Virus record (IMG/VR): IMGVR_UViG_3300036715_000213 | Location: 11,997 to 75,996 of that record | Length of the DNA stretch: 64,000 nucleotides | Direction: 5' to 3' (one strand) | Origin: a virus | Part shown: one piece after another, positions 1 to 64,000 of the stretch | Layout of the letters: the number at the start of each line of letters is the position of its first letter | How positions within the stretch are numbered: the stretch's first letter is position 1 | The notes under the pieces: generated by a model | Seen by the model: the letters and a program-made list of their open reading frames with translations, nothing else | Told to the model about the DNA's origin: nothing | Database searches by the model: none | Translations under genes and position numbers: made by a program

Positions 1-325
1 TACCCTGTTTCTTTTCCGCTGTAATTCTCCCAATAAAGCTATACCAGCACGTGGTAGTAAAGTAGCCGAACGGCGATTTGGAACGTTCCGGGTCAAACGA
101 CTTAACATATTTCAAGCATGTCTCAATCGCATCGCCAATCATTTCATCGCGCCAACTATAACCCGAGAAGTTGGGTCTCTTGGCTAATCCCTCGGCGATC
201 TTAATAATGCAGTAGCCGATGTACTCCGGAACTTGGGGTGTTTCGTCAGGATTTGCATCGCAGAGCTTGCGATATTCAACTAACGCTTCGTAAAATTGTG
301 TGTTATCAATGTAGTGGGTTGCCAT
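1..325 (-). CDS. gp55: Late-transcription sigma factor gp55 (runs off the left edge)
   Basis: Not in the ORF track. Manual translation MATHYIDNTQFYEALVEY...IGYCIIKIAEGLAKRPNFSGYSWRDEMIGDAIETCLKYVKSFDPERSKSPFGYFT matches gp55 motifs; AGGAG SD at 331-335. Confidence 0.93.
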   Translation of the reverse strand, partial: MATHYIDNTQFYEALVEYRKLCDANPDETPQVPEYIGYCIIKIAEGLAKRPNFSGYSWRDEMIGDAIETCLKYVKSFDPERSKSPFGYFTTTCWYSFIGRITAEKKQG

Positions 326-385
326 AATCTCTCCTTGACTAATGGTAACATGAACATTACGAAATCAAAATAATGTGAAGATTAT

Positions 386-414
386 TTGACCATACGGAAA
401 AGTATTGCTATAAT
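386..414 (+). promoter_or_regulatory. Near-consensus sigma70-type promoter pointing antisense into the uvsW unit
   Basis: TTGACC (386-391), 17-nt spacer ending in TGC, TATAAT (409-414). Confidence 0.65.
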
Positions 415-440
415 TACTCTGTAGTGTTTAAGGATAGCAA

Positions 441-833
441 CTATTGTAATGTTTGATGTGTCTCAAATGTAAAGACATCAGTTGATGGTTCTTCTAAAGT
501 TTGATTCATAGCTGATGGAATCTCCAGCTTATTCACTAATTTGACATACATCCGATGAGCATCAGGATGCATTGGTGACAATACCATAATAGACGTAGTC
601 GGTATAAAGAAGAGACGAGTCTTAGAGAATGGCATCCAGGACTGACTATTTATCTCATTACGCATTCCATTTTCATCCATAATAGGAATAGTTCGAACTA
701 GAACTGGACTTTCAACAATGATTCCATGCTCACGTTCGTCAACAAGAGTCACCATCAATTCCTCACCTGTGGTAAGTTTCATCGTATAAAGCAGTTGATT
801 TGCTTGAGGAACTGATTCTAAGTTTTCGGTCAT
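441..833 (-). CDS. Conserved T4-like hypothetical between uvsW and gp55 (possible Sm-like fold)
   Basis: KLTTGEELM...SWMPFS pattern; ATG at 833 overlaps the uvsW stop (ATGA). Confidence 0.7.
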   Translation of the reverse strand: MTENLESVPQANQLLYTMKLTTGEELMVTLVDEREHGIIVESPVLVRTIPIMDENGMRNEINSQSWMPFSKTRLFFIPTTSIMVLSPMHPDAHRMYVKLVNKLEIPSAMNQTLEEPSTDVFTFETHQTLQ

Positions 834-2176
834 GTTATTGTTAGTTTTCTGAGTGTCCATGAAAAACTTTCCTTCTCATAGATGCTGATACGATCTTCTA
901 AGTGATTTTGTGTTGTATTCTTGAACGACTTCCAGCTAAGGTCATCAGCGATGTCGTACAATACGCACTTCTCCTTTCCCTTGTTCAAACGTAGTCCACG
1001 GCCGATAGATTGACGAATGCGAATTGTTGATTTGCTTGGAATAGCAAAAATTATATTCCTGATGCTCGGTATGTTGACACCAGTAGACATTAGCGCGCTA
1101 TTAGCAACAACAATTGCATCCGTCTCCGTACTTAGTATGTTACGAATACGTTCGCGTTCTTCAACGTCCACGCCACCGTGGATAAAGTAAACTTTCCGGT
1201 CAGTAATTTCCCGTATCATTTTCTCAATAATAGCGCCGTGACGATCCACGAAGTTGAACAGCACTAGAGTGTTACCCTTAACAACTGATGCTAGTTTTGC
1301 AATGAAACGATTCCGTGGTTCGTATGCAACCAAGAAAGCAATCTCCTCTTGGTATGTCATTCCCTTATAGGCTTTCCGTATGTGCTCTGGGTACTGTAAC
1401 ACTGTACAATTAATGTCCAATTGTGACACCTGTCCGTTGTCCATTAGTTCCTTAGTGGAAATAACTTTGTAGATTGGACCCATTAGTCCTTGTAAAACAA
1501 GTGCGTTAATCTTTGCATCGTCAATCGTACCCGTTGTTCCAATACGATACTTGGTAAGGATAAAACGTTCCATAACACTCGAAGCAATACCTGATTTTTG
1601 TGTGTGACAATTTGAAACCATTACACCATTAGCAAAATAATTATGATTATCTTTCACATGTAAATTATATGTATCTTCGTCATTGTTTATCAATTGTATT
1701 TCACTAATACCAGACCACTCTACAAAATCTTCATACCAATAGCCAAGCTCGCGACGCGTTTTACCTAACATAGTTTTTGGTATTTTATTTTTACTTGCGT
1801 TAATAGATTGACAAGTTATAATTTTTTGTGAATTTTTGCACCATTGTGCTTCACGTCCAATTAGACTTGTAAAAACTCCCGAAGGAGTATGGTATAATCC
1901 CTTACATTGTATCGGGTACCATTCTTGCGATCCCCAATATTGCTTATCTACAATGTTTATAGTTTTTGTTTCATTAGAGTATCTATATTTTACTGTTAAT
2001 TTTTCTTTTCTGTTAGTAGTAAGATCACTTCGATTATAAAAATCTTCCTTGGATACTGTTTCAACTAAGCCGCTAGCGTTTCTAGCTCTAACTTTATTTT
2101 TTTGTGCTATACTCATATTCAATCTCATTTTAGATGAGTCATAATTTAACCATCTAATTCTATTGTTCTTTACCAT
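830..2176 (-). CDS. uvsW: UvsW helicase C-terminal part, preceded by an endonuclease-like remnant and the C-intein
   Basis: After VSN: CHTQK, IGTTGT (motif III), STGVNIPSI, QSIGRGLR (motif VI); intein block F/G YNLHVKDNHNYFANGVMVSN. Confidence 0.9.
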   Translation of the reverse strand: MVKNNRIRWLNYDSSKMRLNMSIAQKNKVRARNASGLVETVSKEDFYNRSDLTTNRKEKLTVKYRYSNETKTINIVDKQYWGSQEWYPIQCKGLYHTPSGVFTSLIGREAQWCKNSQKIITCQSINASKNKIPKTMLGKTRRELGYWYEDFVEWSGISEIQLINNDEDTYNLHVKDNHNYFANGVMVSNCHTQKSGIASSVMERFILTKYRIGTTGTIDDAKINALVLQGLMGPIYKVISTKELMDNGQVSQLDINCTVLQYPEHIRKAYKGMTYQEEIAFLVAYEPRNRFIAKLASVVKGNTLVLFNFVDRHGAIIEKMIREITDRKVYFIHGGVDVEERERIRNILSTETDAIVVANSALMSTGVNIPSIRNIIFAIPSKSTIRIRQSIGRGLRLNKGKEKCVLYDIADDLSWKSFKNTTQNHLEDRISIYEKESFSWTLRKLTIT

Positions 2177-2464
2177 GCTTTATGATATACGAATTTTTGA
2201 ATTAATAGTTAATTCGTCTACTCTTACCCATCCACTAGCAGTCATAATTTTATGATTTCCAGTTACTTCAAGAAATTTTCCATTTTTTAATTTGATTTTA
2301 TATTTCTGTTCTGTAGAAATATTTTTGTGAAGTTTTATGACTGGTTTGTACTCAACATTTAATGTAGTTTCATTAATTGTTTTTACCATATCTCCGACAT
2401 TTATTTCTTTAATTTTCTTGAAAATATTATTTTCCAATTCAATTAAAGAATCACCAGCCAAACA
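1610..2464 (-). mobile_element. Intein in the UvsW Walker B motif (DE|CH), split by an in-frame TAA at 2180-2182
   Basis: Starts CLAGDSLI after WDE; block B TGNH; ends VSN followed by Cys+1; visibly more AT-rich than the flanks. Confidence 0.9.
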
Positions 2465-3190
2465 CTCATCCCAGATACCAACTTCAGTACGCTTTACGAT
2501 TTCGTCGAACTTCTTTGGGTCGTTTTTCATCATAGATGCTAGCGATTGCCATGTGCTAATTACGACTGACTTTTCAAAGACACGTTCCTTGCCACTATAC
2601 AGAGTGCTACAATGTTCTTCAGCATTCCATCCATTTTCACTGCTGTAATCTTCAAAGTCGCTAAACAATTGTTCCACTAGCATTGTAGTGGGTACAACAA
2701 TCATTAGCTTACGTCCATGCTCAATGTGCCAGCGAATGATACACATAATAATCATTGACTTACCGGAAGCTGTTGGGCTTAGCAATAGCTGGCGCTCATT
2801 GGAGATTGCTTGCCAGACAGCTTCATATTGGTACTCGCGAATGTCTAACTTGTCACCGCGTCCATGTAGATCTAAACTGTCAACAAAATCCTTTGCCTTC
2901 TCATAAGTTACTTCCAGAGCATTGGAGTTCTTTAAAGATTTGTCGATGAAAAGCTCGTAGTCACGGTTCTTGGCAAACTTGATTATCTCATGGATAAGAC
3001 CTTTGTACAGTTGCTTGTTCCGCATGTTGAACAAACGAATCTTCCCGTCCCACATTTTGTTCTTGTAGGAAGGCATGAATCGATATCCCGGAGCCATGAA
3101 CGTAAAATACTCGCTGATTTCTTGTTCAATGCCGTAGTCATCCGTCTCAATACGGATGTAGGTTTCGTTACATGGGATAACTTTTATCAT
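2180..3190 (-). CDS. uvsW: UvsW helicase N-terminal part fused to a 94-aa N-intein
   Basis: PGYRFMPSYKNKMWDGKIRLF, REYQ, SPTASGKS (Walker A), STWQS, WDE|C. Confidence 0.92.
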   Translation of the reverse strand: MIKVIPCNETYIRIETDDYGIEQEISEYFTFMAPGYRFMPSYKNKMWDGKIRLFNMRNKQLYKGLIHEIIKFAKNRDYELFIDKSLKNSNALEVTYEKAKDFVDSLDLHGRGDKLDIREYQYEAVWQAISNERQLLLSPTASGKSMIIMCIIRWHIEHGRKLMIVVPTTMLVEQLFSDFEDYSSENGWNAEEHCSTLYSGKERVFEKSVVISTWQSLASMMKNDPKKFDEIVKRTEVGIWDECLAGDSLIELENNIFKKIKEINVGDMVKTINETTLNVEYKPVIKLHKNISTEQKYKIKLKNGKFLEVTGNHKIMTASGWVRVDELTINSKIRIS

Positions 3191-3621
3191 GCGCCTGCTC
3201 TAAATTTAGTCCAATCGATAGCTGCCCGAATTGACCAGTTACGGTTTTTAATTTCACTCAACACACTCTCAAGAAAATAGATTGTAGTTTTCATGTAAGA
3301 TTCGCGAGCCATGAACTTCTGATACTCAGCATCCGCATCAATCAGTTCCGGAATGTCGCTCTTGAGTGTCCGGTATTGCCATTGTGTCCAACCACGATCA
3401 GTTAGTTCTTCCTTGGTCATTTCGCCGCGAAAATACTTTCCCTTGACTGCCTTTAGTTCAGCAATCTCATGAGTAATTTTTGTGTGCTTTAGTTTGGCTG
3501 TAATCAACTCGTCCAGATACTTTGCGTGAAGCATTGGCGTGGATATTGCTGCGTTACCCAAGTCATCTTTGATGACGCAGTCGTTAGCCCATGATAGTTT
3601 CAGTTCATCAAGTGTCGCCAT
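3187..3621 (-). CDS. uvsY: Recombination mediator UvsY
   Basis: PMLHAKYL and IKNRNWSIRAAIDWTKFRAG; directly upstream of uvsW. Confidence 0.9.
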   Translation of the reverse strand: MATLDELKLSWANDCVIKDDLGNAAISTPMLHAKYLDELITAKLKHTKITHEIAELKAVKGKYFRGEMTKEELTDRGWTQWQYRTLKSDIPELIDADAEYQKFMARESYMKTTIYFLESVLSEIKNRNWSIRAAIDWTKFRAGA

Positions 3622-3645
3622 AATATAGAGTTCCTAAAAATGTAT

Positions 3646-4179
3646 TTATGATACTGAATAATAGGAGTAGGAAATAGTTAGAGTTGCAACAAGGTACTGA
3701 ACATCGCTATTGTTAGCTTGGAATGTTAGTCCAGTTAGCGATACTGGGAACGCATCTGTAAAGGTAAAACGTTTCAGCGGCTTGTTATCGCTATCTAAGA
3801 TAGTCAGTGAACAATCAGAAACAGCTTTGCTATTTTCACTGTAACCTTGTGCGTTGCGTTCTGCAGAAATCAATTCACGATACCATTTGTGTCCTTCGGG
3901 AAATCCAAGTCCAATCATCCAATCGTGAATAGCAAGATAGTTTGCCATCTTTTCGTCCACTAGGAACTGGATAGTCAGGTCATCAAAGTCAAGTGCTTCG
4001 CCGGGCATGTTAAAGTCATGTACACTGTTTGCCATGACTGCTTTACCTAAAGTAATACCCGGCAATGGAGCCTCTTGGACAAAGTAAGTTAGCTCCGGGT
4101 ATTTCTGAATCGAGAACAGAAACCCATTTGGATTTAAAGCACTGATATTATCAGGAACTGGGCATGTAAGAATTGGAAT
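3646..4179 (-). CDS. gp3: Tail terminator/completion protein gp3, probable ATT start
   Basis: Frame extends 38 codons past the tracked TTG through LNPNGFLFSIQKYPELTYF; FLVDEKMANYLAIHDW and FTDAFPVSL motifs; AAGGAG 7 nt before ATT. Confidence 0.8.
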   Translation of the reverse strand: MPILTCPVPDNISALNPNGFLFSIQKYPELTYFVQEAPLPGITLGKAVMANSVHDFNMPGEALDFDDLTIQFLVDEKMANYLAIHDWMIGLGFPEGHKWYRELISAERNAQGYSENSKAVSDCSLTILDSDNKPLKRFTFTDAFPVSLTGLTFQANNSDVQYLVATLTISYSYYSVS

Positions 4180-4240
4180 TTTAGTTCTCCTTTAATTTAC
4201 AATTATCAGTAAGGTTTGTTTCTAACATACGCATACAATA

Positions 4241-4774
4241 TTAGACGTAGTCCTTATTAATTGTTTCTGACTTGAAATTTGCTAGGTTAATAGACAACGA
4301 AATATTAGCGGAATTTAGTTTGTCTTTGTAATAGTGTGCTTCTTCAACACTCATATTGTATCTTAGTGTAACATGCGGTCTGTACTCTGGAAAAGAGTGT
4401 TGCATACCCATAGACTTTAGGTATTCATGCATTCTGTTTAGAAGTGGATTCTGTAGTTCCATGACAATACAACTCTTAGCTTCGTCACGAACACCTTCTT
4501 CCGGAAGCGAATCGAAGCATTCAAAATGTACGACTTCAGCTTTTATCTCTCTTGGAAACATAGAAGTGATATTAGCCATTGCTTTGTCTGGATTAACACT
4601 ACTATCAGTACTGTACATGAGGGTACAGTGATAATCGCCATTTGGTGGCGCTTTTCCAGACACTGGTTCTTGCATGCCTATTCTAGCGAAAAACGCGCCA
4701 AGATCCTCCGAATCTATGCAGACATAGTTGCCTTTTCCAGTAGTTTCTATCAAATAATCCTTAAAAGTCTTCAT
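4241..4774 (-). CDS. acb1: 2H phosphoesterase, T4 gp57B/Acb1-like anti-CBASS nuclease
   Basis: Two HxT motifs (YHCTLMYS, YRPHVTLRY) and GMQHSFPEY, laid out as in T4 57B; alternative start at 4810. Confidence 0.8.
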   Translation of the reverse strand: MKTFKDYLIETTGKGNYVCIDSEDLGAFFARIGMQEPVSGKAPPNGDYHCTLMYSTDSSVNPDKAMANITSMFPREIKAEVVHFECFDSLPEEGVRDEAKSCIVMELQNPLLNRMHEYLKSMGMQHSFPEYRPHVTLRYNMSVEEAHYYKDKLNSANISLSINLANFKSETINKDYV

Positions 4775-4775
4775 G

Positions 4776-4825
4776 ATTTTATCCAGTATATTTTTAATGG
4801 TTTTGTACATAATTTTATCCAGTAT
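4776..4825. repeat. 14-bp direct repeat preceding both in-frame ATGs of the Acb1-like gene
   Basis: ATTTTATCCAGTAT at 4776-4789 and 4812-4825, period 36. Confidence 0.8.
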
Positions 4826-4834
4826 TTAGCCATG

Positions 4835-4863
4835 AAAAAGCCCAGCGGTTAAACTGGGCTTTT
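4835..4863 (-). terminator. Intrinsic terminator after gp23 (bidirectional geometry)
   Basis: AAAAAGCCCAG-cggttaaa-CTGGGCTTTT. Confidence 0.85.
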
Positions 4864-4865
4864 GA

Positions 4866-4883
4866 AACTTAGTTAACTAAGTT
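4866..4883. repeat. Perfect 18-bp palindrome
   Basis: AACTTAGTTAACTAAGTT equals its reverse complement. Confidence 0.85.
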
Positions 4884-4892
4884 AGTGGAAAC

Positions 4893-6161
4893 TTACATCA
4901 AATTCGCGACGGTCACCTTACGAAAATAAATGTTCTGACCAGATGCCAGCGATGTGAATGGGTTAGCTACGAAACCGTAACGTGTACGGAACGCAATCTT
5001 TGGCTGGAACGTAGCTGGGTCAACAGCACGGTACAGTTGCAATGGAACGTATGGGCAGTAGAATGCACCAGCGTCAAAGCTGCTTGTACCCTTGTAACCA
5101 ACCATCAGGAACTGAGAAGCAGTTTGGTTAGCAGCGAACGGATCCACATAAACCTTGTACTTACCATTCAACACACCAGCGAAAGTGCTGGAAGCTTCAT
5201 CAACGTTTAACTTAGTCGACAGTGCTGGAGCGTAGTCCAGAACACCAGCCATGCTCAGTGCGCTTGCAACGTCTGCAGAGCAAACGATGAAGTTACCACG
5301 ACCACGACGTGTTTGTTGATAAATCGCATTAGCTTCACGCTCGATTTGGAACAACAGACCCTTGAACTTTTCAACAGACCAACGACCGTTAGAGTCAACG
5401 TCCAAGTCGAAAGTACCAGCAGTAGCTGTACCAACTTGAGCACCTGGCTTAGCAGCACTGTAAACAGTACGGATAACTTCACGGTTGATTTCGTTCAAGA
5501 TTTCTTGAGACAAAATGTTGCTCAGTTCAGCTTCAGCATCCAGACCGTGTACAGCCTTCAAGTCTTGAGCCAATTCAACGCTGTACTCTGCCTTCAACGC
5601 ACGGCTTTGGGCTGTAACGGAAGTCTTTTCAATGCTGAATGCCATTTCACCGAAGTTAGTTGGCGATGCACCGGAACCTGTTTGAGTTTCAGCTGTTGCT
5701 GTTGAGTAAGCTGTACCAGTTGTAGCACCAGGACCTGCTGGGCCCATTGTACCGTCAGCGTGTGTACCTGTACCAGAGAAGTCAGTGTCTGCTTCGTTGA
5801 ACAACGCTTCAGTACCACCTTGTGTACCATACTTGCTCTTCATAGCAAAGATCAGGCCAGTTGGCTGAGTCATTGGCTGAACACCACACATGTCATATGC
5901 AATCATTGCTGGCATTGCACGACGTACCAAGCTAATCAACACTGGGTCGAACTTAGCTACACCACCTGTATCAGGCATTGCACCAGCGGAGTTGGTTGGA
6001 GCAGCTTCGAACAGTGCTTGACGTTCGTCACGGTTAGCAATTTCTTGGTTCTCCAGCAAAACTGCTGTAACTTCACGGCGGTGTTGCTCAGTAATAGGAG
6101 CTGCGCCTTCGGCATCCAGAACTGGAGCCCACTTTTTAACTAGATCTGCACGAGATGTCAT
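4893..6161 (-). CDS. gp23: Major capsid protein
   Basis: KKWAPVLD, LLENQE, GVQPMTQPTGLIFA, RALKAEYSVELAQDLKAVHGLDAE, FYCPYVPL; start moved to MTSRAD. Confidence 0.98.
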   Translation of the reverse strand: MTSRADLVKKWAPVLDAEGAAPITEQHRREVTAVLLENQEIANRDERQALFEAAPTNSAGAMPDTGGVAKFDPVLISLVRRAMPAMIAYDMCGVQPMTQPTGLIFAMKSKYGTQGGTEALFNEADTDFSGTGTHADGTMGPAGPGATTGTAYSTATAETQTGSGASPTNFGEMAFSIEKTSVTAQSRALKAEYSVELAQDLKAVHGLDAEAELSNILSQEILNEINREVIRTVYSAAKPGAQVGTATAGTFDLDVDSNGRWSVEKFKGLLFQIEREANAIYQQTRRGRGNFIVCSADVASALSMAGVLDYAPALSTKLNVDEASSTFAGVLNGKYKVYVDPFAANQTASQFLMVGYKGTSSFDAGAFYCPYVPLQLYRAVDPATFQPKIAFRTRYGFVANPFTSLASGQNIYFRKVTVANLM

Positions 6162-6192
6162 TTTATTTTCCTTTGTTGTTTTAGTTGACAGA

Positions 6193-7227
6193 TTACTTAA
6201 TAGCCTTAACGTACTGTGCCATCGCTGGGTCAATACGCTTAACTTCTTCATTCAATGAACCTACTGGAGCGTTCGAATCTTGTGTAACGTCTTCAGTTAG
6301 TTCCTTAACTTCCTTCTTTGAACCTTTGTTAGAAACATAGTTCTCAGCAATTACTGCTAGCTTCTTAGTAAAAGATTCTTCATCGTCGAACTGAATTTCT
6401 TCAGACAATAGTGCAAACTTTTCAGCATCGATATCAGTCATACCATTGGTAGCTTCGTCGATAGCGGTCTGCTTTGCATACTGCTTAATTATCTTGTTCA
6501 GTTCAATATTTTGAGCAACTTGCTCATCAAGAGTTTCTTCAATTGCTTCGACTTTTTCTTGCAGAGATTCTACAAGACTAAATTCGTCATCTGGAAGATT
6601 AATGTTGTGCTCAACGAACACGTCTTTCATCTTATCAATGAAGCTTTCAAAGATTTCAGCTTTGATGCCACGCTCAAGGGCGATTTCATTATTTTTCATC
6701 CATTGCTCGACGATGAAGTCGAGGTATCCATCAACTTTTTCAACTAACCCCTCTTTTAGTTCTTCGGACTCAGTTAGAGCACGGAGAGCCAATTCTTCTT
6801 CCAGTGATTCCTGAATTTGGGAAACACGAGCGGAAACTGCTGCTTCAAAAATTGTAGTAGCTTTTTCCTTAAATTCTTCTGTAAGTTCAACACCGTCGAA
6901 TAGTGAGCCCAAATCAATAGCTTCCTTAACAGTGCCTGGCTTCATCTTAGGTTGTGGATCTTGTCCGCCAGCCTTACGCTTAATCTTTGCATTCTTAGTA
7001 GCAACATCATCAGTTGTCTGATCAGTAGCTGCTTGAGACTGATTTGGATCAGTAGCTTCCTTAACGTCCTTCTTAGACTTAGTTTCGTCTTCCGAACCGT
7101 CTTCGATTTCGTCATCGCAACAATCGTCAGAATCGTCAGAATCGTCAGAATCTATATCCGACTTCTTGCTTGCTTTTAGAGCCATTGCAGCTTCCTGCAA
7201 TGCTTTGATCTTATCTTCTAGTGCCAT
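6193..7227 (-). CDS. gp22: Prohead core scaffold protein
   Basis: LTEEFKEKATTIFEAAV, VDGYLDFIVEQW; acidic coiled coil between gp21 and gp23. Confidence 0.93.
   Translation of the reverse strand: MALEDKIKALQEAAMALKASKKSDIDSDDSDDSDDCCDDEIEDGSEDETKSKKDVKEATDPNQSQAATDQTTDDVATKNAKIKRKAGGQDPQPKMKPGTVKEAIDLGSLFDGVELTEEFKEKATTIFEAAVSARVSQIQESLEEELALRALTESEELKEGLVEKVDGYLDFIVEQWMKNNEIALERGIKAEIFESFIDKMKDVFVEHNINLPDDEFSLVESLQEKVEAIEETLDEQVAQNIELNKIIKQYAKQTAIDEATNGMTDIDAEKFALLSEEIQFDDEESFTKKLAVIAENYVSNKGSKKEVKELTEDVTQDSNAPVGSLNEEVKRIDPAMAQYVKAIK
7122..7152. repeat. 9-bp tandem repeat in gp22 encoding (DSD)n
   Basis: AATCGTCAG x3 plus a partial copy. Confidence 0.85.
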
Positions 7228-7245
7228 TTGGGAACTCCTTATTAT

Positions 7246-7252
7246 TATTTAG
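7246..7252 (-). promoter_or_regulatory. gp55-type late promoter (representative copy)
   Basis: CTAAATA before gp22. (A/C/T)TAAATA also lies upstream of genes at 3643, 4823, 11219, 13458, 30802, 32785, 36466, 52140, 58393 (minus) and 52118, 54814, 58422 (plus). Confidence 0.8.
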
Positions 7253-7264
7253 TAGATTTTGTCT

Positions 7265-7921
7265 TTAACTCTTGATGGTCTTCAAGAACTTTTGAAACTG
7301 GCGAATTGCCGTTTCTTCTAGTTGCTTCTTAGAGGCAGTATGAATTGCCTTCTTTGCTGCTTCAATTTCACGTTCTTCGTAACGTCCATCAATGTAAACC
7401 CAATCACGGCTTTCGTTAATAGCATTAACCCAGCAATCAATACCACTTGGGTCTGATACTGCGTCAATAGCCATCATTGCAAAGTCGTCCTTCACGTAAG
7501 TAGTACCAGCGCGTTCCTCAATGGAACCCAAACCACGTGTTGAAACACCCATTTGCACACCACCCTCAAGAAGTCCTTTTAGAACATTACCTTGTGGTGT
7601 GTTGAGTACTTTTGCTTTACCGTAAACGTCGTTGCCTTCGCAACGTAGTGTAGTAATCAAGTGTGATGCAAGTTCTGGTTTAACAGTTGGACGCGACTCT
7701 GGGTGACTTAGTTCCCCCAAAGCACGGCGATTATTAACAAACTCGTTAACATACTTGTTGACTGCATTTTCCATGATATCTCTTGGATAAATGCGTCCGT
7801 TGCGATTCTTTTTCTCTGCTTGTGCAAAGATACCTTCAATGAACAGTGTCTTGCTATCACCAGTACCTTCGGTAATAATCTGCACATTATTAAAGTCGAT
7901 TGATTCTCTAAGGAATTTCAT
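7265..7921 (-). CDS. gp21: Prohead protease
   Basis: NRNGRIYP, ALGELSHP, GVSTRGLGS, DAVSDPS. Confidence 0.96.
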   Translation of the reverse strand: MKFLRESIDFNNVQIITEGTGDSKTLFIEGIFAQAEKKNRNGRIYPRDIMENAVNKYVNEFVNNRRALGELSHPESRPTVKPELASHLITTLRCEGNDVYGKAKVLNTPQGNVLKGLLEGGVQMGVSTRGLGSIEERAGTTYVKDDFAMMAIDAVSDPSGIDCWVNAINESRDWVYIDGRYEEREIEAAKKAIHTASKKQLEETAIRQFQKFLKTIKS

Positions 7922-7922
7922 T

Positions 7923-8333
7923 TTAGCTTCCTACCACTGCTGGGTTATCGTAAGAACCAAACTTCTCTGGCTCAACTGAACTAATATATCCAGACTTACG
8001 CAATGTTACATATAGTTGAGCTGTACCAACGGATGTTACAACAAGGTCTGAACCTGATCCGATGTTATCAGCAAAACCGCCGTTACCACCAAAGTCCAGT
8101 TGACCGTTTTGATATAGTTGAAGAATCTGCGTACCGCCGCGAGTAATAGTTACTTGATCAGAAGCTCCTGGACTATTTGCCCATGCAACAAAAACAATCG
8201 TTGCATCTGGTGTGCCACCAATTTGTGTAGCAAGACGCAAAGCTGTGTTCAGCGTTAGCGTATCATTAAGTGTTATACCAGCAAACTTAACTACTGCCAA
8301 GTTATGGGTATTTTTAAGGATTGAGATTGCCAT
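7923..8333 (-). CDS. Hypothetical virion protein in the head cluster
   Basis: Tightly packed between gp20 and gp21; beta-rich. Confidence 0.6.
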   Translation of the reverse strand: MAISILKNTHNLAVVKFAGITLNDTLTLNTALRLATQIGGTPDATIVFVAWANSPGASDQVTITRGGTQILQLYQNGQLDFGGNGGFADNIGSGSDLVVTSVGTAQLYVTLRKSGYISSVEPEKFGSYDNPAVVGS

Positions 8334-8342
8334 TTTATACTC

Positions 8343-8921
8343 TTACTTGGTAGACTTTGGTTTACGGTCATCAGCTGAGTTACGGCGCCCTGCGCGGGGA
8401 TCGTATGCAGAATCCTTAGGAGCATCCGGCACTGTCTTTGCAGAGAGTACATTACCATCCTTATCCTTCTTTACTGAACCAGGAACAACGGCTTCTTCAA
8501 CGGCTTCTTCTTGTACGCTGAACAAGTTAGATGCAATTTCAATACGGTGATTGTCAATAGCTACAGATAACTTATTAGACATGATTTCGTTAAACGAAGC
8601 GTCAATATCAAGTGTCTTACCAGCAGAGATTGCATCAATGAGTTCTCTAACTTCTTCTGTCAAAGTAAACTCTTCTTTAATGATGGAGTGTGTATCTGCT
8701 CCACCCATCTTTGCTCGAGCGCGAACTGCGTCAGGGGCATTAGCGTGAGTAGACATGATCTTACCAGTAGTCTTGTTCTTTACGTGGTACTTGGACTTCT
8801 TTGCGACTATAGGAGCATTTGAGTGTTGTGATACAAACTCACGCTCCGCTGCGTACCCCATTGCTGCAGCACTAGCTTCGTTGATTTCCTCTTCAGTTAG
8901 TTCGATTAAATTCTTTGCCAT
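8343..8921 (-). CDS. Prohead core protein (gp67/gp68 position)
   Basis: Follows portal; many L/I-x-E protease-like sites; ELIDAI...F segment. Confidence 0.6.
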   Translation of the reverse strand: MAKNLIELTEEEINEASAAAMGYAAEREFVSQHSNAPIVAKKSKYHVKNKTTGKIMSTHANAPDAVRARAKMGGADTHSIIKEEFTLTEEVRELIDAISAGKTLDIDASFNEIMSNKLSVAIDNHRIEIASNLFSVQEEAVEEAVVPGSVKKDKDGNVLSAKTVPDAPKDSAYDPRAGRRNSADDRKPKSTK

Positions 8922-8922
8922 T

Positions 8923-10641
8923 TTATTTTCCTGCCTTAGGTTTAGTTGGTGTTGGCTTCTTCATCTTATTTATACGTTCGCCATGCACTTCATCATTCTG
9001 GTCAAGCTTCTGTTGGTGCAACTCATCGCTTTGTTGCATCTCTTGGTCTTGGGCTTCTTGATCTTGTGCCATTTGATCTTGTTGCATTTGCAGCGCATCA
9101 ACTGGATTACCATCAGCGTCAACTGTTGGTGTACCTGGAATAACTGGGTTAGCAGCAATACCTTCTTCAGCGATTTCCTCGGCAATTTCATCAATCTCTT
9201 CTTCGGTCATATTAAGGACATTACGTTGAATCCATGCCTTCGAGAAATACTTACCGGAGTACTGATCAACTTGTGCCAAAGCCCCGATCTTATTCTGTAG
9301 GATTTCCAAGTTCTTCAGTTCAGCAAAGTGATTGTCTTGGATAAAGTCGTAGCGGAGTTTTAACTTGATAGAATCCCAGTCTTGGAGACTAATAATGCCC
9401 TTTGCTACTAACTGTACCTTCAACAAATCGGTGAACAAGCTAGAGAACTTCATACGAAGCTTTCCAATAAACTTGCTAAACTTCAACTCGTCGCGAGTGA
9501 TAGTCTGAGACTGTCCGAGTGTAAATCCGGATTCTTCTTTAGTGCGACTGTTTGGGACGTTCAACGATTGTTGAAGTTTCTTCTTGAAATACTCCAAGTC
9601 GTCAAGCTGGCTCATGTTTTGAGCGCCAGCTAATGTAGTAATTTCCGTACCCTTACCGCCTTCGCGACGTGGCATCCAGAAGTCTTCCATCATGGACATA
9701 TGACGTTTGCTGTCCGCAACTTCACCAGTGTGAGCATCATAAACAAGTTTGTTCTTAAACTTGTTCATCATGTCAGTAACGTATTGCTCAGCTTTGTGCT
9801 TTGGCAAGTTACCAACGTCAATGTAGAAAATACGACGTTCCGGGGCGCGAGTTAAACGATAGATAACTACCGCGTCCTCGATCATCCGGAGTTGGTTAGC
9901 TGGCTTGACCGCTTTGTCTAGGTGACCAACAACCATACCGTTATTGCCGTCAATGTTACCAGATGTACAGAGAACAACTGAATCCAAGGACATTTTAATA
10001 CCTTGGATGTTTTGCTCTGTAATGCCCTTTTCATTGTAGATGTAATACTCGTCAATGGAGATAACAATGTCCAGACCTTGCTGGTTCTTACCTTTGTTGA
10101 TTTGTTTTACACGTTTAATCTTACGTGGATCAATTAGACGAATTTCAGCGATACCTTCTTTTGTATTCTCTTTCTCAAACAAGATGTGAGCATACAAACG
10201 TCCGTCAACATACCATTGACGGAAGATGTCGTGACCCTTTTCGTTAAAGTCCAATACATTAAGCAGATTTTGAAATTCCTCTTGGAACTTCTTCTTGATG
10301 CCTGAAGGCGCTTGTAGTAGATCCAGTTGTAATTTAACTGGAAAGTCTTCTTGGTCAGTAACGATTGCTTCGTTAACGATATCCTCAATAGCCGAGTCAA
10401 CCTCTTGAAATTTCGCAACGTTGCGATAGCGAGAGATTAACTCGTTTTCAGTCTTGACTTGGCCTTCAATATCAAACGTTAAACCATAATGTTGACCCAT
10501 ACTGCCCGTAGCAGTATCGACAACAATTGCGCCATTATCGCTCTGGGGAGCAATTATTGACGGTATTTGTTCTTGGTCACTAGTCTTTCGTTTAAACTGA
10601 AAGCCAAACAATTGTTGTAATAATGAATTAGCTGTTGACAT
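8923..10641 (-). CDS. gp20: Portal vertex protein
   Basis: WYVDGRLY, EDAVVIYRLTRAPERRIFYIDVGNLP, EDFWMPRREGGKGTEITTL. Confidence 0.97.
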   Translation of the reverse strand: MSTANSLLQQLFGFQFKRKTSDQEQIPSIIAPQSDNGAIVVDTATGSMGQHYGLTFDIEGQVKTENELISRYRNVAKFQEVDSAIEDIVNEAIVTDQEDFPVKLQLDLLQAPSGIKKKFQEEFQNLLNVLDFNEKGHDIFRQWYVDGRLYAHILFEKENTKEGIAEIRLIDPRKIKRVKQINKGKNQQGLDIVISIDEYYIYNEKGITEQNIQGIKMSLDSVVLCTSGNIDGNNGMVVGHLDKAVKPANQLRMIEDAVVIYRLTRAPERRIFYIDVGNLPKHKAEQYVTDMMNKFKNKLVYDAHTGEVADSKRHMSMMEDFWMPRREGGKGTEITTLAGAQNMSQLDDLEYFKKKLQQSLNVPNSRTKEESGFTLGQSQTITRDELKFSKFIGKLRMKFSSLFTDLLKVQLVAKGIISLQDWDSIKLKLRYDFIQDNHFAELKNLEILQNKIGALAQVDQYSGKYFSKAWIQRNVLNMTEEEIDEIAEEIAEEGIAANPVIPGTPTVDADGNPVDALQMQQDQMAQDQEAQDQEMQQSDELHQQKLDQNDEVHGERINKMKKPTPTKPKAGK

Positions 10642-10648
10642 TTAAGCC

Positions 10649-11194
10649 TTAAGCGATTTGAGCGCCTGCGGCACCTTCTGATAAGAAATAGTTGTAGTCA
10701 AACGTTACAGAGAAAGTACCGATCTGATTGTTTGTCTCCCAATCCAATGCAATGTTACCAACTTCAGTTGGGAATGCATCAATAAATGTATAAGTCTTAA
10801 CAACACGGTCGTTACGGTCCAGCGCGCTAACTTGCAAATCTGCTTGATATACTGAAGGAAGCAAAGCACCACCAGTTGTAGCAGCATTTTGCATTGTGTC
10901 GATCCATGCTTCAAAAGCATTACGAACCACAAAGTCAGTGTCAGTGTAAACTTCGATTGTCCATGGTTGGAATTCACGTTCACCAGCAAACTTGACTGGA
11001 CGTCCACGAAACGCAACTTGAATTGGAGATAAGCTGGAAGCTGGTAGAGAAGAAGACTTAGCTAAGAACTGAGTCTTTTGTCCAGCAAGCGCCCCACCCG
11101 GGATTGCACTTGGGAATACGATTGAGCATTGGAACTGATTTGGGCGGAATCCACCAGAAATCATTTGTGCTTTGAAATCACTAATACTTGACAT
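10649..11194 (-). CDS. gp19: Tail tube protein
   Basis: RPNQF, FRGRPVKFAGEREFQPWT, DAFPT. Confidence 0.95.
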   Translation of the reverse strand: MSSISDFKAQMISGGFRPNQFQCSIVFPSAIPGGALAGQKTQFLAKSSSLPASSLSPIQVAFRGRPVKFAGEREFQPWTIEVYTDTDFVVRNAFEAWIDTMQNAATTGGALLPSVYQADLQVSALDRNDRVVKTYTFIDAFPTEVGNIALDWETNNQIGTFSVTFDYNYFLSEGAAGAQIA

Positions 11195-11246
11195 TTTTAT
11201 TATCCTTATTGGTTGAATTATTTATGAGGCATCTCAGCCCCATTAA

Positions 11247-13415
11247 TTATGCGTTTGCTTTACCCGCAATTTCAGTAAAAGCTACACCAGTACGAGTAGC
11301 GATGAAATTCAACTGAATAAAGTTGATCGAACGGTTTGGCTTTAAGTAAATATCAGCTACAAAACGGTTTGTATCAATAACTTCACCGGTGTTGTTTGAT
11401 TCGTCGCAAACAACCAAGAAGTCTGTCAAACCACGACGTCCACGTACATCACGCAAAAACGGTGTTACCATACCTACGAACTGTGCACGTGTAAATCCAT
11501 CGTTAAACTCAAACAATTGGAACTTGGATGCAGTAGCGATTGCCTTTTCCAGCACAATAAACAAACGGCGTACATTAATACGATCGAATGCACTTGGCTT
11601 AGCCAAGGCTGTCTTGTCACCGTACAGAACAACACCTTGTCCTGGGAATGCTACAACAGGGTTAATACCGCTCTTGTACAGGTTATCACGGTCAGTACGC
11701 TTTGGAGAGAAAGCCAACTTAACAGTGTTCTTAATCTGACCGCGGTTGAAACCAGCTGGAGAGAACCAAGGATCATCAGTGTTGTCAGTACGAGCGCACA
11801 AACCAGCAACATCACCATTTAATGGAACCCAACGGTATTGGTCATTATACTTGTCGTATTGGTATTTGTAACCGCTATCAATAACACCGTATGAACTAGA
11901 TGTAATCAGTGCGCGATATGCAAGGATTGCAGTAGTAATGCTGCTATCGTTACCAATCAGTGGAGCTCCTGATGTAATGTTCTGTGGAGACACAAAAGCG
12001 ATACAGTCCTTACGAACTTCTGCAATGTTCTGGATAACATAGTTAGCCAAAGTTGCATCTGCTGGACCAACAGCAATCAGGTTAACGTCATACTGCTCGT
12101 CATTGTTGAACAAGTCAAATGCCAGCATCTTTTGTGCGTTAGTTGATGTGAAGTGGTCAACACCAGCAACCAAATCGTTCGTAACTGCGCCAGCAGCCTT
12201 GAAACCTGCGGCTGTAACTGCTACGGCTGCATTAGCTGCCAAAGTAACCGCAGTTGCGCTTGTGAATGTCGCCACAGTACCAATCAAGGCACCTGTAAGA
12301 TTGTACAGCTTACGACCTACATCAGATGATGCGAATGCTGTACCAACACCAGTAATAGTTGCTGCACTAGTTGTGCAAGTAATTGTACCAGTTTGTGCGG
12401 TAATCAGCGACTTGTATGTACCAGCAACAAGGTCAGTACTCCAACTCAATTCGCCAACTACAGCAGTCAATTGAACTGTATCATCAGTCCACAAAACATA
12501 CTTGGAATTGTTGTTAATCACGTTTTTGTAGTAAGCCGATGTACCGTCTTCCTTACGTGTATTAGCCGCCTTGGAAATATATGGGTAAATTTCCAGAATA
12601 CCACCAGCGGTACCAGTCCAGCGACCAGCTTGGTCAATAACTACAACGTGCATTTCGTCGTTAGATGCGCCAACTTGTGCTGCGTCCGTAGATGTACCAG
12701 GAGCACCGCTAAACAGATCTTTGTAGGCCCATGTAGCGTAAGAACTTGCGTCTGCCATCGAAACACGTAGCGAGTTACCAAGAGTACCTGGATACTTTGC
12801 AGCCCACTCACCAATAACGCCTTGACCACTGCTATAATTATTCGCATAATCAGAGTCGTTGTTAATCTTAATACCGCCTTGAGCGGTTACAACAGTACCG
12901 ATAACGGCAGGAGTTGTGTTTGTACCAGAAACAGTAACTACTGGAACTGTATCGTAACCAGTACCAGCGTTAGTGATAACGATACCAGTAATAATACCGC
13001 TAGCAACAGTAGCAGTAGCAGTAGCTTGAATACCACCGGTAGTTGTTGGGGCTGGAATATTAACTGTTACAGTACCAACGTAAACTGTACCACCGGAAGT
13101 TACTGGAATAGATGTGATAGAACCAGTAGTGTTGGAAACTGCATTACGCTGGTTAGTAGTATCGCTACGAACAACCAACAGGTTATTAGAATAAGCTAGA
13201 AAGTTTGCTGCATTAATCCATCCAGCTGCATTAGATGCGTTTGGCTTACCAAAACGGCTTGCGAGTGTATTTTCCGACTCAACTGTGGTAACGTCCATAA
13301 CTGGACCCCATGCTGCATCAATAACGGCGGCACCCACCGATGTTGAAACTGCTGGGATTACGTTGGTTAGGTCCTTTTCAGATACTGTAACTGATGGAGA
13401 AAGTGCGATTGCCAT
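11247..13415 (-). CDS. gp18: Contractile tail sheath protein
   Basis: SPSVTVSEKD, YPGTLGN, PWFSPAG, AFDRINVRRLF. Confidence 0.97.
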   Translation of the reverse strand: MAIALSPSVTVSEKDLTNVIPAVSTSVGAAVIDAAWGPVMDVTTVESENTLASRFGKPNASNAAGWINAANFLAYSNNLLVVRSDTTNQRNAVSNTTGSITSIPVTSGGTVYVGTVTVNIPAPTTTGGIQATATATVASGIITGIVITNAGTGYDTVPVVTVSGTNTTPAVIGTVVTAQGGIKINNDSDYANNYSSGQGVIGEWAAKYPGTLGNSLRVSMADASSYATWAYKDLFSGAPGTSTDAAQVGASNDEMHVVVIDQAGRWTGTAGGILEIYPYISKAANTRKEDGTSAYYKNVINNNSKYVLWTDDTVQLTAVVGELSWSTDLVAGTYKSLITAQTGTITCTTSAATITGVGTAFASSDVGRKLYNLTGALIGTVATFTSATAVTLAANAAVAVTAAGFKAAGAVTNDLVAGVDHFTSTNAQKMLAFDLFNNDEQYDVNLIAVGPADATLANYVIQNIAEVRKDCIAFVSPQNITSGAPLIGNDSSITTAILAYRALITSSSYGVIDSGYKYQYDKYNDQYRWVPLNGDVAGLCARTDNTDDPWFSPAGFNRGQIKNTVKLAFSPKRTDRDNLYKSGINPVVAFPGQGVVLYGDKTALAKPSAFDRINVRRLFIVLEKAIATASKFQLFEFNDGFTRAQFVGMVTPFLRDVRGRRGLTDFLVVCDESNNTGEVIDTNRFVADIYLKPNRSINFIQLNFIATRTGVAFTEIAGKANA

Positions 13416-13477
13416 TGATGTTCCTTATTATGAAATTATTATTTGGTGTCACTGATGTATTTAGTGAAATTATAGTT

Positions 13478-15088
13478 TTAGAAGTTTAGTAGTTCATCCG
13501 CTTCACGCTCTGTTCCATCCGAGAACCATCCAGTTGGGAGTTGTTCTAATTCAATAGATTCCATGCGACTCGCATATATTTCCTTACGCAAGTCAATGTC
13601 AATCAAGTCCTTAAAGTAAGCCTGAGTAGTTAACCATCCAAACAATACAAGGGTCATAGCTAAATCGTCGTGATATCCTTCGTCAGCAGCATAGCTGTCT
13701 TTTACTTGGATAAACGTTGAAAGCTCGGAAATCATGTCGTTATCATGAATTTCCAGTTTGTTTTCTTCAATAATCGCTTTAATATTGGAGCATCCAATAC
13801 GTTTTGTACGTTTATCCGTATTTACGCCTAATTGTAACGATTGTTGACTAAAGCCAGCAGTAATAGCCTGACCCTTGCTTCCGCGAGTAACAAAGAGGAT
13901 GTTTTCGTATTCAAGTTCGTGATACATGATATGCGGGACTTGCTCAGTCGCATTAATTTCAAACAACAGATACGCATTGTTGTAATCGCGGGCGACCTTG
14001 TGAATGATATTTGGGAATAGCATTGGGGAAACTTTATTGTTTCGATACTTACCAACTAAGCGATATGGTATCACGGATGCGTCAATAATTGAGAACGTCG
14101 AGTAGTCTCCTCCCACACCCTTTGCTGTATCAATGGTCATAACATAAGAATGGTCCTTTGTCCCTAGTTCCTTGTTACCCTTAATTGGCTTTTCGTAAAT
14201 GTCCAATCCATCCTTGCTGAAGATAATCGGCTTTCCAAACATCTTCGCGATTGTGTCCGCAGCGATAAGAGTTGCGCTTGAACCCAAGAATGAGCACAAA
14301 ACCTCTTGGTTAAACTTGAGTTCACCCAATAATGACTTCTGTTTGTTTGCCCATACGTCATCGCGATCAGGGTGTTCGCTGTAATGTACATCAACTGGCT
14401 TGAATTCGTTTACGCCAGTAAGAGCTTCATTCCAGAACTTCCAGAAGTGATTGTAACCCAAAGGAGTCGATGTGAGTACAATCTTAGTTGTCTTACCTGC
14501 AGAAATTGTTGGATATGTGGAAGTAAAGAACTCTTCTGCTACGTTGTTTGGGATAATCGCTGCTTCGTCAACGTACAAGAAGTTAACCGATTTACCACGA
14601 ATACCGCTAGAGCTAGTTGCACCAGTGAAAACTTTGGAACCGTTCTCCAGTTTAATGTCACCCTTGTTCCATGTCTTTACACCTTGTTGCAAAAAGAATG
14701 GAACGTACTCGTACATCAATTGGAAACGACTCATAATTTCACGAGCTGCTGCTCCCTTGTTAGCTAGAATAGCAACAGTCTTGGATGCATTAAACAAACA
14801 ATACCAAAGGATGTAAGCCGCTACTGTCTGGGTCTTTCCCATCTGACGCGGCATCTTCGCGATAACACGACGCTCATCTTCCAGCGAACGGATAAAGCGA
14901 ACTTGATATCCGTACAGTTCAAATGGAACTAAACCATGATCTAGAGAAACAATCTTACAATGCTTTGTGATAAAGTAGACAGGATCTTGTTTACACTTGA
15001 CGTATTCGTTCAGCTCTTCCTCAGTGTATCCAATTGGATTACCGACACCTTTTAACTGGGGATTCCCTAGGTAATAAACATGAGACAT
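13478..15088 (-). CDS. gp17: Terminase large subunit
   Basis: PRQMGKT (Walker A), YVDE, STPLGYNHF, HDDLAM. Confidence 0.97.
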   Translation of the reverse strand: MSHVYYLGNPQLKGVGNPIGYTEEELNEYVKCKQDPVYFITKHCKIVSLDHGLVPFELYGYQVRFIRSLEDERRVIAKMPRQMGKTQTVAAYILWYCLFNASKTVAILANKGAAAREIMSRFQLMYEYVPFFLQQGVKTWNKGDIKLENGSKVFTGATSSSGIRGKSVNFLYVDEAAIIPNNVAEEFFTSTYPTISAGKTTKIVLTSTPLGYNHFWKFWNEALTGVNEFKPVDVHYSEHPDRDDVWANKQKSLLGELKFNQEVLCSFLGSSATLIAADTIAKMFGKPIIFSKDGLDIYEKPIKGNKELGTKDHSYVMTIDTAKGVGGDYSTFSIIDASVIPYRLVGKYRNNKVSPMLFPNIIHKVARDYNNAYLLFEINATEQVPHIMYHELEYENILFVTRGSKGQAITAGFSQQSLQLGVNTDKRTKRIGCSNIKAIIEENKLEIHDNDMISELSTFIQVKDSYAADEGYHDDLAMTLVLFGWLTTQAYFKDLIDIDLRKEIYASRMESIELEQLPTGWFSDGTEREADELLNF

Positions 15089-15112
15089 TAAACATAATCC
15101 TTGTTAGTAAAT

Positions 15113-15838
15113 TCATGGAGTCCAGGTGTCAATTGTGATATTGCCAGTAGTTTGATTACCAACAGCGTGATATTTCAGTTCGCCTTGCCCCAGAGTCTTA
15201 GTATCAACATCAGCCTGCACATCAGTAATTATCTTACCAGTTTTGACTGGTCCGTATAGATTAATCTTAGCAGTGAAGTTGTAGGTATGTGTTACAAAAC
15301 GACGTGTCTGGAAGTCACCTTCGTAGTCATCTTGTACAGTAACACCGTTCAGGATGATTGGGACGTCCTGTTTGATGTTCATTTCCGGAATCGCATTGAG
15401 ATTCAGATTGTACTCGGGAGCAAACAGTGGAAGGATCTGTTCCAGAATAGCTAGTCCATCTTCAGTACCCTTTGTCTGGGTATAGAGTTGAATGTCCAAA
15501 TTGTAAGGAACTGGTGCGTATGTTGACGTTAGAGTTCCGTCATTGGCAAAGCACTTGATAATGTTGTTACGGTTTACCATGCGTTGCGGATCATAGTTGT
15601 ATCCAGTAATCTCAAATCCCATGCGTGGGAGTGTAGTGTAGACTTCGTTAGTCAGCTCCGGATCTTGATCAACACGGACATGCCATTTTTCTTTAGGTGC
15701 GTAAGCTAAAGGTACTTTTACTAGCTGCGCAGTCGCTCCAGTAGAGTCAGCACGAATAATTTGAATGTTACTGAATAGTGTTCCAAAGCCGATGATCGTC
15801 TTTTTAATCAACCCATTATAAAATGGTACCTCAAACAT
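15113..15838 (-). CDS. gp15: Tail sheath stabiliser/completion protein
   Basis: FGTLFSNI, VPLAYAPKEK, LPRMGFEI, ILEQILPLF. Confidence 0.95.
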   Translation of the reverse strand: MFEVPFYNGLIKKTIIGFGTLFSNIQIIRADSTGATAQLVKVPLAYAPKEKWHVRVDQDPELTNEVYTTLPRMGFEITGYNYDPQRMVNRNNIIKCFANDGTLTSTYAPVPYNLDIQLYTQTKGTEDGLAILEQILPLFAPEYNLNLNAIPEMNIKQDVPIILNGVTVQDDYEGDFQTRRFVTHTYNFTAKINLYGPVKTGKIITDVQADVDTKTLGQGELKYHAVGNQTTGNITIDTWTP

Positions 15839-15905
15839 ATTTCGTACCTACTTTTTTACAATTATCAAAATGAAACCTTTTCATATTACCGCCTTTCCTT
15901 TTTAA
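15831..15905 (-). pseudogene. Remnant of a homing-endonuclease C-terminus
   Basis: Intergenic DNA translates KRKGGNMKRFHFDNCKKVGTKYV*, with the stop overlapping the gp15 start. Confidence 0.6.
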
Positions 15906-15909
15906 GAGT

Positions 15910-16563
15910 TCAGAGATTACCAAAAGGATTACCCGGGTTGAAGAAGTGATCAGATTTCTTAGCTTTAAACTTCTCATTATCGCCAAAACTGTTTGCAGTA
16001 TCGGCACTTGGGTTAATAACTGGATCGTGGCTCTTTAGTGATTCAAACACGTCAATATCCGATACGCCAGTATTAATCATTTCTGACGAGTAGCGGAATG
16101 TTTCTACGTTCAATTGATACACGTATAGTTGACCTGCTTGATAGAATGGAGTTTGATGCTGTACAAAAGTAACCTCAAACAATCCACCAGTCATTGGAAA
16201 GTAAATCAAGTCACCCTCAGATGGACGATTTGGTAGCTGCCCGTCATTGTATTGTCCACATAGTTTTGACCATTCGCGACGGGCGACTGTTAGGGTTGCT
16301 GACTGTTCCATCTGCAGACCGAATTTGGATGCGAACGCTTGCTGTCCTTCAAATCCACCATCACTATTTTCCATATACATTGGAATTGGATAAGCACTCT
16401 TGAATTGGCTTAGGCGATCTTCACCAAGTAATTTATCTAGAGCAACTAGCTTTCGCGGCATGTAGAAGAAGTCACATGCGTACATGCGGATCGCTTCAGT
16501 AATGAGCGATTCAATAACCAGATTTTGATTATTTGATACTGATGGGTGAAGTCTTAATGTCAT
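15910..16563 (-). CDS. gp14: Neck protein
   Basis: YMPR, LLGED, SKFGLQ, RPSEGDLIYFP, TPFYQ. Confidence 0.93.
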   Translation of the reverse strand: MTLRLHPSVSNNQNLVIESLITEAIRMYACDFFYMPRKLVALDKLLGEDRLSQFKSAYPIPMYMENSDGGFEGQQAFASKFGLQMEQSATLTVARREWSKLCGQYNDGQLPNRPSEGDLIYFPMTGGLFEVTFVQHQTPFYQAGQLYVYQLNVETFRYSSEMINTGVSDIDVFESLKSHDPVINPSADTANSFGDNEKFKAKKSDHFFNPGNPFGNL

Positions 16564-19500
16564 GTAATAGTTCCAGAACCAACAAGATCACGGTCAAAGC
16601 TGTGATCTACTACGATATTTATAAGGTAAGTACGAGTGATTGGAATGAGAGGACCACCATCGTCGTAGATGCCTTTCATCTCAAATTCGAGACGTAAAAC
16701 TTTGTTCGCCTCAATTTTGTAGATGTCGTTATCTGCTGGCACATCCTTATAGAACAATGCCTCACCGTAATTACCCTTTTGGTCCACATAGTAGAGTTTC
16801 GAGTCCTCAAAGCTACCCGGAGTGTTTAGACGGATCCAAGCACGATTGTCGCGGTGGTAAACTTCAATTACTGGGCTAGAGCAGTTAATACACTCAAAGC
16901 TCTGTATGAAGGAGAACTCACCTTCAAGCGTCAATGAGTATCCACGTGGAATTTCCACTTCGTGATGTTCGCCTAACTCAATGACATCCGGTTCAAGTGC
17001 TTTGTATAGTTTACCAGTTGAACTATTACCAACCAAGGTACGCATATAGTCTTGACGAAATCCAACATTACCAACAGAAGTATTACGTTCATTTCCAATG
17101 AGACTAAACGAGCGCACAAATTTAACGCTACCAACACTAGAAATACTCTGCACACCTAAACTGTGTTGGACGTCTGCATAATTGTTGATTAGACCGTTGA
17201 ATGTAGTTCCAACCAGCGCAACTGTTTGTGTAGCGAATACAACCCCAGTTTGTCCAGTAGAGTGGTTACCGCTTGGGTACTCTGACTTGAGTACAAAGAA
17301 GTCCATAGCGTTAATTTGACATACAGCACGCACACCATATGAGTGTGTATCAACTAATGAGTTGCTGCTTAACGTAGACTCTATACCAGTCAGCGGGCTA
17401 TATTTGTAATTGCGTACTGAGCCGATTCCAGTATTTGATTGGCTACTGTTCAATAAGGTAACACAATCTTGTGATGTAACAACACTACCAACACGACAAT
17501 CAGCCTTGACACCAATTGATTGTCGTGTGTTGATGAATCCAGGAACTATTGAGCTTTGGTTACCAGTTAGGTTGGCAAACTTCGTGCTGATCAAAATACC
17601 AGTGTAGCCCAACATTGACGAGCCAAACAATGCTAGTAGACCGTCATTTTGCAATCTAATCGTACCAACTGCTAATGTAGATGATATACCTGCGGCAAAG
17701 TTCTCAGTTACTGACGTCGTAAAAGACCCAACGTCATTTGTGTTGGATACACCAGTTAACAATGTTGTATTAGTTGGGCTAATTGTACCTGCATATAACG
17801 TAGTCAGACTACGGTAACTCTGACTATTCAACGCCTTAACTTGAGTATTAGTTGACACTAAAGATCCAATACCCGTTACTGATACATTAGCAGTCGCATA
17901 GTTTTGGGTCAATGATGTTGTAATGTTTCCAACATTTCTAGTTAATTCAACCCCAGTTAACGGTGTTAGGAACAATTGATAAAAACCGCCGGGTAAACCA
18001 ACACCCAGCACTGATGTAATTGCTCTTGTGTAATTAGAAGTGACAGTGATGTTACCAACTGTACCAACGGCTGCATTGCTAATATTAGCTTGCAATTGCA
18101 TACTGTTGATTGCAAAGAATGAACCATTACCAGTCAAGTTAACTTGCAAGCTACCAATAACATATCCAGTCGCACCGTTAAACTGATTGCCAGTAAGAGC
18201 ACGAGTTAGATCGCTTTTAGCCAATATCGTGCCACGTTGCCCAGCACTGGATACTCCAGTAACAAAATAAGAATTAGCACCGACTGTAACCGTACCAACT
18301 TGACCTGTAGAAAATACGCCAGCTGGGAATATCTCAGTACCAATATTATATGTACCTAGGTTAACTACAGTCTGAACGCCGTTTAAAGCACGATTTAATG
18401 CTTGTTGTGCTGTTAGAAAACCTGTTTGTCCGATAATTGCGCTGGGAGTCTGTTGCGTCGTAATTATACCAATCGCAGTATTCAAACTCATATTAGATAG
18501 TTGAGTTTGGTTTCCAAGAAACACACTATTAATAGATGTCTTGATATCTAAGTCAAGGTACCGTGAAACTCCGGTTGTTAGACGGAAGTCATCAATGTAC
18601 ATATTAGATGACAAACTATATGTCGGATTTCCACCAACATTTATTGCGCTTCCAGATGGTTGGAACGTTGTTGGTGCAGTAGTACCGTTAAGTACACCGT
18701 CAACATATAGACGAATGCTTTCATTATCTTGAGCTACCGCAATGTGATACCATTGATTAGTATTAATTGTAGTGGTTCCAGTAATAACGGTGGCGATTAG
18801 CGGTTTCGATATTTGAATCTTACCGCTCGCGATACCCATAGTGAATGTACCATAACCGGATCCAATCCACTGAGTATCAGTAGATGCATCAAGCAAGTAA
18901 ATCCAATAGTCAAGTGTATAGACTGATGCACTTGTAAAATCCCATGCGTTATCCGCATTTGGAATAGAAATATACGAGTAATTGGTGTTGAGCGATGTTC
19001 CACCGAACTTACTTTGTGTGGCGGAAATGATAGTGCTGTTTGGCGTTATGGTTTTGGCACTCAAACTATCATCAGTATAGTTACTATCAAAACTCAGCTG
19101 AGTGTTAACGTTTAGCCAGTATGGATCACTACCAGTACCGGAAAATAATTGTGGTTCAGTTCCGGGAACTGAAAAATCACCGCCCGTATAACGACTTACA
19201 CCAATAGTGATACGAACATCATCCATGTAGCACAACGATTGCTGGTATTGAATCAGTCCACCGAAGCTAGTGTAATATGGTTGAAGTGTAAAATCGCATG
19301 TTACTGGATTACCACTTAGTCGTAGAGTATCGGCAACAAGCTGAACACCGTTGACAAACATTCGGAATATGCCCGATGTTCTTGTTACTGCTAAGTGGTA
19401 CCAAGTGTTAGTGCTAAATGTAAACGTACATGCAACGTTTTTATCCGGTGATCGTGTAAGCTCATGGAATGACATTCCGCTACCAGTGTCAAAGTACCAA

Positions 19501-20891
19501 GCAAAACAACCAGTAGCACCGTCTTGTTCATAACGGTTTGTGATGATTGGATTGTAGCTATTGTCAGCCGTATAATACCATGTTTCCATAGTAAAATCAC
19601 CAAGACCGAGAACAGGTCCTTGACTTGGCGGTATAACGAAACACGACCCAGTAGAGCCGTTCGACTTTAATGAAGAACCACCGAACTTAGATTGGTTAGT
19701 CGATATCGATGCACCGCTTGTATAACGACTAATTTTCTTATTGCCGTAGTTCTTGATTATGGTGCTGTTATTAGCACCGTCGCCATGCAACATCAAAACA
19801 ACATCACTTAGGTATGGATCGTTATTTGAATAAGGTACTGTTGGTAGTGTGAAATTGGCACTATAACGAGCAGTACCAAGTGTTAGGCGGTACTCATCAA
19901 GTCCACCAGACCCCATACTGCTTGAATCTGGATCACCATTAATCCATGTATTACTTGGAATTCCTGGATATCCTGTTGCAGTATTGAAACCATATGGTCC
20001 AGACACGTTCGATTTTAAAATTCCATCAATGAAGAACTTAATTGTATTTCCGGCGCGCACAATAGCATAATGGACCCAATTTGTGCTGGACACAGTAGTT
20101 ACGACACAAGAAAACTCTTGAAATGCGTAACCGTTAGCTGGTCCCCATTGTTGATAAATTAGACGTGCAGTTGTTGTTGATTGGCGATCGAGCGATGCTA
20201 AGTAGCCGCTCGATCCAGTGTGACGCCCTAAAAGTGTTCCATTGTATGCTGGAGATGCCCACCCCTCAAGGGTGAAGTCAGTGTTGAGGTCAATTAGTCC
20301 CGGCTCAATTCGTGATGAAGTATCGAACAGAATCGACGACCCGCCAAACTTTGAGTCAGCGGTTGTGATTTTTGTGTTACCAACAACCGTTAGATTTGTG
20401 GATGTATCAGCTTCGTTTACAGCGTATGCAGTTCCATCAGCAGCATTCCCGCGCATTAGCAACCAAACGTTATTCCAATAAGCATCACCGCTAATAATGT
20501 TAGCACCTGGAGGGGTAAATCCAATGCTTGATATTGACCGGAAAAACGATTGCGCCCCGGATGTTGAACCAACTGACGTGGTTAATCCATTACCAGTAAT
20601 AGCAAAGGTAGATGTACTGCTAGTTGCAATCGTTCCAACAGCAGTTGTAGATACGCTGCCGGTTAACGCATTCACATATCCAACTAATGGGAAACTAACA
20701 AGTTGTCCGGTAGCAGTATTTCCGGTAATCGGGAACGAGCTAGTTGTAATCGTTGGCGTTATAACACCGGTTTGTCCAAGAATAATAACCGATGAAAAAA
20801 TTGGGGTGGACGGATCATTACCACCGAAGAATAGCGGCGTTGGTGTACCCGCTATTGGGGTACTATTGAAAAATAGATTTGTATCAGCCAT
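16560..20891 (-). CDS. Large virion adhesin-like protein with three LamG/ConA-like modules and T/G-rich repeats
   Basis: Repeated DxY..V..KFGGSS..DFT.E.W..W.H.A..R.T.G..RY modules; many LTG/ITG..G.VG repeats. Confidence 0.7.
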   Translation of the reverse strand: MADTNLFFNSTPIAGTPTPLFFGGNDPSTPIFSSVIILGQTGVITPTITTSSFPITGNTATGQLVSFPLVGYVNALTGSVSTTAVGTIATSSTSTFAITGNGLTTSVGSTSGAQSFFRSISSIGFTPPGANIISGDAYWNNVWLLMRGNAADGTAYAVNEADTSTNLTVVGNTKITTADSKFGGSSILFDTSSRIEPGLIDLNTDFTLEGWASPAYNGTLLGRHTGSSGYLASLDRQSTTTARLIYQQWGPANGYAFQEFSCVVTTVSSTNWVHYAIVRAGNTIKFFIDGILKSNVSGPYGFNTATGYPGIPSNTWINGDPDSSSMGSGGLDEYRLTLGTARYSANFTLPTVPYSNNDPYLSDVVLMLHGDGANNSTIIKNYGNKKISRYTSGASISTNQSKFGGSSLKSNGSTGSCFVIPPSQGPVLGLGDFTMETWYYTADNSYNPIITNRYEQDGATGCFAWYFDTGSGMSFHELTRSPDKNVACTFTFSTNTWYHLAVTRTSGIFRMFVNGVQLVADTLRLSGNPVTCDFTLQPYYTSFGGLIQYQQSLCYMDDVRITIGVSRYTGGDFSVPGTEPQLFSGTGSDPYWLNVNTQLSFDSNYTDDSLSAKTITPNSTIISATQSKFGGTSLNTNYSYISIPNADNAWDFTSASVYTLDYWIYLLDASTDTQWIGSGYGTFTMGIASGKIQISKPLIATVITGTTTINTNQWYHIAVAQDNESIRLYVDGVLNGTTAPTTFQPSGSAINVGGNPTYSLSSNMYIDDFRLTTGVSRYLDLDIKTSINSVFLGNQTQLSNMSLNTAIGIITTQQTPSAIIGQTGFLTAQQALNRALNGVQTVVNLGTYNIGTEIFPAGVFSTGQVGTVTVGANSYFVTGVSSAGQRGTILAKSDLTRALTGNQFNGATGYVIGSLQVNLTGNGSFFAINSMQLQANISNAAVGTVGNITVTSNYTRAITSVLGVGLPGGFYQLFLTPLTGVELTRNVGNITTSLTQNYATANVSVTGIGSLVSTNTQVKALNSQSYRSLTTLYAGTISPTNTTLLTGVSNTNDVGSFTTSVTENFAAGISSTLAVGTIRLQNDGLLALFGSSMLGYTGILISTKFANLTGNQSSIVPGFINTRQSIGVKADCRVGSVVTSQDCVTLLNSSQSNTGIGSVRNYKYSPLTGIESTLSSNSLVDTHSYGVRAVCQINAMDFFVLKSEYPSGNHSTGQTGVVFATQTVALVGTTFNGLINNYADVQHSLGVQSISSVGSVKFVRSFSLIGNERNTSVGNVGFRQDYMRTLVGNSSTGKLYKALEPDVIELGEHHEVEIPRGYSLTLEGEFSFIQSFECINCSSPVIEVYHRDNRAWIRLNTPGSFEDSKLYYVDQKGNYGEALFYKDVPADNDIYKIEANKVLRLEFEMKGIYDDGGPLIPITRTYLINIVVDHSFDRDLVGSGTIT

Positions 20892-20898
20892 CTACTAT

Positions 20899-23800
20899 TT
20901 AAGTAGATGTTGGGAACGGTGTGATTAGCGGTTTAAATGCAGCCGTGTAACGAGCAGTCTTGCTAATGCGAACTTCGTCAATATAACCATTCCAGTTATT
21001 GCTGTTTGGTTGCCCAGATTCGTAACCAACTAGTAAAGGACGACCATTATCTACTATAGTTGGTTTAGCAGCACTGGTTGTCAAAGCGCCATTAACATAT
21101 AGTGAGACTGTTCCGCCGCTATTGACTACAGCAATATGATACCAACGTTTTGGGACCATAGTAACACCAGATGCGTATGTTGTTCCTGTTGCTGATAGAT
21201 TATTACCACCAACAGTAGCTTGAATCAATCCAGCTGGCGTGATATAGATTGTATATTGTGGGTATGCAGTACCTGATGCACCATCTTTATTAATGATGTA
21301 CATGTTAGTAGCTGACTGAGTATCTAACCATGTCCACAATTCAATAGTAAAATCACCAGTAGTCAGACTCAATAATGAATTATGTGGAATACTTAAATAA
21401 CTCCCAATACCGTCACAGTATAATGATGAACGATCAAAACGTGCTTGTAAGTTTGTTGTCTTTGCGTTGCCAATAGCAGTCACAGTATTAATAGCAGTAG
21501 CATCACTAAATGTTGTCCCATTTACTGTACCATTCATCTTCAGTAGCAAGCTATTAGTTCCAAATTGTATATCGTTGTAGCTTGGGATAATTGGCGATAG
21601 CTTATCAATTAGAGTAAATCCAGTGGTATAGCGACCAATACCCTTAGTGATACGAATGTCATCCATATATCCACCAAAGAAATTACCCGAACCGTCATCA
21701 TCTCTTCCGATTGATAGTTGATATGTACTTGTTAGATTATACGACGAAGTAGTTGTAGCAACTTGTATTCCATCAATAAATGCGTACATTGTTCCGGAGG
21801 TACGTGAAATGGCTAAGTGGTGCCACACGTCATTAGTTGGTGTAGTCCAAGTCATTAGAGTATTTGGACCTTGCAATTCTTGGAAATTGCTGTAGTTTAA
21901 TCGGAACGAACCTGCACCAGCACCGCCAGCGCGCTTACACATGTAGGTACCGTTACCAAGTCCGGTAACACGATAGAACCAAAACTCAATAGTAAAATCG
22001 CCAGTACCAAAGTCAAAATCGGTATTTGAGGGAACAGTCAAGCCTGAATCGTTTGACAATGATGCTAACGAAGTTGTCCCAAACTTTGTAATGGTAGTTG
22101 ATGTTGTTGGGCTACCAACTGTTCCGATTGTCTTAGTATAACGGCTTGCATCTTTAAATGATGTACCAGAATTAACACCCTCACAATCTAGCAATAATGA
22201 TACATTCTCAAAGTATGTATCGGATGGGACTGCTTGATGAAAATCACTTGGTGCTTGATATGAAGTAAAATTAGCAGTATAACGAGCAATACCTTTAGTG
22301 ATGCGGAAATCACTCATATAACCGTTATAACAAAATCCAGTGCTATAGTAAGCACCGATAGTCAAGTAAGTGTTTGCTCCAGATAGTGTTCCAGTAAATG
22401 TGGAATCAGTTCCAATCGATACACCATTCTTATAGAATGTGAATGTGTCACCAACTCGTATTAGTGCATAATGAGCCCAGACATTTGCTGTTGGGACATT
22501 AGATGATATTAATACGTTGGTTGTATTGTGGTAAATCAGCCAACCTGTTGTTCCATCATTACCGATAGCTACACCGTCAACAAATGGGCTACCAGCAGTA
22601 AACACGGTATTTGATATATGGAAACGACCGCGGTTAGCTGCGTCGGATGGGCGCTCCCACCACTCAATAGTAAATGCGTCAGATCCCAGATTAAAGTCTT
22701 GGTGGCTTGCGTATTGTACATAGCACCCTGCTCCACTAAAATAGTTTGCATTACCAAACTTCCCGTCTAGTGAATTAAGAACTGTTCCAAATATCGTTGG
22801 AGTCTTTGTAACTGGACTAATATCATTAGCTGTCCCATTGTCTTGCAGATAACTAACATTGTCTTTAAAATATGGGTCAGCAATAACACGCATATTGTTG
22901 GCGTATTCTATTGGTGGTGTAAATGTGGTAGTATAACGAGCAACACCTTTAGTGAATCTAAAATCGTCTATGTATCCAAGGAATGGTAATTCACCAGCGG
23001 ATGCTAAAGCACCAACCGCAAATGGTTGTGCTGACTGATAATCAAGTCCCGCACTAAACGATATTGACATATCTGAAACACCATTGATATAAGCTGTATA
23101 TGTGCTAGCAGTTTTTACAAATGCAACATGAACCCATGTATTTGTTGGGATAGTAGCTATTGATAATTGACGGTCAACGTAACTTTGACCGATGATTACC
23201 CCACCGGTATATAATTGACCTGTATTTCGTATGTAAAAACACCAACCCGAGCCCGAACTATTAGCTCGTGCACCACAAATACCATAATGGTTTGACGCAT
23301 TAGGTACATTAATCCATGCTTCAACAGTAAAATTGCCACCAGCAGATAAATCAAATGCACTTACATTTGGTGTTGTTATATAACTTGAGCCATCAAATGT
23401 TAAAGAACTGCCACCAAATTTACTCTGTGTTGTGCTGATTTTTGCATTACTAACAGTTGTAAATGTTTTAGAAACAGGAGACTTGTCAAATATCGTTGTT
23501 TGATTGTTAGCACCATTAGCATTAACTGCTAATGATACGCTTGTAAAATATGTATCATATGAATATTCGTCTAGTGTCGCAGTAACACCGCTGATACCAA
23601 TAGTCGTAAAATTACCAGTCACGCTTGCATACAGATATAGGATATCAGGAATATATGGAAGTTGATTCGATGCGATAACAGAATTGTATTGTCCAGTGTA
23701 ATCATAACCTAGCACAGTATAACGGTGGTACGGGTTCAAATTACTGAATTCGTAATAACCAGTTACTGGGGCAGATATAGCAGATGCAACAATTGTATTA

Positions 23801-24714
23801 GTCGATTCATCTAAACACATCACTTTACGCGCATCAAAATATGATGGAGTGCCCTTAATAAGAGTAGTACCAGTGATTAGACCAAATCTGAATTTTGTAG
23901 TTAGCGTATTATTTTTAAATTTATCAGTGCTGACAGATTCAGTTTTTACTGCTAGATTATCACTATTGATCAACGGATCAAAGTCAGCCATTGTTTTGTT
24001 CTTACTCAAGAACGTGGTAACTGCTTTATGTGTTGGATTGCTTGGAGACACATAACCAGTAGTTTCACTTAATTTGAAATTAGCTGGTGAATTATCAGTA
24101 AATGCTATAAGCGCAGTTTGTGGAGCATCCCATACCTTTACTGAGTAAACTCGTGTGCTACATTGATTAATATAAACTGCGGGCCGGAATGATGTAATAG
24201 CACCAAAGTACGAATATACTAATTTAGTGTCAACACGAATTTCAATTGTTGGTTTTTTAGCAGCTATTCCACCTGTTGAATCCCAACGCATATTAATAAC
24301 GCGCCGATCGGCAACTGTATTAAATTGTAGCAAATTTAGTGAATTTGGGATGTTTGCGTTTACTGCATTACCAGCCCATGATGTGCCACCAGTCCAAGTC
24401 TGCAGAGTCCAGTTAAATGCATTATGTGTAAATGATACACCGTTAGAAACTGCGGCTGCACCAGTCACTAACCATAATCCAGCATATCCCCCAGCATTTT
24501 GTAATGCAAGTATACCAATATCAATCTCAGCTTCTCCTGTTGAGTACAATGATGAAGAAGTGATATCCCAAAGATTTTGTGCTGCTGTAGAATTTGCTAA
24601 GTCGTAAGAAACACCCGCATTGTATGTTGCGGTTAGAGTCCCAGATTGTGCTCGAATTGTTGCAAAAGACCCACCTGGATCGGATGCGAAATTCTGATTA
24701 ATTATTAATGCCAT
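20899..24714 (-). CDS. Virion adhesin-like protein with four LamG/ConA-like modules
   Basis: Modules end RFTKGVARYT, RITKGIARYT, RITKGIGRYT, RISKTARYT. Confidence 0.7.
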   Translation of the reverse strand: MALIINQNFASDPGGSFATIRAQSGTLTATYNAGVSYDLANSTAAQNLWDITSSSLYSTGEAEIDIGILALQNAGGYAGLWLVTGAAAVSNGVSFTHNAFNWTLQTWTGGTSWAGNAVNANIPNSLNLLQFNTVADRRVINMRWDSTGGIAAKKPTIEIRVDTKLVYSYFGAITSFRPAVYINQCSTRVYSVKVWDAPQTALIAFTDNSPANFKLSETTGYVSPSNPTHKAVTTFLSKNKTMADFDPLINSDNLAVKTESVSTDKFKNNTLTTKFRFGLITGTTLIKGTPSYFDARKVMCLDESTNTIVASAISAPVTGYYEFSNLNPYHRYTVLGYDYTGQYNSVIASNQLPYIPDILYLYASVTGNFTTIGISGVTATLDEYSYDTYFTSVSLAVNANGANNQTTIFDKSPVSKTFTTVSNAKISTTQSKFGGSSLTFDGSSYITTPNVSAFDLSAGGNFTVEAWINVPNASNHYGICGARANSSGSGWCFYIRNTGQLYTGGVIIGQSYVDRQLSIATIPTNTWVHVAFVKTASTYTAYINGVSDMSISFSAGLDYQSAQPFAVGALASAGELPFLGYIDDFRFTKGVARYTTTFTPPIEYANNMRVIADPYFKDNVSYLQDNGTANDISPVTKTPTIFGTVLNSLDGKFGNANYFSGAGCYVQYASHQDFNLGSDAFTIEWWERPSDAANRGRFHISNTVFTAGSPFVDGVAIGNDGTTGWLIYHNTTNVLISSNVPTANVWAHYALIRVGDTFTFYKNGVSIGTDSTFTGTLSGANTYLTIGAYYSTGFCYNGYMSDFRITKGIARYTANFTSYQAPSDFHQAVPSDTYFENVSLLLDCEGVNSGTSFKDASRYTKTIGTVGSPTTSTTITKFGTTSLASLSNDSGLTVPSNTDFDFGTGDFTIEFWFYRVTGLGNGTYMCKRAGGAGAGSFRLNYSNFQELQGPNTLMTWTTPTNDVWHHLAISRTSGTMYAFIDGIQVATTTSSYNLTSTYQLSIGRDDDGSGNFFGGYMDDIRITKGIGRYTTGFTLIDKLSPIIPSYNDIQFGTNSLLLKMNGTVNGTTFSDATAINTVTAIGNAKTTNLQARFDRSSLYCDGIGSYLSIPHNSLLSLTTGDFTIELWTWLDTQSATNMYIINKDGASGTAYPQYTIYITPAGLIQATVGGNNLSATGTTYASGVTMVPKRWYHIAVVNSGGTVSLYVNGALTTSAAKPTIVDNGRPLLVGYESGQPNSNNWNGYIDEVRISKTARYTAAFKPLITPFPTST

Positions 24715-26118
24715 TTAGTACCATGGACCAGTAATATCAAACGCCACACGGCTTGCTGGGTATGATACATAGCCAACCCCACCCTGTGCTGTGTAGGTTT
24801 GAACATACATAAATTTTCTACCGGCGAAGTTTGATACTGTATCAATAATAGCATGATCATATAACGGTTGGTTATTTGCTGAGAACATTATGCCCGGCAT
24901 TGTCCCACGTAAACAGTTTCCAGTTACTCCAGGTGCTGTGCCAACTAGATAATACGGAAACAGAATAAAAGAATAATCAGAACCATTAACTGCTGGCACA
25001 CCAGTTGCCGCCCCAGAAACGGCTTGTAGTGTAGTAATACCACTATACGATGTGAATGCGACATTATTATTTAGCCCAGGAGCAGCTCCTAGTGGATCAC
25101 GTAAAGTAACTTTACCAGCAAAATTCAAATTTAGCGTTGAATATGTTTGATAATCAGCTGCATTATTGGGATAGCTAAAATTAGCTGTTTGATACATATC
25201 AGTTGCAGTCAAAACTGCATTATATGTATCTCCCGATTTATTACTAAGGAAATCGGTGAAAGTGTACATGACTTTACCGTAGGCTATGGTGCCAGCAATT
25301 GTGCCGTTTCCTGGACCATAATCGACAAACAAATAAAATCCGCGATCATCACCAACTAATGACCATGCTCGATTACCAGAAGTCTCAGCATTTACTGACC
25401 CAACCGCTGATGCTTGTGCCATAAATCCTGCATTGGTAGATGGAATGCCTGTAGTATAGTACCAAATGCTAGTAAACCATTTATACCAACCATTAACCGC
25501 AGTCGCACCAGATCCTGTTCCTACTCTGTTTTTAGTTGGTAAATTAGGATCAAAAGGTGCTGGCGTACCAACTGGAGTATCAATATCGGAATATGACGAT
25601 GCCATTTCTACCTTACCGAATTTAGCATAGGTTGTAGTCCATACCGCATCCAGAGAATTATCAATACGTAGACAAATGCCAGTGCTCGCTGGATTGTTTG
25701 ATTTAAATACTCGCTTATTAGTACCAGTGAATAATGTTGTGAAACCATAACCGTTGGATGCAGTTTGCAAACCTGGAGTCTTCATTAATATTGTTCCGGT
25801 TGCTGGACTAGTCGGGTTGTTTAAAATATCAAAAGTAACAGTAGTGGATGTTATTGACTTCACACGGAAATCACCATTAAAGTCAGCTTGAGCAGCGCCC
25901 GAAATATTGATAATTTGATCAACTAGGAATCCGTGCCCTGCTGCTAGAGTTGCGATTGCGACGTTACTAGTTTGAGTAAGAGTAGTTACTGTTTGGCTGT
26001 TAAATCCATTGATTAAAACTGCGTCCAGGAATGTAGTTAGCGAGCCCCATGCTGCTGTGATTGTTGGCGCATTCTTCATTAAAGAATGCGACCATTTTAC
26101 GGGAAGAAATTGACCCAT
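24715..26118 (-). CDS. Tail fibre/receptor-binding-like protein, paralog 3 of 3
   Basis: PVKW..M..AP, LDAVLINGFN, GWYKW, GDDRGFY, C-terminal AFDITGPWY. Confidence 0.65.
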   Translation of the reverse strand: MGQFLPVKWSHSLMKNAPTITAAWGSLTTFLDAVLINGFNSQTVTTLTQTSNVAIATLAAGHGFLVDQIINISGAAQADFNGDFRVKSITSTTVTFDILNNPTSPATGTILMKTPGLQTASNGYGFTTLFTGTNKRVFKSNNPASTGICLRIDNSLDAVWTTTYAKFGKVEMASSYSDIDTPVGTPAPFDPNLPTKNRVGTGSGATAVNGWYKWFTSIWYYTTGIPSTNAGFMAQASAVGSVNAETSGNRAWSLVGDDRGFYLFVDYGPGNGTIAGTIAYGKVMYTFTDFLSNKSGDTYNAVLTATDMYQTANFSYPNNAADYQTYSTLNLNFAGKVTLRDPLGAAPGLNNNVAFTSYSGITTLQAVSGAATGVPAVNGSDYSFILFPYYLVGTAPGVTGNCLRGTMPGIMFSANNQPLYDHAIIDTVSNFAGRKFMYVQTYTAQGGVGYVSYPASRVAFDITGPWY

Positions 26119-26121
26119 CTG

Positions 26122-27450
26122 TTACCACCATTTAAAGTTATTTGACGGATCGCCAGTTATATCAAATGCTATTCTTATAACGTTACCATTTTGTAACCAA
26201 CCTAAAGACACGATAAAAAATGTACGACCAGCATACCCAGCAACATTTATAACAGTATCACGATTATTGAACGGACTATTGTTATTCATTATCCAAAATA
26301 GCCCAGGCATCATTCCGCGTATTGACCCACTACTACCGCCTCCAGAATCTTGTAACGTTACTGGAAAGAAATTTGCGCCGCCAGTAACTGGATCCGGATA
26401 CGCCATACCAGTTGCGTAGCCGGGTGTCTCCTGCGTCGCAAGGCCTTGGAATGTATTAAGAACCCCTTTACATGGAACTGTAGAAGTCACATCACGCATT
26501 ATCCATTTTCCACTTGTATCGTTTGACAAACAAAAATTAGAGTATGGATTTGGTCCACCAATACTACTATAACTCCATGTTCCAGAATTTGCTGCGATTT
26601 GAAGATCGGTTGCTTGGAAGAACGTGTTATAAATGTCGTTAGTCCGAAATGATGGGAATTCTGTGAAAGCATAACCGGCTTTTCCGTATGAGAAGTTAAA
26701 CTCTGTGAAGAAATAGAACCCGCGGTCATCACCAACAATAGTCCACGATCTATTACCTGAAGAAGGTGTTGTTGATTCTGAGTTATTTGATGCATCAGCA
26801 CGAGCATAGTACCATTTGTGCCATCCAAGCTGGGCAGTAGCACCAGATCCGGATTGAATAGTTTGATTTGCGGCTAGTGAATTTGTAATTGATGTTGAGA
26901 ACGGGATGTAATCAATACCTGTTGGTGTAAATCCATCTGGTTTGAAAGCAGGTGCTACCCCAACGCGCGCAAACTTTGCATATGTACCTGTCCATCCAGC
27001 ATCAAGAGAATTGTCAACACGCAATTGTGGTTTTGTGCTACTTGAATTGGTACTACGATAGATACGGATGTTTGTTGCACTATATGTGATTTCAAATGTC
27101 AGCGGTGCTGTAATAGTATTTGGCGTTCCAGTAGCAAGAGTGGCTGGCAATCCGGTAACTGCAAATGTTAGTGTAGTAGATGTTGGTACTGATACTACAC
27201 GTTGTTCACCGTTGTATTCAGTCTCATTACAGCCCGACACTTTGATAATTTGATCTTGCAGATAACCATGCGCTGTTGCGTATGTAGCAGTTGCAACAGA
27301 TCCAGATCGAGAAATAGTAGTCGGATTGAGCGAATTAAATCCGTTAACAAGAACTGCATCAAGCATTGTTGTTAAAACGCCGTGAGCATCAGATAGCTGC
27401 GGCGCGCCCGCCATTCCAGAGTGGAAATATTTTACTGGATATGTTGCCAT
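26122..27450 (-). CDS. Tail fibre/receptor-binding-like protein, paralog 2 of 3
   Basis: Same motifs: LDAVLVNGFN, GWHKW, GDDRGFY, AFDITG. Confidence 0.65.
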   Translation of the reverse strand: MATYPVKYFHSGMAGAPQLSDAHGVLTTMLDAVLVNGFNSLNPTTISRSGSVATATYATAHGYLQDQIIKVSGCNETEYNGEQRVVSVPTSTTLTFAVTGLPATLATGTPNTITAPLTFEITYSATNIRIYRSTNSSSTKPQLRVDNSLDAGWTGTYAKFARVGVAPAFKPDGFTPTGIDYIPFSTSITNSLAANQTIQSGSGATAQLGWHKWYYARADASNNSESTTPSSGNRSWTIVGDDRGFYFFTEFNFSYGKAGYAFTEFPSFRTNDIYNTFFQATDLQIAANSGTWSYSSIGGPNPYSNFCLSNDTSGKWIMRDVTSTVPCKGVLNTFQGLATQETPGYATGMAYPDPVTGGANFFPVTLQDSGGGSSGSIRGMMPGLFWIMNNNSPFNNRDTVINVAGYAGRTFFIVSLGWLQNGNVIRIAFDITGDPSNNFKWW

Positions 27451-27451
27451 C

Positions 27452-28780
27452 TTAGTACCAAGGTCCTGTTAAATCAAATGCCATATTGGCGCGTGCAATA
27501 TAATTGTTGGTACCGCTCGCACTTTGGCCCACTGCTGGTTGTACGTTCATATATAATCTTCCATCATTACCATACCATTGCATATGTTCGGGAATTGATG
27601 TATTTATGTTACCAATCATATATTTTATGCCGGGCATTTTTCCTCGGATAAAACCACTTGTGTTTTCAGAAATAAATAAATCAGCAATCATGAAATTATT
27701 GTCAATCTTACTTGGGAATGTCACATTAGTCTGGTATCCGCTAATTGGCCAAAGCGTGCCTGGATTAAATGCTAATGTATCAATACTTTGGAACGATACT
27801 TGAATTGGTAAACCAGTGTTGGTATAATCTTTCATGACTATTTTACCCGAGCCAGTTGCCTTTAATGTATGCATCCAGCAACCTGAATCAGTTTGATTGT
27901 ATGCGCCGATATTCGCATTTGCAGCCGCATATCGTTCAGTTGCACATAGAATGCTGTTGTATTTGTCGCTACCCTTGAAGCTGATAAAGTCAGTAAAACA
28001 GTATCCGCCCTTACCTATGTTTTGCTGAAACTCATTCATCAAGTAGAAGCCACGACTATCACCGATGATTGTCCATTGTTTAGCAGATGTTTGATTACCT
28101 AGAGATTCTGTTGTATTGCTACCGCTGTTCCATGCTAACCAAGAGTAATACCATTTATACCAACCGTTAACTACCGTTGCACCAGATCCACTTGACACCC
28201 AATTCTTTGTTGGGCTGATAATATCAAACGGCATTTGATTTCCAGTGAATGTGTCAATATCAGTCATTGTATCAGCAACGCCGACTTTAGCATACTTACC
28301 GTAAGCACTTGAATAGTTTGCGTCAAGAGCATCATCAACACGCAGATATTGTTGAGTACCTGCTATATCAGAACTACGGTAAACACGCTTGTTTGTTCCA
28401 CTGAAAGCAATAGTAAATCCAAGTCCGGGAGTTTTCATCGTCAGAGTGCCAGTAGCAGCTAACATACCAGCTGGATTTGCTACTAGAGTAACTGTAAACA
28501 GATTTGTAGTTGATGTGCTAGTAACACGGAACTGACCAACATAAGCATCATCAGAAGCGCCTATCAACTCAACTACTTGGTTAATTTGCATACCATGACT
28601 AGTAGCAGTAACTACTGCACTTAATGGTCCTTGCATCACAATACTAGTTACTGATAGAGTATTGAAACCGTTAACCAAAACTGAATCAAGTGCGTTTACC
28701 AAATCGCCATTGCTGTTATTGATAACAGGCGAACCTTGCATTGTATTATTGTACCATTTGACTGGAAGTGTAGTAGGCAT
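27452..28780 (-). CDS. Tail fibre/receptor-binding-like protein, paralog 1 of 3
   Basis: Same motifs: LDSVLVNGFN, GWYKW, GDSRGFY, AFDLTGPWY. Confidence 0.65.
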   Translation of the reverse strand: MPTTLPVKWYNNTMQGSPVINNSNGDLVNALDSVLVNGFNTLSVTSIVMQGPLSAVVTATSHGMQINQVVELIGASDDAYVGQFRVTSTSTTNLFTVTLVANPAGMLAATGTLTMKTPGLGFTIAFSGTNKRVYRSSDIAGTQQYLRVDDALDANYSSAYGKYAKVGVADTMTDIDTFTGNQMPFDIISPTKNWVSSGSGATVVNGWYKWYYSWLAWNSGSNTTESLGNQTSAKQWTIIGDSRGFYLMNEFQQNIGKGGYCFTDFISFKGSDKYNSILCATERYAAANANIGAYNQTDSGCWMHTLKATGSGKIVMKDYTNTGLPIQVSFQSIDTLAFNPGTLWPISGYQTNVTFPSKIDNNFMIADLFISENTSGFIRGKMPGIKYMIGNINTSIPEHMQWYGNDGRLYMNVQPAVGQSASGTNNYIARANMAFDLTGPWY

Positions 28781-29365
28781 TTAAATTAACTCTATTTGTA
28801 AGCGAAGTCCCTGACTTGGTCCAACTCGCTGTAATTGTCTTTTGCTATTACCAACAAAGTACTCAATATCATATCGATCACGTTGACGACGGTAATACAC
28901 TCTATTATTTAACGTATAGACAAACATAACATCCGAGTTTTGATTATAAAAATCACGACTATCATCAACACAGACTCGGCATGCTGTTGCTCCAGGAAAA
29001 GAACGAGTAATGAAGTTCTGCGTCAGTGTATCACGATAATACATGTAACATCCGTCATCTTTCTTCCAAGCGATAACCTGACTCATGTTATTGTCAAACG
29101 CACATGACACTGATCGAACGTCGTTTTCAGAACGGGTCCACACGATGTCACCATCAGCAGGCTTCAAACGGATTACATTATCTACATACGAAACATTCCA
29201 TAGCTTGAACATACGACCGCGAGAGCCATCACCCAAATTTATTCCACCGAGAATGTTCTGCGAATACGGAGTGTATTTCTCATTGTATGGAGCAAGGAAT
29301 GTACTTGGGACTGGGACATCAGTCCACTCATGCGTACCACTTCCATCAACATGTTGTGGAATCAA
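28781..29365 (-). CDS. Putative tail-associated protein
   Basis: Translationally coupled in the fibre cassette; YYRRQRDRYDIEY motif. Confidence 0.55.
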   Translation of the reverse strand: MIPQHVDGSGTHEWTDVPVPSTFLAPYNEKYTPYSQNILGGINLGDGSRGRMFKLWNVSYVDNVIRLKPADGDIVWTRSENDVRSVSCAFDNNMSQVIAWKKDDGCYMYYRDTLTQNFITRSFPGATACRVCVDDSRDFYNQNSDVMFVYTLNNRVYYRRQRDRYDIEYFVGNSKRQLQRVGPSQGLRLQIELI

Positions 29366-30321
29366 ATTCTACCCCATGAAATGCGAGTTGTTAGTGAAAG
29401 TACATTTGTCGTATCCTTCGGAATAGCACGATCCAGAACAATTTGATATGCAAACACCGCAGTACTCTGACCCCATGATGCACGAATAGCTGCAATACCA
29501 CCAGTAGAATTCGCTAGTTGAATACCAAATGTCCATGTTGCATCAATGTAATAAGATCCACCAACATATGTGCCGTTACCAGCAGATCCATATGAGCTAC
29601 CTTGACTCCACCCGGACCCGGTTTGTGTGCCGCTTGGTCCACTTGCTGATACGTCTTGAATAGTTGGATATGATGGGGATGCTCCGTAGAAGCTCATACC
29701 CCATGGACCTAACCAACCATAGTAAAACGCTAAAGTCGATGCACCAAAACTGGCTGCGGAACATAATTTGGATGTGTAGTTATACGATGTACCGTTAATT
29801 GAGAACGAACCATATGATTCAGTTAGATTTGGAATTACCTTCACACGATAGTAGACAGTCAACTGGTCAATTGCAATTAGTGTAATGGAAATAGGATTAC
29901 CAAATGTGTCAGTAATTAAAGCTCGAGAAAATAAATTACCCGCTGCGGCTGCCCATCCAACACCAATCTCAGATATGTTACCAACAACCGCACCTTGGGT
30001 AAACGTCCATGCAAAAGTGTAGATACACGAATAACCATCTGCAGCTCCCTGATTAACTGCTGATGTAGCCGAGCTATTGCCAGCAGTTGACGATACAAGT
30101 TGCGCATCTAATGCTGTTTGTGTTTCAACAGGAGTGCTAACACCAGTACCTAATTTACAGTAAGAGAACACCTGTCCACCAGCAGTATAGAGTGCATCTA
30201 ATCCTTGGTTAAGAACAAGGTTGTCAAACCATCCAGTCTCCTGAACTACTTTCTCGCCGCGTCGTATAACGAGTTTATACTCGCCAGCGACTTTGTTGTG
30301 CATTTGTAAATTGATTGTCAT
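29362..30321 (-). CDS. Putative tail/virion structural protein
   Basis: ETGWFDNLVLNQGLD, GTG..P...QTAL, GNISEIGVG, LFSRALI (fibre-anchor-like N-domain). Confidence 0.6.
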   Translation of the reverse strand: MTINLQMHNKVAGEYKLVIRRGEKVVQETGWFDNLVLNQGLDALYTAGGQVFSYCKLGTGVSTPVETQTALDAQLVSSTAGNSSATSAVNQGAADGYSCIYTFAWTFTQGAVVGNISEIGVGWAAAAGNLFSRALITDTFGNPISITLIAIDQLTVYYRVKVIPNLTESYGSFSINGTSYNYTSKLCSAASFGASTLAFYYGWLGPWGMSFYGASPSYPTIQDVSASGPSGTQTGSGWSQGSSYGSAGNGTYVGGSYYIDATWTFGIQLANSTGGIAAIRASWGQSTAVFAYQIVLDRAIPKDTTNVLSLTTRISWGRI

Positions 30322-30779
30322 GTTAGAGTTCCTGAAATAATACCCACCCCGCCCAATTCATATTGCTCGATAGGTGTTGTATTTGTTACATAATTTATGG
30401 TTACTGTTAAAGTGCCGCTGAGAATATGTGGATGTCGCGCTTCCCATTCTTCCGGTGGGTTGTGATCAATTGTCTTATACGCGATGACTGTTTGTAGAGT
30501 ACCGCTTAAGATTCGACTATCTCCACGACCAACCTCCTCTGGGGGTTGGTGGTCATATACTGGATAACGAATTACCTCAGTCAATGTCCCGGAAATAATA
30601 TGGGGATGTCGGGCCTCATATTCATCTTCGGGTTGAGTCATATCTATTCCGTGAGTAATTCCCGGCGGATTTTGACGGATTGACTCATCGTATGCATGGG
30701 GGTATAAATTGCTCGTGAAGAACTGGGGTCTATGTTCTCGAGAACAGATAACTCCAATTGTTGCAACTGCATTCATCAT
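30318..30779 (-). CDS. Hypothetical virion protein with ~30-aa repeats
   Basis: Four E...I(I/L)SGTL repeats; own late promoter at 30802. Confidence 0.55.
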   Translation of the reverse strand: MMNAVATIGVICSREHRPQFFTSNLYPHAYDESIRQNPPGITHGIDMTQPEDEYEARHPHIISGTLTEVIRYPVYDHQPPEEVGRGDSRILSGTLQTVIAYKTIDHNPPEEWEARHPHILSGTLTVTINYVTNTTPIEQYELGGVGIISGTLT

Positions 30780-30804
30780 ACAACGATACTCCCCTGTCGT
30801 ATAT

Positions 30805-31458
30805 TTATGTCGCGATTGCTAAATTGCCTTCGAGTTCCCAGTAGTCAGGACCTGTTTTGATTGCAGTGACTTTACCATAACGGCGAGCGATATCGAAAGT
30901 ATCGGGAGACACTAGAGTCACTCCAGGTTTGGCTGCAACCGTTACAATTCCATCAGTACTACCGTTCCATGATACTAGAATTGCGCTACCAATTGGTAAC
31001 TTTACGTCAGCTTGCATTGGTAGCCAAACTGTTACAAAATCATTAGCAAAACTACGGATTAGAGTATTGTACGAATCCTCTTCAACTAAAGTATAATCTT
31101 CAGTAATGTCTTTGATTTGGATGAAGCGATTCGCAATGATTGCTCGAGCCCATTCCAGTTCCTCAGCCCAGCTGATAAGACCGTCTTGGAGGACTTTAAA
31201 GTTTGCATCAATCTCTTCATTAGTTAGAGTTGTACCTTTTACTGAGCTAAATTTGGGAATTTGTGGAAGCCATGTTTCACGATATGTGATTGGGAGGACG
31301 TCGGAGATTTTAACACCATCCCAGCCGACCGGAAAGTGCCAGGTTTGTCCTGTAGCTTGATTACCAGTGATGGCAGTTGTCTGGTTCTTAATTGTACAGA
31401 AGGATCCAGGAGCCGCTCGGAACCAGTTACCTTGTACGGATAACGTTACATTTGCCAT
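30805..31458 (-). CDS. Short fibre-like/neck-associated protein
   Basis: VKGTTLTNEEIDANF anchor shared with 32797..34104; C-terminal W.L.G.L fibre-type domain. Confidence 0.55.
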   Translation of the reverse strand: MANVTLSVQGNWFRAAPGSFCTIKNQTTAITGNQATGQTWHFPVGWDGVKISDVLPITYRETWLPQIPKFSSVKGTTLTNEEIDANFKVLQDGLISWAEELEWARAIIANRFIQIKDITEDYTLVEEDSYNTLIRSFANDFVTVWLPMQADVKLPIGSAILVSWNGSTDGIVTVAAKPGVTLVSPDTFDIARRYGKVTAIKTGPDYWELEGNLAIAT

Positions 31459-31461
31459 TTA

Positions 31462-32208
31462 TCATCCCATAATAAAATCAAGGGGCGATAGTTTACCCAT
31501 GATTTCGTTTTCAATATCTTCAGCCTCTTGTTTTCCTTCTTCGTACAATGCTTGTCCGTCTAGTGTTACACCACCGGGCAATGTAATACCACCGAATTTC
31601 TTGATGTTGCCACCCCATTGACGTTTTAGCAATGCAGTAACATAGTGTTTTAGATTGTTGTCGTTCCAGAACTTTGTCGCATCATCTGGATCCAACGCTC
31701 TATAGCAATCAATGAGAATGTACTCGCCCTCAGCAATTTTAGCATTCCAGTTTTGATCGATGTACAATTTGCTAGTTAGCTTGTTCCAACGGAATTGCTT
31801 TTGAGTGTTTAAAATCTGATCAAGCAAATCTAAATGCATCATTGATTGTACATAGTATATCATTGATGTAGATGTCAAATCTCGGAGATCGTTCATACGC
31901 AATTGATACTGGACGTCAAAAATATTAGCATCAGAATTAGCTTGTGTTCCAGTAGTTGGGAATACACGATTTACACCAAAAATTAAATCCGGAAGTGTGA
32001 TGTATTTGTTAGTGATATCAGTAGCGGTTACTAAATGCTTTAGGTACACGCGCTCAATACCATCCCAATAGTAATCGCGGAAATATGCGATTGCATCGTC
32101 AACTACATCGTCAGCTTGTTCATCAGTGATATTGATTTCAACAAGAGGTGCTCCAAGTTTACGGTAGCAATATTGAATTAGTTCGTCGCGACTTGTAACA
32201 TTAGCCAT
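31462..32208 (-). CDS. gp13: Neck protein
   Basis: YCYRKLGAPLVEINI, YVTALLKRQWGGNIKKFGGITLPGGVTLDG. Confidence 0.95.
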   Translation of the reverse strand: MANVTSRDELIQYCYRKLGAPLVEINITDEQADDVVDDAIAYFRDYYWDGIERVYLKHLVTATDITNKYITLPDLIFGVNRVFPTTGTQANSDANIFDVQYQLRMNDLRDLTSTSMIYYVQSMMHLDLLDQILNTQKQFRWNKLTSKLYIDQNWNAKIAEGEYILIDCYRALDPDDATKFWNDNNLKHYVTALLKRQWGGNIKKFGGITLPGGVTLDGQALYEEGKQEAEDIENEIMGKLSPLDFIMG

Positions 32209-32615
32209 TATTCTTCTCCAGAATTTACACTCAACGTTTTGTTCAGTGCTTCAAGAACTCGGTAGTTCTTTACTGTACATAATTCACACAATATTAGATT
32301 CTCATGGTGTGCTGTAATGCCAACCATACGTGCTTCCATCTCGGAAAGCTTTTTGAGCAACTCAGTGATTTGTACCGATTGGGCAACATAAGCAGCTTCC
32401 ATCGTAGATAAACGCTCACGTACTGCCTTAATTTCTTTGGCTTGTTCTTCGTAAGTATTGGACTGGATGTTATCGGCGGTGACTGATTTATGTGCTTTTG
32501 CTGACTCGACGCGTTCCCGACGCATCCACCATCCAATAGATGTGGCGATTACAGCAATACCAGCAATTATTGTCCCACCAGTCTCCCCAAGTTCATTAAT
32601 AAAACTAGCTAGCAT
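32208..32615 (-). CDS. Single-TM coiled-coil protein, possibly lysis-related
   Basis: N-terminal hydrophobic helix ending WWMRRER, followed by a coiled coil. Confidence 0.55.
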   Translation of the reverse strand: MLASFINELGETGGTIIAGIAVIATSIGWWMRRERVESAKAHKSVTADNIQSNTYEEQAKEIKAVRERLSTMEAAYVAQSVQITELLKKLSEMEARMVGITAHHENLILCELCTVKNYRVLEALNKTLSVNSGEE

Positions 32616-32780
32616 TGTCTTCCCATTCGCGATGTGTTAGATATCTTATTAGTAACCATAGTGAAATCATTGCCCAATATAGGTGAACCCAATTGAAAAG
32701 TCTAAAAAGCCCTTGACTGTAGTGGTAGCACCTGGAACTATTGGGGTAGTTGACTGACGGTATGATATTTGTGTTGGCAT
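32605..32780 (-). pseudogene. Deletion scar: fibre N-terminus joined out of frame to a membrane-protein C-terminus
   Basis: 32780-32667 reads MPTQISYRQSTTPIVPGATTTVKGFLDFSIGFTYIGQ*; the -1 frame 32706-32605 reads FRLFNWVHLYWAMISLWLLIRYLTHREWEDNAS*. Confidence 0.6.
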
Positions 32781-32796
32781 ACCGTATTTATATCAA

Positions 32797-34104
32797 TCAA
32801 CCACGCGATACTAGAACGCCTGCGAAGTTGGTTACGTTAGTACCGAAGGCGACGACTGGTGTTGTACCAGTAGCCGTAACACGCAATTCGAATGTATCAC
32901 CAACTGCTGTGGTTTTAAACAGGTCAGTAATGCTTGCTGTGAGAGATGTAACTGATGCTCCGGTTACAGTCTTAGTGTAAACTGCTGCAGCATTCATCCA
33001 TAATTCTATAGTCATTGCAGTCAGTGCAGTTCCAGTAACTTGGACGTTACCAGTTAATTGATAGTAACCAATTACACCTGGAGTCCAACGGAATGTAGTT
33101 GTGCTATCGAAAACGCTAACGCTATCGAATGTTTCACCGTTGAATGGTAATACGACTGATGCTGCTGCACTTGTCAACGCAAATGTGGTTGTATTACGAA
33201 ATGCACGGAACACAGGTTCTGCTAAAGAGCCGTGCACGTGATCTTGACGTGCGAAACGAGTTGATGTACCAACAACTGCTGTTGCTGCTGCCGATACTGG
33301 AGTAGCTGAACCCGCTTGCCCAATAACAAACGCAGTAGTCGCTAATAATAGAGAACTGTTATCAACTGCTGGAGTTGATGTTGCTGTTGGAGTAACAAGA
33401 GCGGGACTTGAGTTATTTGCTTTTGTTGCAATGTTACCGTCTAGCTTATTGATAGCTTGGAGGATCGTATCAGTAACTGCTACAGTACCAGAACCTGATG
33501 CAAAACCAGTTAGAACCTTACTAATTACAGATGCATTAGTTACAGTCGTTGCATTACCAGTTGAAGTAACTTCACCAGTTAGATTAGCGTTAGTAGCATC
33601 GTTTCCAATCAACTTATTGATAGCTTGGAGGATCGTATCAGTGGAAGCAACTACACCAGCGCCTGGAGATAATCCAGTTAGAACCTTACCAATTACAGTT
33701 GCATTTGGAACTATAGTAGAATTACCAGTTGAAGTAACTTCACCAGTTAGATTAGCGTTTGTTGTTACAGTAGAAGCTAGAGTGGCGGTATTAGCATTTC
33801 CACTGAAGTTTGCGGCATACAAAGTGTCAGTGGATGGCTTGTAACGTAGATTAGTAGAGCTGATACGATACGGGACAGCACCAGTACCATTCGATGCAGT
33901 TGCACCAAATGCCCACATCGGGAACACAAATGCTGTATTTGTAACGTCATCAGTAATCGCAGTGTTGGTTGTCAACAGATCTAACTGATCGGCAATTGAC
34001 TTGATATTTCCATCAATTTCCAGATTAGTCAGCGGCGTACCCTTAACCGTTGTGGTTGTTGGTACTGTCGGTGTTGACGACGCGCGGTATTTAATTTTTG
34101 CCAT
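32797..34104 (-). CDS. Fibre protein with internal repeat and C1q/TNF-like tip
   Basis: KGTPLTNLEIDGN anchor, FARQDHVH motif, C-terminal FRAF..F..E.FD..FD..T.R..P...GYYQ. Confidence 0.7.
   Translation of the reverse strand: MAKIKYRASSTPTVPTTTTVKGTPLTNLEIDGNIKSIADQLDLLTTNTAITDDVTNTAFVFPMWAFGATASNGTGAVPYRISSTNLRYKPSTDTLYAANFSGNANTATLASTVTTNANLTGEVTSTGNSTIVPNATVIGKVLTGLSPGAGVVASTDTILQAINKLIGNDATNANLTGEVTSTGNATTVTNASVISKVLTGFASGSGTVAVTDTILQAINKLDGNIATKANNSSPALVTPTATSTPAVDNSSLLLATTAFVIGQAGSATPVSAAATAVVGTSTRFARQDHVHGSLAEPVFRAFRNTTTFALTSAAASVVLPFNGETFDSVSVFDSTTTFRWTPGVIGYYQLTGNVQVTGTALTAMTIELWMNAAAVYTKTVTGASVTSLTASITDLFKTTAVGDTFELRVTATGTTPVVAFGTNVTNFAGVLVSRG
33445..33759. repeat. 168-bp (56-aa) tandem duplication in the fibre gene
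   Basis: Identical blocks at 33445/33613 and 33553/33721. Confidence 0.85.
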
Positions 34105-34291
34105 TTATGTGTTCCAGTATTTTCTGCATCTGTTTCTTTAGTGTATTTACTTCATTCTGTAGACTATCAAAAGCGTCATGCTGCATCCGACTCTTCATGA
34201 AAGCCGCTTTGTCAACTACAACGATACTCCTATCGTCTTTCTTGTACAGCCCCTTGAGCGGTGATCCGTTACGATCAACTATCTGCTTCAT
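34091..34291 (-). CDS. Small hypothetical protein
   Basis: Coupled to both neighbours; C-terminal coiled coil. Confidence 0.6.
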   Translation of the reverse strand: MKQIVDRNGSPLKGLYKKDDRSIVVVDKAAFMKSRMQHDAFDSLQNEVNTLKKQMQKILEHINGKN

Positions 34292-36447
34292 GTTGCGACG
34301 ATAATGCTACGGTATTGGTCAATAACCGGATATGAAATCTTATCATTCGAACTCAATACAATCTTAATGTCGTACATGTCGAATCCATCGAGATCGTCAA
34401 TCTTAAACTCGTAGTCTTGATATTCGCCAAGTTTGCGTGCTAAGTTGCGGGCTGTGTCGCATGTCATCTCAACCCAATTACCACTCTTATGTGGTACAGT
34501 GCTGGCTGCTAATGAACTACGGAAGTAGACATTAAAAGATGTTGTTGCAATGCTACTAGCAGTAACAATAACGCGAGCGCCCTTGGAAATAGTTTCCAAT
34601 TGGAATGGCTGGCTAATGTAACGCGCATAAGCAGTCCCACCGCTTGGAGTCAACTCAGTTGCTTTGTCGAATGTCGATGCTGGGTTAGTCAGAATGTCAT
34701 TGACGTTATTATTTTCCAGTACCAAACGCGGTGTTGCACGTAAATCTAGCATTGGGGAAACGTTAACATTCTTTGATTCAAAATATAATAGCATTTCTGC
34801 GGAAGAATCACTACCGAAGAACAATTGCTCATTATCCAATGTAGCAATAACTGCTTCTTTGTCTAGGATAGTTGCTTGGCTCAATGAGATGTTTTCGTGT
34901 AAACCAACAAGGTAGTTCTCATCAGTTGTGCGTAGGGTAGCGCTCAATCCTGTTTCATTCGGAACTATAGTATTCAACAGTGGAGCAACTGCTTGGTAAC
35001 GACGGTTTAAACTTGTCGCGAAGATCGCTTCATCAATAACAGTTAAAGATGCACCGGATCCAGTTCCATCAGTAATCTTTACAGTTGGTGTAGTCATGTA
35101 ACCAGTACCAGCATTTGTGATAGTCACAGTGTTAATCTTACCACCAGAAGTTGTAACTGTTGCTGTTGCACCAGTACCATCGCCAATGATTTGTACTGTT
35201 GGAGCCGAGTAATTGATACCACCATCGTCAATCTCAATCGCTTCCATACGTCCTGTTGATGACAAGATTCCAGTAGATGTTGCGTTGGTAGCGCCCAAGC
35301 TAAATGTGAATGTGAAATCGTTAACCCGAGTTACAGTATATCCAGTTGAACTTGACAATATAGCAGATGGGATCCCACGGTATGTAGCACCTGTCAATCC
35401 ACGTAGGATAATCGTATCACTAGTCTTAAAACCGTGTTGCATTGGCAACGTGCAAGTCACCAGAGGTGAGCTGTTTGTAACTGAGAAATACTTACCGGGA
35501 ATACGATCGTTTGGAGCAACTGCGCGCAACTTCAACGATGCTTGAGAAGAGATATCAAATTTGGCGCGATATATGTTGAACTTAATGTCTTGCGTTTGCT
35601 CAGCAGTCCATGTAATGTTGTTTTCCGATTTAAACATGGAACCAACGAATGGTTGTTCACTAATCGTCTTACCAGTTTCTATAGACTTTGCACCCATCTC
35701 AGATGTGAAGGCATAGTATGAATTTGAGTTGGACAGCAGGACGAAACAGAAATCCTTATCTTCAGGCAAGTAGATTGGACGTGGGAAGATAAACTTTGTA
35801 CCAACCAATGCAGTATTGCTTGTGTTAACTGAGCTTGGATTTAACGAAACAAAAGACCATTCATTAACCAAGTCAGCTGCTGGATAACCGTTTTCTACAT
35901 TACGCAATTCACAACGCACTGGAATTGACGCATCCTTCGCTTGAAAGAACACTTCAATCATCGTTACAAAACAACCACCCTTGATACCATAGGTGAAGAA
36001 TGTCTGAGCAAGCGGATCGCCCGGCGGACGGGTTGTATTAACACGCACTACATTTTGTGTAATAACATTAATAGTTTTCTGAAATGTATCCAAGAAACCA
36101 TTAGCAGTAAACAATGTAGTCGCAGAGCTAACTGCGCTTCCAGCAAATGCTTCAGTTTCATAGTTGGATGTATCAAGCAATTTGAAAATACGCTCACCAG
36201 TGTTAAATGTGTTCCCCGGCATGCGGAACTCACCAGTAATTTTACCAGCAGCGTCTGATACAATCTGATCACCTAAGTTCTTACCGTCTTGTTTAATAAA
36301 TTCATCCACGCTCTTAGTATCAAAGAATGCGTAGAATTTACTATTTGGTTTCAAGTCAGTTGCAGCAAACTTAATCGTCTGTGGACGAATAAAAGAAAGT
36401 GATTTATAACCAACCAAACTGGTACGTGATTTTGTACGTGTTACCAT
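34288..36447 (-). CDS. DUF4815/VrlC-like virion protein, C-terminal half
   Basis: FIRPQTIKF..LKPNSKFYAFFD, DPLAQTFF, GSMFKSENNITWTAEQTQDIKF; own late promoter at 36466. Confidence 0.75.
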   Translation of the reverse strand: MVTRTKSRTSLVGYKSLSFIRPQTIKFAATDLKPNSKFYAFFDTKSVDEFIKQDGKNLGDQIVSDAAGKITGEFRMPGNTFNTGERIFKLLDTSNYETEAFAGSAVSSATTLFTANGFLDTFQKTINVITQNVVRVNTTRPPGDPLAQTFFTYGIKGGCFVTMIEVFFQAKDASIPVRCELRNVENGYPAADLVNEWSFVSLNPSSVNTSNTALVGTKFIFPRPIYLPEDKDFCFVLLSNSNSYYAFTSEMGAKSIETGKTISEQPFVGSMFKSENNITWTAEQTQDIKFNIYRAKFDISSQASLKLRAVAPNDRIPGKYFSVTNSSPLVTCTLPMQHGFKTSDTIILRGLTGATYRGIPSAILSSSTGYTVTRVNDFTFTFSLGATNATSTGILSSTGRMEAIEIDDGGINYSAPTVQIIGDGTGATATVTTSGGKINTVTITNAGTGYMTTPTVKITDGTGSGASLTVIDEAIFATSLNRRYQAVAPLLNTIVPNETGLSATLRTTDENYLVGLHENISLSQATILDKEAVIATLDNEQLFFGSDSSAEMLLYFESKNVNVSPMLDLRATPRLVLENNNVNDILTNPASTFDKATELTPSGGTAYARYISQPFQLETISKGARVIVTASSIATTSFNVYFRSSLAASTVPHKSGNWVEMTCDTARNLARKLGEYQDYEFKIDDLDGFDMYDIKIVLSSNDKISYPVIDQYRSIIVAT

Positions 36448-36481
36448 TGTATTCCTATTTTCTAGTATTTATTATACACTA

Positions 36482-39400
36482 TTAGAGTGATTTGTTGGAG
36501 TAAAAGTCCACGGATTTAATATTATGGTGCAAGATGAAGTTTCTATTAACATCACCAGCTAAGAAGCATTTGTTACCGCATGTAATGTGGCGAACTAATC
36601 CCATACCAATAAACTTAACATCAATAATCTCTTCCCAACGCAAAACACCGTTTAATTCAGTAACAGTGTGCTTGCCTAGCATATCCGGAGCATTGACTAA
36701 AGTTCCATTAATAGTTGGGATGGGTGCAGTAGAAGAACATGTTAATTTGACACCTAAAGTGGATGTCAGGCAATACAGAGGTTGTTCTTTAGTTTCAGCG
36801 AATGTAACTTCGTCAAAAGAACGTTTCCATGTATTTGGATCAACTGTTGGTATGATCATACCAACATTGATATCTTTAGCTTGCATTCCATTTTCCAGCC
36901 ATGCATCAAGAACAACACAGCCACCTCCACCATAGCTAGGAATTATAACTTGAAGCGGTAATGATGGAGGTAAGTATGCCCATCCCCATGGTCCTAGAAC
37001 TGGAGGTGGAGGTGGAGCAATAATTGGTGCCGGCGCTGGAATTGGCGCTGGCGCTGGTGGAGGTGGAACAACTACTGGTGGCGCTGGGATTGGAATAATC
37101 ACAGGAACTGGTGGTGTTGCTGCCACTGGTGGAGGTGTTACCTTAATCTCAACCTTTGGTACTGGTGGGATAATTACAACCGCTGGAGTGATGATTGGTG
37201 GAGTAATAATCACTGGACGTGGTGGTTGGATAAACACAAACTCAGTGATAGTCTCAGTTGATGTCTTAACGATATCAGCTAAGTTTTCAACTTCAGTCCA
37301 AGTGTCATCCTTTGGTACAATTTCCAGCGCGCCTTGCCAGCTAAACACAGCAAACGGGTTAATGTTGGTAATACGACTCGATACGCCTTGTGAAGCAAGG
37401 ATAACGTTTTCATAGTTCAGTGTTGCGATATCATTGATAATGGATACGTTAGTACCAACCGATACTGGAGATAACATTGTTTCAATACGATCAAACAATG
37501 GTTTAATCTTACCAGAAACATACGATACCTTAAATCCTGGATCAGTTACATCCGAGATAGCATCAGCATCGCTAAAGTTATCGACTAAGTAACCGCTCTT
37601 GTAACGTGATAGTCCAGTTGTTGTGTCAACAATGTCATAGTTAACTGCGCTCTGTTCTGCTTCGGATAGAGTGATGTAATCTTCGATGTTAGCCACACGC
37701 TTGTCTAGAGAAGCAACATCGCGCATAGTGTAAACACGGTTATCATTCTTCTTAACTGTACAATCAATTGCCTTGGCAGTATAAGGAGGAACTGTAATAG
37801 TTGCCAGCTTGATAGAATCTGCTGGCAGTGGCTTCTCTTTTGGTACGTCAGCTGGAGTACCTGTTATAATACTTAATGTACCATCCTTGCTGAAGATAAC
37901 AGAGTCAATACGACCAACATAGTGGCGAACAGTTGCAGTAATACGGGAATCATTCTGAACTAGCTTGCTTACAGAAGCGCCAGTACCGGTAAATGTTCCA
38001 TCAGTACCAACGCGCGGACGGAAGTCTAACACATTGCGTAGGTTGTATGTCTTACGGTCGTTTTTACTAGTGTAAGATAACAGTGGAGAATCATAGTAAC
38101 CAGACATTGTGGTGTACGAGTCAACGCTGAAGTAATCTCCAGAATTATGGCTAAAGTAATCGTATGTGACTGTCACATTGTATGCTGGAGTTTGTGCTCC
38201 AGCTTTCAAAGTAATTGATCCACGATCGTAAAAATAATCAGTTTGACCATTATCGTATGAGTAGCTAGCAGTTACATCAAGTTCGTTTGCTCCACCAGCG
38301 TCTTGCACAACCTTAGTAACACGAACCAAGTCAGCATGTGGCAACACAAGTGTCGCAGAACTTGGATTTATTGCAGCAGATACAACATTCTGGACTAGAG
38401 TTTTTGTCTTTGGAGCACGTGATGCACCAGTTACAGTAGCAGCACAAAATACGCTCAATGTGCTACTTGCTGGGCTAATGCCGCTAAAGGATACAGATAG
38501 CCCGTCTGGAGCGACTGTTGCTGTTGACAATGCTTGGATACCGCTGGAAGTAACCAGCAACATGTTGCCTTCTTCCTTTGGATTGATTGTCATACCAGTT
38601 ACAGTCATTGTACCAGCACCACCAGTAATAGTCACAGTTTGTTCATGATAAACAGTGTAAGAAATATCACTAACTTCGCTGTCACCCTTGGCGCTGTATG
38701 TGTAATCATATGGAAGTGGAACTAGCAGATTGTTAGTTACATTCTTAACGATAACTTCTTTGTCAATAACCTTAGCAGTTCCGCCGGATGTCATACCAAG
38801 AATGGTATCACCAATCAGTGGAGTTGATTCACCCACGCAACGAGTGTTAACGTACAAGACGCCTTCAGGGCGCAGGTACTTTATAACGTTACCGCAGCGA
38901 GCTTCTGATTCAACTTCTTCGTTTAGAGTAAACGCCAAGCTGTTAGTCGAAACCACAGTTAATTTATGCAATACAGTAGCAATCTCTGATGCACCATATG
39001 TGATGATACCAATCTCATCTACTGAGTGTGTTGGTCCCACAGCAATGTCAGTAACAAACATCTTGTAGATTGCATTGGTTGTGGTTGTGTTGGATTCAAC
39101 AAAATCAACTGCCAACAATGTAGCTGAACCAATAACAGTTCCAGCCGTAATATCCTTCAGTGTAACTGGCGAATGCAGCTTAAAGCTAGGTAGATTAGAC
39201 AGTCCAGTAACGTAAAACGCTTGTCCAAAGGATGGGACAATATTAATAACGTTCTCTTGGATGGATTCAACATCACGCGCTTTGTTAACAGTCAGCAACG
39301 TATCTGCTATCTTTTCGTTCTCGAATCCCTTGATGTATGCCTTACCAGCAGCAATAGTGTAAATCATCTTAGATGAATCACCGCCAGCTGTAGAAACATA

Positions 39401-40324
39401 ACGACCGTCGTTCAGTTCTGATTTCAAGTGTTCACGAGTTGTTACTTTCAAACCAGTTGTAACATAGTCACCGTTTGTGTCATAGTTACGACGAGCCAGA
39501 CCCTTGTCCAACTCATTATATTTTGGATAGCGGCTATGCTCTTCAAGAACGCCTTCATTATAGCGCATCAACTCGATGTAATCGTCATTTACAGCTACAC
39601 TTAAATCCAGAGTAACTAGGTTCAATGTAATTTGTAGACGATCTGCGCCTGGAGCCGCATAATTATATGAGCCCTGAGCTGGATCCAGCAACGTTGCGTC
39701 GTCATCCGATGTTACAACGCTTTCAACGATTTGTAGCAATACGCGAGTGCTTGGAGATGCGCTGTACTTGGAAATAACAACTGATTGCTTATTAACAGTC
39801 GCGAACGTGCCGTTTACATAGTAAACACCTTGGTCGATATTAGCAACTGCGGCTGCACCACATGGTGTTCCGCTTGCTGTGGTAAATGTAGTCGAGATGC
39901 CTTCAACAGTCAACACTTCACTCGCCAGGAATACCTTTTCACCGTTTGTACCGGAATTGCTATAGGAAACATACAGAGTATCAGGATCAGTCAAAGTCTT
40001 AGCAATGCCCTTACGGATGATACCGCGCAAACCGGAAGTCGCACCAACAACAAACTTGCCTTCAAGTGTAGCAATATCGTAGGATGTATCAACCAACTTC
40101 ACATAACATACATTGAAGTCGGAATTGATGTTACCCGGAATAACTACGGAGCCATGCTTAAACACGTGATTGCCAAACTTAGCAATCTGATTCTTCAGTA
40201 TTGATTGAATCTGTGTTAGTTCACGAGCCTGAATACTATTACCCGGCTTAAACAGGATTTGATAGAATTGTTTAGACTCATCAAAGTCGTCATAGTATGG
40301 ATTCGAATTTAAATTGATTGTCAT
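36482..40324 (-). CDS. DUF4815/VrlC-like virion protein, N-terminal half with Pro-rich linker and C-terminal Hint domain
   Basis: NPYYDDFD, LFKPG..IQARELTQIQS, APGADRL, LDFRPR, YTMRD, KSGYLVDNF, NINPFAVF. Confidence 0.8.
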   Translation of the reverse strand: MTINLNSNPYYDDFDESKQFYQILFKPGNSIQARELTQIQSILKNQIAKFGNHVFKHGSVVIPGNINSDFNVCYVKLVDTSYDIATLEGKFVVGATSGLRGIIRKGIAKTLTDPDTLYVSYSNSGTNGEKVFLASEVLTVEGISTTFTTASGTPCGAAAVANIDQGVYYVNGTFATVNKQSVVISKYSASPSTRVLLQIVESVVTSDDDATLLDPAQGSYNYAAPGADRLQITLNLVTLDLSVAVNDDYIELMRYNEGVLEEHSRYPKYNELDKGLARRNYDTNGDYVTTGLKVTTREHLKSELNDGRYVSTAGGDSSKMIYTIAAGKAYIKGFENEKIADTLLTVNKARDVESIQENVINIVPSFGQAFYVTGLSNLPSFKLHSPVTLKDITAGTVIGSATLLAVDFVESNTTTTNAIYKMFVTDIAVGPTHSVDEIGIITYGASEIATVLHKLTVVSTNSLAFTLNEEVESEARCGNVIKYLRPEGVLYVNTRCVGESTPLIGDTILGMTSGGTAKVIDKEVIVKNVTNNLLVPLPYDYTYSAKGDSEVSDISYTVYHEQTVTITGGAGTMTVTGMTINPKEEGNMLLVTSSGIQALSTATVAPDGLSVSFSGISPASSTLSVFCAATVTGASRAPKTKTLVQNVVSAAINPSSATLVLPHADLVRVTKVVQDAGGANELDVTASYSYDNGQTDYFYDRGSITLKAGAQTPAYNVTVTYDYFSHNSGDYFSVDSYTTMSGYYDSPLLSYTSKNDRKTYNLRNVLDFRPRVGTDGTFTGTGASVSKLVQNDSRITATVRHYVGRIDSVIFSKDGTLSIITGTPADVPKEKPLPADSIKLATITVPPYTAKAIDCTVKKNDNRVYTMRDVASLDKRVANIEDYITLSEAEQSAVNYDIVDTTTGLSRYKSGYLVDNFSDADAISDVTDPGFKVSYVSGKIKPLFDRIETMLSPVSVGTNVSIINDIATLNYENVILASQGVSSRITNINPFAVFSWQGALEIVPKDDTWTEVENLADIVKTSTETITEFVFIQPPRPVIITPPIITPAVVIIPPVPKVEIKVTPPPVAATPPVPVIIPIPAPPVVVPPPPAPAPIPAPAPIIAPPPPPVLGPWGWAYLPPSLPLQVIIPSYGGGGCVVLDAWLENGMQAKDINVGMIIPTVDPNTWKRSFDEVTFAETKEQPLYCLTSTLGVKLTCSSTAPIPTINGTLVNAPDMLGKHTVTELNGVLRWEEIIDVKFIGMGLVRHITCGNKCFLAGDVNRNFILHHNIKSVDFYSNKSL
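36521..36919 (-). other. Hint (intein-like) autoprocessing domain, 133 aa
   Basis: GGGG|CVVLDA...AKDINVG...VRHIT...FLAG...ILHHN|IKSV; +1 residue is Ile. Confidence 0.8.
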
Positions 40325-40325
40325 T

Positions 40326-42134
40326 TTAACACTTTATGTATGTTTTGAGTGCCAGGCTTTGTTCCGATGTAAACTTGAACGGTACCTCGGATGCTACTGT
40401 TAGGATGTCACCACTGTATTTATTGACTGCCGGAGAGGATATTAAATCAGTCGCAAACCAAGTTGTTGTACCATCTGATAGCGAACCCAACGGTGGAACA
40501 TTGTTTCCCGATAGCGGTTGCAGGTATGCTGTTGTTGCATCAAACTTTACAACCAAATAGCGATAGTTATTCGCCGAGCGTAGTTCCATATCAGATGCCA
40601 TTCCAGAAGTTGACAACATAGTCATCTTGTATGCCAACAATGCTTCTGATGTTGATGTAAACGAGTTGCTGTACAGTTGACGTGGATTCTTAATGACACC
40701 GTATTGGCGGAAGTCTTGATTAATATCTGAGATTATCGAGTTAGCACTTAGAACTGAGCTGATACAAATCACATCTGCTCCCAGTTCATTCACTGCATCG
40801 TATCCATGTCCATAATATGGAGCCTTAATTGCGCTTACTGTTGCTGTTACTGGACTTCCACCTGTTGGCGCTTCTACTACAAAATCCGCATAGCTGTAAC
40901 CAGAACCAAATGTCAGCATCTTCACGCCAACCAATGTTCCAGTACTCATAATAGCCAGTGCAGTTGCACCCTTACCGTCACCAGTGATAGTAATCTTTGG
41001 TGTAATTAGCGGATCGTACCCATTACCCGCAGTAGTAACCTTTGCTGCATAAATTCCACCAGCCACTGCTAGCTGCTCAACTACAGATTGGTCAGAGATT
41101 GTATCGTTCAATCCAATGTTAGCTGTCAGACTTGCACCAGTACCTGTCCCACCAACTGTTAAAATCATGTAAGAGTAGCCAGTTCCATTGTTCTCAATAA
41201 CAACATCAACAATTCCACCAGCGTAAACCACTGGAGTCAATACAGCGCCAGATCCATCGCCCTTTACAGCAATAGTGGAACTGTTGTTGCTTACATAGCT
41301 AATGCCTGGATCAACAACCAGAACTGATTGAATAACACCAGCAGAAACTATAGCAGTTAGGATTGCTCCACCACTATTCTCTGGATACTTGTGAGTTCCT
41401 GCTCCCGCAATAACAATTGTTGGAGCAGTTGTATATCCGGATCCGCCACTAACAATCTTAACACGGATAATGCTACCCGCTGCATCAATAACTGGAATCA
41501 GTACAGCACCGCTCCCATCACCAGATACAGATAATGTAGTTGCGGATGCGCTTGAGTATCCAGAACCGGGAGCATTGATAATAATATCTTCAACTGCTCC
41601 ACGATTGTAGAAGGAATCACTGATCGCATTTTGAACTGGAATGTATTGACTATTTGTAAACTTGAATTGCTTAAAAGATGGGATTGAATACATGTATTTC
41701 CACACGTAACCATCAGCGGCGCGGAACACTTCTAGCCCATCACCCGCTGATGGTTCAACTGTAGAAGCAACTCCACCATTGTTATCCAAGCACTTGTAAA
41801 CACGAAAAGAGGTGTTTACAACGTAGAAGTTCAAATCCTCCATTGCTACTGTATCATCCCAACGGGCATAGGTAGTTCCAGTCACCCAATCGTAACGATT
41901 AGCACATAGAGAAACATCGTTTGGCATGATTTTATTCATGTATAGCATATTCTCACGGATGCTTGAATCATTAGATAATGTCAATGCAGTAGTGCTTTCT
42001 GGCGGAAAATCCGGTACGCCCCAGCTAGATGCTTTACCTAGATAGTAGTAAAGGTTGCTCTTTTGGAGTTGAACTTCCTTAACAAACTGAGATGCTAGAT
42101 TTGTGTGAAATTCTTGTTTGAGAATTTGTGACAT
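40326..42134 (-). CDS. gp8: Baseplate wedge subunit
   Basis: RYDWVTGTTY, VYKCLDN, DGYVWKYMY, GHGYDAVNELG, DFRQYGVIKNP, KYSGDIL. Confidence 0.88.
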   Translation of the reverse strand: MSQILKQEFHTNLASQFVKEVQLQKSNLYYYLGKASSWGVPDFPPESTTALTLSNDSSIRENMLYMNKIMPNDVSLCANRYDWVTGTTYARWDDTVAMEDLNFYVVNTSFRVYKCLDNNGGVASTVEPSAGDGLEVFRAADGYVWKYMYSIPSFKQFKFTNSQYIPVQNAISDSFYNRGAVEDIIINAPGSGYSSASATTLSVSGDGSGAVLIPVIDAAGSIIRVKIVSGGSGYTTAPTIVIAGAGTHKYPENSGGAILTAIVSAGVIQSVLVVDPGISYVSNNSSTIAVKGDGSGAVLTPVVYAGGIVDVVIENNGTGYSYMILTVGGTGTGASLTANIGLNDTISDQSVVEQLAVAGGIYAAKVTTAGNGYDPLITPKITITGDGKGATALAIMSTGTLVGVKMLTFGSGYSYADFVVEAPTGGSPVTATVSAIKAPYYGHGYDAVNELGADVICISSVLSANSIISDINQDFRQYGVIKNPRQLYSNSFTSTSEALLAYKMTMLSTSGMASDMELRSANNYRYLVVKFDATTAYLQPLSGNNVPPLGSLSDGTTTWFATDLISSPAVNKYSGDILTVASEVPFKFTSEQSLALKTYIKC

Positions 42135-42577
42135 TAATTGACCCTTACGTTCCAGGTAATAACTAAATTATCGGATGTTGTCTTTGTGATAGCGTTGAAC
42201 GCAGTTCGGCACATCATAATACCACCAGTAGATGCAGTAAACAATCCAGCTTCGCGATAAACACCGCTTGTACCTGTTGGATATGTTGTAACAAATGTAG
42301 CAACATTTAGAACAGATGCCCCACTATTAAACACACGGCGAGTCCCACCCATTTCCGCGTCCAGTGTTGTTTGGTCTGCCGCTGCGGCTACATTGGAACT
42401 TCCCAGAGCAACGTAAGTTGCCTTTGTAGATCCACCAGCGATTAGACCCGCAATTAAGTTCTTGCCAGTATCCACAACCATGTTATGGATTTCGCGAGTG
42501 TCTTTAACAACGCCATTAGCATCGATGATTTGGATAGTCAAGTCGCCTATCAGTTTGACGTTATCACTAAAACTCAT
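42134..42577 (-). CDS. Baseplate-associated structural protein
   Basis: NMVVDTG, EAGLF, ITW fibre-anchor-like fold. Confidence 0.6.
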   Translation of the reverse strand: MSFSDNVKLIGDLTIQIIDANGVVKDTREIHNMVVDTGKNLIAGLIAGGSTKATYVALGSSNVAAAADQTTLDAEMGGTRRVFNSGASVLNVATFVTTYPTGTSGVYREAGLFTASTGGIMMCRTAFNAITKTTSDNLVITWNVRVN

Positions 42578-44229
42578 GAACCTACTCCTGTGGCGCTTAC
42601 TCCGCTAACACCTAAGCGGAAGTTGACTGTTACATTGTTGATAGCTGTATTAGCTACAACACCATCCGGATTTGGAGATCCGTGAGTGTTGATAATAGCT
42701 ACTTCACTATTTATTAACTCGAATTTCTTTATCAAAGTGCTACTGAACTTAGTTCCCGCTGGGTGAATCAAGTCAATAGAACTGCGGTACTCGTTGATGT
42801 CACGAGTAGTTTGTAATGAATATGCGTAGGCTTGGTAATACAGATTGTCGTGGATACGACTATTCTGATTAGAAATCAAACTACTATCATCACTGTATGT
42901 TGACTTCTCTTTTGCGTAAGCTGAGTTGACTACTTTGATAGTCGCATAGGATGCTTCCCAAACGACTGGATCTTGTGTTTGTGATTCTTTAACCGGATCC
43001 AATAGCGGCTGATATGCTTGTAGAGTACCCATGTAATCTTCAAGTTGATAGTCTTCGTTGAAGAATTCACTGCCTCCAAGCTGGGTTAGAGAAATAACAA
43101 CACCGTCACCAACTGGATCAGTGTTATCGTATATCGTTAGAGCTTGCTCATAGTGACCGTCATCCTGTTGAACTTGGGTAAATGTGTTTGAGTTACTTGA
43201 ATTATCCGCAATTGATTTGTACGATGAAATTGAGTATTGTTCTGCAGATAGTGGATATCCGTATTGTAGAATCTCAATACCTTCAAGTCCAGTATCAGCG
43301 TTTACCTTTGTGACACGACAGATCGTAGACAATCCGCCAGTTGTTGCTGGAAGCTGGATAATCTGTCCTTTACGCCAATCAGCACCCTTGGTAACAGGAA
43401 CAACACTGCTTGGAGTCGGCTTAACAACACCGGTGAATGTCTCAATGCTATTCTTAGTTACAGTAACCTTGTCTCCGATTTCAGCAGCATAGCCAACTGG
43501 CGGAACAAAGTAGACAGCGTATGTATTTGTGTCTAGTGTTTTAATCTTCACTAGTTCAATAAGGTTCTTGGATGTACCGCTAACAAAGTGAAAGCCTAAG
43601 ACTTCCGCATCAAGATTCGAATTGCGAGTGAGTACTACGTTCTGACTATCAGTAATGGAATCAATAACACCAACAAGCTCGCTATTGATATACAGGGAAT
43701 TACCAATATTCGTAGAATCAAAAGCAGGCTTGCTGCTATGTATATTCTTAGAAGCCTTGCTAGCAGTGATACCGCCGACACCAGCCTTTTTAACTTGGGT
43801 TGTGACAACAATTGGGTCATGCTCTAACAGTGTTCCAGTTTTCTTGGTTACATAGAAAAAGAAGTCACCAACTGCCTTTGCTCCAGACGCAACCAAATAG
43901 TCTGGACGAATGATTTCAACGTCATCACCAAAGTACGCATTAAAGAAATATGTGAACGCTTCTTCTGTACCCTTACGCGAGAAGAAATCCTTATTATTAA
44001 GGATAAAATCCTTCACGCTCATGTTCTTTGGATCGCTAAATCCCTTGGCTACAATGTTCTTGTATAGATGGATGTAATCAGCATCCGCATTATCCAGAAA
44101 TGCAGAGTCAATGGTCTGCAGACTTTCCATGTAGCGATAATACGCTTCAATGAAAGCTACAAGACCCGGATACTCTGCCTGGATAAACTCAGGCAGTTTT
44201 ATACTCGATAAGAGTGCTAATTTATTCAT
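42574..44229 (-). CDS. gp7: Baseplate wedge initiator (gp7-like)
   Basis: LPEFI..EYP..V.F..AYY, KGTEEAF..FF, IHD..YYQ, HPAGTK; follows gp6. Confidence 0.75.
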   Translation of the reverse strand: MNKLALLSSIKLPEFIQAEYPGLVAFIEAYYRYMESLQTIDSAFLDNADADYIHLYKNIVAKGFSDPKNMSVKDFILNNKDFFSRKGTEEAFTYFFNAYFGDDVEIIRPDYLVASGAKAVGDFFFYVTKKTGTLLEHDPIVVTTQVKKAGVGGITASKASKNIHSSKPAFDSTNIGNSLYINSELVGVIDSITDSQNVVLTRNSNLDAEVLGFHFVSGTSKNLIELVKIKTLDTNTYAVYFVPPVGYAAEIGDKVTVTKNSIETFTGVVKPTPSSVVPVTKGADWRKGQIIQLPATTGGLSTICRVTKVNADTGLEGIEILQYGYPLSAEQYSISSYKSIADNSSNSNTFTQVQQDDGHYEQALTIYDNTDPVGDGVVISLTQLGGSEFFNEDYQLEDYMGTLQAYQPLLDPVKESQTQDPVVWEASYATIKVVNSAYAKEKSTYSDDSSLISNQNSRIHDNLYYQAYAYSLQTTRDINEYRSSIDLIHPAGTKFSSTLIKKFELINSEVAIINTHGSPNPDGVVANTAINNVTVNFRLGVSGVSATGVGS

Positions 44230-46031
44230 CTTGACAATGAGAAGACGTGTTCAGTACGTGCGTTGCGGACTTGGGATAGCTTATCAACTAGGATATTTAC
44301 CTTCACATGTTCCGGCTTCATACGGACAATAACACCATTTGGTGGAATAACGTCGTACGAGCTTGGATAAAATACAAATTCAAACTGCTCATCGTATAGC
44401 GATGTTAATGTGATATTGTTTAGGTTAATCTTACCGTTGAAGTCAATAGTACCTACTGTCTCTTGATAGAAAGGTACACCGTTCGCATCTTCAGTGTAGA
44501 ATTCAATATCAGATCCATTGTTCTTCAAGTATCCACGATCAGTATATCCCTTCATGTAGAAGCGAGTGCTAAAGAACGTTGCAGTATTACTTGATGCAAT
44601 TGGGTTATAGAAGTTGATACTATAGTTCTTCTCTACATTATACATCGGCTTTATTGTGTAACGGATACGGATTGTGTTGATTGAGCTAACAATTGACAGC
44701 TCTGTTGAGTCAATCTTTGTAGTCAACACCGAGTGGCGATATGCGCTCTCAAACTTAGCTAGTGTATTTCCATAGTCGTTGATAACTGCGGTAACTTGAT
44801 TAGCCAGTTCTCCAGCAGTGTAAGCAGTCTTACCTGGAGCGTAGTAAACGTTCGCTTCAATTTCTATGTTATAGTATGCTGGATCTACGAACTCTGGAGT
44901 TACTGTAACCATGCTACGACGTCCCAGAATACCTTGCTTAATCTCATTCTTTTCCAGCGCACTAAACACATCGCGACCGTAAGGTTTCGCTGAGATAAAC
45001 ACCTTACCGTATTGTGGTGGAATGTTATCTTGTCCGCCCCATACGTTAATCGACTCAATCTGCGGATACATTTCGGATACGACTGCTGCGTAGTCATTAG
45101 CAGTTACAGCACGGTTCTGGGCTTGATAGCTTAGTGGAGCAAAGAAGCGGATTGATTCCTTATCCTCTTCATCGGATCCCATTGCGCTTGCCAAGTTAGT
45201 GACAATGTCATAACCCTTAGTAGAATCTAGTCCACCTGCGTATGAGAAGATAGCTGCTGCGTTTGCTGCAGCACCGCTCGAGATCAAATAACGCATTGTA
45301 ACGACGCAACCGTTTGGAACAACGGTACCAAATGTACCGTCACCGAATGTTACTTCGTACAAGTTATCCTCAACATGACGAATAAAGAACACGTTATCAG
45401 TGGACTTTGTGTCAACAGTAGATTTAGCATTGTTGTATATTGTAGTGCTGCTATTTGATGGATCGAATACTGAGATCTTGATGGTAGTCGTATCTACGTT
45501 CAGTTCCGGAACAACATAGCGAGTCTCTGGATTAGCGACGTATGTAATCTTACCTAGAGAACCTTCGTATATTAGAACGTTTGAAAATGTGAAGAATGAC
45601 TCGCTTGGGAGTTTAGTTATGCTAATTGGCTCAATTAGATTGAACGTAAACTGAGTATTATTTACTTCAGTTGTGAACGTTGCTCCGGCATCTAGAGTCA
45701 GGGCGTTGGAGCTAATTCCGTAGGTTCCAACGGTAATATCCACGTTTGCACGCGCGCTTGAAACGCTACGTGGAACATAGCCTAGCAGTTTAGCTAGTGA
45801 GGAAATACTACTACGCTTGGATGCGCTATCAATAAACATCTCATTGATAGCCATATTCGTGTAAAGAGCATTGTAGTGCGTATTGTACGCCAACAGATCA
45901 ATTACAGTGGAAATAACAGAGCCGTCAAAGTCGTAATCAGCGAGCTCATCCTGATCTGATAGAAACATCTTTAGATTTTGCTTAATACTAGAAAAATCCA
46001 AGTCTCCAGTATTGATTAAACGGCTTGTCAT
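44226..46031 (-). CDS. gp6: Baseplate wedge subunit
   Basis: DYDFDGS, LLAYNTHYNA, FGDG, QNRAVTANDY, WGG.D..PPQYGKVFIS. Confidence 0.95.
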   Translation of the reverse strand: MTSRLINTGDLDFSSIKQNLKMFLSDQDELADYDFDGSVISTVIDLLAYNTHYNALYTNMAINEMFIDSASKRSSISSLAKLLGYVPRSVSSARANVDITVGTYGISSNALTLDAGATFTTEVNNTQFTFNLIEPISITKLPSESFFTFSNVLIYEGSLGKITYVANPETRYVVPELNVDTTTIKISVFDPSNSSTTIYNNAKSTVDTKSTDNVFFIRHVEDNLYEVTFGDGTFGTVVPNGCVVTMRYLISSGAAANAAAIFSYAGGLDSTKGYDIVTNLASAMGSDEEDKESIRFFAPLSYQAQNRAVTANDYAAVVSEMYPQIESINVWGGQDNIPPQYGKVFISAKPYGRDVFSALEKNEIKQGILGRRSMVTVTPEFVDPAYYNIEIEANVYYAPGKTAYTAGELANQVTAVINDYGNTLAKFESAYRHSVLTTKIDSTELSIVSSINTIRIRYTIKPMYNVEKNYSINFYNPIASSNTATFFSTRFYMKGYTDRGYLKNNGSDIEFYTEDANGVPFYQETVGTIDFNGKINLNNITLTSLYDEQFEFVFYPSSYDVIPPNGVIVRMKPEHVKVNILVDKLSQVRNARTEHVFSLSR

Positions 46032-46420
46032 CTTGTTCTATCCAATGCGAATGTTATGTTGAACGGCTTCTCAGTGTTCTTGATCTTGAAGTTAATGTTG
46101 ACCATAACTTCGTTATTATCGGGCTTTGCATCAATATTTATTGATGTGACAGTTACTCTCGGTTCATGGTTTGTGATTGCATTCAGTATCACCTGCTTCA
46201 TTATAATGATAGTCGTGTCGTCGATTAATTCAAACAGGAAACGGTTTAGCTGCGATCCAATGCTACTATCAAACGGGCGCTCATAGTTACGAGTCAGAAC
46301 AAGGTTCTTAATCGAGAATTTGATTGCCTGCTCATCCTTGCGTAGAGAGATGTCACCAGTAATTGGATTAGCTGCAAACGTTGCATCTATGTCTGAGTAA
46401 TTTCTATATTTGCGTGCCAT
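46028..46420 (-). CDS. gp25: Baseplate wedge subunit
   Basis: SIKNLVLT..YERPF, HEPRV. Confidence 0.93.
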   Translation of the reverse strand: MARKYRNYSDIDATFAANPITGDISLRKDEQAIKFSIKNLVLTRNYERPFDSSIGSQLNRFLFELIDDTTIIIMKQVILNAITNHEPRVTVTSINIDAKPDNNEVMVNINFKIKNTEKPFNITFALDRTR

Positions 46421-46785
46421 TAGTATTTCGCTTCCAAATCTGATATATCCGCAAACTGTTGTGCGAACGTTCCATCGGAGAATCCAGGTTTAGTTCCACC
46501 ACCATCGCCAGCGATTACATTTGGCGATCCTTCTGCATTAAAAGAACCACAAGCAATTTGATCCCCAACTCTTGCCAGCGACTTACCGTTAACAAATACA
46601 GTTGGTGCTCCCTTTGCTTGATGTGAATCGTGGCATTTACCGGAACAATGCACAATCCAATGATCACCAACTCGATGTGCCCCAAGATTATTTATGAACA
46701 CATCTCCGGACGCTGAATCGTTTGGGCGCGGTGGCCAGGGTCCATGACCCGTACATATATCACCTAATCTTACTGCTGCTGGCAT
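46420..46785 (-). CDS. PAAR spike-tip protein (T4 gp5.4-like)
   Basis: PAAVRLGD.CTGH, AHRVGD, LARVGD..ACG. Confidence 0.9.
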   Translation of the reverse strand: MPAAVRLGDICTGHGPWPPRPNDSASGDVFINNLGAHRVGDHWIVHCSGKCHDSHQAKGAPTVFVNGKSLARVGDQIACGSFNAEGSPNVIAGDGGGTKPGFSDGTFAQQFADISDLEAKY

Positions 46786-49307
46786 TATGCTACCGAGATG
46801 ATTGTTGTTAGGTTCGGGCTAACACGTTTGTCGTTTACCATTGTAAACTTCTCCATACGCAATCCACGCTTGTCGTTAAACGCAACATGAATCCATGTTG
46901 ATGATCCACGAGTCTCAAAAATCAACTGAGTATATGCTGGCAATAGTTTAGCGATTTCAACGGCTGCTTCGTAATGTTGCATACGGTTAAATCCGCTCAA
47001 CTGGAAGTCACAAGCACACCCATATAGGTGATCGGATGTTGTAGATCCGCCTTTTGGAACGCTATTACGGAATCCGCTGGTTGGGTGCATGTTTGGATAC
47101 GCCTTCTTGATTGGCTCGAGACAGTTTTCAGCCAGCTTCTTTAGGTTACATACTGCTTCAGCTCGAGTGAGTTGAACTGCTGGAGGTGAGCTTAGACGAT
47201 CTCCATTCAAGTCTCTCAACTTAAAGTTTGGACTCAACTGGAACGACAAGTCAACAGGACCTTCGTTTGGAATCATCGAGCAGTCAGTTACCTTTGGATT
47301 TGGTTTTTTCTGATCAGTTGTGTCTTTAATTTCTTCAGTTTGTGGCGCACTATCATTTGGTGCTTGAGTTGGATCCGAGCTGTCAGTTACACCACTTGCT
47401 TCCAGCTTCTTATTGTAATCTGTTGGATCTCCATCCTCTGGAGTTTCATATTGAGCAACTTGTTCATCGCTACGAGTCGGAACTTGAAGTGTTGGGAAGT
47501 CTGGCAAGCCACCAGCCGAACCTTTTCCAGTTACATTACTGAGACTCTGTCCTTTACCGCTGTTCAAGTCAAGACGGCTTCCATCCCATGAACCAGATCC
47601 GCCAGTATTGATCATAGTGTTACCGCCAGAAGCGATGTTAATATCACCCTTGACATTCATGTTCAAATCACCAGTAATACCCAGGTTAAAATCGCCACCA
47701 ACTGTTTGGTTAACGTTACCAAGTACATCAATGTTAGCATCGTTTTCGACGCGAATATTATTATTCCCAATGATTGTCACGTTCAACGATCCACGAATTA
47801 GAACGTTACCGTTCCGTTCCAGGATTTCATATGCGTCACCAACAATACGATTAACTCGTGTTCCGTTAACATCAATTTCCTCATATGTTCCGGAGCGGTG
47901 ATATGTATGGATACGTTCGTTACCCTCTGTATCATCAAACTCTTGTACGTGTCCGCTTTCAGTTACACGCGCATGATTATATGGATACTTGGCATTGTAT
48001 GGGATTGGAGGTTGACTCCATTTACCGTCGCCTCCCGAGATAACACCCTTTGCGCGTGCTGACTCTTTAGCAAACACAATAGTCTGGTCAATCTTTTCGT
48101 GACGTGCTAGACGATGTGTATCCGGCTCATCGAAGAACTTTGGATAAACGCCGTTTGGATCCTTAAATCCTTCTAGCTTACGAGTTTCAGTAGTCGTTGA
48201 TCCAGTTTGTTTCGCATCAGCTGCACCTGGTTGTTCCCCGGGCGCGTATGGAGTGACAACTGGATTTTGAGTTGCGGCATCAACTACTGGTTGTGTTTGC
48301 TCTGGAGGTGGAGTAACACTACTCATGTCCTTTGTTGGGAATCCATCCTTACTAAACAGAGCTTTTTCACGACCGCGGCGCGCAGCTAATGTGCCTTTGT
48401 TGTTTCGAAATGTAGTAATCAAGGCAGCAGCTTGTTCGTAGTTTGCCGCATTGACTGCACTGAATACTGCGGAACTTGTCATGCCATCAACACCCGCATT
48501 GTACGCCATGGATACAAGCGCATCAAACATACTTTGAGTAACTGGAGCAGTCAGCTTCTTCTGTATCTGTGGACCAAAAAAGTTGTTAACTGCATCCTTC
48601 ATCAACGCATCCGCTTCATCCTTTGTTAGACGAGTTTCTGATGTAACTGGATTCGATTTACCACCATTGAGAAACGTAGATCCCCACCCAATAGTCCAGA
48701 TACCCTTTGTATCTTGATATGGATATATTGGAGTATTTCCAGCTAAAGCATTGAACTTCTCGACACGGATGTAATTGTTCTTACCTTCAACAGTGCTACT
48801 GAACGCTTCTTCATCTCGGATGCTAGTAAAGCAATCAGGACCAGGAACTAAGGCAGACGTTGGCTTCTTGATTGTCGAATCAACTGCGCTTAACTTACCT
48901 TCTGGAGCCTTTGGCGTTCCAGATTGTACTGGATCACCCGAGCTGTCTTTGAGAATAAAACCGTCGGATGTTGTCCAAACTGCTGACTCAGTAGTAAGAA
49001 CAACCTCTACTGACTTATCAACAGGTTTAACAGGAATACCAGCAACTGATCCAATGATGATTGGTTGCTGTTGATTTTCATCGCGGAAAATAACAATAAC
49101 AGTCGTACCCTCAACCAATCCTGTTGGCGATTGTCCAATACCGCTATTAGCAGCACTAGTGATTGGCTGCATAATTGTAGCCCAAGGTAAATCTGCTGTT
49201 GGTAACTCTACTTTGTCTGGCGAGTGTAATCCCAAGACACGGACACGGCAACGGCCCAGTTTTAGCGGGTCGTTTAGACGATCTTCAACTACTCCAACAT
49301 AGTACAT
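46785..49307 (-). CDS. gp5: Baseplate hub/spike with lysozyme and C-terminal M15 peptidase
   Basis: DPLKLGRCRVRV OB-fold, YQDTKGIWTIGWG lysozyme, YPYNH..ESGH..EFDDT..ERI beta-helix, SGFR..SDH..ACD..WIHV peptidase. Confidence 0.92.
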   Translation of the reverse strand: MYYVGVVEDRLNDPLKLGRCRVRVLGLHSPDKVELPTADLPWATIMQPITSAANSGIGQSPTGLVEGTTVIVIFRDENQQQPIIIGSVAGIPVKPVDKSVEVVLTTESAVWTTSDGFILKDSSGDPVQSGTPKAPEGKLSAVDSTIKKPTSALVPGPDCFTSIRDEEAFSSTVEGKNNYIRVEKFNALAGNTPIYPYQDTKGIWTIGWGSTFLNGGKSNPVTSETRLTKDEADALMKDAVNNFFGPQIQKKLTAPVTQSMFDALVSMAYNAGVDGMTSSAVFSAVNAANYEQAAALITTFRNNKGTLAARRGREKALFSKDGFPTKDMSSVTPPPEQTQPVVDAATQNPVVTPYAPGEQPGAADAKQTGSTTTETRKLEGFKDPNGVYPKFFDEPDTHRLARHEKIDQTIVFAKESARAKGVISGGDGKWSQPPIPYNAKYPYNHARVTESGHVQEFDDTEGNERIHTYHRSGTYEEIDVNGTRVNRIVGDAYEILERNGNVLIRGSLNVTIIGNNNIRVENDANIDVLGNVNQTVGGDFNLGITGDLNMNVKGDINIASGGNTMINTGGSGSWDGSRLDLNSGKGQSLSNVTGKGSAGGLPDFPTLQVPTRSDEQVAQYETPEDGDPTDYNKKLEASGVTDSSDPTQAPNDSAPQTEEIKDTTDQKKPNPKVTDCSMIPNEGPVDLSFQLSPNFKLRDLNGDRLSSPPAVQLTRAEAVCNLKKLAENCLEPIKKAYPNMHPTSGFRNSVPKGGSTTSDHLYGCACDFQLSGFNRMQHYEAAVEIAKLLPAYTQLIFETRGSSTWIHVAFNDKRGLRMEKFTMVNDKRVSPNLTTIISVA

Positions 49308-50596
49308 TATTTGGTCTTTCCAATAGAATCGCGAATTAGCTCAAGCGTGCATTCATGTTTACCAGTACGGTCAAACCGATGTGCCACTGCGGATATTAGA
49401 TATTTACCGCTCAGCATTGGATCGTAAATGTCGTCTTTTGATGTCTTATTGTCGAATTGGCGTAGCGCATTAATGTCAACCTTTACAGTACGTCCAACCG
49501 TGTAATCAGTACGTCCAAACACAGTGATCTCAATACGGTGTTGCTGCATCTGATTGATAATTCCAATACGTTGCTGTTTCACTTTGTAATCAGATACTTC
49601 AGTCGTATTGTCGTACAGCTTCATGTGGTGTGCTTGATTGAGCATCACGGTACTATTTGTACCCTTAAAGGATCCGCTAATCAGCTTCTCCGTGTAGAAC
49701 TTGTTTGGATTTGCACGTGCACGAGTATCATCATTTGCAGTGTATGTTGTATCAGTAAACTTCTTTGTCACTGTATCGTAAGAAAACATACGAGTGCTTA
49801 GAGCACCGTTTGCCTTGTCCTTGATGTAATCGTAAAGTGCTGGAATGCGAACTAGCAATATGTTACGGTAATCATTAGCTAAATCTTTAAACACATCACC
49901 GGAGTTCATTCCGTCTGTAGCGATAGACGACAAACTGTTATCAGTCGTAAAGTACAATTTTGGTTCTTCATTGCTCATTTTAGCTAATGATTTGAAATTA
50001 AATCCCTTACGGTTCTCGAAGAATATCATACTTGGAGTATTGTCTTCGGAGCATACAGCTAAATCAGCATTATAAGAAAAGTTCTTAATCGGACTCCAAT
50101 AGTTGGAAGTGTATGTTATATCGCTAGTAGTTGAATCGATATTGAACGGTACGCTAGTAGATATGTCATCCGTTAGAATCTTCTTGATATTGTCTTCTGC
50201 CTTACCGCGGAATGTACGACTCAAGTTCATCCCAGATTCAATCAGGCTTTCTAAAGCGACAAAGTGATACACGTATGTTTGTGCTCGCTCGCCAGTCTTT
50301 TGTTGATCAGATAAGCGATAGATGTGAAACAAACGATTAATTTCCTGCTCTTTGTTAATCGTTGGTGTCTTAATTACTAAACGAAGCAAATCAGTACCGG
50401 AATCACCAAACAAAGCAGGTAAATCCACTGTATCTGACATAACCAAGTTACCGCTCATGAATGGGCTAAATAAGTCCTCATAGATAGTAATCAAACTAAC
50501 TTGATCGCGAATGTCAACAGCAAGCCCACCGTTTGGCTGTAATATATCAATAGCAATTAAAGAGTATTGCCCTGCATAGACTAGTGAATCGCTCAT
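49307..50596 (-). CDS. gp27: Baseplate hub protein (gp27-like)
   Basis: IYEDLFSPFMSG, FFENRKGFNFKSL, SGKYLISAVAH; upstream of gp5. Confidence 0.7.
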   Translation of the reverse strand: MSDSLVYAGQYSLIAIDILQPNGGLAVDIRDQVSLITIYEDLFSPFMSGNLVMSDTVDLPALFGDSGTDLLRLVIKTPTINKEQEINRLFHIYRLSDQQKTGERAQTYVYHFVALESLIESGMNLSRTFRGKAEDNIKKILTDDISTSVPFNIDSTTSDITYTSNYWSPIKNFSYNADLAVCSEDNTPSMIFFENRKGFNFKSLAKMSNEEPKLYFTTDNSLSSIATDGMNSGDVFKDLANDYRNILLVRIPALYDYIKDKANGALSTRMFSYDTVTKKFTDTTYTANDDTRARANPNKFYTEKLISGSFKGTNSTVMLNQAHHMKLYDNTTEVSDYKVKQQRIGIINQMQQHRIEITVFGRTDYTVGRTVKVDINALRQFDNKTSKDDIYDPMLSGKYLISAVAHRFDRTGKHECTLELIRDSIGKTK

Positions 50597-51123
50597 TTAG
50601 TGAAAGCCTCATCTAAATCTTTAATAAAAATACCGATTAGGTTTGGTAACACGATACGAATTCGACGTTTAGTATCATTCAATGTACGTTCGTAATCCGT
50701 ATTGGTAATTGGTGTAAGAATACTATCCACTGGATTAAGCGGAGCATCCACAATCTTACCGCTTGGATCAACCCAATGTTGACGTCCATACAGCAAGTGG
50801 ATATCATTCTCATGTCCTTCACCGTATTTCATAGTGATATACTCGTCCAATTTGTTTTGTGGCATTGGCCAATCATCCAAGTAATTGTACTTTTCGTTAA
50901 CCAACATCAAAATCCAGTGTAATTCTGGATTACCATACAAACGCTCCGCGATAACTTCTGGAGTGTCCATATCATTGATGTCATAGTCACCGTAATACAA
51001 TGTATTCTCAAGAATGCGTTTTACTGGGCGGACGTTAGCAGTTATATCCGTGACAGCACGAACACCCAGCTTGTCGCCAATCTGGAAGGCATACTGTAAC
51101 TTCTTGAATTTGCTGAAATACAT
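50593..51123 (-). CDS. gp53: Baseplate wedge subunit
   Basis: MYFSKF, TPEVIAERLYG..ELHWILMLVN, YE..LND.KR.I. Confidence 0.92.
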   Translation of the reverse strand: MYFSKFKKLQYAFQIGDKLGVRAVTDITANVRPVKRILENTLYYGDYDINDMDTPEVIAERLYGNPELHWILMLVNEKYNYLDDWPMPQNKLDEYITMKYGEGHENDIHLLYGRQHWVDPSGKIVDAPLNPVDSILTPITNTDYERTLNDTKRRIRIVLPNLIGIFIKDLDEAFTK

Positions 51124-52116
51124 TTATGCTCCTGAACGCATGCTTGGGCTAGTTTCTTTACTTGGGGTACCAAGTTCCTTGAATCGTAATGTCACACTGA
51201 TGTGTGTCGGCATACCATTGTCAAACGTTGAGTACTGACCGTTTGGTGTATAGTTGATAGTCATATTAGTTAGCACCGCGGTGATATGGTGTTCCAGATA
51301 CTTATTTTCTTCAACACCATGGTAATAACGAATCTCAAACTCCGATGGATAGATGTAGATGAATTTTCCAGAATCCAAAAACTCCGGCAACATATGATGG
51401 CGGAATGTACGGATAATCTCTAATACGTTACCAGCTTCTGATTCAGTTTTCGGAGCGAACTTGTAATCGAACGTAAACTCACCAAAATCAACGGAGCGGA
51501 ACAATAATTGCGCCTTGCTATTTCCCGGTGTCAATCCAGCGGCTTTTTGGGCGTACTTTTGTCCGCCCAGTACCTTGGATGCTAATCCACCCAATGCGTT
51601 TTCTTTGATTTCTTCTGTCCCATCTTCTCGTGTACTTTTGTTGAATAGCTTAACACCACCCAACAGTATTCCGGACCATATTTCACCAGTAACCATGGAA
51701 TCGCCATCCTCCATGTTCCAATCGACACTATACGCCTTTGTAAGTGATTCCGGAACATACAGAGAAATGGCACGCGATAAACGACGCTTTGGCTTAGTTA
51801 TATTCAGCTCTTCATCCAATTGAGTTGCATTTTTCTTCAATTCGTCGCCGGATGATGTTATGTAACGATATGGCTCAAGCTCAATGGTTGGGAAAGAATC
51901 TTGAGTACCACCTTTTGCAATTTTGCCAGCACCTTGCACGTTGATATAAAACAATACTCGGTTCTTACCGTATTCATCGGAATTGCCGGATAGTGTTTCT
52001 GGATATTGAAGTGATTTAACACTATAATCGGAACTATCGGGATCTTCAACGACAAAATTGCTAGTAGAGTCAGCTGGTCTACTCTGTTCTTGTTTTGTTT
52101 CGTATTGAATGCCCAT
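51124..52116 (-). CDS. gp48: Baseplate tail-tube cap
   Basis: LQYP, ISLYVP, F.F.YKFAPK..EA, VLTNMTINYTPNG, L.FKE; start moved to MGIQ. Confidence 0.85.
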   Translation of the reverse strand: MGIQYETKQEQSRPADSTSNFVVEDPDSSDYSVKSLQYPETLSGNSDEYGKNRVLFYINVQGAGKIAKGGTQDSFPTIELEPYRYITSSGDELKKNATQLDEELNITKPKRRLSRAISLYVPESLTKAYSVDWNMEDGDSMVTGEIWSGILLGGVKLFNKSTREDGTEEIKENALGGLASKVLGGQKYAQKAAGLTPGNSKAQLLFRSVDFGEFTFDYKFAPKTESEAGNVLEIIRTFRHHMLPEFLDSGKFIYIYPSEFEIRYYHGVEENKYLEHHITAVLTNMTINYTPNGQYSTFDNGMPTHISVTLRFKELGTPSKETSPSMRSGA

Positions 52117-52146
52117 GTTAAATACCCTTATTATTTCAATATTTAT

Positions 52147-52587
52147 ATGGCTCGCAAATATCATCAAGGTACTTTTACACCCAAGAACCCAAGAAAATAT
52201 GTGGGTAAAGTAGGTGACATCTATTATCGTAGTTCATGGGAACTCAAGTTCATGAAATGGGCTGACGCCAATCCGTCTGTTGAATACTGGAATAGTGAAG
52301 AGATTGTAATCCCATACATGTCGCCAGTGGATAACCGGATGCATCGCTACTTTACGGATTTCGCTATCCAAGTGATAAAGAAGGATGGAACTAAGAAGAA
52401 ATACATAGTAGAAATTAAGCCGGAAGCGCAGACTCTACCACCAAAGAAGGGGAAGCGAAGCACCGATAAATACATAAACGAGTTATCAACCTACGCAGTT
52501 AACAAAAGTAAATGGTCTGCTGCTGATAATTTTTGTAAGAAAAACGGGTTGGAGTTTATCGTATTAACAGAGAAGCACCTATTCTAA
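52147..52587 (+). CDS. gp4: Head completion nuclease
   Basis: PKNPRKYVG, YRSSWE, WNSEE, HRYFTDF, EIKP, LTEKHL. Confidence 0.92.
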   Translation: MARKYHQGTFTPKNPRKYVGKVGDIYYRSSWELKFMKWADANPSVEYWNSEEIVIPYMSPVDNRMHRYFTDFAIQVIKKDGTKKKYIVEIKPEAQTLPPKKGKRSTDKYINELSTYAVNKSKWSAADNFCKKNGLEFIVLTEKHLF

Positions 52588-53159
52588 TGGCAACAAGCAG
52601 CGTTCTATTAAACAACCGTATCAATCTCGAGGACGTTAAGAAGTCTAAGAAATGGTTTGATTCGCAAGTAGCGTCTATGAAGCATTCTAATATTACTGCA
52701 CGCCAGCTAATGAATGACAAGTCGCTAAAGAAGTCCCTAAAGATTCAACCCGGCTGCCTGTATTACTATTACTACGATCCAAAGCTAAAAGATACGCTTC
52801 CATACTATGACACGTTCCCAATGGTGTTCCCATTCGCTGCTGTCAAGGATGGATTCCTTGGACTAAACTTGCATTACTTGGGATATCCAGAGCGTATGGC
52901 ATTGTTCAAGAAGCTAATGAGTATCAACGGTGCGACTATTCATCCAGATATGAAGCTCAAGTACTCATGGGCAACAGTTAGCGCATTTAGCAGCATCAAA
53001 GGAATCGATCACTGTATCAAGCATTACTTGTATGATCATTTGCGTTCGCCGTTGATGAAAGTAAAACCCGAGGACTGGACTACAGCGATGATGCTGCCGG
53101 TTGAGAAGTTTGTCGGAGCACGTAAAGAATACGTGTGGAATCAATCGAGGAAAATGTAA
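52587..53159 (+). CDS. gp2: DNA end protector
   Basis: YDPKLKDTLPYYDTFP, GLNLHYL, IKHYL. Confidence 0.92.
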   Translation: MATSSVLLNNRINLEDVKKSKKWFDSQVASMKHSNITARQLMNDKSLKKSLKIQPGCLYYYYYDPKLKDTLPYYDTFPMVFPFAAVKDGFLGLNLHYLGYPERMALFKKLMSINGATIHPDMKLKYSWATVSAFSSIKGIDHCIKHYLYDHLRSPLMKVKPEDWTTAMMLPVEKFVGARKEYVWNQSRKM

Positions 53160-54406
53160 TGTTATTTAAAGAATTCTTATCAAGAGTACGCAGTGAGGGT
53201 CTTGCAACTGGGGCGCACTTCTCAATCACATTGCCTAGTGATTACGGCAACGATATTGACTTGCTTGTTGAGCAAGCAAATCTACCCGGCTTGACTATCA
53301 TGACGACGGAAGTCCGCACCTTCGGCGAAATTACTGAAAGCGCATACGGAATCACATATCCACCAATTCAACTCAGCATCCTGATGAGTAACACTGGGTC
53401 TGCGTTCACGTACTTTTCTGATTGGACAAATAAAGTGTTCGACCGCGAGTCACGCACTAGCGGTTACTATGGTAATTATACTAAAGATGTGACTCTGTGT
53501 ATGTTGTCCCGCAATGATGACATCATCAAATCAGTTACTCTACATGAGTGCTTCCCAAAGATGATCAGTGATATTCAATTTGATAGTACAAATCACGATG
53601 TGGTACGTTTGAATGTTACTCTAAACTACAAATATTGGATTGAAGATAAAGTTACTCCAATCAAATTAAAAGCACTTGACATCAACAAACGATTTGAGTT
53701 TGAGAACGCCGAACTTAATAAATGGCGCGAAGCACCACACGGTGTGGATGCTTACGAAAATGCTCTACGTGATTGGGGTAATCCACATGATATTGGACCG
53801 GAACTAAGTCAGTTTGGTGGCGATATGAGCGGTAGCTTGTCACGTAGCATTGGTTCATGTACTCGTGGACTATCCGATAAGTCGGGTAATCCGCTGTCCA
53901 TATTTGGACTAGATGGGGAAGATACTGCTGGAGATTTCAAGTCTACACTGAATAACTTGACCAGCAATTTTGTTACTTTCGGATCCGGACTAAGCGATCT
54001 GGGTAAGGGTCTTAATCAAATTACAGCACCAGTCAGCGCAATTGCTGGTTCAGTAGCTGGAATGTCCGGTACTCTTGGTGCTCTGGATTCCACTCTAAAC
54101 GCTCTGGGATTGGGGACACCATTCTCGAATGTACGGGCGAACTTGAACAAGACTGCTGCTGGTCTTGGAACTGTCGCTGGACTAAAGGGTTTGCCGGGAC
54201 ATATTAACTCAGTTGGTGCCAACATGGGTGCGATGGGTGGTACGTTTCAACAAGTTTCAAAGAGCATGAGCACTGCATCTAATGCGCCAGATAGTTTTAC
54301 ATCCGCTCTAAATAAGTTGGGTATTAACTTAGAACGCCAAGGATCAAATGTGTCCAACGGTTCAAGTAATCTTGATAGTTATGCTGATATTAATGGATTC
54401 ATATAA
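53159..54406 (+). CDS. Tail-tube initiator (gp54/gp19 family) with long C-terminal extension
   Basis: ANLPG, YF.DW, GYY.NY, L.ECFPK, L.VT..YKYW, then ~250 aa rich in G/S/L. Confidence 0.75.
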   Translation: MLFKEFLSRVRSEGLATGAHFSITLPSDYGNDIDLLVEQANLPGLTIMTTEVRTFGEITESAYGITYPPIQLSILMSNTGSAFTYFSDWTNKVFDRESRTSGYYGNYTKDVTLCMLSRNDDIIKSVTLHECFPKMISDIQFDSTNHDVVRLNVTLNYKYWIEDKVTPIKLKALDINKRFEFENAELNKWREAPHGVDAYENALRDWGNPHDIGPELSQFGGDMSGSLSRSIGSCTRGLSDKSGNPLSIFGLDGEDTAGDFKSTLNNLTSNFVTFGSGLSDLGKGLNQITAPVSAIAGSVAGMSGTLGALDSTLNALGLGTPFSNVRANLNKTAAGLGTVAGLKGLPGHINSVGANMGAMGGTFQQVSKSMSTASNAPDSFTSALNKLGINLERQGSNVSNGSSNLDSYADINGFI

Positions 54407-54825
54407 TGACTGATAAAATTTCTGATGTGTTTGAAATTGAACATAGACCGTCAACGGAGTTAGCTCCTGTCGTAATCACAAACACAAAGGTACAAGACGA
54501 TGCGGATTTCGCTCGAGCGAACCTACGTTCACTGATTGATACTGCAAGTAAAGCATTACAACACGCATTGGATGTTGCTGTACAATCCGAAAGCCCAAGA
54601 GCATATGAAGTGTTAGCAACGTTCATTAACGCATCTGCGGATTTGAATACGAAACTAATTGACGTCCACCAACGTGAGTCAAAGCTATCAACTCCAGAAT
54701 CAGCACCCGCTGGTGAAGTGAAGAATGTAACAAATAATGTGGTGTTCACTGGAACAACCCAAGAATTGAATGATCTAATTATGCAAAGACTGGAACCGGC
54801 AAGTTCGCGAGTACTAAATATTTAG
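54406..54825 (+). CDS. gp16: Terminase small subunit, relocated
   Basis: DDADFARANLRSLI, SESPRAYEV, NNVVFTGTTQEL. Confidence 0.88.
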   Translation: MTDKISDVFEIEHRPSTELAPVVITNTKVQDDADFARANLRSLIDTASKALQHALDVAVQSESPRAYEVLATFINASADLNTKLIDVHQRESKLSTPESAPAGEVKNVTNNVVFTGTTQELNDLIMQRLEPASSRVLNI

Positions 54826-54853
54826 TTGATTTGAGTTTTGAAAGGAATTGATT

Positions 54854-55543
54854 ATGCGTTTAACAGACATTGACACATCCGTATATTACGAAGATACGCT
54901 ACCATCTACGGGTAAGGCAGTAAAGTACCGCCCGTTCACAATCAAGGAAGAGAAAGCTCTTTTGACTGCTCAACAGTCCGAAGATGCTAACACAATGTTA
55001 GCTACTCTGGAATCCGTTGTACAGAATTGTGTACAGAATTGTCCGGAGCTGACTACATTCGACGTTGAGTATTTGTTTATTCGTATCCGCGCCAAGAGCG
55101 TTGGTGAAGAATCGAATGTGGTTGTCGCGTGTCAGCACTGCGATGCGAAAAATACTGTTACAGTTGACCTAACAAAGGTGCAGCTAAGTTCCAAGCCAGC
55201 GGATAAGAAGCTAAAGATTAGTGACAAGATGGTCATTGTGATGAAATACCCATCCATCAATGACGTTAAGAAATTGACTGAATGCAAGCCTGAAGATCAA
55301 GTAACAACTGCTATTGCAATCTCAATTGAGACCATTTACTTTGGTGATAATGTATTCCATACCAAGGATAGTGATATTGAAGAGGTTGTTGACTTCATCT
55401 TGAACCGTACTGACGATGAAATGAAACCGCTTATTGAGTTTGTTGAGAACATTCCAACCGTTAGCTTAGATGTGGAATTTGAGTGCCGACAATGTATGAA
55501 GCCAAATACAAGAAAGATTAGTTCTTTAACTGATTTTTTTTAA
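54854..55543 (+). CDS. gp26: Baseplate hub assembly chaperone (gp26-type)
   Basis: LPSTGK.VKYRPF..KEEK.LL, FD.EYLF..IRAKSVGE, two CxxC, ends L.DFF. Confidence 0.88.
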   Translation: MRLTDIDTSVYYEDTLPSTGKAVKYRPFTIKEEKALLTAQQSEDANTMLATLESVVQNCVQNCPELTTFDVEYLFIRIRAKSVGEESNVVVACQHCDAKNTVTVDLTKVQLSSKPADKKLKISDKMVIVMKYPSINDVKKLTECKPEDQVTTAIAISIETIYFGDNVFHTKDSDIEEVVDFILNRTDDEMKPLIEFVENIPTVSLDVEFECRQCMKPNTRKISSLTDFF

Positions 55544-55716
55544 TTTGCCTCGCACACGAAACACTCACGAATCACTATAAAGTCAACTTTGAATTGATGC
55601 AGACTCACAAGTACAATATAAAAGATTTGGACAGCATGCTACCGTACGAACGTGAAATCTATATCATGATGCTTAACAAAATGATTCAAGAGAAAAACGA
55701 CGCTGCGAGGCAATAA
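55534..55716 (+). CDS. gp51: gp51-like ORF with no own start, reached by -1 frameshift
   Basis: Reads ICLAHETLTNHYKVNFELMQTHKYNIKDLDSMLPYEREIYIMML...; in-frame TGA at 55531; T8 run at 55534-55541; stop overlaps next ATG. Confidence 0.8.
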   Translation, partial: FFLICLAHETLTNHYKVNFELMQTHKYNIKDLDSMLPYEREIYIMMLNKMIQEKNDAARQ

Positions 55717-57395
55717 TGGACGACAAGCAAAAACAAGACGCTAAACAATTAAAGCAAACAGAGAAGCTAACCAAAGCGGTTATGGATCTGACTAAGCGAT
55801 ACAAGACTAACGAAGAACTCGCTAAGAAGGTTGGACTGTTTGGTGGTAAAGGTATCCTAGGTTCTGCAAAAGAAGGCATAAAGAACAAACTTAGCGACAC
55901 GTTCTCGCTGAAGAACCTGGGCTCTCTGATGGGACTTGGTAGTGGAACTATGATTGGTTCACTACTTGAATCTCGCCATGAGAACAAGAAGGAAGCAGTA
56001 TTAGCTAAGAAAGCTGAAACTGAAAAGGCAAAGCAATTTGCCGAGAACCATGCCAAGTACAACCCCGAAGGACAAGCACTAGCTGAACAAAGTCAAGAAG
56101 CTGCAATTGCTCACGGTGTAAAACTGTACACTGAGCAACGTGACTTGATGATTGAGATCCTAAAGGTCAAAGAAGAGATCAAACAGGCTGACGAAACTGG
56201 ACATGGAGATGCAGCGCGTGCACGATTAAATCCAGGTCTAAAAGCAATGCAGGATCACCACGCTGCTATTTCGACTGGTGGTGTTAAGCCAGCTAAAGCA
56301 AAGAAAGAATCTCTAGCACAACCAGAAGAATCGGGTACCAAGGTTGCACCTTTAGCACAACCAGAAGAAGATCCGTTAGTTACTCTACGTGAAGCTCTCC
56401 TAACTAAAGGCGATGTTGTTAATCGCTCTATTACTCAGCTTGAGACAGATAACGGTAAGCCAATGTCCGCTGAAGAGAAAGAGCAATTAGCTGGCGGTAT
56501 CCGTGGCGGAATGGATGAAGAGCTACTAAAACTGAACAAGGAACAACTTGAAGCTCTGAAGAAACTTGTTAAGAACAGTGAACAAACTGAAGAGGACAAA
56601 CTAGAAGCTAAGAAGAAAGATCCTATACTCAGTATTGATAAGGTAGTCAAAACTGAAGATAAGAAAGGTGGGTTGTTTTCTTTCCTATCCAGCCTTGGAC
56701 CACTGTTTAAAGGTCTCACATCGGGGTTAGGTGGATTGTTAAAACTAATTCCTGGTGTGTCTACAATTCTGAGACTCGTGACTATGATTGGACCACTCTT
56801 ATCATTTCTAGCAAGCCCACCAGTATTGTTAGCATTAGCTGGTATTGCAGCCGCCGCTGGTTTGCTGTCTATGTTAAGCAAAGAAAAAACTAAAGAAAGT
56901 AACGGATCAGTTGAGCGTTTTGGTGAAACTAGCACAATGGCTGGTGCTTTGTCAGCCGGTACATCCGGAGCAGAAGCCGCATCAATTATGAATGCTGATG
57001 AAGCAGCAACTGAAGAAACTGGAATGACTCGCGAAGAAAGAAACGCAGCTGATCAAAAGAAATTAATAAGAGCTCCGTGGTATACTCGTATGTATGGCAT
57101 CGGTGAGTCTGAGTATTTGAAGAAAATGGAAACTAATTCTTCAAATCAATCTACCCTGTCTAAAGTAGAAAAGACTCAACGCGAAGTGACTGCATCCCGT
57201 TTAGAAGAAACTGTAAAGCACGAGCAGAGAATTGATGAGATGAAAAAAGCCGCAGTTTCCGAAAAACCTGCGGCTCCTACGATCGTCAACAATGTGTCAA
57301 ACAATACGACTAGCGGTAAAAGTATGGTACTTGCACCACCAGTTCGTAACTTTGAGCCATCTTACAATAGCCGCCTAAAGACGGCATTTGTTTAA
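55716..57395 (+). CDS. Probable tape measure protein (gp29-like)
   Basis: Helical, hydrophobic G/L-rich central segment, C-terminal PTIVNNVSNNT; follows the chaperone pair. Confidence 0.65.
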   Translation: MDDKQKQDAKQLKQTEKLTKAVMDLTKRYKTNEELAKKVGLFGGKGILGSAKEGIKNKLSDTFSLKNLGSLMGLGSGTMIGSLLESRHENKKEAVLAKKAETEKAKQFAENHAKYNPEGQALAEQSQEAAIAHGVKLYTEQRDLMIEILKVKEEIKQADETGHGDAARARLNPGLKAMQDHHAAISTGGVKPAKAKKESLAQPEESGTKVAPLAQPEEDPLVTLREALLTKGDVVNRSITQLETDNGKPMSAEEKEQLAGGIRGGMDEELLKLNKEQLEALKKLVKNSEQTEEDKLEAKKKDPILSIDKVVKTEDKKGGLFSFLSSLGPLFKGLTSGLGGLLKLIPGVSTILRLVTMIGPLLSFLASPPVLLALAGIAAAAGLLSMLSKEKTKESNGSVERFGETSTMAGALSAGTSGAEAASIMNADEAATEETGMTREERNAADQKKLIRAPWYTRMYGIGESEYLKKMETNSSNQSTLSKVEKTQREVTASRLEETVKHEQRIDEMKKAAVSEKPAAPTIVNNVSNNTTSGKSMVLAPPVRNFEPSYNSRLKTAFV

Positions 57396-58313
57396 TTACT
57401 CAGAAATAGATCTGAAGTAATCTTCCATATCATCATCTTTACCACCCGATGTTTCAGCGACTGGAGCTGGCTTTGCCTTTAGTGGTTTAGCTGGCTTTTC
57501 CTTTGCTGCTGGAGCTGGAGTGCTTGGCTCATCATCTTCGTCATGATGTGATGCTGGTGCAACACCACCGCCAGACACAATTCCCTTAAACTTCTTTTCC
57601 AGTTCGTCAAACGACTTGAAGTTCTTTGGATCCAACAAATCCTTCAAAGGCTTTTGTTGCTTAACGATCTCGAGAATTTCTTCATCGGTTTCAGCTACTG
57701 GTCCAGACTCAGTGAACACGCTCTGGTCGTAGTTTGGGTAACCTTCAACTTGACGAATACGCAACTTGAAATTAGCACCTCCCCACAAGTCAAACACGTT
57801 GATTGGAGTATCTTCTTCAAACTCTGGCTGAACCTTTTCCATAATCTTATCGAAAATTTTCTTACCAAACTTGAACTTCAATACCTTACCTTCGTTTTCG
57901 CGATTACCTGGATCGGATACCACGTAGACGTTTGCGTAGTAGTTTGTCTTACGCTTACGTTCACGAACGATCTTCTTGTTATCATCCGTACCTGTTTCCC
58001 ACAATACCTTGTTAGCAGTGTTAACTGGATCGTCTTGACCAATGGTCGACAAACAGTTCTCGATGTACCAACGTCCTGTAGGTCCCTTGAAGGCATGAGT
58101 GTAAACAAGTGCCCATGGAAGCTCATCTCCCTGCGCCGCCGGCAAGAAACGGATTACAGCAGAACCGTTACCAGCTTTGTCGCGGCTTGGCTTCCAGTAT
58201 TCTGTTTCATCTTCTTTGGAGTAGCCACTATCAGTGGACTTAGTGAGAGCTTTGGTAATATTTGAAAAATCCAAGCTTCTTGATTTTTTGAGATCACTTA
58301 ATGATAATGACAT
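57396..58313 (-). CDS. gp32: Single-stranded DNA-binding protein
   Basis: GNGSAVIRFLP, WYIENCLSTIG, FGKKIFDKI, GANFKL, acidic tail. Confidence 0.96.
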   Translation of the reverse strand: MSLSLSDLKKSRSLDFSNITKALTKSTDSGYSKEDETEYWKPSRDKAGNGSAVIRFLPAAQGDELPWALVYTHAFKGPTGRWYIENCLSTIGQDDPVNTANKVLWETGTDDNKKIVRERKRKTNYYANVYVVSDPGNRENEGKVLKFKFGKKIFDKIMEKVQPEFEEDTPINVFDLWGGANFKLRIRQVEGYPNYDQSVFTESGPVAETDEEILEIVKQQKPLKDLLDPKNFKSFDELEKKFKGIVSGGGVAPASHHDEDDEPSTPAPAAKEKPAKPLKAKPAPVAETSGGKDDDMEDYFRSISE

Positions 58314-58492
58314 ATATTAACTTTCTATTAAATGGCATTGCGCCTGTTTATGATGTTGCTCCTAAGAGCTCTTTTATTACCTTTCGGTAATATATTTAGT
58401 GTAACATAGTTTTAAGAAACACTAAATAATATTGTAGATCGCGATGTGACTAGCATCCACCTACTTTAGACTATCAACGATTAAGGAGAATT

Positions 58493-59125
58493 ATGTCCAA
58501 CATTTCTATTTATAAACCAACATGGCTTTATATTAAACGTCACGCAATAACCGGCATGCTTTATTTTGGTAAAACTACTAGAAACGGTTCAAAGTTTTCT
58601 TCATATTTAGGTTCTGGGACATACTGGAAAAAGCATATCAACAAACACGGTAAGCAATTTGTTGAAACAATTTGGTTTTGTCTTTATACCGATCAAGACG
58701 AATTAACTAATGCAGCTATTTCTATGTCTAAAATTTTAGAATTAGGACATAATTCTCTATGGGCAAACAATAAATTTGAAAATGGATTAGACGGAGGTAG
58801 TATAAAAGGTTCTATTTCAGTCCATACTAGAAAACTAATGTCTGACATAAAATCAGACTTAAAACATATAGAAATTGCAAAAGCTAATTTGAAAATAGCA
58901 ATAAAAGCAAACACTGGAAATAAAAGATCTTTGGAAACTAGACAAAAACAATCTATGTCGGGAAGAGGTTTAAAGAAGCCTAGTCTATCAAATAATCATA
59001 AAGATTCTATCAAAGCATTTATGATTGGATCTAAAGTGTACAATAATGGTATAATTGCTAAAAGATTTAGCGTTTGCGACGATATTCCTGTCGGATGGGT
59101 TCCGGGTTATCTTCCAAAAAGATAA
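58493..59125 (+). CDS. Free-standing GIY-YIG (Seg-like) homing endonuclease
   Basis: WLYIKRH..TG..YFGKT, YLGSGTYW, WAN...ENG, NUMOD3-like RSLETRQKQS, YNNG, GWVPG; AT-rich; opposite strand to neighbours. Confidence 0.88.
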   Translation: MSNISIYKPTWLYIKRHAITGMLYFGKTTRNGSKFSSYLGSGTYWKKHINKHGKQFVETIWFCLYTDQDELTNAAISMSKILELGHNSLWANNKFENGLDGGSIKGSISVHTRKLMSDIKSDLKHIEIAKANLKIAIKANTGNKRSLETRQKQSMSGRGLKKPSLSNNHKDSIKAFMIGSKVYNNGIIAKRFSVCDDIPVGWVPGYLPKR

Positions 59126-59231
59126 ACTTCTCAGATTCAAGAGCTCGAAATCGCTTTTCCCGTAAAATATTTTTCTGAGCAACTTTGGCCTTTCGGTCAG
59201 CTTTGTCTTCATACTTCTTATACGGCTTCAC
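59067..59231 (-). CDS. Small basic protein between gp59 and gp32
   Basis: Not in track; GGAG then 7 nt then GTG; MKPYKKYEDKADRKAKVAQK... 54 aa. Confidence 0.5.
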   Translation of the reverse strand: MKPYKKYEDKADRKAKVAQKNILREKRFRALESEKFIFLEDNPEPIRQEYRRKR

Positions 59232-59775
59232 AGTTTATCTCCAATTGTGAACATACGTTGTCCTTGTCAAATTTAACGAACCTATCTAACTTCACTATTG
59301 TACGAGACAGACGATCAAAACCAAAATAATCCCCATGAATGAAGTTCTTCAGGTTATTGAGCGCTGCCGCACTTTCAATATGAACCGTTCCACCGGCAAC
59401 CATGCGGAAGATTGGTGGCTCAGTTCCCATAATAATCTTTTCGATATCCAAGTCAGCTAAATCATCAATAATAATCTGTGACATGGAGATCTTGTTCCGT
59501 TGCCAACGCTTATGATTCTCATCCGCAATCATCACGTCGTAAATTGCACTCGCATCTGAATATGCGTATTGTGCTACCAAATAGTTAACCACTTCCGGAT
59601 ACGTCTTAAACCGTTCAGCCAAGCGAAAGATAACTTTCTTCCGCGCTGAGTTACGATTAAGAGTTTCTGTATTAGCATTCTTTACCCGACCACCACTATC
59701 GAACAAGTCGTAACTAGAGGTAAAGTGTAATTTGATTGCTAGATACAGTTTAAGACATCTTACAGGATCAAGCAT
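59218..59775 (-). CDS. gp59: Helicase loader
   Basis: LYLAIKLHFT..YD, F.RLA; between gp33 and gp32. Confidence 0.8.
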   Translation of the reverse strand: MLDPVRCLKLYLAIKLHFTSSYDLFDSGGRVKNANTETLNRNSARKKVIFRLAERFKTYPEVVNYLVAQYAYSDASAIYDVMIADENHKRWQRNKISMSQIIIDDLADLDIEKIIMGTEPPIFRMVAGGTVHIESAAALNNLKNFIHGDYFGFDRLSRTIVKLDRFVKFDKDNVCSQLEINCEAV

Positions 59776-60058
59776 CTTCGCCGTCAAACATTCCAGTTGA
59801 GCTATGTGGCATTAGTCCCGCTTCTTTCATTTCCAGAGCGATACGGTCCTTCAAGTTCTTGCTAATCAGCTTGGTGATAGATTCGATATCGATATCACGT
59901 TCCTCACAGTAATCGAGGATTGTAGCTGTCAGAGTTTCATGAGTCTTGTTTGCTGTATTGATGATGAATACGCTAAACTCGTTAGCTGATCGGAACAAGA
60001 TCTTGTCTGTAACAGCAACATCCATGACATCGTTATCGAGTGTGAAAAATTTGTTCAT
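59768..60058 (-). CDS. gp33: Late-promoter co-activator
   Basis: ILDYCEERDIDIESITKLISKNLKDRIALE. Confidence 0.85.
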   Translation of the reverse strand: MNKFFTLDNDVMDVAVTDKILFRSANEFSVFIINTANKTHETLTATILDYCEERDIDIESITKLISKNLKDRIALEMKEAGLMPHSSTGMFDGEDA

Positions 60059-60236
60059 TGATGTAATCTTTTAAAATTTGTTTTGCGTATTTTACGGGGA
60101 CGTCGTATTTGTATGTGAACGTAGCATGAAGGGTACAATTGTCGTCAGCAGTTAATAGCTGACCTACCGTAGAAGGATCATCCTTAAACGTTCTCCGTAG
60201 AGCTTCTTCATGTGTGAACCTCTGTATTTCAATCAT
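60033..60236 (-). CDS. Hypothetical protein
   Basis: Overlap-coupled ORF. Confidence 0.55.
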   Translation of the reverse strand: MIEIQRFTHEEALRRTFKDDPSTVGQLLTADDNCTLHATFTYKYDVPVKYAKQILKDYINEQIFHTR

Positions 60237-60511
60237 ACTTTATACGCCTCAGCGATGCGGACAATACGTTTAACAGCAGCGTATTGACTACATTTATGGT
60301 TGTAATAGCGATAGATTGGATTAGATGTATCAAGGTCAGTTGCCTCAATACCCTTAACACCATGGCAATGGTCAGTTAGAAACTTGTTCATCTCCCAATC
60401 GTAACGTTCAAGAATTGGCTCCATTGATTTGATGATCTCATCCAGCTTCGCGTTATTACCGCGATTGTTGAGTACTTCTTGGTCCAGTTTTTGGATTGTT
60501 TGTAAGTTCAT
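60233..60511 (-). CDS. Hypothetical protein
   Basis: ORF directly downstream of a sigma70-like promoter; start MNLQ. Confidence 0.55.
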   Translation of the reverse strand: MNLQTIQKLDQEVLNNRGNNAKLDEIIKSMEPILERYDWEMNKFLTDHCHGVKGIEATDLDTSNPIYRYYNHKCSQYAAVKRIVRIAEAYKV

Positions 60512-60517
60512 AGATTC

Positions 60518-60546
60518 ATTGTAACACAATTCTCAGATTAAATCAA
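60518..60546 (-). promoter_or_regulatory. Sigma70-like early/middle promoter
   Basis: TTGATT-17-TACAAT with TG extension; a similar TTGATTT...TGTTACCAT lies before gp55 (342-368). Confidence 0.6.
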
Positions 60547-60550
60547 ATAA

Positions 60551-60769
60551 TTACTGTCCGCGACCTTTAATAACAACCGAGTCATTTTTCAACATTTCTG
60601 TTAGAATGACAATAACAAAAATAGCATTAAGTAATGGAATAAATGCGGCGAGCCAGAGAACTATATCACTAGATTTGATTGGTTTACCGTTCCACCATTC
60701 CATAGCAAGGAATATGGAAAAGCCAATCAGGATGAACAAGAGAGGAACAAAGTAGAGTGTGTAGATCAT
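60551..60769 (-). CDS. Small two-TM membrane protein
   Basis: Two hydrophobic segments, FIPLLN. Confidence 0.6.
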   Translation of the reverse strand: MIYTLYFVPLLFILIGFSIFLAMEWWNGKPIKSSDIVLWLAAFIPLLNAIFVIVILTEMLKNDSVVIKGRGQ

Positions 60770-60785
60770 TTGCGTGCCTTGATAA

Positions 60786-61832
60786 TTACTGTTTGGAGTG
60801 AAGCAAATAAGAATTACTCACTATCTTAAAGGAATGCTTACCGTCTAGAGACTTATACACATCTCCTTCCCGCGCGACCTTTGCTAGATGAGATTGACTA
60901 TCAGCCATTGCGATAAGAGTTGGCATGTCTTCAGTTAGTTCGTAGTCAATGTAATCAACAGGAACGTGATCAATGCTCAGATTTTGGCAGAACTGACGAC
61001 GTAGCAGCGGCGGGTAGTAAGAACAGTTATTGATGTCCACGATCTTGTAGACACGGAATTGATGTTCAGTTAGTCCGTAGATGTTACCTTCAACGCCCGG
61101 TCCAATCAGTTCGCCTTGTAAAGCAATATCAATACCCAAAGGCATCAGTTTTTCTTCTAGCTTCTCGCGGATAGCGACCTTCCAGAATGTATTGTCCTCA
61201 TTGCGTTCCAGATCTAAATTGCGAGAGCAGACACCAAACTCACCGTCCATCGTGTAGACAGTCATTGATGAGCCTTCCAGCTTCTCAGTCTTTTCCCAAC
61301 GGTGTTCACGGAACATAGAGTTCAGTTCACGCGCAAGGTTCTGGATACGTTCTTCATCAGTCTTTGGGATACGGCTTGGGTAGTTTCCACGTGCTACACC
61401 TTGTAGTTCAGCTGACAGCGGTTTTTCGTACTTCTGGATTCCCAGACGTTCTGTTACATCATGTCCTTCAAACTGTCCCCAGTCACCAAGGTAATTACCA
61501 GATTCAGTTTTCACTGCTAGTACAGATAGTGGTAGAATCAGACCCTGAGATACAGTGCCACGGAGTTTAATAGAGCGAAGCTTCTCGCCCTCGACTCCGT
61601 TGAACACCTTTGGAACATGTCCTGGCTTTGTCAAGAATGCCGCAACTGAAGTTGGCATCCAAGAATCAATCTCACAGTAAACAACCAAGTCACCTTCTTT
61701 AAATTCATTAGCAATAGCCGTAACTAGTTGCCAGCCCCCAACGGTTGCTTTGACAATCTTGTCAGCACCTTCAATTGGTTCAATTTTGTCAATGCGACGA
61801 ATCGTCGCCATTTTACGTTCTACATCACTCAT
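60786..61832 (-). CDS. RNA ligase, DRB0094-like family
   Basis: N-terminal OB-like IEPIEGADKI..KLRG.VSQGL; motif I TEKLEGSS, CSRN, QGELIG, REG, SFK. Confidence 0.88.
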   Translation of the reverse strand: MSDVERKMATIRRIDKIEPIEGADKIVKATVGGWQLVTAIANEFKEGDLVVYCEIDSWMPTSVAAFLTKPGHVPKVFNGVEGEKLRSIKLRGTVSQGLILPLSVLAVKTESGNYLGDWGQFEGHDVTERLGIQKYEKPLSAELQGVARGNYPSRIPKTDEERIQNLARELNSMFREHRWEKTEKLEGSSMTVYTMDGEFGVCSRNLDLERNEDNTFWKVAIREKLEEKLMPLGIDIALQGELIGPGVEGNIYGLTEHQFRVYKIVDINNCSYYPPLLRRQFCQNLSIDHVPVDYIDYELTEDMPTLIAMADSQSHLAKVAREGDVYKSLDGKHSFKIVSNSYLLHSKQ

Positions 61833-62001
61833 TATAATTCTCTTTATTTTTCAACATCAACTCTAGATCTAATATCACTTGTGCTGCTTCTTCAAGAAGG
61901 TCGGCAATACGATCACGCTGACCTTCTTGAACAGATTTTCGTCCTGGTATTTGTCTACGGATCCGCGCACGTTCTTGCAAACGAAATACGATATCATTCA
62001 T
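61825..62001 (-). CDS. Small hypothetical protein
   Basis: Not in track; MNDIVFRLQERARIRRQIPGRKSVQEGQRDRIADLLEEAA, 58 aa, fills the gap with overlaps. Confidence 0.65.
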   Translation of the reverse strand: MNDIVFRLQERARIRRQIPGRKSVQEGQRDRIADLLEEAAQVILDLELMLKNKENYNE

Positions 62002-62248
62002 GTATTTCGTATCTGAGAGCCAAATGATCCCATTGGTTCTGGATCAAGGTTTTATGAAACGGGTTACTCATATCCAATGGAAGTGCAAGTTGTTTCATAC
62101 ACTCGAGAACTGTCTCTTTGACTAAGTGTTCAGTGTACTCTTCAAGATTCAAATCAGTAAATGTATAACTAAAATGTTTATCGAGTGTACGTTCAGACAA
62201 CGAGCGAATCCGCCCGTCGCTGATTAATTTAGTATTGATCGTCGGCAT
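61994..62248 (-). CDS. Hypothetical protein
   Basis: Co-oriented packed ORF. Confidence 0.55.
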   Translation of the reverse strand: MPTINTKLISDGRIRSLSERTLDKHFSYTFTDLNLEEYTEHLVKETVLECMKQLALPLDMSNPFHKTLIQNQWDHLALRYEIHE

Positions 62249-62251
62249 AGT

Positions 62252-62629
62252 CTAGTCTTCGCTCCCACCAGTTTCAATGTCGACATATCCGAACGTGATA
62301 GTTCCATTACATTCACTTGTTTGAAAGTCTTGTGGGAAGGTAAGAATCTGCCCACACCGCGTAAAATTGTCTGGATGTGTTAAGTCAAGATCAGACAACA
62401 AGATGCAGCCAATCAACCCAGCGTCAACGCTGTACTGGCGACATTCGCCGTCAGTGTAGGTCCCATCACCGTAAGCTGTACCGTATGAAGCAAATTTGCG
62501 CCCATCTTTGAGAGTGAACTCACCATCGATGCATCGATTACCTTCAATTGTAATATCACAGAACTCGTCCCAATCTTCGTGCATAACGTAGCACAAGTCA
62601 CCAACGTAGTATGTCCCAGCCTTCATCAT
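62252..62629 (-). CDS. Conserved phage hypothetical protein
   Basis: GTYYVGDLCYV, TAYGDG.Y, VDAGLIG. Confidence 0.7.
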   Translation of the reverse strand: MMKAGTYYVGDLCYVMHEDWDEFCDITIEGNRCIDGEFTLKDGRKFASYGTAYGDGTYTDGECRQYSVDAGLIGCILLSDLDLTHPDNFTRCGQILTFPQDFQTSECNGTITFGYVDIETGGSED

Positions 62630-62787
62630 ACAATCACCTTGAAGGCAATAAGAGTCAGCAAAATAGCAGACATTGTCGGGAAGAATTTAAATACAATTCC
62701 ACTTAGAAGGTTATTTGTTCGTGTCACAGTACCCAGAATGAGTAGCAATACAGCAATAACCAGCAAAATAATTTGTACAATAGTCAT
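62626..62787 (-). CDS. Small membrane protein
   Basis: Not in track; MTIVQIILLVIAVLLLILG... 53 aa, ATGA overlap with the next gene. Confidence 0.55.
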   Translation of the reverse strand: MTIVQIILLVIAVLLLILGTVTRTNNLLSGIVFKFFPTMSAILLTLIAFKVIV

Positions 62788-62790
62788 AAT

Positions 62791-63000
62791 TTAACCTAAA
62801 ATTACGCCGATGGATTCAGCGTATTCTTCAAACAGATAACCGTCTTCCATTGCAAGTGTAAGATCGTCGCCGTCTTCCATTTCAAGAGCATCAATCTTAC
62901 AGATAACGCGTGCGCTGAGGTCGCCATGTTCCATAATGTAATTTGCGTATCCATTAGAATACTTCATATCTTCCATTTCTGACAATGTAACTTCTCGCAT
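62791..63000 (-). CDS. Small acidic early protein
   Basis: AAGGA SD and upstream promoter. Confidence 0.6.
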   Translation of the reverse strand: MREVTLSEMEDMKYSNGYANYIMEHGDLSARVICKIDALEMEDGDDLTLAMEDGYLFEEYAESIGVILG

Positions 63001-63026
63001 CTTCTATCCTTTGTTGCTATGTCATT

Positions 63027-63055
63027 ATTATAACACAGAAACGAATAAAAGTGAA
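63027..63055 (-). promoter_or_regulatory. Early promoter
   Basis: TTCACT-17-TATAAT with TG extension. Confidence 0.7.
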
Positions 63056-63083
63056 CTATCCCTCAATAGCAAGTTTGATAGGG

Positions 63084-63320
63084 TCAGTCATTACATGCTC
63101 CTGATTTTTGCTTAAGTCTCCAGTTATCAATGAACCCAAGATTCTTCCCACACTTATGACAGATGGCATCACAAGCCTGAGTTTCCCCAACGCTTCCGTC
63201 ATGCTTACATCGAGCTTGCTTTATCCAGACAGGAACCCATAAGGCAAAAAGCAAAATGAGAAAAATGGCGGCAAGTGCAACGCTGATAACGTCACCAATA
63301 GTCCATACAAGCAATGTCAT
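63084..63320 (-). CDS. Small membrane protein with Cys/His-rich tail
   Basis: TM helix, then C.H...C..C..CGK; GGAGG SD. Confidence 0.55.
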   Translation of the reverse strand: MTLLVWTIGDVISVALAAIFLILLFALWVPVWIKQARCKHDGSVGETQACDAICHKCGKNLGFIDNWRLKQKSGACND

Positions 63321-63378
63321 CCAACCCTCCGTTCATTAGCTGTGGAAAAACTCTGCGATTTTGGCTTGTAGTTGTGGG

Positions 63379-63582
63379 TCATAGCTTTCCCTTCAAATCC
63401 TTGTAGGTCTCGGCATCAATTTCAATTGCAAAAGTCAACTTTGCATCAGTATCCGGATAATCCATAATCAGCTCCAAAAGGAATTTAGCTGGATGCTTAT
63501 CAGTTACGTCGTTGGTGCAAACAAAATCCGATCTTTCCGGTGATCTTTGCCCGTAGTAAATCAGCCAATATTTCTTGTTCAT
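63379..63582 (-). CDS. Hypothetical protein
   Basis: AGGAG SD, packed. Confidence 0.55.
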   Translation of the reverse strand: MNKKYWLIYYGQRSPERSDFVCTNDVTDKHPAKFLLELIMDYPDTDAKLTFAIEIDAETYKDLKGKL

Positions 63583-63583
63583 A

Positions 63584-64000
63584 TTAATCTCCTGTCTTTG
63601 GTTGTGCGCTTACTGCGAGGATCTCGGATCGTATTGTTTTGACTAATAGTCCGCATGAATACGTGTCGTCGTGACGCTTGTCGCAGATTACCGCAAGCGC
63701 AGCCAGCTTGGCCTTGTACTGATGTGAAGTGCAGTGCCCTGCGCTGAAGTCAGCGCACTTCGCTTCCAGTTCCTTCACACGGTCTGCCTGTGCTGTGGCC
63801 TGATAGCCCGCAAGTCGCTCGTACTTTTCGCCAGTGGTGTGCCCATCCCACTCGCCTTGATACTCTGGCAAGTGGTCGAACAGGTGCGCTTGGCTGTCGT
63901 GGTAGTGCCAGCTTGCTTGTCCTGTCGGTAGGTCAATGTAGACGCAGCTGCGCCAGTCCTCCGTCCAGCCTTCGATAGCAGTCTTTTTCTTGCCAGCAGG
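63584..64000 (-). CDS. Hypothetical protein with WDGH motif (runs off the right edge)
   Basis: Frame is open to 64000: VYIDLPTGQASWHYHD...WDGHTT. Confidence 0.65.
   Translation of the reverse strand, partial: PAGKKKTAIEGWTEDWRSCVYIDLPTGQASWHYHDSQAHLFDHLPEYQGEWDGHTTGEKYERLAGYQATAQADRVKELEAKCADFSAGHCTSHQYKAKLAALAVICDKRHDDTYSCGLLVKTIRSEILAVSAQPKTGD

Follow-up and report, generated by a model that had tools for sequence, protein, structure and literature searches.

The DNA that we analyzed (here called the window) is a 64,000-nucleotide stretch of the IMG/VR virus record IMGVR_UViG_3300036715_000213 (positions 11,997 to 75,996). The uvsW gene lies on the minus strand of the window as two open reading frames (ORFs), one of 336 aa (positions 3190 to 2180) and one of 448 aa (positions 2176 to 830). 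The first ORF overlaps the stop codon of a uvsY-like ORF (positions 3187 to 3621) at an ATGA sequence, and the same uvsY-uvsW synteny was found in a homologous locus (L005). The product of the first ORF ends with EVGIWDE, followed by the N-terminal intein half (CLAGDSL...VTGNHKIMTASGWVRVDELTINSKIRIS) and a TAA stop codon (positions 2182 to 2180). A single AGC codon (positions 2179 to 2177) separates the stop from an ATG in the same frame (positions 2176 to 2174), giving the stop-restart sequence TAA AGC ATG. The product of the second ORF reads YFANGVMVSN|CHTQKSG, in which Asn189 is the last residue of the intein. All elements of this two-ORF layout reported in an initial annotation of the window (i.e., WDE plus a 94-aa N-intein up to TAA, the AGC spacer, the ATG, VSN at residue 189, and CHTQK) were recovered when we re-derived them. 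The G+C content of the intein and its insert is 26 to 31%, versus 40 to 44% for the exteins.

The N-extein (aa 1 to 242; positions 2465 to 3190, minus strand) comprises UvsW_N and the helicase motifs from motif I through the DE residues of motif II, matches the Pfam families UvsW_N, ResIII, and DEAD, and shares 64 to 75% identity with intein-free UvsW proteins. The C-extein (aa 190 to 448 plus the stop codon; positions 830 to 1609, minus strand) starts with the Cys+1-His of motif II, continues through motifs III to VI, matches Helicase_C, and is 68 to 82% identical to intein-free UvsW. The features of a T4-type SF2 helicase of the UvsW type are thus present (i.e., PF21241, PF04851, PF00270, PF00271, and an adjacent uvsY). 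Joining the exteins gives a 501-aa sequence that is collinear with the 498- to 502-aa intein-free UvsW proteins, with no gap at the DE|CH junction and with DEAH changed to DECH; the earlier proposal that a WDECH motif would be restored on joining agrees with this collinearity.

Both intein halves carry class-1 features. The N-intein (94 aa; positions 2183 to 2464, minus strand; C-terminal end, ...DELTINSKIRIS) begins with Cys1 directly after the N-extein (WDE|CLAGDSL), and its residues 2 to 93 align to the DnaB mini-inteins of PDB entries 4o1r and 1mi8. Its block B, VTGNHK (T-x-x-H), aligns to the TGNHK of the Npu DnaB mini-intein (4o1r). Pfam searches assigned it to the Hint family (PF01079; 37.8 bits; cutoff, 29.7), with Intein_splicing also matched. 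The C-intein core (about 35 aa; aa ~152 to 189 of the C-half; positions 1610 to 1723, minus strand) contains blocks F and G (YNLHVKDNHNYFANGVMVSN), ends with Asn189 followed by Cys+1, and matches the end of Pfam Intein_splicing. When the two halves were read through with an X at the stop codon, the resulting 284-aa sequence matched positions 2 to 153 of the 155 positions of PF14890 (66.8 bits; cutoff, 35.8); an AlphaFold2 (AF2) model of this read-through intein, computed with no alignment, reached a pLDDT of 31. Two positions depart from the usual pattern across the family. Block F has Asn (YNLHV) where most class-1 inteins have Asp, and the penultimate residue of block G is Ser188 in place of His, except in the S16-like members, which have AHN. 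A penultimate His in block G and an Asp at block F position 4 are common in class-1 inteins, albeit not universal. These substitutions lower our confidence in fast splicing and leave the class-1 membership unaffected.

At least 10 homologous uvsW inteins at the DE|CH site, including those of cultured Salmonella S16-like phages and Proteus phage PM2, end within a few residues of the break in the window, which indicates that the break did not arise by chance nonsense mutation. In eight of the 10 that were compared, the N-fragment extends 93 to 99 aa after Cys1; N-halves of this size were seen in P0005 to P0008, P0010, the S16-like phage SEA1 (L001), and PM2 (L002). The exceptions are P0040, which is fused to an endonuclease, and L005, whose N-half has a 112-aa tail because it overlaps an endonuclease gene. 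Two further loci (L010 and L012) are broken at the same site. A homologue in L011 is a contiguous mini-intein of about 131 aa at the same DE|CH position, and the insert in the window falls exactly between its residues S351 and T352 (i.e., in the endonuclease-insertion loop). The C-intein core is 56% identical to L011 residues 354 to 385, and its motif is also present in P0002, P0003, P0036, L001, L004, L005, L009, L010, and L012. These class-1 elements, the conserved break, and the collinear exteins support the split-intein reading of the initial annotation, which had called for a search for homologues with the same break. Megablast of positions 830 to 3190 against the phage collection gave no match, and a scan of viral contigs revealed no close relatives of the N-intein or of the middle domain that precedes the C-intein in the second ORF. 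A full-length match to the intein of Vibrio phage 104E43.1 was rejected, the middle part of the match being spurious.

The region between the restart codon and the C-intein (C-half aa 2 to 151; positions 1724 to 2173, minus strand) is a homing endonuclease-derived domain with no nuclease head. A phmmer search against 1.84 billion representative sequences returned 18 matches (E values down to 5.8e-20), nearly all of them at the C terminus of proteins of 170 to 430 aa, whose N termini match the homing endonuclease/HNH families phrog_655, phrog_12434, phrog_10820, and phrog_314. The domain is therefore a homologue of a module that presumably binds DNA and that forms the C terminus of free-standing HNH and GIY-YIG-like endonucleases. 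Its homology to the full-length enzymes starts after their first 110 to 150 aa, and no Pfam or PHROG match to a nuclease domain was found in C-half aa 1 to 188. All invariant or near-invariant residues of the family alignment (A1) are retained, and the AF2 model of C-half aa 20 to 150 has a pLDDT of 80 to 92. From its sequence, the domain appears to retain the target-recognition module, through which it may bind DNA. Structural comparisons of the model (Foldseek against PDB, with nothing at an E value of ≤0.001; VIA-align wide, with a best Z score of 2.5) have no bearing on function. There is no paralogue of the domain in its own record, and tblastn against the phage collection gave no match; the intervening ORF of S16, considered as a possible relative, is unrelated. 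The initial annotation had described an unusually long C-half of 189 aa. The 189 aa consist of a C-intein of about 35 aa and, before it, the endonuclease-derived domain.

The fusion of this domain to the C-intein is inherited, because it recurs in a relative of 43% identity, P0036, in which the fused partner is an entire HNH endonuclease. In P0036, a complete HNH head (phrog_655, 3e-24; phrog_12434, 1.5e-13) is joined in frame to the C-intein, and C-half aa 32 to 447 of the window align without a break to P0036 aa 133 to 556 (E value, 8e-116), through the domain/C-intein junction. A search of viral and metagenome contigs with a junction-specific DNA pattern gave chance matches alone among the matches listed, and no second locus with the fusion was left after filtering.

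We consider it likely that uvsW of this T4-like phage is a "fractured gene," joined by a naturally split class-1 intein at motif II (DE|[A>C]H), with a restarted C-half that carries an endonuclease-derived domain. The uvsY-uvsW(N)-uvsW(C) operon is probably transcribed as one unit; no terminator was found between the two uvsW halves. No T4-type late promoter (TATAAATA) was detected near the locus, and the sigma-70-like sites there are not above chance expectation. Translation of the N-half (336 aa) would terminate at TAA, and ribosomes would most likely reinitiate at ATG 2176, 5 nt farther on. A homing endonuclease would once have occupied the endonuclease loop of the intein, and the C-half would start with its inherited domain of about 150 aa. 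Homologous endonucleases finish 2 to 5 aa past the GYW.E motif; since the nuclease head has been lost and the stop codon is absent, the domain runs straight into the C-intein of about 35 aa and the C-extein. Association of the C-intein with the N-intein (94 aa) would then form a Hint fold, in which Cys1, the Thr and His of block B, Asn189, and Cys+1 would perform trans-splicing. The predicted products, judging from residue conservation, are a 501-aa UvsW with a DECH motif and an excised complex of the N-intein with the domain-C-intein.

The start of the C-half admits another placement. Candidate start codons are M1 (2176), M21 (2114 to 2116), and M136 (1769 to 1771); the IMG call is M21 (P0045), and another gene caller chose M136 (P0001). 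If translation began at M136, the C-half would bear an ordinary C-intein of 54 aa, comparable to those of canonical relatives (35 to 44 aa), and the upstream 135 codons would be an endonuclease relic that is untranslated or uselessly translated. Three single nucleotide polymorphisms (SNPs) in the middle region and the N terminus of the C-intein, seen in strains of two other sequencing runs (X2 and X3), are all nonsynonymous, which favors such a relic and fits relaxed constraint on the middle domain (n = 3). However, the 135 codons stay open in DNA of 31.6% G+C, with 0 stops in the coding frame versus 14 and 23 in the other sense frames (0 of 200,000 shuffles open; analytic P, ~1e-6). The retention of all family-conserved residues and the in-frame fusion in P0036, which points to inheritance as one ORF, also argue against M136. 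Translation begun upstream must run into the C-intein, as the endonuclease stop codon is missing. Shine-Dalgarno sequences are absent at both ATG 2176 and M136, but M136 also lacks a stop-restart context. TAA-n-ATG junctions are a common feature of the phage genome. We therefore regard a start at M136 as unlikely, albeit worth keeping in view.

The intein halves might instead act as a noncovalent "clasp" that docks the two UvsW pieces with no peptide bond between them, as in Aeh1 NrdA. Crona et al. 2011 (PMC3045599) describe a fragmented ribonucleotide reductase that assembles without splicing, and such a role would also suit the uvsW intein family, in which the Asn of block F and the Ser of block G are unusual. 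A non-splicing clasp would be expected to lack the nucleophiles and the terminal Asn, but the window has Cys1, TGNH, Asn189, and Cys+1, and the equivalent residues are invariant across all inspected family members, which have diverged to about 40% identity. Such invariance is hard to account for unless splicing is under selection. Furthermore, the contiguous homologue in L011 must splice in cis to yield any helicase, and a UvsW that retained about 280 aa within its DExH box would probably have lost ATPase coupling. Docking without splicing is accordingly doubtful, and trans-splicing of the two UvsW halves is what the sequences would predict.

We give still less credence to a nonsense allele of a once contiguous, endonuclease-bearing, cis-splicing intein, in which uvsW would be a pseudogene or would be rescued by rare read-through. 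The two ORFs share a frame, with one codon between stop and ATG, as if a single sense codon had mutated; uvsW is dispensable in T4, and therefore a nonfunctional allele could survive for some time. However, the stop lies exactly at the insert boundary and at the break point of the family, with an ATG one codon on, which would require a coincidence of roughly 1 in 1,000 by our own estimate. Neither extein has decayed, and the P0036 N terminus is the native one of free-standing endonucleases, which therefore points to an independent gene start. A word-index search of longer proteins, which constitutes weak evidence, found no contiguous endonuclease-bearing form. The stop is also common to a diverged strain. 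Contigs from three runs of sediment and microbial-mat metagenomes (X1, X2, and X3) span positions 2180 to 2182 with TAA unchanged; these contigs have a depth of 2 to 5×, such that rare variants are possible, and the source sample may itself be among the runs. The X2 contig represents a different strain (spacer AGC changed to AGA and three other SNPs). A sense codon at this position, which would have implied an ordinary cis-splicing intein, was therefore not seen. Although the record is a metagenome assembly (an IMG/VR fragment), the persistence of TAA in these contigs, including that of the SNP-bearing strain, together with the use of TAA to end 28 of the 41 long ORFs in the window and the lack of a detectable suppressor tRNA in the 76-kb record, renders assembly error and recoding (the latter already thought unlikely in the initial annotation) very unlikely.

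The locus is a further version of the known "fractured gene" split inteins, with a headless endonuclease domain fused to the C-intein. Dassa et al. 2009 (PMC2677866) described phage-derived split inteins (e.g., gp41-1, NrdJ-1, and IMPDH-1) whose halves flank a free-standing gene for a GIY-YIG or Vsr-like endonuclease. As in those loci, the intein in the window is broken at the endonuclease-insertion loop and has an N-half of about 95 aa, the halves lie on the same strand in one operon, the stop of the N-half marks the 5' border of the invading element, and the host protein is a phage DNA metabolism enzyme. Five relatives (L001, L002, L004, L005, and L009) have the three-gene arrangement with a Vsr/TnsA-like endonuclease gene. 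UvsW is absent from the eight host enzymes of that study (PMC2677866), and the window, unlike its sister loci, has no separate endonuclease ORF; it has two genes rather than three because the element lost its nuclease domain and stop codon and became fused in frame to the C-intein. The HNH-type head of P0036 belongs to a different endonuclease family from the Vsr-like enzymes of the sister loci. Bifunctional cis-splicing inteins similarly carry a DNA recognition module in the same loop of the Hint fold, and reading TAA as a sense codon would give a 284-aa intein of that architecture. In the window, however, the chain is broken by the stop-restart at the N-side junction, and the module, which lacks a catalytic domain, belongs with free-standing phage endonucleases rather than with LAGLIDADG enzymes. 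Ssp and Npu DnaE are likewise naturally split class-1 inteins with Cys1, Cys+1, and the canonical split site; in DnaE, an N-fragment of about 100 aa pairs with a C-fragment whose core is about 35 aa. The genes for the two DnaE halves lie far apart and carry no endonuclease remnant, whereas the halves in the window are adjacent and the C-fragment has an additional ~150 aa. In the nrdA-a/mobE/nrdA-b locus of Aeromonas phage Aeh1, a mobile endonuclease also splits a phage gene whose products must reassemble; the Aeh1 pieces, however, lack splicing residues and associate noncovalently, while the window has all splicing residues and exteins that abut precisely.

We regard the endonuclease-derived domain as most likely a passenger. 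Because the C-half start codon lies in it, its frame has to remain open; it may also have kept a role in DNA binding. There is a small chance that the fusion is not debris but a selected, working split "bifunctional" intein, inherited from an ancestor with a whole HNH endonuclease in its C-fragment. In that case, the excised complex of the N-intein and domain-C-intein would be a sequence-specific DNA-binding protein that could protect the uvsW site of the phage itself against related endonucleases, act as a repressor of the operon, or direct a nuclease supplied in trans, and the locus would represent a living intermediate in the conversion of free-standing endonuclease genes into nested intein domains, or the reverse.

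In the searchable part of the literature, we found no description of a split intein at the DE|CH site of uvsW. Natural split inteins are working parts of protein ligation technology, for which every new orthogonal pair is useful, and the 189-aa C-fragment provides a natural test of cargo tolerance in a C-intein. The UvsW motif II (DE|CH) family occurs in cultured phages (i.e., S16-like phages and PM2). A single intein allele was seen as an empty site, a contiguous mini-intein, a three-gene fracture, a fracture with a decaying endonuclease, an endonuclease fused to the N-half or to the C-half, and a headless domain on the C-half. Therefore, the origin of split inteins and the gain and loss of endonuclease domains can be compared directly within one family.

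The uvsW gene of the window lies on the minus strand, where a 336-aa N-half ORF (3190-2180) begins within the end of uvsY (3621-3187) and runs to a TAA codon (2182-2180). N-half residues 1 to 242 are the N-terminal part of UvsW (Pfam UvsW_N, ResIII, and DEAD; last residues ...EVGIWDE), and the last 94 residues are an N-intein with Cys1, a block B TGNH motif, and a Pfam Hint match over the cutoff. One spacer codon (AGC) separates the TAA from an ATG (2176) that opens a 448-aa C-half ORF. Intein block G (...YNLHVKDNHNYFANGVMVSN) closes with its terminal Asn at residue 189 of this ORF, and the sequence then continues with CHTQK and the UvsW C-terminal half (Helicase_C). ORF reading and Pfam thus reproduced exactly the layout of the initial annotation (i.e., two ORFs, N-intein, TAA, AGC, ATG, and a VSN/CHTQK boundary). 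The 284-residue read-through, with X at the stop, matched Pfam Intein_splicing at full length (positions 2 to 153 of 155; 66.8 bits) and aligned with solved DnaB mini-inteins in its N-part and C-part alike. The joined exteins (501 aa) are collinear with intein-free UvsW proteins of 498 to 502 aa, with zero gap at the junction and 64 to 82% identity in both halves; DEAH is replaced by DECH. The G+C content is 26 to 31% in the intein plus insert versus 40 to 44% in the exteins. The gene order gp55/small ORF/uvsW/uvsY/.../gp23 is common to the window and the IMG/VR contig L005. The major capsid proteins of Methylophilales phage Melnitz, Pelagibacter phage HTVC008M, and cyanophage P-TIM40 share ~60% identity with that of the window. 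A 139-aa ORF (441-860, minus strand) starts within the last uvsW codons and has syntenic counterparts between uvsW and gp55 in L005 (1760-2221) and another IMG/VR contig, L009 (1837-2271).

The window belongs to a 75,996-bp IMG/VR virus fragment. The stop was compared with low-depth, Logan-assembled contigs of three further public runs, which are sediment and microbial-mat metagenomes and of which one is perhaps the source sample. TAA was unchanged in the contigs of all three runs spanning 2180-2182, including that of a distinct strain (run X2) with AGA instead of AGC in the spacer (window position 2177). Runs X2 and X3 together carry three C-half SNPs (1854, 1813, and 1722; R108H, C122R, and V152A), all of them non-synonymous. 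Since TAA is retained in these contigs and is the usual stop (28 of the 41 long ORFs of the window), and since the sole tRNA gene in the whole record is tRNA-Met, assembly error and recoding are both very unlikely; the latter had already been argued from the normal use of TAA in the window.

The same DE/CH intein, split at the same place, was found in cultured phages (Salmonella phages SEA1, S16, and STP4-a [L001] and Proteus phage PM2 [L002]), in IMG/VR contigs (L004, L005, L009, L010, and L012), and in metagenomic proteins (N-halves P0005 to P0008 and P0010; C-halves P0002 and P0003). By this comparison, the break is not a private nonsense mutation. Counted from Cys1, the N-fragment is 93 to 99 aa in 8 of the 10 compared (window, 94 aa); the remaining two are L005, whose N-fragment reaches 112 aa through a tail that extends into the endonuclease gene, and P0040, in which the N-fragment is joined to an endonuclease. 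The family also has an unsplit form: in L011 (IMGVR_UViG_3300002220_001052; 3945-5858), a contiguous 637-aa UvsW contains a mini-intein of ~131 aa at the DE/CH site. Since the window N-intein reaches S351 and its C-intein core restarts at about residue 352 in the alignment to L011, the stretch from the TAA to about C-half residue 155 is an insert, placed exactly in the loop that holds endonuclease domains in inteins. The insert position and its upstream stop are as predicted by the gene-breaking model, in which an invading element brings an upstream stop (Dassa et al. 2009; PMC2677866). Two of the metagenomic N-halves (P0008 and P0010) open with a ~140-aa intein-like stretch ending in ...HHN before the Ser of the expected Walker-A GK/S and end with the DE/C N-intein, so that two fractures seem to be present in their uvsW; the first may be an intein whose split is atypical and whose N-fragment is very short.

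From ATG 2176 onwards, 150 codons form an open frame in a stretch with a G+C content of 31.6%, while the other two sense frames contain 14 and 23 stops and none of 200,000 shuffles kept an open frame. When 1.84 billion representative proteins were scanned in full with phmmer, 18 relatives of this module were obtained (best E value, 5.8e-20). In nearly all of them, the match covers the last ~130 residues of a 170- to 430-aa protein whose N-terminal domain matches PHROG families with a homing endonuclease or HNH endonuclease annotation (one with a weak Pfam GIY-YIG match) and whose C terminus lies 2 to 5 residues past a GKT.RELGYW.E motif. The window module is present from about C-half residue 4 without the 110- to 150-aa head of its relatives, and it lacks the usual stop after it; therefore, the ORF continues into the C-intein. 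The initial annotation had noted an unusually long 189-aa C-half: residue 189 does end the intein, and the long part is this endonuclease-type module ahead of the C-intein, although the start codon could instead be M136. AlphaFold2 predicted a folded module (pLDDT, 80 to 92) and a C-intein tail that is disordered alone, as expected for a split-intein fragment. Since a search of the module model against solved folds (PDB) gave zero matches, its putative DNA-binding role is suggested by its place in endonucleases.

A 562-aa protein from a Logan contig (P0036) carries a complete HNH-type endonuclease (phrog_655, 3e-24; phrog_12434, 1.5e-13), the module, the C-intein, and the UvsW C-extein in a single ORF. 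Window C-half residues 32 to 447 align with P0036 residues 133 to 556 without interruption (43% identity; E value, 8e-116). Since this alignment spans the module/C-intein junction, the fusion predates the divergence of the two lineages, and the nuclease head was lost afterwards in that of the window. P0040 (693 aa; Logan) is a mirror image, with the UvsW N-extein and N-intein in frame with a Vsr/TnsA-like endonuclease (PF08722). Sister loci carry this different, Vsr/TnsA-like endonuclease as its own gene. It is broken into two ORFs in L010 (3770-4856; 156 and 152 aa) and L012 (3817-4999; 266 and 138 aa), with both intein halves intact; these are homing endonucleases decaying within a fixed split intein. 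One intein allele is thus found in seven states: an empty site; a contiguous mini-intein; a three-gene fracture; a fracture whose endonuclease is decaying; an endonuclease joined to the N-half or to the C-half; and a headless module joined to the C-half.

Stop-restart junctions like the one between the two ORFs are common in this genome, and no terminator was found between these ORFs. In the most likely course, the C-half would be translated from ATG 2176 or from M21 (the start called by IMG; P0045), the two intein parts would associate, and trans-splicing would yield the 501-aa DECH UvsW and release a complex of the N-intein with the module-C-intein. In engineered systems, C-inteins tolerate cargo at their N terminus, and such cargo sits at the same place as nested endonucleases in cis inteins. 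The class-1 splicing residues are all present and are invariant across the uvsW intein family, and both exteins are intact. The main uncertainties are the unusual residues (block F Asn family-wide; block G Ser in most members) and the C-half start, since initiation at M136 would leave an ordinary C-intein of 54 aa (P0001). The intein halves could alternatively hold two UvsW pieces together as a non-covalent clasp without splicing, which we consider unlikely because every catalytic residue is conserved and the contiguous homologue (L011) must splice. Still less probable is that a contiguous intein with an endonuclease acquired a nonsense allele here: the shared frame of the two ORFs fits this reading, but the stop position, the adjoining ATG, the native endonuclease N terminus of P0036, and the undecayed exteins do not.

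As a trans-splicing system, the locus would work like the phage "fractured gene" split inteins and belong among them, although it lacks their defining separate endonuclease gene and UvsW is not one of their hosts (PMC2677866). A literature search found no paper linking uvsW with split inteins. The GenBank records of SEA1 (L001, 2811-5775) and PM2 (L002) annotate the pieces as uvsW_1/_2/_3, "DNA helicase," or hypothetical protein and use "hypothetical protein" for the Vsr/TnsA-like endonuclease encoded between them; neither record marks the split intein. The finding is of moderate interest, and its chief value, for specialists in inteins and phage mobile elements, lies in the endonuclease::C-intein fusion and the evolutionary series that surrounds it.

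Follow-up and report, generated by a model that had tools for sequence, protein, structure and literature searches.

An Acb1-family phosphodiesterase with a capsid-targeting-like N-terminal tag in a marine T4-like phage

A marine T4-like phage encodes an Acb1-family nuclease that begins with the decapeptide MKTFKDYLIE, a likeness of the capsid-targeting sequence (CTS) found in the internal proteins of T4. Enzymes of the Acb1 family degrade the nucleotides with which bacteria signal alarm. Tags of this type are modular and selected at the level of the peptide, they co-occur with T4-type head machinery, and cyanophage enzymes that carry them are present in purified virions. We consider it fairly probable that the nuclease described here bears a working head-loading tag, is cut after L-I-E, and is delivered together with the phage DNA; for this particular product, the targeting, cleavage, injection and substrate are features that we infer.

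The window, that is, the whole stretch of 64,000 nucleotides that was analysed (positions 11,997 to 75,996 of IMG/VR record IMGVR_UViG_3300036715_000213), is part of a 76-kb contig from an uncultured marine T4-like myovirus. At the DNA level, its likeness to cultured phages was limited to short stretches of gp23, which matched cyanophages at 72-76% identity. The features discussed below are collected in Table 1.

Table 1. Features of the locus encoding the Acb1-family protein, in window coordinates.
Feature	Position	Strand	Details
Portal gp20	8923-10641	(-)	
gp67/68-like core protein	8343-8921	(-)	
136-aa protein without assignment	7923-8333	(-)	
gp21-type prohead protease (S77)	7265-7921	(-)	Pfam PF03420, E 3.2e-40; presumed tag remover
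gp22-type scaffolding core protein	6193-7227	(-)	Pfam T4_CASP, E 3.8e-66
gp23 major capsid protein	4893-6161	(-)	Pfam Gp23, E 1.3e-135
Terminator-like hairpin and U-run after gp23	4832-4863	(-)	dG -17.1 kcal/mol, z -4.1
Late-promoter-like CTAAATA	4823-4829	(-)	48 nt before ATG 4774
Two start-region copies	4808-4827 and 4772-4791	(-)	20 nt, 18/20 identical; each ends in ATG
Acb1/57B-family 2H phosphodiesterase gene	4241-4774	(-)	177 aa, ATG 4774
N-terminal decapeptide MKTFKDYLIE	4745-4774	(-)	T4-type capsid-targeting-like tag
Predicted gp21 cut after E10	between codons 4745-4747 and 4742-4744	(-)	LIE/TTGK
First catalytic HxT motif, HCTL	4619-4630	(-)	residues 49-52; aligns with HSTI of T4 57B
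Second catalytic HxT motif, HVTL	4364-4375	(-)	residues 134-137; aligns with HITL of T4 57B and FBB1 Acb1
Peptide within the product of ORF 4241-4774			TTGKGNYVCIDSEDLGAFFAR
gp3/gp19-like tail gene	3646-4179	(-)	ATT start here
uvsY	3187-3621	(-)	
uvsW	830-3190	(-)	

The Acb1-family gene lies directly after gp23 in the window, as the preliminary description had it. This adjacency did not extend to the relatives, in which the gap between the two genes was 0.3-4 kb and held homing-endonuclease-like and TnpB-like inserts. The constant neighbour was instead the downstream gp3-like gene: the Acb1 homologue lay immediately upstream of it in all five related contigs (L002-L006). The N-terminus of the gp3/gp19-like product, IPILTCPVP, aligns with MPILSCPVP of relative L002.

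The preliminary description had taken the product for a 2H phosphoesterase of the Acb1 type, and the family models agree. The product scored 49.5 bits against Pfam PF23474 (cut-off 27) and 19 bits against the general 2_5_RNA_ligase2 model, which is below that model's own cut-off of 27. A sequence match to Acb1 of phage FBB1 (PDB 7t26) had an E-value of 1.8e-8. An AlphaFold model of the product was built on 24 homologues (pLDDT 85), and the best five Foldseek matches in the PDB, namely 9q2y (two chains), 9q2g, 7t26 and 7t27 (E 8e-9 to 5e-7), were all Acb1-type phage phosphodiesterases. H49, T51 and H134 were invariant in the homologue alignments. Based on the Pfam score, the structural matches, and the two intact and invariant HxT motifs, sequence and model indicate that the product is a distant member of the Acb1/57B family with an intact active site, and that it is probably active.

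That the enzyme might be packaged but act on something other than a CBASS signal strikes us as improbable. At the outset of infection, such a protein could work as a general 2',3'-cyclic phosphodiesterase, could serve in RNA-end repair, or could act on signalling nucleotides of another kind. The functional breadth of the 2H superfamily would allow for this, as would the lower-ranked and weaker Foldseek matches, which include LigT, Usb1 and CPDase, the PHROGs label of the family ('RNA ligase'), and an identity of about 20-34% to the characterised Acb1 proteins. The two Pfam scores, one well above and the other below its cut-off, argue against it, as does the uniformly Acb1-type character of the five best structural matches.

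The start proposed in the preliminary description, MKTFKDYLIE-TTGKGNYV in a gene spanning 4241-4774, was right. All 23 homologues (34-62% identity) begin at the position of MKTFK, and their starts follow the pattern M-x-[TSK]-F-K-x-[YFW]-L-x-E. The public call for this gene (P0001) uses an in-frame ATG at position 4810, 36 nt upstream of 4774. If translation began there, the tag would lie 12 residues inside the protein and be useless as an N-terminal address. In favour of the upstream codon, it is in frame, it is preceded by a 17-nt sequence identical to that before ATG 4774, and the database cluster is 189 aa long. Against it, the closest relatives, L002 and L003, lack the upstream extension, and the promoter at 4823-4829, if real, would leave a leader of approximately 6 nt, without GGA, before 4810. 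We trace the upstream ATG to a 20-nt stretch of the start region that was duplicated locally and, since all 23 homologues start there, take ATG 4774 to be the real start; initiation at 4810 seems to us very unlikely indeed.

[quoted passage not shown] Carried by IPI, IPII and IPIII and removed by gp21, it is reviewed in PMC3012670. The resemblance of the window peptide to this sequence, first remarked on in the preliminary description, is evident from the T4 record: IPII and IPIII start MKTYQEFIAE, IPI starts MKTFKEF and has ITE/A at residue 19, and gp61.1 starts MKTFKEFIKE. The L/I-x-E motif, at which cleavage would be predicted, occurs in the product as L8-I9-E10. Across the 24 homologues, F4, K5, L8 and E10 were invariant or nearly so, with L8 and E10 conserved in at least 90%.

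Several observations place the decapeptide outside the fold. Residues 1-10 of the model had a mean pLDDT of 47, and the confident core begins with a strand at residue 15. The preliminary description had suggested surveying Acb1 homologues for the peptide and for linkage to gp23. Among the best 150 representatives from a library of 1.8 billion proteins, 39 carried the strict tag, with 2-8 residues separating it from G-N/T-Y-V; near-tags were present in many others, and 12 began directly at the G-x-Y strand with no tag. In the five related contigs, linkage to gp23 proved variable and linkage to the gp3-like gene constant. The IMG/VR homologue L006 has MKSFKQFMEG at its extreme N-terminus and then a 30-residue linker ending EIQE/STSQGNYV, a layout that resembles the arrangement in T4 IPI. 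The crystallised FBB1 Acb1 chain begins about eight residues later than T4 57B.

We considered the decapeptide as a lid or other element of the Acb1 fold. This was excluded by its low pLDDT, the untagged members, the L006 linker, and the number of unrelated payload clusters described below. Neither strict nor loose patterns revealed further tagged genes on the 76-kb contig, and of all genes in the closest relative, whose genome is complete (164.8 kb), the Acb1 homologue alone has this start.

To gauge how widely the peptide occurs, IMG/VR was scanned with a degenerate DNA pattern for M-K-[TS]-F-K-x-[YF]-[LIMF]-x-E. The pattern was present in at least 120 stretches, versus 5 for a permuted control of the same codon classes. 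There were at least 128 matches (124 distinct), almost all at true ORF starts. With the tag removed, the 119 payloads among the matches listed fell into at least 59 unrelated clusters. Most payloads of the listed tagged ORFs belonged to no Pfam family; the families that were recognized comprised adenylate kinase, SAM lyase, HD (SpoT-type), HicA, GNAT, lysozyme, a DPBB lytic domain and cytidylyltransferase. Among the matches listed, one payload family had a relative in the window, an untagged lysozyme (48426-48737). Tagged genes also occurred in tandem, four in L050 and three in L041, and these arrays resemble the internal-protein loci of T-even phages.

The decapeptide is a portable, modular tag and not part of the enzyme. 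The choice of synonymous codons for the tag varied freely, even among the genes of a single array of four, and the DNA upstream of it was unrelated; thus, selection acts on the peptide. The same two observations exclude a DNA-level cassette or translation signal as an alternative to a peptide tag. The residue after E10, a position left free by the pattern, was S or A in 71 of the 124 listed tagged ORFs (57%), a preference that would be as expected at a protease site. In the Acb1-family product, this P1' residue is T and not the S or A commoner in tagged ORFs, a point against the packaged reading.

The tag co-occurs with T4-type head machinery, and the contigs that bear it are for the most part T4-like. 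Seventy of the 120 listed tag loci share genes with the window genome (terminase, sheath, portal, protease and capsid), and an S77 (gp21-type) protease is encoded by 5/5 long tag contigs. The phage of the window itself has genes for a gp21-type S77 protease and a gp22 scaffold, and the maturation site of its gp23 is conserved: ALFE/AAPT aligns with FLTE/AEIG of T4, and the catalytic motifs of the protease, GELSHP and GVSTRGLGS, align with their counterparts in T4 gp21. With the gp23 cut site and the catalytic motifs both kept, L-I-E inside the prohead should be cut, to judge from the sequences. By analogy with T4, the gp22-type scaffold would be the presumed docking site of tagged cargo.

When the T4 genome was searched with a short form of the pattern, the four matches were ipI, ipII, ipIII and 61.1 (control, 0). 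To our knowledge, the product of gene 61.1 is not a known head protein, yet its tag is perfect; this counts against reading the tag as a head-loading signal. Gene ipI directly adjoins 57B, whose product starts MMEFKDFSTG, a decayed tag without L/I-x-E, and we know of no indication that T4 Acb1 is a head protein. In cultured T4-type relatives, too, the tag is decayed or missing: KVP40 (MKLSKFLES), Serratia phage 4S (MKLSDFSKQ) and Acinetobacter phage PhT2. The Acb1 of Acinetobacter phage 133 (Acj133) has no tag, and neither do Acb1-like proteins from phages that are not T4-like. Since the tags of T4 and its cultured relatives are decayed or absent, the characterised Acb1s evidently work without being packaged.

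Published virion proteomes of two T4-like cyanophages served as a proxy for the contents of tagged heads. A genome-wide search of S-CREM2 for [AG]TG-K-x-[LF]-x-x-[FY]-[LIMF]-x-E gave four matches (control, 0): ORF6 (SAM hydrolase), ORF13, ORF14 (APH-like kinase) and ORF154 (cytidylyltransferase). Each of the four appears in the published table of virion proteins, where 52 of the roughly 219 ORFs of the phage are entered (PMC10665884; hypergeometric p 0.003); ORFs 7 to 11, the untagged neighbours that were translated, are absent from it. The same paper makes no mention of an N-terminal signal or tag. Similarly, the NMNAT of S-SCSM1 (ORF91) starts MKSFLQFLKE/AA and was detected in CsCl-purified virions, a presence that its authors left unexplained (PMC9602691). 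A second tagged protein of this phage, ORF30 (106 aa), is not among the listed virion proteins. Overall, 5 of the 6 tag-form ORFs of the two phages were detected, with the caution from the authors of both papers that abundant cytoplasmic proteins may co-purify with virions (PMC10665884, PMC9602691).

These cyanophage tags deviate from MKTFKDYLIE at some positions; K5, for example, is not kept. The strict tag was absent from the cytidylyltransferases of S-PM2, HTVC008M and Melnitz. In the jumbo phage PA5oct, ESI-MS/MS placed a homologue of the largest tagged family among the structural proteins; its start, MKSFRDYYDA, is only tag-like. Acb1 was absent from S-CREM2, S-SCSM1, HTVC008M, Melnitz and S-PM2, and our search found no cultured phage that carries a tagged Acb1 and also has a virion proteome. 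Because the cultured phages in question lack Acb1, the step from cyanophage virions to the window gene is made by analogy.

The 118-nt spacer between gp23 and the Acb1-family gene contains a hairpin and a CTAAATA heptamer. The hairpin was not picked up by a simple terminator scan of the window; when folded as RNA, 0 of 200 shuffles folded equally well. The preliminary description had assigned the gene its own late promoter at 4823, and a late-promoter-like CTAAATA is indeed found at 4823-4829. An identical heptamer precedes gp22 at a distance of 18 nt and the sheath gene at 42 nt. By itself, CTAAATA occurred at chance frequency across the window, with no enrichment. Within 70 nt upstream of genes, HTAAATA preceded 12 of the 58 in the window, most of them structural, at about ten times the chance rate. 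Among the IMG/VR matches listed, TAAATA was present within 40 nt upstream of 35% of tagged genes versus 18% of other ORFs.

The main rival to a packaged nuclease is an Acb1 that acts late and purely in the cytoplasm, with the N-terminal peptide an inherited leader that is idle for packaging in the window phage. Such a leader could have survived from a former fusion to an adjacent internal-protein gene, or could aid expression or folding. Consistent with this, T4 Acb1 is functional with its decayed tag (PMC9117128), and a tag-like start is typical of much of the family, to judge from the strict tags and near-tags counted among its best 150 representatives. Moreover, CBASS is reportedly triggered late via gp21 proteolysis (PMC12991175), so late cytoplasmic expression beside the head genes would suffice. 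However, the near-invariance of F4, K5, L8 and E10 in homologues of only 45-62% identity speaks for selection that still maintains the tag together with its cleavage motif, and a peptide shared identically by at least 59 unrelated clusters cannot be an Acb1-specific leader. Tag-bearing enzymes are, in addition, present in the virions of S-CREM2 and S-SCSM1. Weighing these points, we regard an idle leader as unlikely.

If the nuclease is instead packaged and injected, the following sequence of events may be envisaged. The gene, located next to the head genes, would be expressed late from a late promoter of its own, and the tag would carry the protein into the assembling scaffolding core. The gp21-type prohead protease would then cut after L-I-E, and the mature enzyme, with the N-terminus TTGKGNYV, would be retained in the filled head. 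On infection, it would enter the next cell with the DNA and hydrolyse CBASS-type cyclic oligonucleotides from the first moment; unpackaged copies would perform the same hydrolysis late in the producing cell. Action before phage gene expression, as the preliminary description proposed, is a timing that we purely infer, and the data fit late action in the cytoplasm just as well.

Anti-CBASS nucleases are usually viewed as being made after infection begins. A pre-made Acb1 would leave a signalling defence no interval in which to fire, and would alter how Acb1-carrying phages are scored against CBASS hosts. According to a preprint, the trigger of CBASS is the gp21 protease itself (PMC12991175), which raises the question of whether an Acb1 processed by gp21 is a matched countermeasure. 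Among the papers searched, we found none on a tagged or packaged Acb1, none containing the tag strings, and no report of Acb1 in a virion; virions and capsids go unmentioned in the founding paper on Acb1. The present analysis adds the collection-wide count of the tag with its control, the selection at the peptide level, the tagged and untagged forms within the Acb1 family, and the match between tagged ORFs and cyanophage virion proteomes.

A broader reading is that M-K-x-F-x-x-[FY]-[LI]-x-E serves as a general address for loading into the head throughout the T4 superfamily, from coliphages to marine Kyanoviridae-type phages, and that Acb1 was ancestrally injected. We hold this tentatively and would stop just short of calling it probable. 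If true, T4 and its close relatives lost the Acb1 tag secondarily, and in the lineage of the window Acb1 is the sole such cargo; elsewhere SAM lyases, NMNAT-like enzymes, kinases, HD-domain hydrolases and HicA-like proteins would count among the cargo as well. Pre-loaded enzymatic counter-defence would then be a major and so far unrecognised phage strategy, and the injected proteome of uncultured phages would be readable from sequence alone. The tag would offer a simple sequence rule with which to predict the injected proteins of uncultured T4-like phages. It would also explain a published puzzle, namely the SAM hydrolase, NMNAT/cytidylyltransferase and kinase in purified cyanophage virions.

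Compared with its closest known counterparts, T4 gp57B, Acb1 of Erwinia phage FBB1 (PDB 7T26/7T27) and the phosphodiesterase of Burkholderia phage BCSR5 (PDB 9Q2G/9Q2Y), the window protein shares the 2H fold, the HxT motifs and the C-terminal aromatic segment. It differs in having an intact ten-residue CTS-like tag with L-x-E, whereas the T4 form is decayed. The genomic settings also differ: the window gene stands in a head-to-tail module (gp23 ... gp3) with a late-type promoter motif, and the T4 order is 3-1-57A-57B-ipI.

With the CTS of T4 IPI, IPII and IPIII, the peptide has in common the N-terminal form M-K-T-[FY]-[KQ]-[DE]-[FY]-[LI]-x-E and its L/I-x-E end, and the window phage has homologues of T4 gp21, gp22 and gp23. 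Here, the cargo is a 19-kDa enzyme, whereas the T4 proteins are small inhibitors of type IV restriction, and the phage belongs to a marine T4-like lineage that is distant from T4.

Alt of T4 is an ADP-ribosyltransferase that is packaged, injected and processed by gp21. The protein described here would resemble Alt in that the head cargo delivered along with the DNA is an enzyme and not an inhibitor; the two differ in fold, chemistry and target. The virion enzymes of S-CREM2 and S-SCSM1 are likewise non-structural, start M-K-x-F-x-x-F-L-x-E, and were detected in virions by MS, with other payloads. A more distant precedent for a virion-delivered protein that counters CBASS is Gp15, an ejectosome protein of the ICP3/T7 type that inhibits the CBASS effector CapV (bioRxiv 10.1101/2025.07.23.666291). 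Gp15, however, is a structural protein of the ejection apparatus and acts on the effector as a stoichiometric blocker; it is not a tagged nuclease that destroys the signal.

The capsid-targeting-like decapeptide that opens the Acb1-family gene (hereafter the tag) was evaluated in related contigs, in other IMG/VR loci and in cultured phages; features are collected in the table. Alignment A3, of IMG/VR ORFs that open with the tag, contained adenylate kinase, SAM lyase, HD (SpoT-type) hydrolase and HicA-like toxin payloads, as well as GNAT acetyltransferase, lysozyme and cytidylyltransferase/NMNAT-like enzymes (example loci: L024, L025, L061, L084 and L101). Each of these payloads is a candidate injected factor for enzymatic counter-defence or for takeover of the host.

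Features of the window and of related or comparison loci (window positions carry no prefix)
Feature	Location	Strand	Remarks
uvsW helicase gene	830-3190	-	split by Hint/intein element
gp3/gp19-like tail gene, apparent ATT start	4177-4179	-	7 nt past AAGGAG
20-nt direct repeat	4772-4827	-	18/20 identical; duplicates the start codon and the sequence just 5' of it
gp23-to-tagged-gene interval, relatives	L002:7986-9997; L004:5081-6263; L005:6050-9970; L006:8396-9664		
Acb1 homologue with extended leader	L006:9878-10501	+	tag, linker, second I-x-E site
Acb1-like domain in open frame of about 1000 aa	L007:8591-11620	+	another viral contig
Tandem array, four unrelated genes	L050:2357-3913	+	tag at start of each
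Tandem array, three unrelated genes	L041:968-4988	-	tag at start of each
T4 gene 61.1, 54 aa	L141:667-831	-	T4 record
S-CREM2 ORF12, Cas9-like	L166:4005-6614	-	present in S-CREM2 virions

In the window, the 20-nt repeat generates an in-frame ATG 36 nt upstream of the tagged gene's start, and this ATG is used by the public gene call. At the neighboring tail gene, the predicted N-terminus, IPILTCPVP, aligns with MPILSCPVP of the related contig L002, where the codon is ATG. The apparent ATT start reflects either a sequencing error or genuine use of a rare initiation codon. In relatives, insertions cluster between gp23 and the tagged gene, and this hot spot contains GIY-YIG-like and TnpB-like ORFs; T4 similarly carries segD directly behind gene 23. 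Finally, the element in uvsW is itself divided between two ORFs: that at 2180-3190 (-) terminates within the N-terminal splicing domain, and that at 830-2176 (-) starts ahead of the C-terminal splicing block, whose last residues are ...VSNC. Possible explanations are a split intein, disruption of the endonuclease within an intein, or a frameshift. In the relatives L002 and L003, uvsW is continuous, without interruption.

Acb1-related sequences with other layouts were found in two further contigs. In L006, the tag precedes a basic linker of 30 residues, and a further I-x-E site (EIQE/S, predicted cut at the slash) lies just ahead of the enzyme core, a two-step arrangement similar to the leader of T4 IPI. 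The Acb1-like domain of L007 shares about 32% identity across 108 aa, and the long frame containing it may represent polyprotein-type cargo.

The tag was also identified on small proteins. In T4 gene 61.1, the first ten residues, MKTFKEFIKE, match the tag perfectly; a Gly-rich segment and then a Lys-rich tail come next, and small IMG/VR proteins of this layout (L019, L053, L110) are likewise tagged. The gene 61.1 product is not known to be a head protein, and thus represents either a small internal protein that has been overlooked or a warning against relying on the tag alone. In the annotated form of S-CREM2 ORF12, the tag-like RFASFMAE/AA lies at residues 17-25, which points to a wrongly annotated start or to a tag buried within the protein.

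The L050 and L041 arrays, whose unrelated products include a HAD-type phosphatase-like protein, resemble in their arrangement the internal-protein loci of T-even phages, which are hypervariable.

What the first reader, a model, noticed from the sequence alone, without database searches (positions are those of the whole stretch)
34288..37230. Split virion gene whose N-half ends in Pro-rich stalk, GGGG and a Hint domain: possible covalent tailoring of the virion
Seen: DUF4815-like sequence stops near 37240, then about 100 aa of Pro-rich linker, YGGGG, a 133-aa Hint domain (C1...HN, +1 Ile, block B CSSTAP without His) and a 12-aa tail. The rest of the family sequence restarts as a separate gene with its own late promoter. 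Known: Hint domains without a +1 nucleophile (BIL, hedgehog) form a thioester at C1 that is hydrolysed or attacked by an outside nucleophile. Inference: an exposed stalk with an activated C-terminal Gly-Gly, resembling a ubiquitin C-terminus, could be ligated to a partner protein, small molecule or host surface, or act as a decoy for ubiquitin-like anti-phage systems.
Basis: partly seen in the sequence, partly recalled or inferred. Interest (0 to 1): 0.75.

Follow-up and report, generated by a model that had tools for sequence, protein, structure and literature searches.

The report
Self-processing Hint cap on split baseplate protein
An uncultured T4-like phage encodes its large VrlC/DUF4815 baseplate protein as two genes, and the first half ends in a proline-rich stalk, four glycines and a real but atypical intein-like (Hint) domain that most likely cuts itself off; no processing has been measured.

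Summary
Observation confirmed at the stated coordinates. P0001 (36482-40324, minus strand, 1280 aa) consists of:
- a VrlC/DUF4815 N-half (residues 1-1030)
- a 99-aa Pro-rich stalk
- SYGGGG
- a 133-aa domain from Cys1136 to His-His-Asn1268
- a 12-aa tail

P0002 (34288-36447) is the family's C-half, with its own ribosome-binding site.

An AlphaFold model of the domain (pLDDT 92) matches mini-inteins, BIL and Hedgehog domains (Z 18, rmsd 1.6 Å). Its first and last residues fall on those of the inteins.

The domain belongs to a large family (697 cluster representatives) that Pfam and NCBIfam do not detect. That family nearly always keeps oligo-Gly|Cys1, His-His-Asn and Lys at +2, but has Ala where inteins have their most conserved histidine. 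This scan has reported the same family before on other phage DNA.

New here:
- All 18 VrlC proteins carrying a Hint are split forms, and none of 79 unsplit ones has one.
- 38 of 56 split forms lack a Hint, including the window's closest relatives.
- Sister lineages carry a different, Hedgehog-type Hint or other modules at the same end.

So the split does not depend on the Hint. The Hint is an exchangeable cap on a free, exposed C-terminus.

Autoprocessing is the best reading (about 0.55). Ligation to a partner is possible but unsupported, and the ubiquitin-decoy idea has no support.

The parts
37235..40324 (-). N-half of the VrlC/DUF4815 baseplate protein (P0001 residues 1-1030)
   Evidence: PF16075 E 1.6e-57 and phrog_358 E 2.8e-227, profile positions 4-1121 of 2056. 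Aligns to residues 1-1236 of the unsplit HTVC008M VrlC.
36938..37234 (-). Pro-rich stalk (residues 1031-1129)
   Evidence: 38 Pro in the 105 residues before Cys1, alternating with Ile, Val and Ala. Similar Pro-rich linkers precede the Hint in P0005, P0006, P0007 and the L015-type loci.
36920..36937 (-). SYGGGG, the residues just before the predicted cleavage site
   Evidence: Across the family, 108 of 150 copies have at least 3 Gly in the 8 residues before Cys1, and the -1 residue is Gly in 88 and Ala in 21 of 157.
36521..36919 (-). Atypical Hint domain, Cys1136 to Asn1268 (133 aa)
   Evidence: AF2 pLDDT 92. Foldseek top hits are all inteins, BIL or Hedgehog domains, E 4e-8. VIA Z 18.2, rmsd 1.6 Å over 120 residues to the gp41-1 intein, with model residues 7 and 139 aligned to the intein's first and last residues. 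697 relatives by phmmer.
36485..36520 (-). 12-aa tail IKSVDFYSNKSL (+1 Ile, +2 Lys)
   Evidence: Low pLDDT in the model. Lys at +2 in 122 of 157 family copies. Tails of 11-16 aa in the other VrlC-linked copies.
36448..36484 (-). Stop codons (TAA TAG) and the 34-nt gap, with AATAAATA (36466-36473) and AGGA (36453-36456)
   Evidence: The motif count is not above chance, but 15 of 17 copies lie on this strand.
34288..36447 (-). C-half of VrlC as a separate gene (P0002, 719 aa)
   Evidence: phrog_358 E 4.6e-116. Aligns to residues 1328-2000 of HTVC008M VrlC. No intein fragment at its N-terminus.
40326..42134 (-). gp8-like baseplate wedge gene directly upstream (context)
   Evidence: phrog_438 E 4.8e-91. 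Same order (gp8, VrlC, small protein, fibre-like protein) as in HTVC008M and S-CRM01.

Best explanation
The 133-aa domain is a catalytically active, atypical Hint domain. It acts as a self-removing cap on the free C-terminus of the VrlC N-half.

**Inferred steps**
1. Cys1136 attacks the Gly1135 carbonyl, converting the Gly-Cys peptide bond to a thioester.
2. Asn1268 cyclises and cuts the bond to Ile1269.
3. The thioester is resolved by water, leaving a stalk that ends in ...SYGGGG. Alternatively, the freed amino group or the Lys+2 side chain of the 12-aa tail attacks it and re-joins the tail, as described for type-A BIL and BIL2 domains.

**What is shown and what is not**
- Shown: the fold, the residues and their conservation, the split, and the distribution among relatives.
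- Not shown: any cleavage.

The split of VrlC is older than, and independent of, this cap. The split created an exposed C-terminus in a variable linker, and different lineages have attached different modules there.
For: - **Fold.** AF2 pLDDT 92. PDB hits are exclusively Hint domains, VIA Z 18.2, with Cys1 and the terminal Asn superposed on the intein termini.
- **Selection on the junction residues.** Measured across 157 copies that are only 30-45% identical: Cys1 154, His-His-Asn 154/152/150, Lys+2 122, block-B Ser 157. Most copies are preceded by oligo-Gly. A purely structural domain would not be expected to keep exactly its first and last residues.
- **Possible relocated histidine.** In the gp41-1 alignment, a His (120 of 157) stands where intein block F has Asp. 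This may replace the missing block-B His.
- **A second Hint type at the same position.** Sister lineages carry a Hedgehog-type Hint (G|CFT, T-x-N-H-P, no His-Asn). Pfam Hint scores E 4.6e-6, below Pfam's gathering cut-off, and Pfam Hint families are on record for P0169, P0184 and P0189. The shared property of the two types is N-terminal autoprocessing.
- **Carriers.** The family caps many distal tail proteins: lambda I and J, a gp5-like hub, fibres and other VrlC N-halves. The median tail is 14.5 aa.
- **Chemistry.** The reaction scheme is as published for type-A BILs (PMC4031507).
Against: - No experiment exists for any member of this family.
- The block-B histidine is Ala in 153 of 157 copies. 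[quoted passage not shown]
- Sequence similarity to known Hint domains is marginal: best E 0.18 by profile, and no Pfam or NCBIfam hit. The assignment therefore rests on a predicted structure.
- The window's closest relatives do without the domain, so whatever it does is dispensable for the baseplate.
Confidence: 0.55

Rival explanations
1. Conjugation. The Gly-Cys thioester is resolved by an outside nucleophile rather than by water or the protein's own tail. Candidates are a lysine of another virion protein, a host envelope amine or a small molecule. The result would be a covalent link at the end of the stalk.
For: - Tetrahymena BIL2 forms Lys isopeptide bonds from a Gly C-terminus without ATP (PMC8616854), and it is among the best structural matches.
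- Oligo-Gly before Cys1 and Lys at +2 are family hallmarks.
- The carriers are distal tail proteins that meet the cell envelope.
Against: - No conserved partner or acceptor was found.
- The nearest relatives lack the domain.
- The strictly conserved His-His-Asn points to processing at the domain's own C-terminal junction, which an outward transfer alone would not need.
Confidence: 0.15
2. Non-catalytic knob. The Hint fold is kept as a stable binding or structural domain displayed on a proline-rich stalk, and it stays on the virion.
For: - The block-B His is absent.
- The domain sits at the tip of a stalk, where receptor-binding modules usually sit.
- The end of the N-half is hypervariable among relatives, as adhesin tips are.
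Against: - Cys1 and the terminal His-His-Asn are nearly invariant in a family that is otherwise 30-45% identical.
- A different Hint class occupies the same site in sister phages.
Confidence: 0.15
3. Selfish or decaying element. An intein-like element entered the linker, broke the gene, and now persists without benefit to the phage.
For: - Hint domains were gained at this site more than once. On the N-half tree the window's Hint type needs 3 changes. The window's Hint also groups with Hints of non-VrlC proteins.
- 'Fractured genes' with split inteins are known from phage-rich metagenomes (PMC2677866).
Against: - No homing endonuclease gene is present. There is no C-intein piece on the C-half and no +1 nucleophile.
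- The split exists in 38 relatives without any Hint.
- The catalytic termini are conserved rather than decaying.
- The same arrangement is kept in 12 independent contigs.
Confidence: 0.08
4. Re-joining of the halves. The thioester is attacked by the C-half protein, restoring a single VrlC chain after translation.
For: Only the adjacency of the two genes.
Against: - 38 split relatives, including the sisters P0157 and P0158, have no Hint.
- The same domain caps unrelated proteins whose downstream genes are not their own missing halves.
- The C-half starts Met-Val-Thr, with no conserved nucleophile motif.
Confidence: 0.03

Closest known systems
Type-A bacterial intein-like (BIL) domains (e.g. Clostridium thermocellum BIL, PDB 2lwy)
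   Same: - Hint fold (Z 16.8).
- Cys1, terminal His-Asn and no +1 nucleophile.
- Sits in variable surface proteins.
- Published behaviour is cleavage at both ends, with some splicing by attack of the freed amine (PMC4031507).
   Different: - No block-B His (Ala).
- His in place of the block-F Asp.
- An extra His before His-Asn, a Lys at +2 and an oligo-Gly lead-in.
- Not detected by any Pfam Hint model even at E 10.
- Usually at the very C-terminus, with a tail of about 14 aa.
Tetrahymena BUBL BIL2 domain (PDB 6y75, 6tmm)
   Same: - Hint fold (Foldseek E 2e-7, Z 17.1).
- A Gly-Gly|Cys junction.
- Published to pass the Gly C-terminus to a lysine as an isopeptide (PMC8616854).
   Different: - BIL2 lies between two ubiquitin-like domains and relies on a block-B-region His69.
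- Here the N-side is a Pro-rich stalk of a baseplate protein and the C-side is a 12-aa tail.
- Identity is about 14%.
Hedgehog/Hog C-terminal autoprocessing domain (PDB 1at0)
   Same: - Located at the C-terminal end of a protein, with a Gly|Cys junction.
- Hint fold (Z 17.8).
- A thioester resolved by a nucleophile other than a +1 residue.
   Different: - Hedgehog has T-x-x-H, lacks the terminal His-Asn, and needs a sterol-recognition region after the Hint.
- The window has only 12 residues after it.
- Sister phages (L039, P0169 and others) carry a more Hedgehog-like Hint followed by a helical tail.
Mini-inteins and split-intein 'fractured genes' (gp41-1, DnaB; PMC2677866)
   Same: - Best structural matches (Z 18.2).
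- A phage gene in two pieces with a Hint at the break.
   Different: - The Hint is whole and lies on one polypeptide.
- No C-intein on the C-half, no +1 Cys/Ser/Thr and no endonuclease gene.
- The halves cannot be spliced by the canonical route.
Peptidase_S74 intramolecular chaperone domains of phage tailspikes and fibres
   Same: A C-terminal module of tail proteins that removes itself autocatalytically (as reviewed in PMC7824862). This is a functional analogy for a 'self-removing cap'.
   Different: Unrelated fold and chemistry: a Ser-Lys dyad protease, with no thioester.

Membership tests
Hint (Hedgehog/intein) fold superfamily | Disk-shaped all-beta Hint fold whose first and last residues meet at the active site | tested here: met
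   AF2 pLDDT 92. All top PDB hits are Hint domains. VIA Z 18.2, rmsd 1.6 Å over 120 residues. Model residues 7 and 139 align to intein residues 1 and last.
Hint (Hedgehog/intein) fold superfamily | Significant match to a curated Hint sequence model | tested here: not met
   No Pfam family at E up to 10 for the window's domain. No Pfam or NCBIfam Hint model for 38 family members. Best profile hit to an intein sequence is E 0.18.
Canonical class-1 intein | Cys or Ser at position 1 | tested here: met
   Cys1136. Cys in 154 of 157 family copies.
Canonical class-1 intein | Block B Thr-x-x-His | tested here: not met
   The window has S-S-T-A. Ser is invariant and the His position is Ala in 153 of 157 copies.
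Canonical class-1 intein | Cys, Ser or Thr at +1, and an in-frame C-extein that completes the host protein | tested here: not met
   The +1 residue is Ile. A 12-aa tail is followed by TAA TAG. The C-half is a separate gene.
Type-A BIL domain | Cys1 plus terminal His-Asn, without a +1 nucleophile | tested here: met
Type-A BIL domain | Intein-like block-B motif with His; detectable sequence relationship (e.g. Pfam PT-HINT) | tested here: not met
   Ala at the His position. No PT-HINT hit.
Type-A BIL domain | Autocleavage or splicing activity | not testable with these tools
   Needs expression and mass spectrometry.
Hedgehog/Hog autoprocessing module | Hint followed by an adduct (sterol) recognition region | tested here: not met
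   Only 12 residues follow the domain.
Split intein / fractured gene | N-intein on the first gene and C-intein plus a +1 nucleophile at the start of the second | tested here: not met
   The Hint is complete on P0001. From its second residue P0002 aligns to contiguous sequence of unsplit VrlC, and it has no His-Asn motif.
VrlC / DUF4815 (PF16075, phrog_358) baseplate-region protein | Significant match to the family models, and the position after the gp8-like wedge gene | tested here: met
   PF16075 E 1.6e-57. phrog_358 E 2.8e-227 (N-half) and 4.6e-116 (C-half). Synteny with HTVC008M, BUCT-ZZ01 and S-CRM01.
Unnamed phage 'oligo-Gly / Cys ... His-His-Asn / x-Lys' Hint family | Sequence relationship and the signature residues | tested here: met
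   697 representatives at E up to 1e-3 and 302 at E up to 1e-10. The window has every signature position.

The most novel reading that the evidence does not exclude
The domain is a thioester 'warhead' on a long proline-rich stalk. It keeps the Gly-Cys bond activated until an amine attacks, then ligates the oligo-Gly end as an isopeptide with no E1, E2 or E3 enzymes. The attacking amine could be the Lys+2 of its own tail, a lysine of a neighbouring baseplate protein, or a host envelope component. Phage tails would then use ubiquitin-like chemistry to cross-link or to anchor themselves. The Hedgehog-type Hint with a helical tail in sister phages could, by analogy, attach a lipid-like adduct.
Probability: 0.15. 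Interest if true: 0.85.

Novelty: new variant of a known kind. Interest (0 to 1): 0.62.

Why it matters
**Uncatalogued family.** A family of hundreds of sequence clusters caps distal tail and baseplate proteins of uncultured phages, yet it is absent from Pfam and NCBIfam. I found it in no paper. If it is active, it adds a second, chemically different way, besides Peptidase_S74 chaperones, by which phages mature tail proteins after translation.

**Enzymology.** The family works without the histidine that inteins almost never lose. That makes it a natural test case for Hint catalysis and a possible source of compact C-terminal thioester generators.

**This locus.** The VrlC split site is a hotspot where two Hint classes and other modules have been exchanged. 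This points to the end of the N-half as an exposed, host-facing position in the baseplates of marine T4-like phages.

Tried and rejected
Genomic context came from the search for related loci instead.
- **No close DNA relative:** megablast of the region against cultured phages found nothing.
- **The search for related loci:** the 38-sequence alignment was too diverse to use. The single 255-aa query found nothing. An 11-sequence alignment worked.
- **Domain libraries:** Pfam at E 10, NCBIfam and PDB sequences gave no significant Hint hit.
- **Proteins over 2240 aa carrying this Hint:** none found. This would have revealed an unsplit VrlC with an internal Hint, but the negative is weak because the search is word-based.
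- **Long tails behind the Hint in other members:** no Pfam family in any of them.
- **Other end modules of split N-halves:** no Pfam family.
- **Model of the Hedgehog-type Hint plus tail:** AF2 gave pLDDT 55, too poor for a fold search.
- **Late-promoter motif:** not enriched.
- **Read-through fusion of the halves:** rejected. The window has three in-frame stops, and the gap length, and hence the frame, varies among close relatives (16, 18, 19 and 20 nt).
- **Literature:** searches found no description of Hint caps on phage tail proteins.


Full report
**1. What is in the sequence**

All the genes discussed here lie on the minus strand.
- The ORF at 36482-40324 encodes 1280 residues (P0001). 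The ORF at 34288-36447 encodes 719 residues (P0002).
- P0001 residues 1-1030 match DUF4815 (PF16075, E 1.6e-57) and phrog_358 (E 2.8e-227, profile positions 4-1121 of 2056).
- P0002 matches the later part of the same profile (E 4.6e-116).
- The gene upstream is a gp8-like baseplate wedge (phrog_438, E 4.8e-91).
- The gene order (gp8, VrlC, a ~70-aa protein, a fibre-like protein) is the same as in the Kyanoviridae phages HTVC008M and S-CRM01. In HTVC008M, BUCT-ZZ01 and S-CRM01, VrlC is one ORF of 2001, 2097 and 2484 aa.
- The window is part of a 76-kb IMG/VR viral contig, about 43% complete.

After residue 1030, P0001 continues as follows:
- a stalk with 38 Pro in the 105 residues before Cys1, ending in SYGGGG
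- Cys1136
- a 133-aa domain ending His-His-Asn1268
- the tail IKSVDFYSNKSL, then TAA TAG

The 34-nt gap has AGGA 5 nt before the ATG of P0002, and AATAAATA 19 nt upstream. That motif is not more frequent in the window than chance (17 found, 17.2 expected), although 15 of the 17 copies are on this strand.

**2. Is it a Hint domain?**

Sequence alone barely says so.
- Pfam finds nothing even at E 10.
- The best PDB sequence hits are inteins, at E 0.18-0.6.

Structure is clear.
- An alignment of 38 relatives gave an AlphaFold model with pLDDT 92.
- The best 50 Foldseek matches in the PDB are all mini-inteins, BIL domains or Hedgehog (NpuDnaB E 4e-8, TM 0.73).
- VIA-align gives Z 18.2, rmsd 1.6 Å over 120 residues to the gp41-1 intein. 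Model residues 7 (Cys1) and 139 (Asn) align to the first and last intein residues.

The HMMER alignments place the window's C-S-S-T-A opposite the intein T-x-x-H, so the His is replaced by Ala. They also place a His opposite the block-F Asp.

**3. The family**

- phmmer against 1.8 billion cluster representatives finds 697 relatives at E up to 1e-3, and 302 at E up to 1e-10.
- No Pfam or NCBIfam Hint model detects 38 of them.

Residue counts in 157 copies:

| Position | Residue and count |
|---|---|
| 1 | Cys 154 |
| 2 | Val 147 |
| -1 | Gly 88, Ala 21 |
| Block B, Thr position | Ser 157 |
| Block B, His position | Ala 153 |
| Block B, next residue | Pro 155 |
| Terminal His-His-Asn | 154 / 152 / 150 |
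| +1 | Aliphatic or Lys |
| +2 | Lys 122 |

- 108 of 150 copies have at least three Gly in the eight residues before Cys1.
- The median tail behind the domain is 14.5 aa.
- Carriers include lambda-type tail proteins I and J, a gp5-like hub, a Hoc-like protein, fibres and other VrlC N-halves.
- Some members start with leaders that resemble bacteriocin double-glycine leaders.
- Only eight cultured phage genomes carry the domain.
- I found no paper that describes it.
- Earlier notes of this scan report the same family on other phage DNA. I re-derived its features independently here.

**4. Does the Hint go with the split?**

Twelve viral contigs found through the Hint carry a VrlC N-half with a Pro-rich linker, oligo-Gly, the Hint and a 13-15 aa tail.
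- In the 11 contigs where downstream DNA is available, a separate C-half gene follows after 11-20 nt, behind a ribosome-binding site.
- The gap length, and so the reading frame, differs among close relatives. The halves are therefore translated separately.

A search with the end of the N-half shows a clean division.
- The 44 nearest relatives (38-64% identical) are all N-half-only proteins of 1055-1305 aa.
- The 76 more distant ones are unsplit, at 1565-2240 aa.
- With the three cultured genomes, none of 79 unsplit proteins has a Hint.
- 18 of 56 split ones have a Hint. Eleven are of the window's type and seven are of a second type.

The split site falls in a ~90-110 aa variable linker of the unsplit proteins.

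However, the split does not need a Hint.
- On a FastTree of the N-half, the window sits in a well-supported clade of 46 split forms.
- Its sisters P0157 and P0158 (99% local support) have the Pro-rich stalk but no Hint.

The ends of these N-halves are hypervariable. They include:
- short Ser/Gly/Asp tails
- Trp-rich ends
- an oligo-Gly + K-I-I-C helical module
- a Hedgehog-type Hint in seven cases (G|C-F-T, T-x-N-H-P, no His-Asn; Pfam Hint E 4.6e-6), followed by a conserved helical tail of about 85 aa

The window's type of Hint needs three changes on the N-half tree. On a tree of the Hint domains, the window's copy groups with Hints of non-VrlC proteins, not with those of the other VrlC lineage. 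Both trees are FastTree only, so the counts are provisional.

The picture is of an exposed C-terminus, created by an older gene split, onto which Hint caps were added more than once.

**5. Mechanism**

Published chemistry for type-A BIL domains runs as follows: thioester formation at Cys1, Asn cyclisation at the C-terminal junction, then hydrolysis or attack by the freed amine (PMC4031507). The near-invariance of exactly these terminal residues in a divergent family argues that both junction reactions are under selection.

The missing block-B His is the main doubt. [quoted passage not shown] The His at the block-F position, the extra His before His-Asn, or Lys+2 may compensate; this is inference.

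My best reading (0.55) is a self-removing cap that leaves the stalk ending in oligo-Gly, with or without the 12-aa tail re-joined.

Transfer to another nucleophile has a published precedent in Tetrahymena BIL2, which makes Lys isopeptides (PMC8616854). It fits the oligo-Gly and Lys+2 hallmarks, but I found no acceptor or partner (0.15).

The other rivals:
- A non-catalytic knob (0.15).
- A selfish remnant (0.08).
- Re-joining of the two halves (0.03). This is disfavoured because the sister phages lack the Hint.
- A decoy for ubiquitin-like defence. Nothing supports this.

**6. Verdict**

- This is a new variant of a known kind: an uncatalogued Hint subfamily with a rearranged active site, here on a naturally split baseplate protein.
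- The family itself was already noticed by this scan elsewhere.
- What this locus adds is the comparative evidence. The split and the cap are separable, and two Hint classes converge on the same site.

Noticed in passing
L039:5101-5973 (+); also P0169, P0175, P0184, P0186, P0189, P0192: Closer relatives of the window's VrlC N-half end in a different, Hedgehog-type Hint (Gly|Cys-Phe-Thr, T-x-N-H-P, no His-Asn). It is followed by a conserved five-helix tail of about 85 aa that ends in a hydrophobic, Lys-rich stretch. The layout recalls Hedgehog's Hint plus adduct-recognition region. The AF2 model was poor (pLDDT 55).
   Followed up: partly
C-terminal ~120-150 aa of P0160, P0166, P0168, P0170, P0176, P0177, P0180, P0191, P0193: A third recurrent module on split VrlC N-halves: oligo-Gly, then K-[IV]-[IVL]-C-[TA], then a helical domain of about 120 aa with a hydrophobic Lys-rich end. 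It has no Pfam family. The oligo-Gly plus Cys lead-in resembles that of the Hint caps.
   Followed up: partly
P0157 and P0158 (sisters of the window's protein), last ~16 residues: Both keep the Pro-rich stalk but lack the Hint. They end GGG-RIWNSMAKIQ-HN and GGG-RGGFMDRATFQ-MN. This could be what remains after an internal deletion of a Hint, or it could be coincidence.
   Followed up: no
P0047, P0050, P0063, P0064, P0066, P0084, P0090, P0103, P0129 (alignment A1): Small members of the Hint family begin with leaders resembling bacteriocin double-glycine leaders (M-R-E-L...V-S-G-G). Several also contain glycine-zipper segments. They look like secreted peptide precursors matured by the same Hint.
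   Followed up: no
L002, L004, L007, L009, L010, L011, L012 (IMG/VR loci): Two adjacent genes each end in a Hint of this family. In L008, L010, P0033 and P0040, Cys-rich peptides flank the Hint on both sides. P0009, P0013, P0027, P0032, P0042, P0043 and P0098 carry two Hints in tandem, joined by a short Lys-containing peptide.
   Followed up: no
L041:4503-6046 (Xanthomonas phage PhiXhv-16): A 313-aa protein ending in this Hint is followed, with a 4-nt overlap, by a gene annotated as a 2OG-Fe(II) oxygenase. This is a possible link between Hint caps and modifying enzymes.
   Followed up: no
window 32797-34104 (-): The 435-aa fibre-like protein downstream contains an internal duplication of about 65 aa (NANLTGEVTSTGN...TDTILQAINKL appears twice). 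It has no Pfam or PHROG match.
   Followed up: no
window 30318-30779 (-): A 153-aa ORF contains three repeats of the motif ...PPEE.EARHPHI(I/L)SGTL....
   Followed up: no
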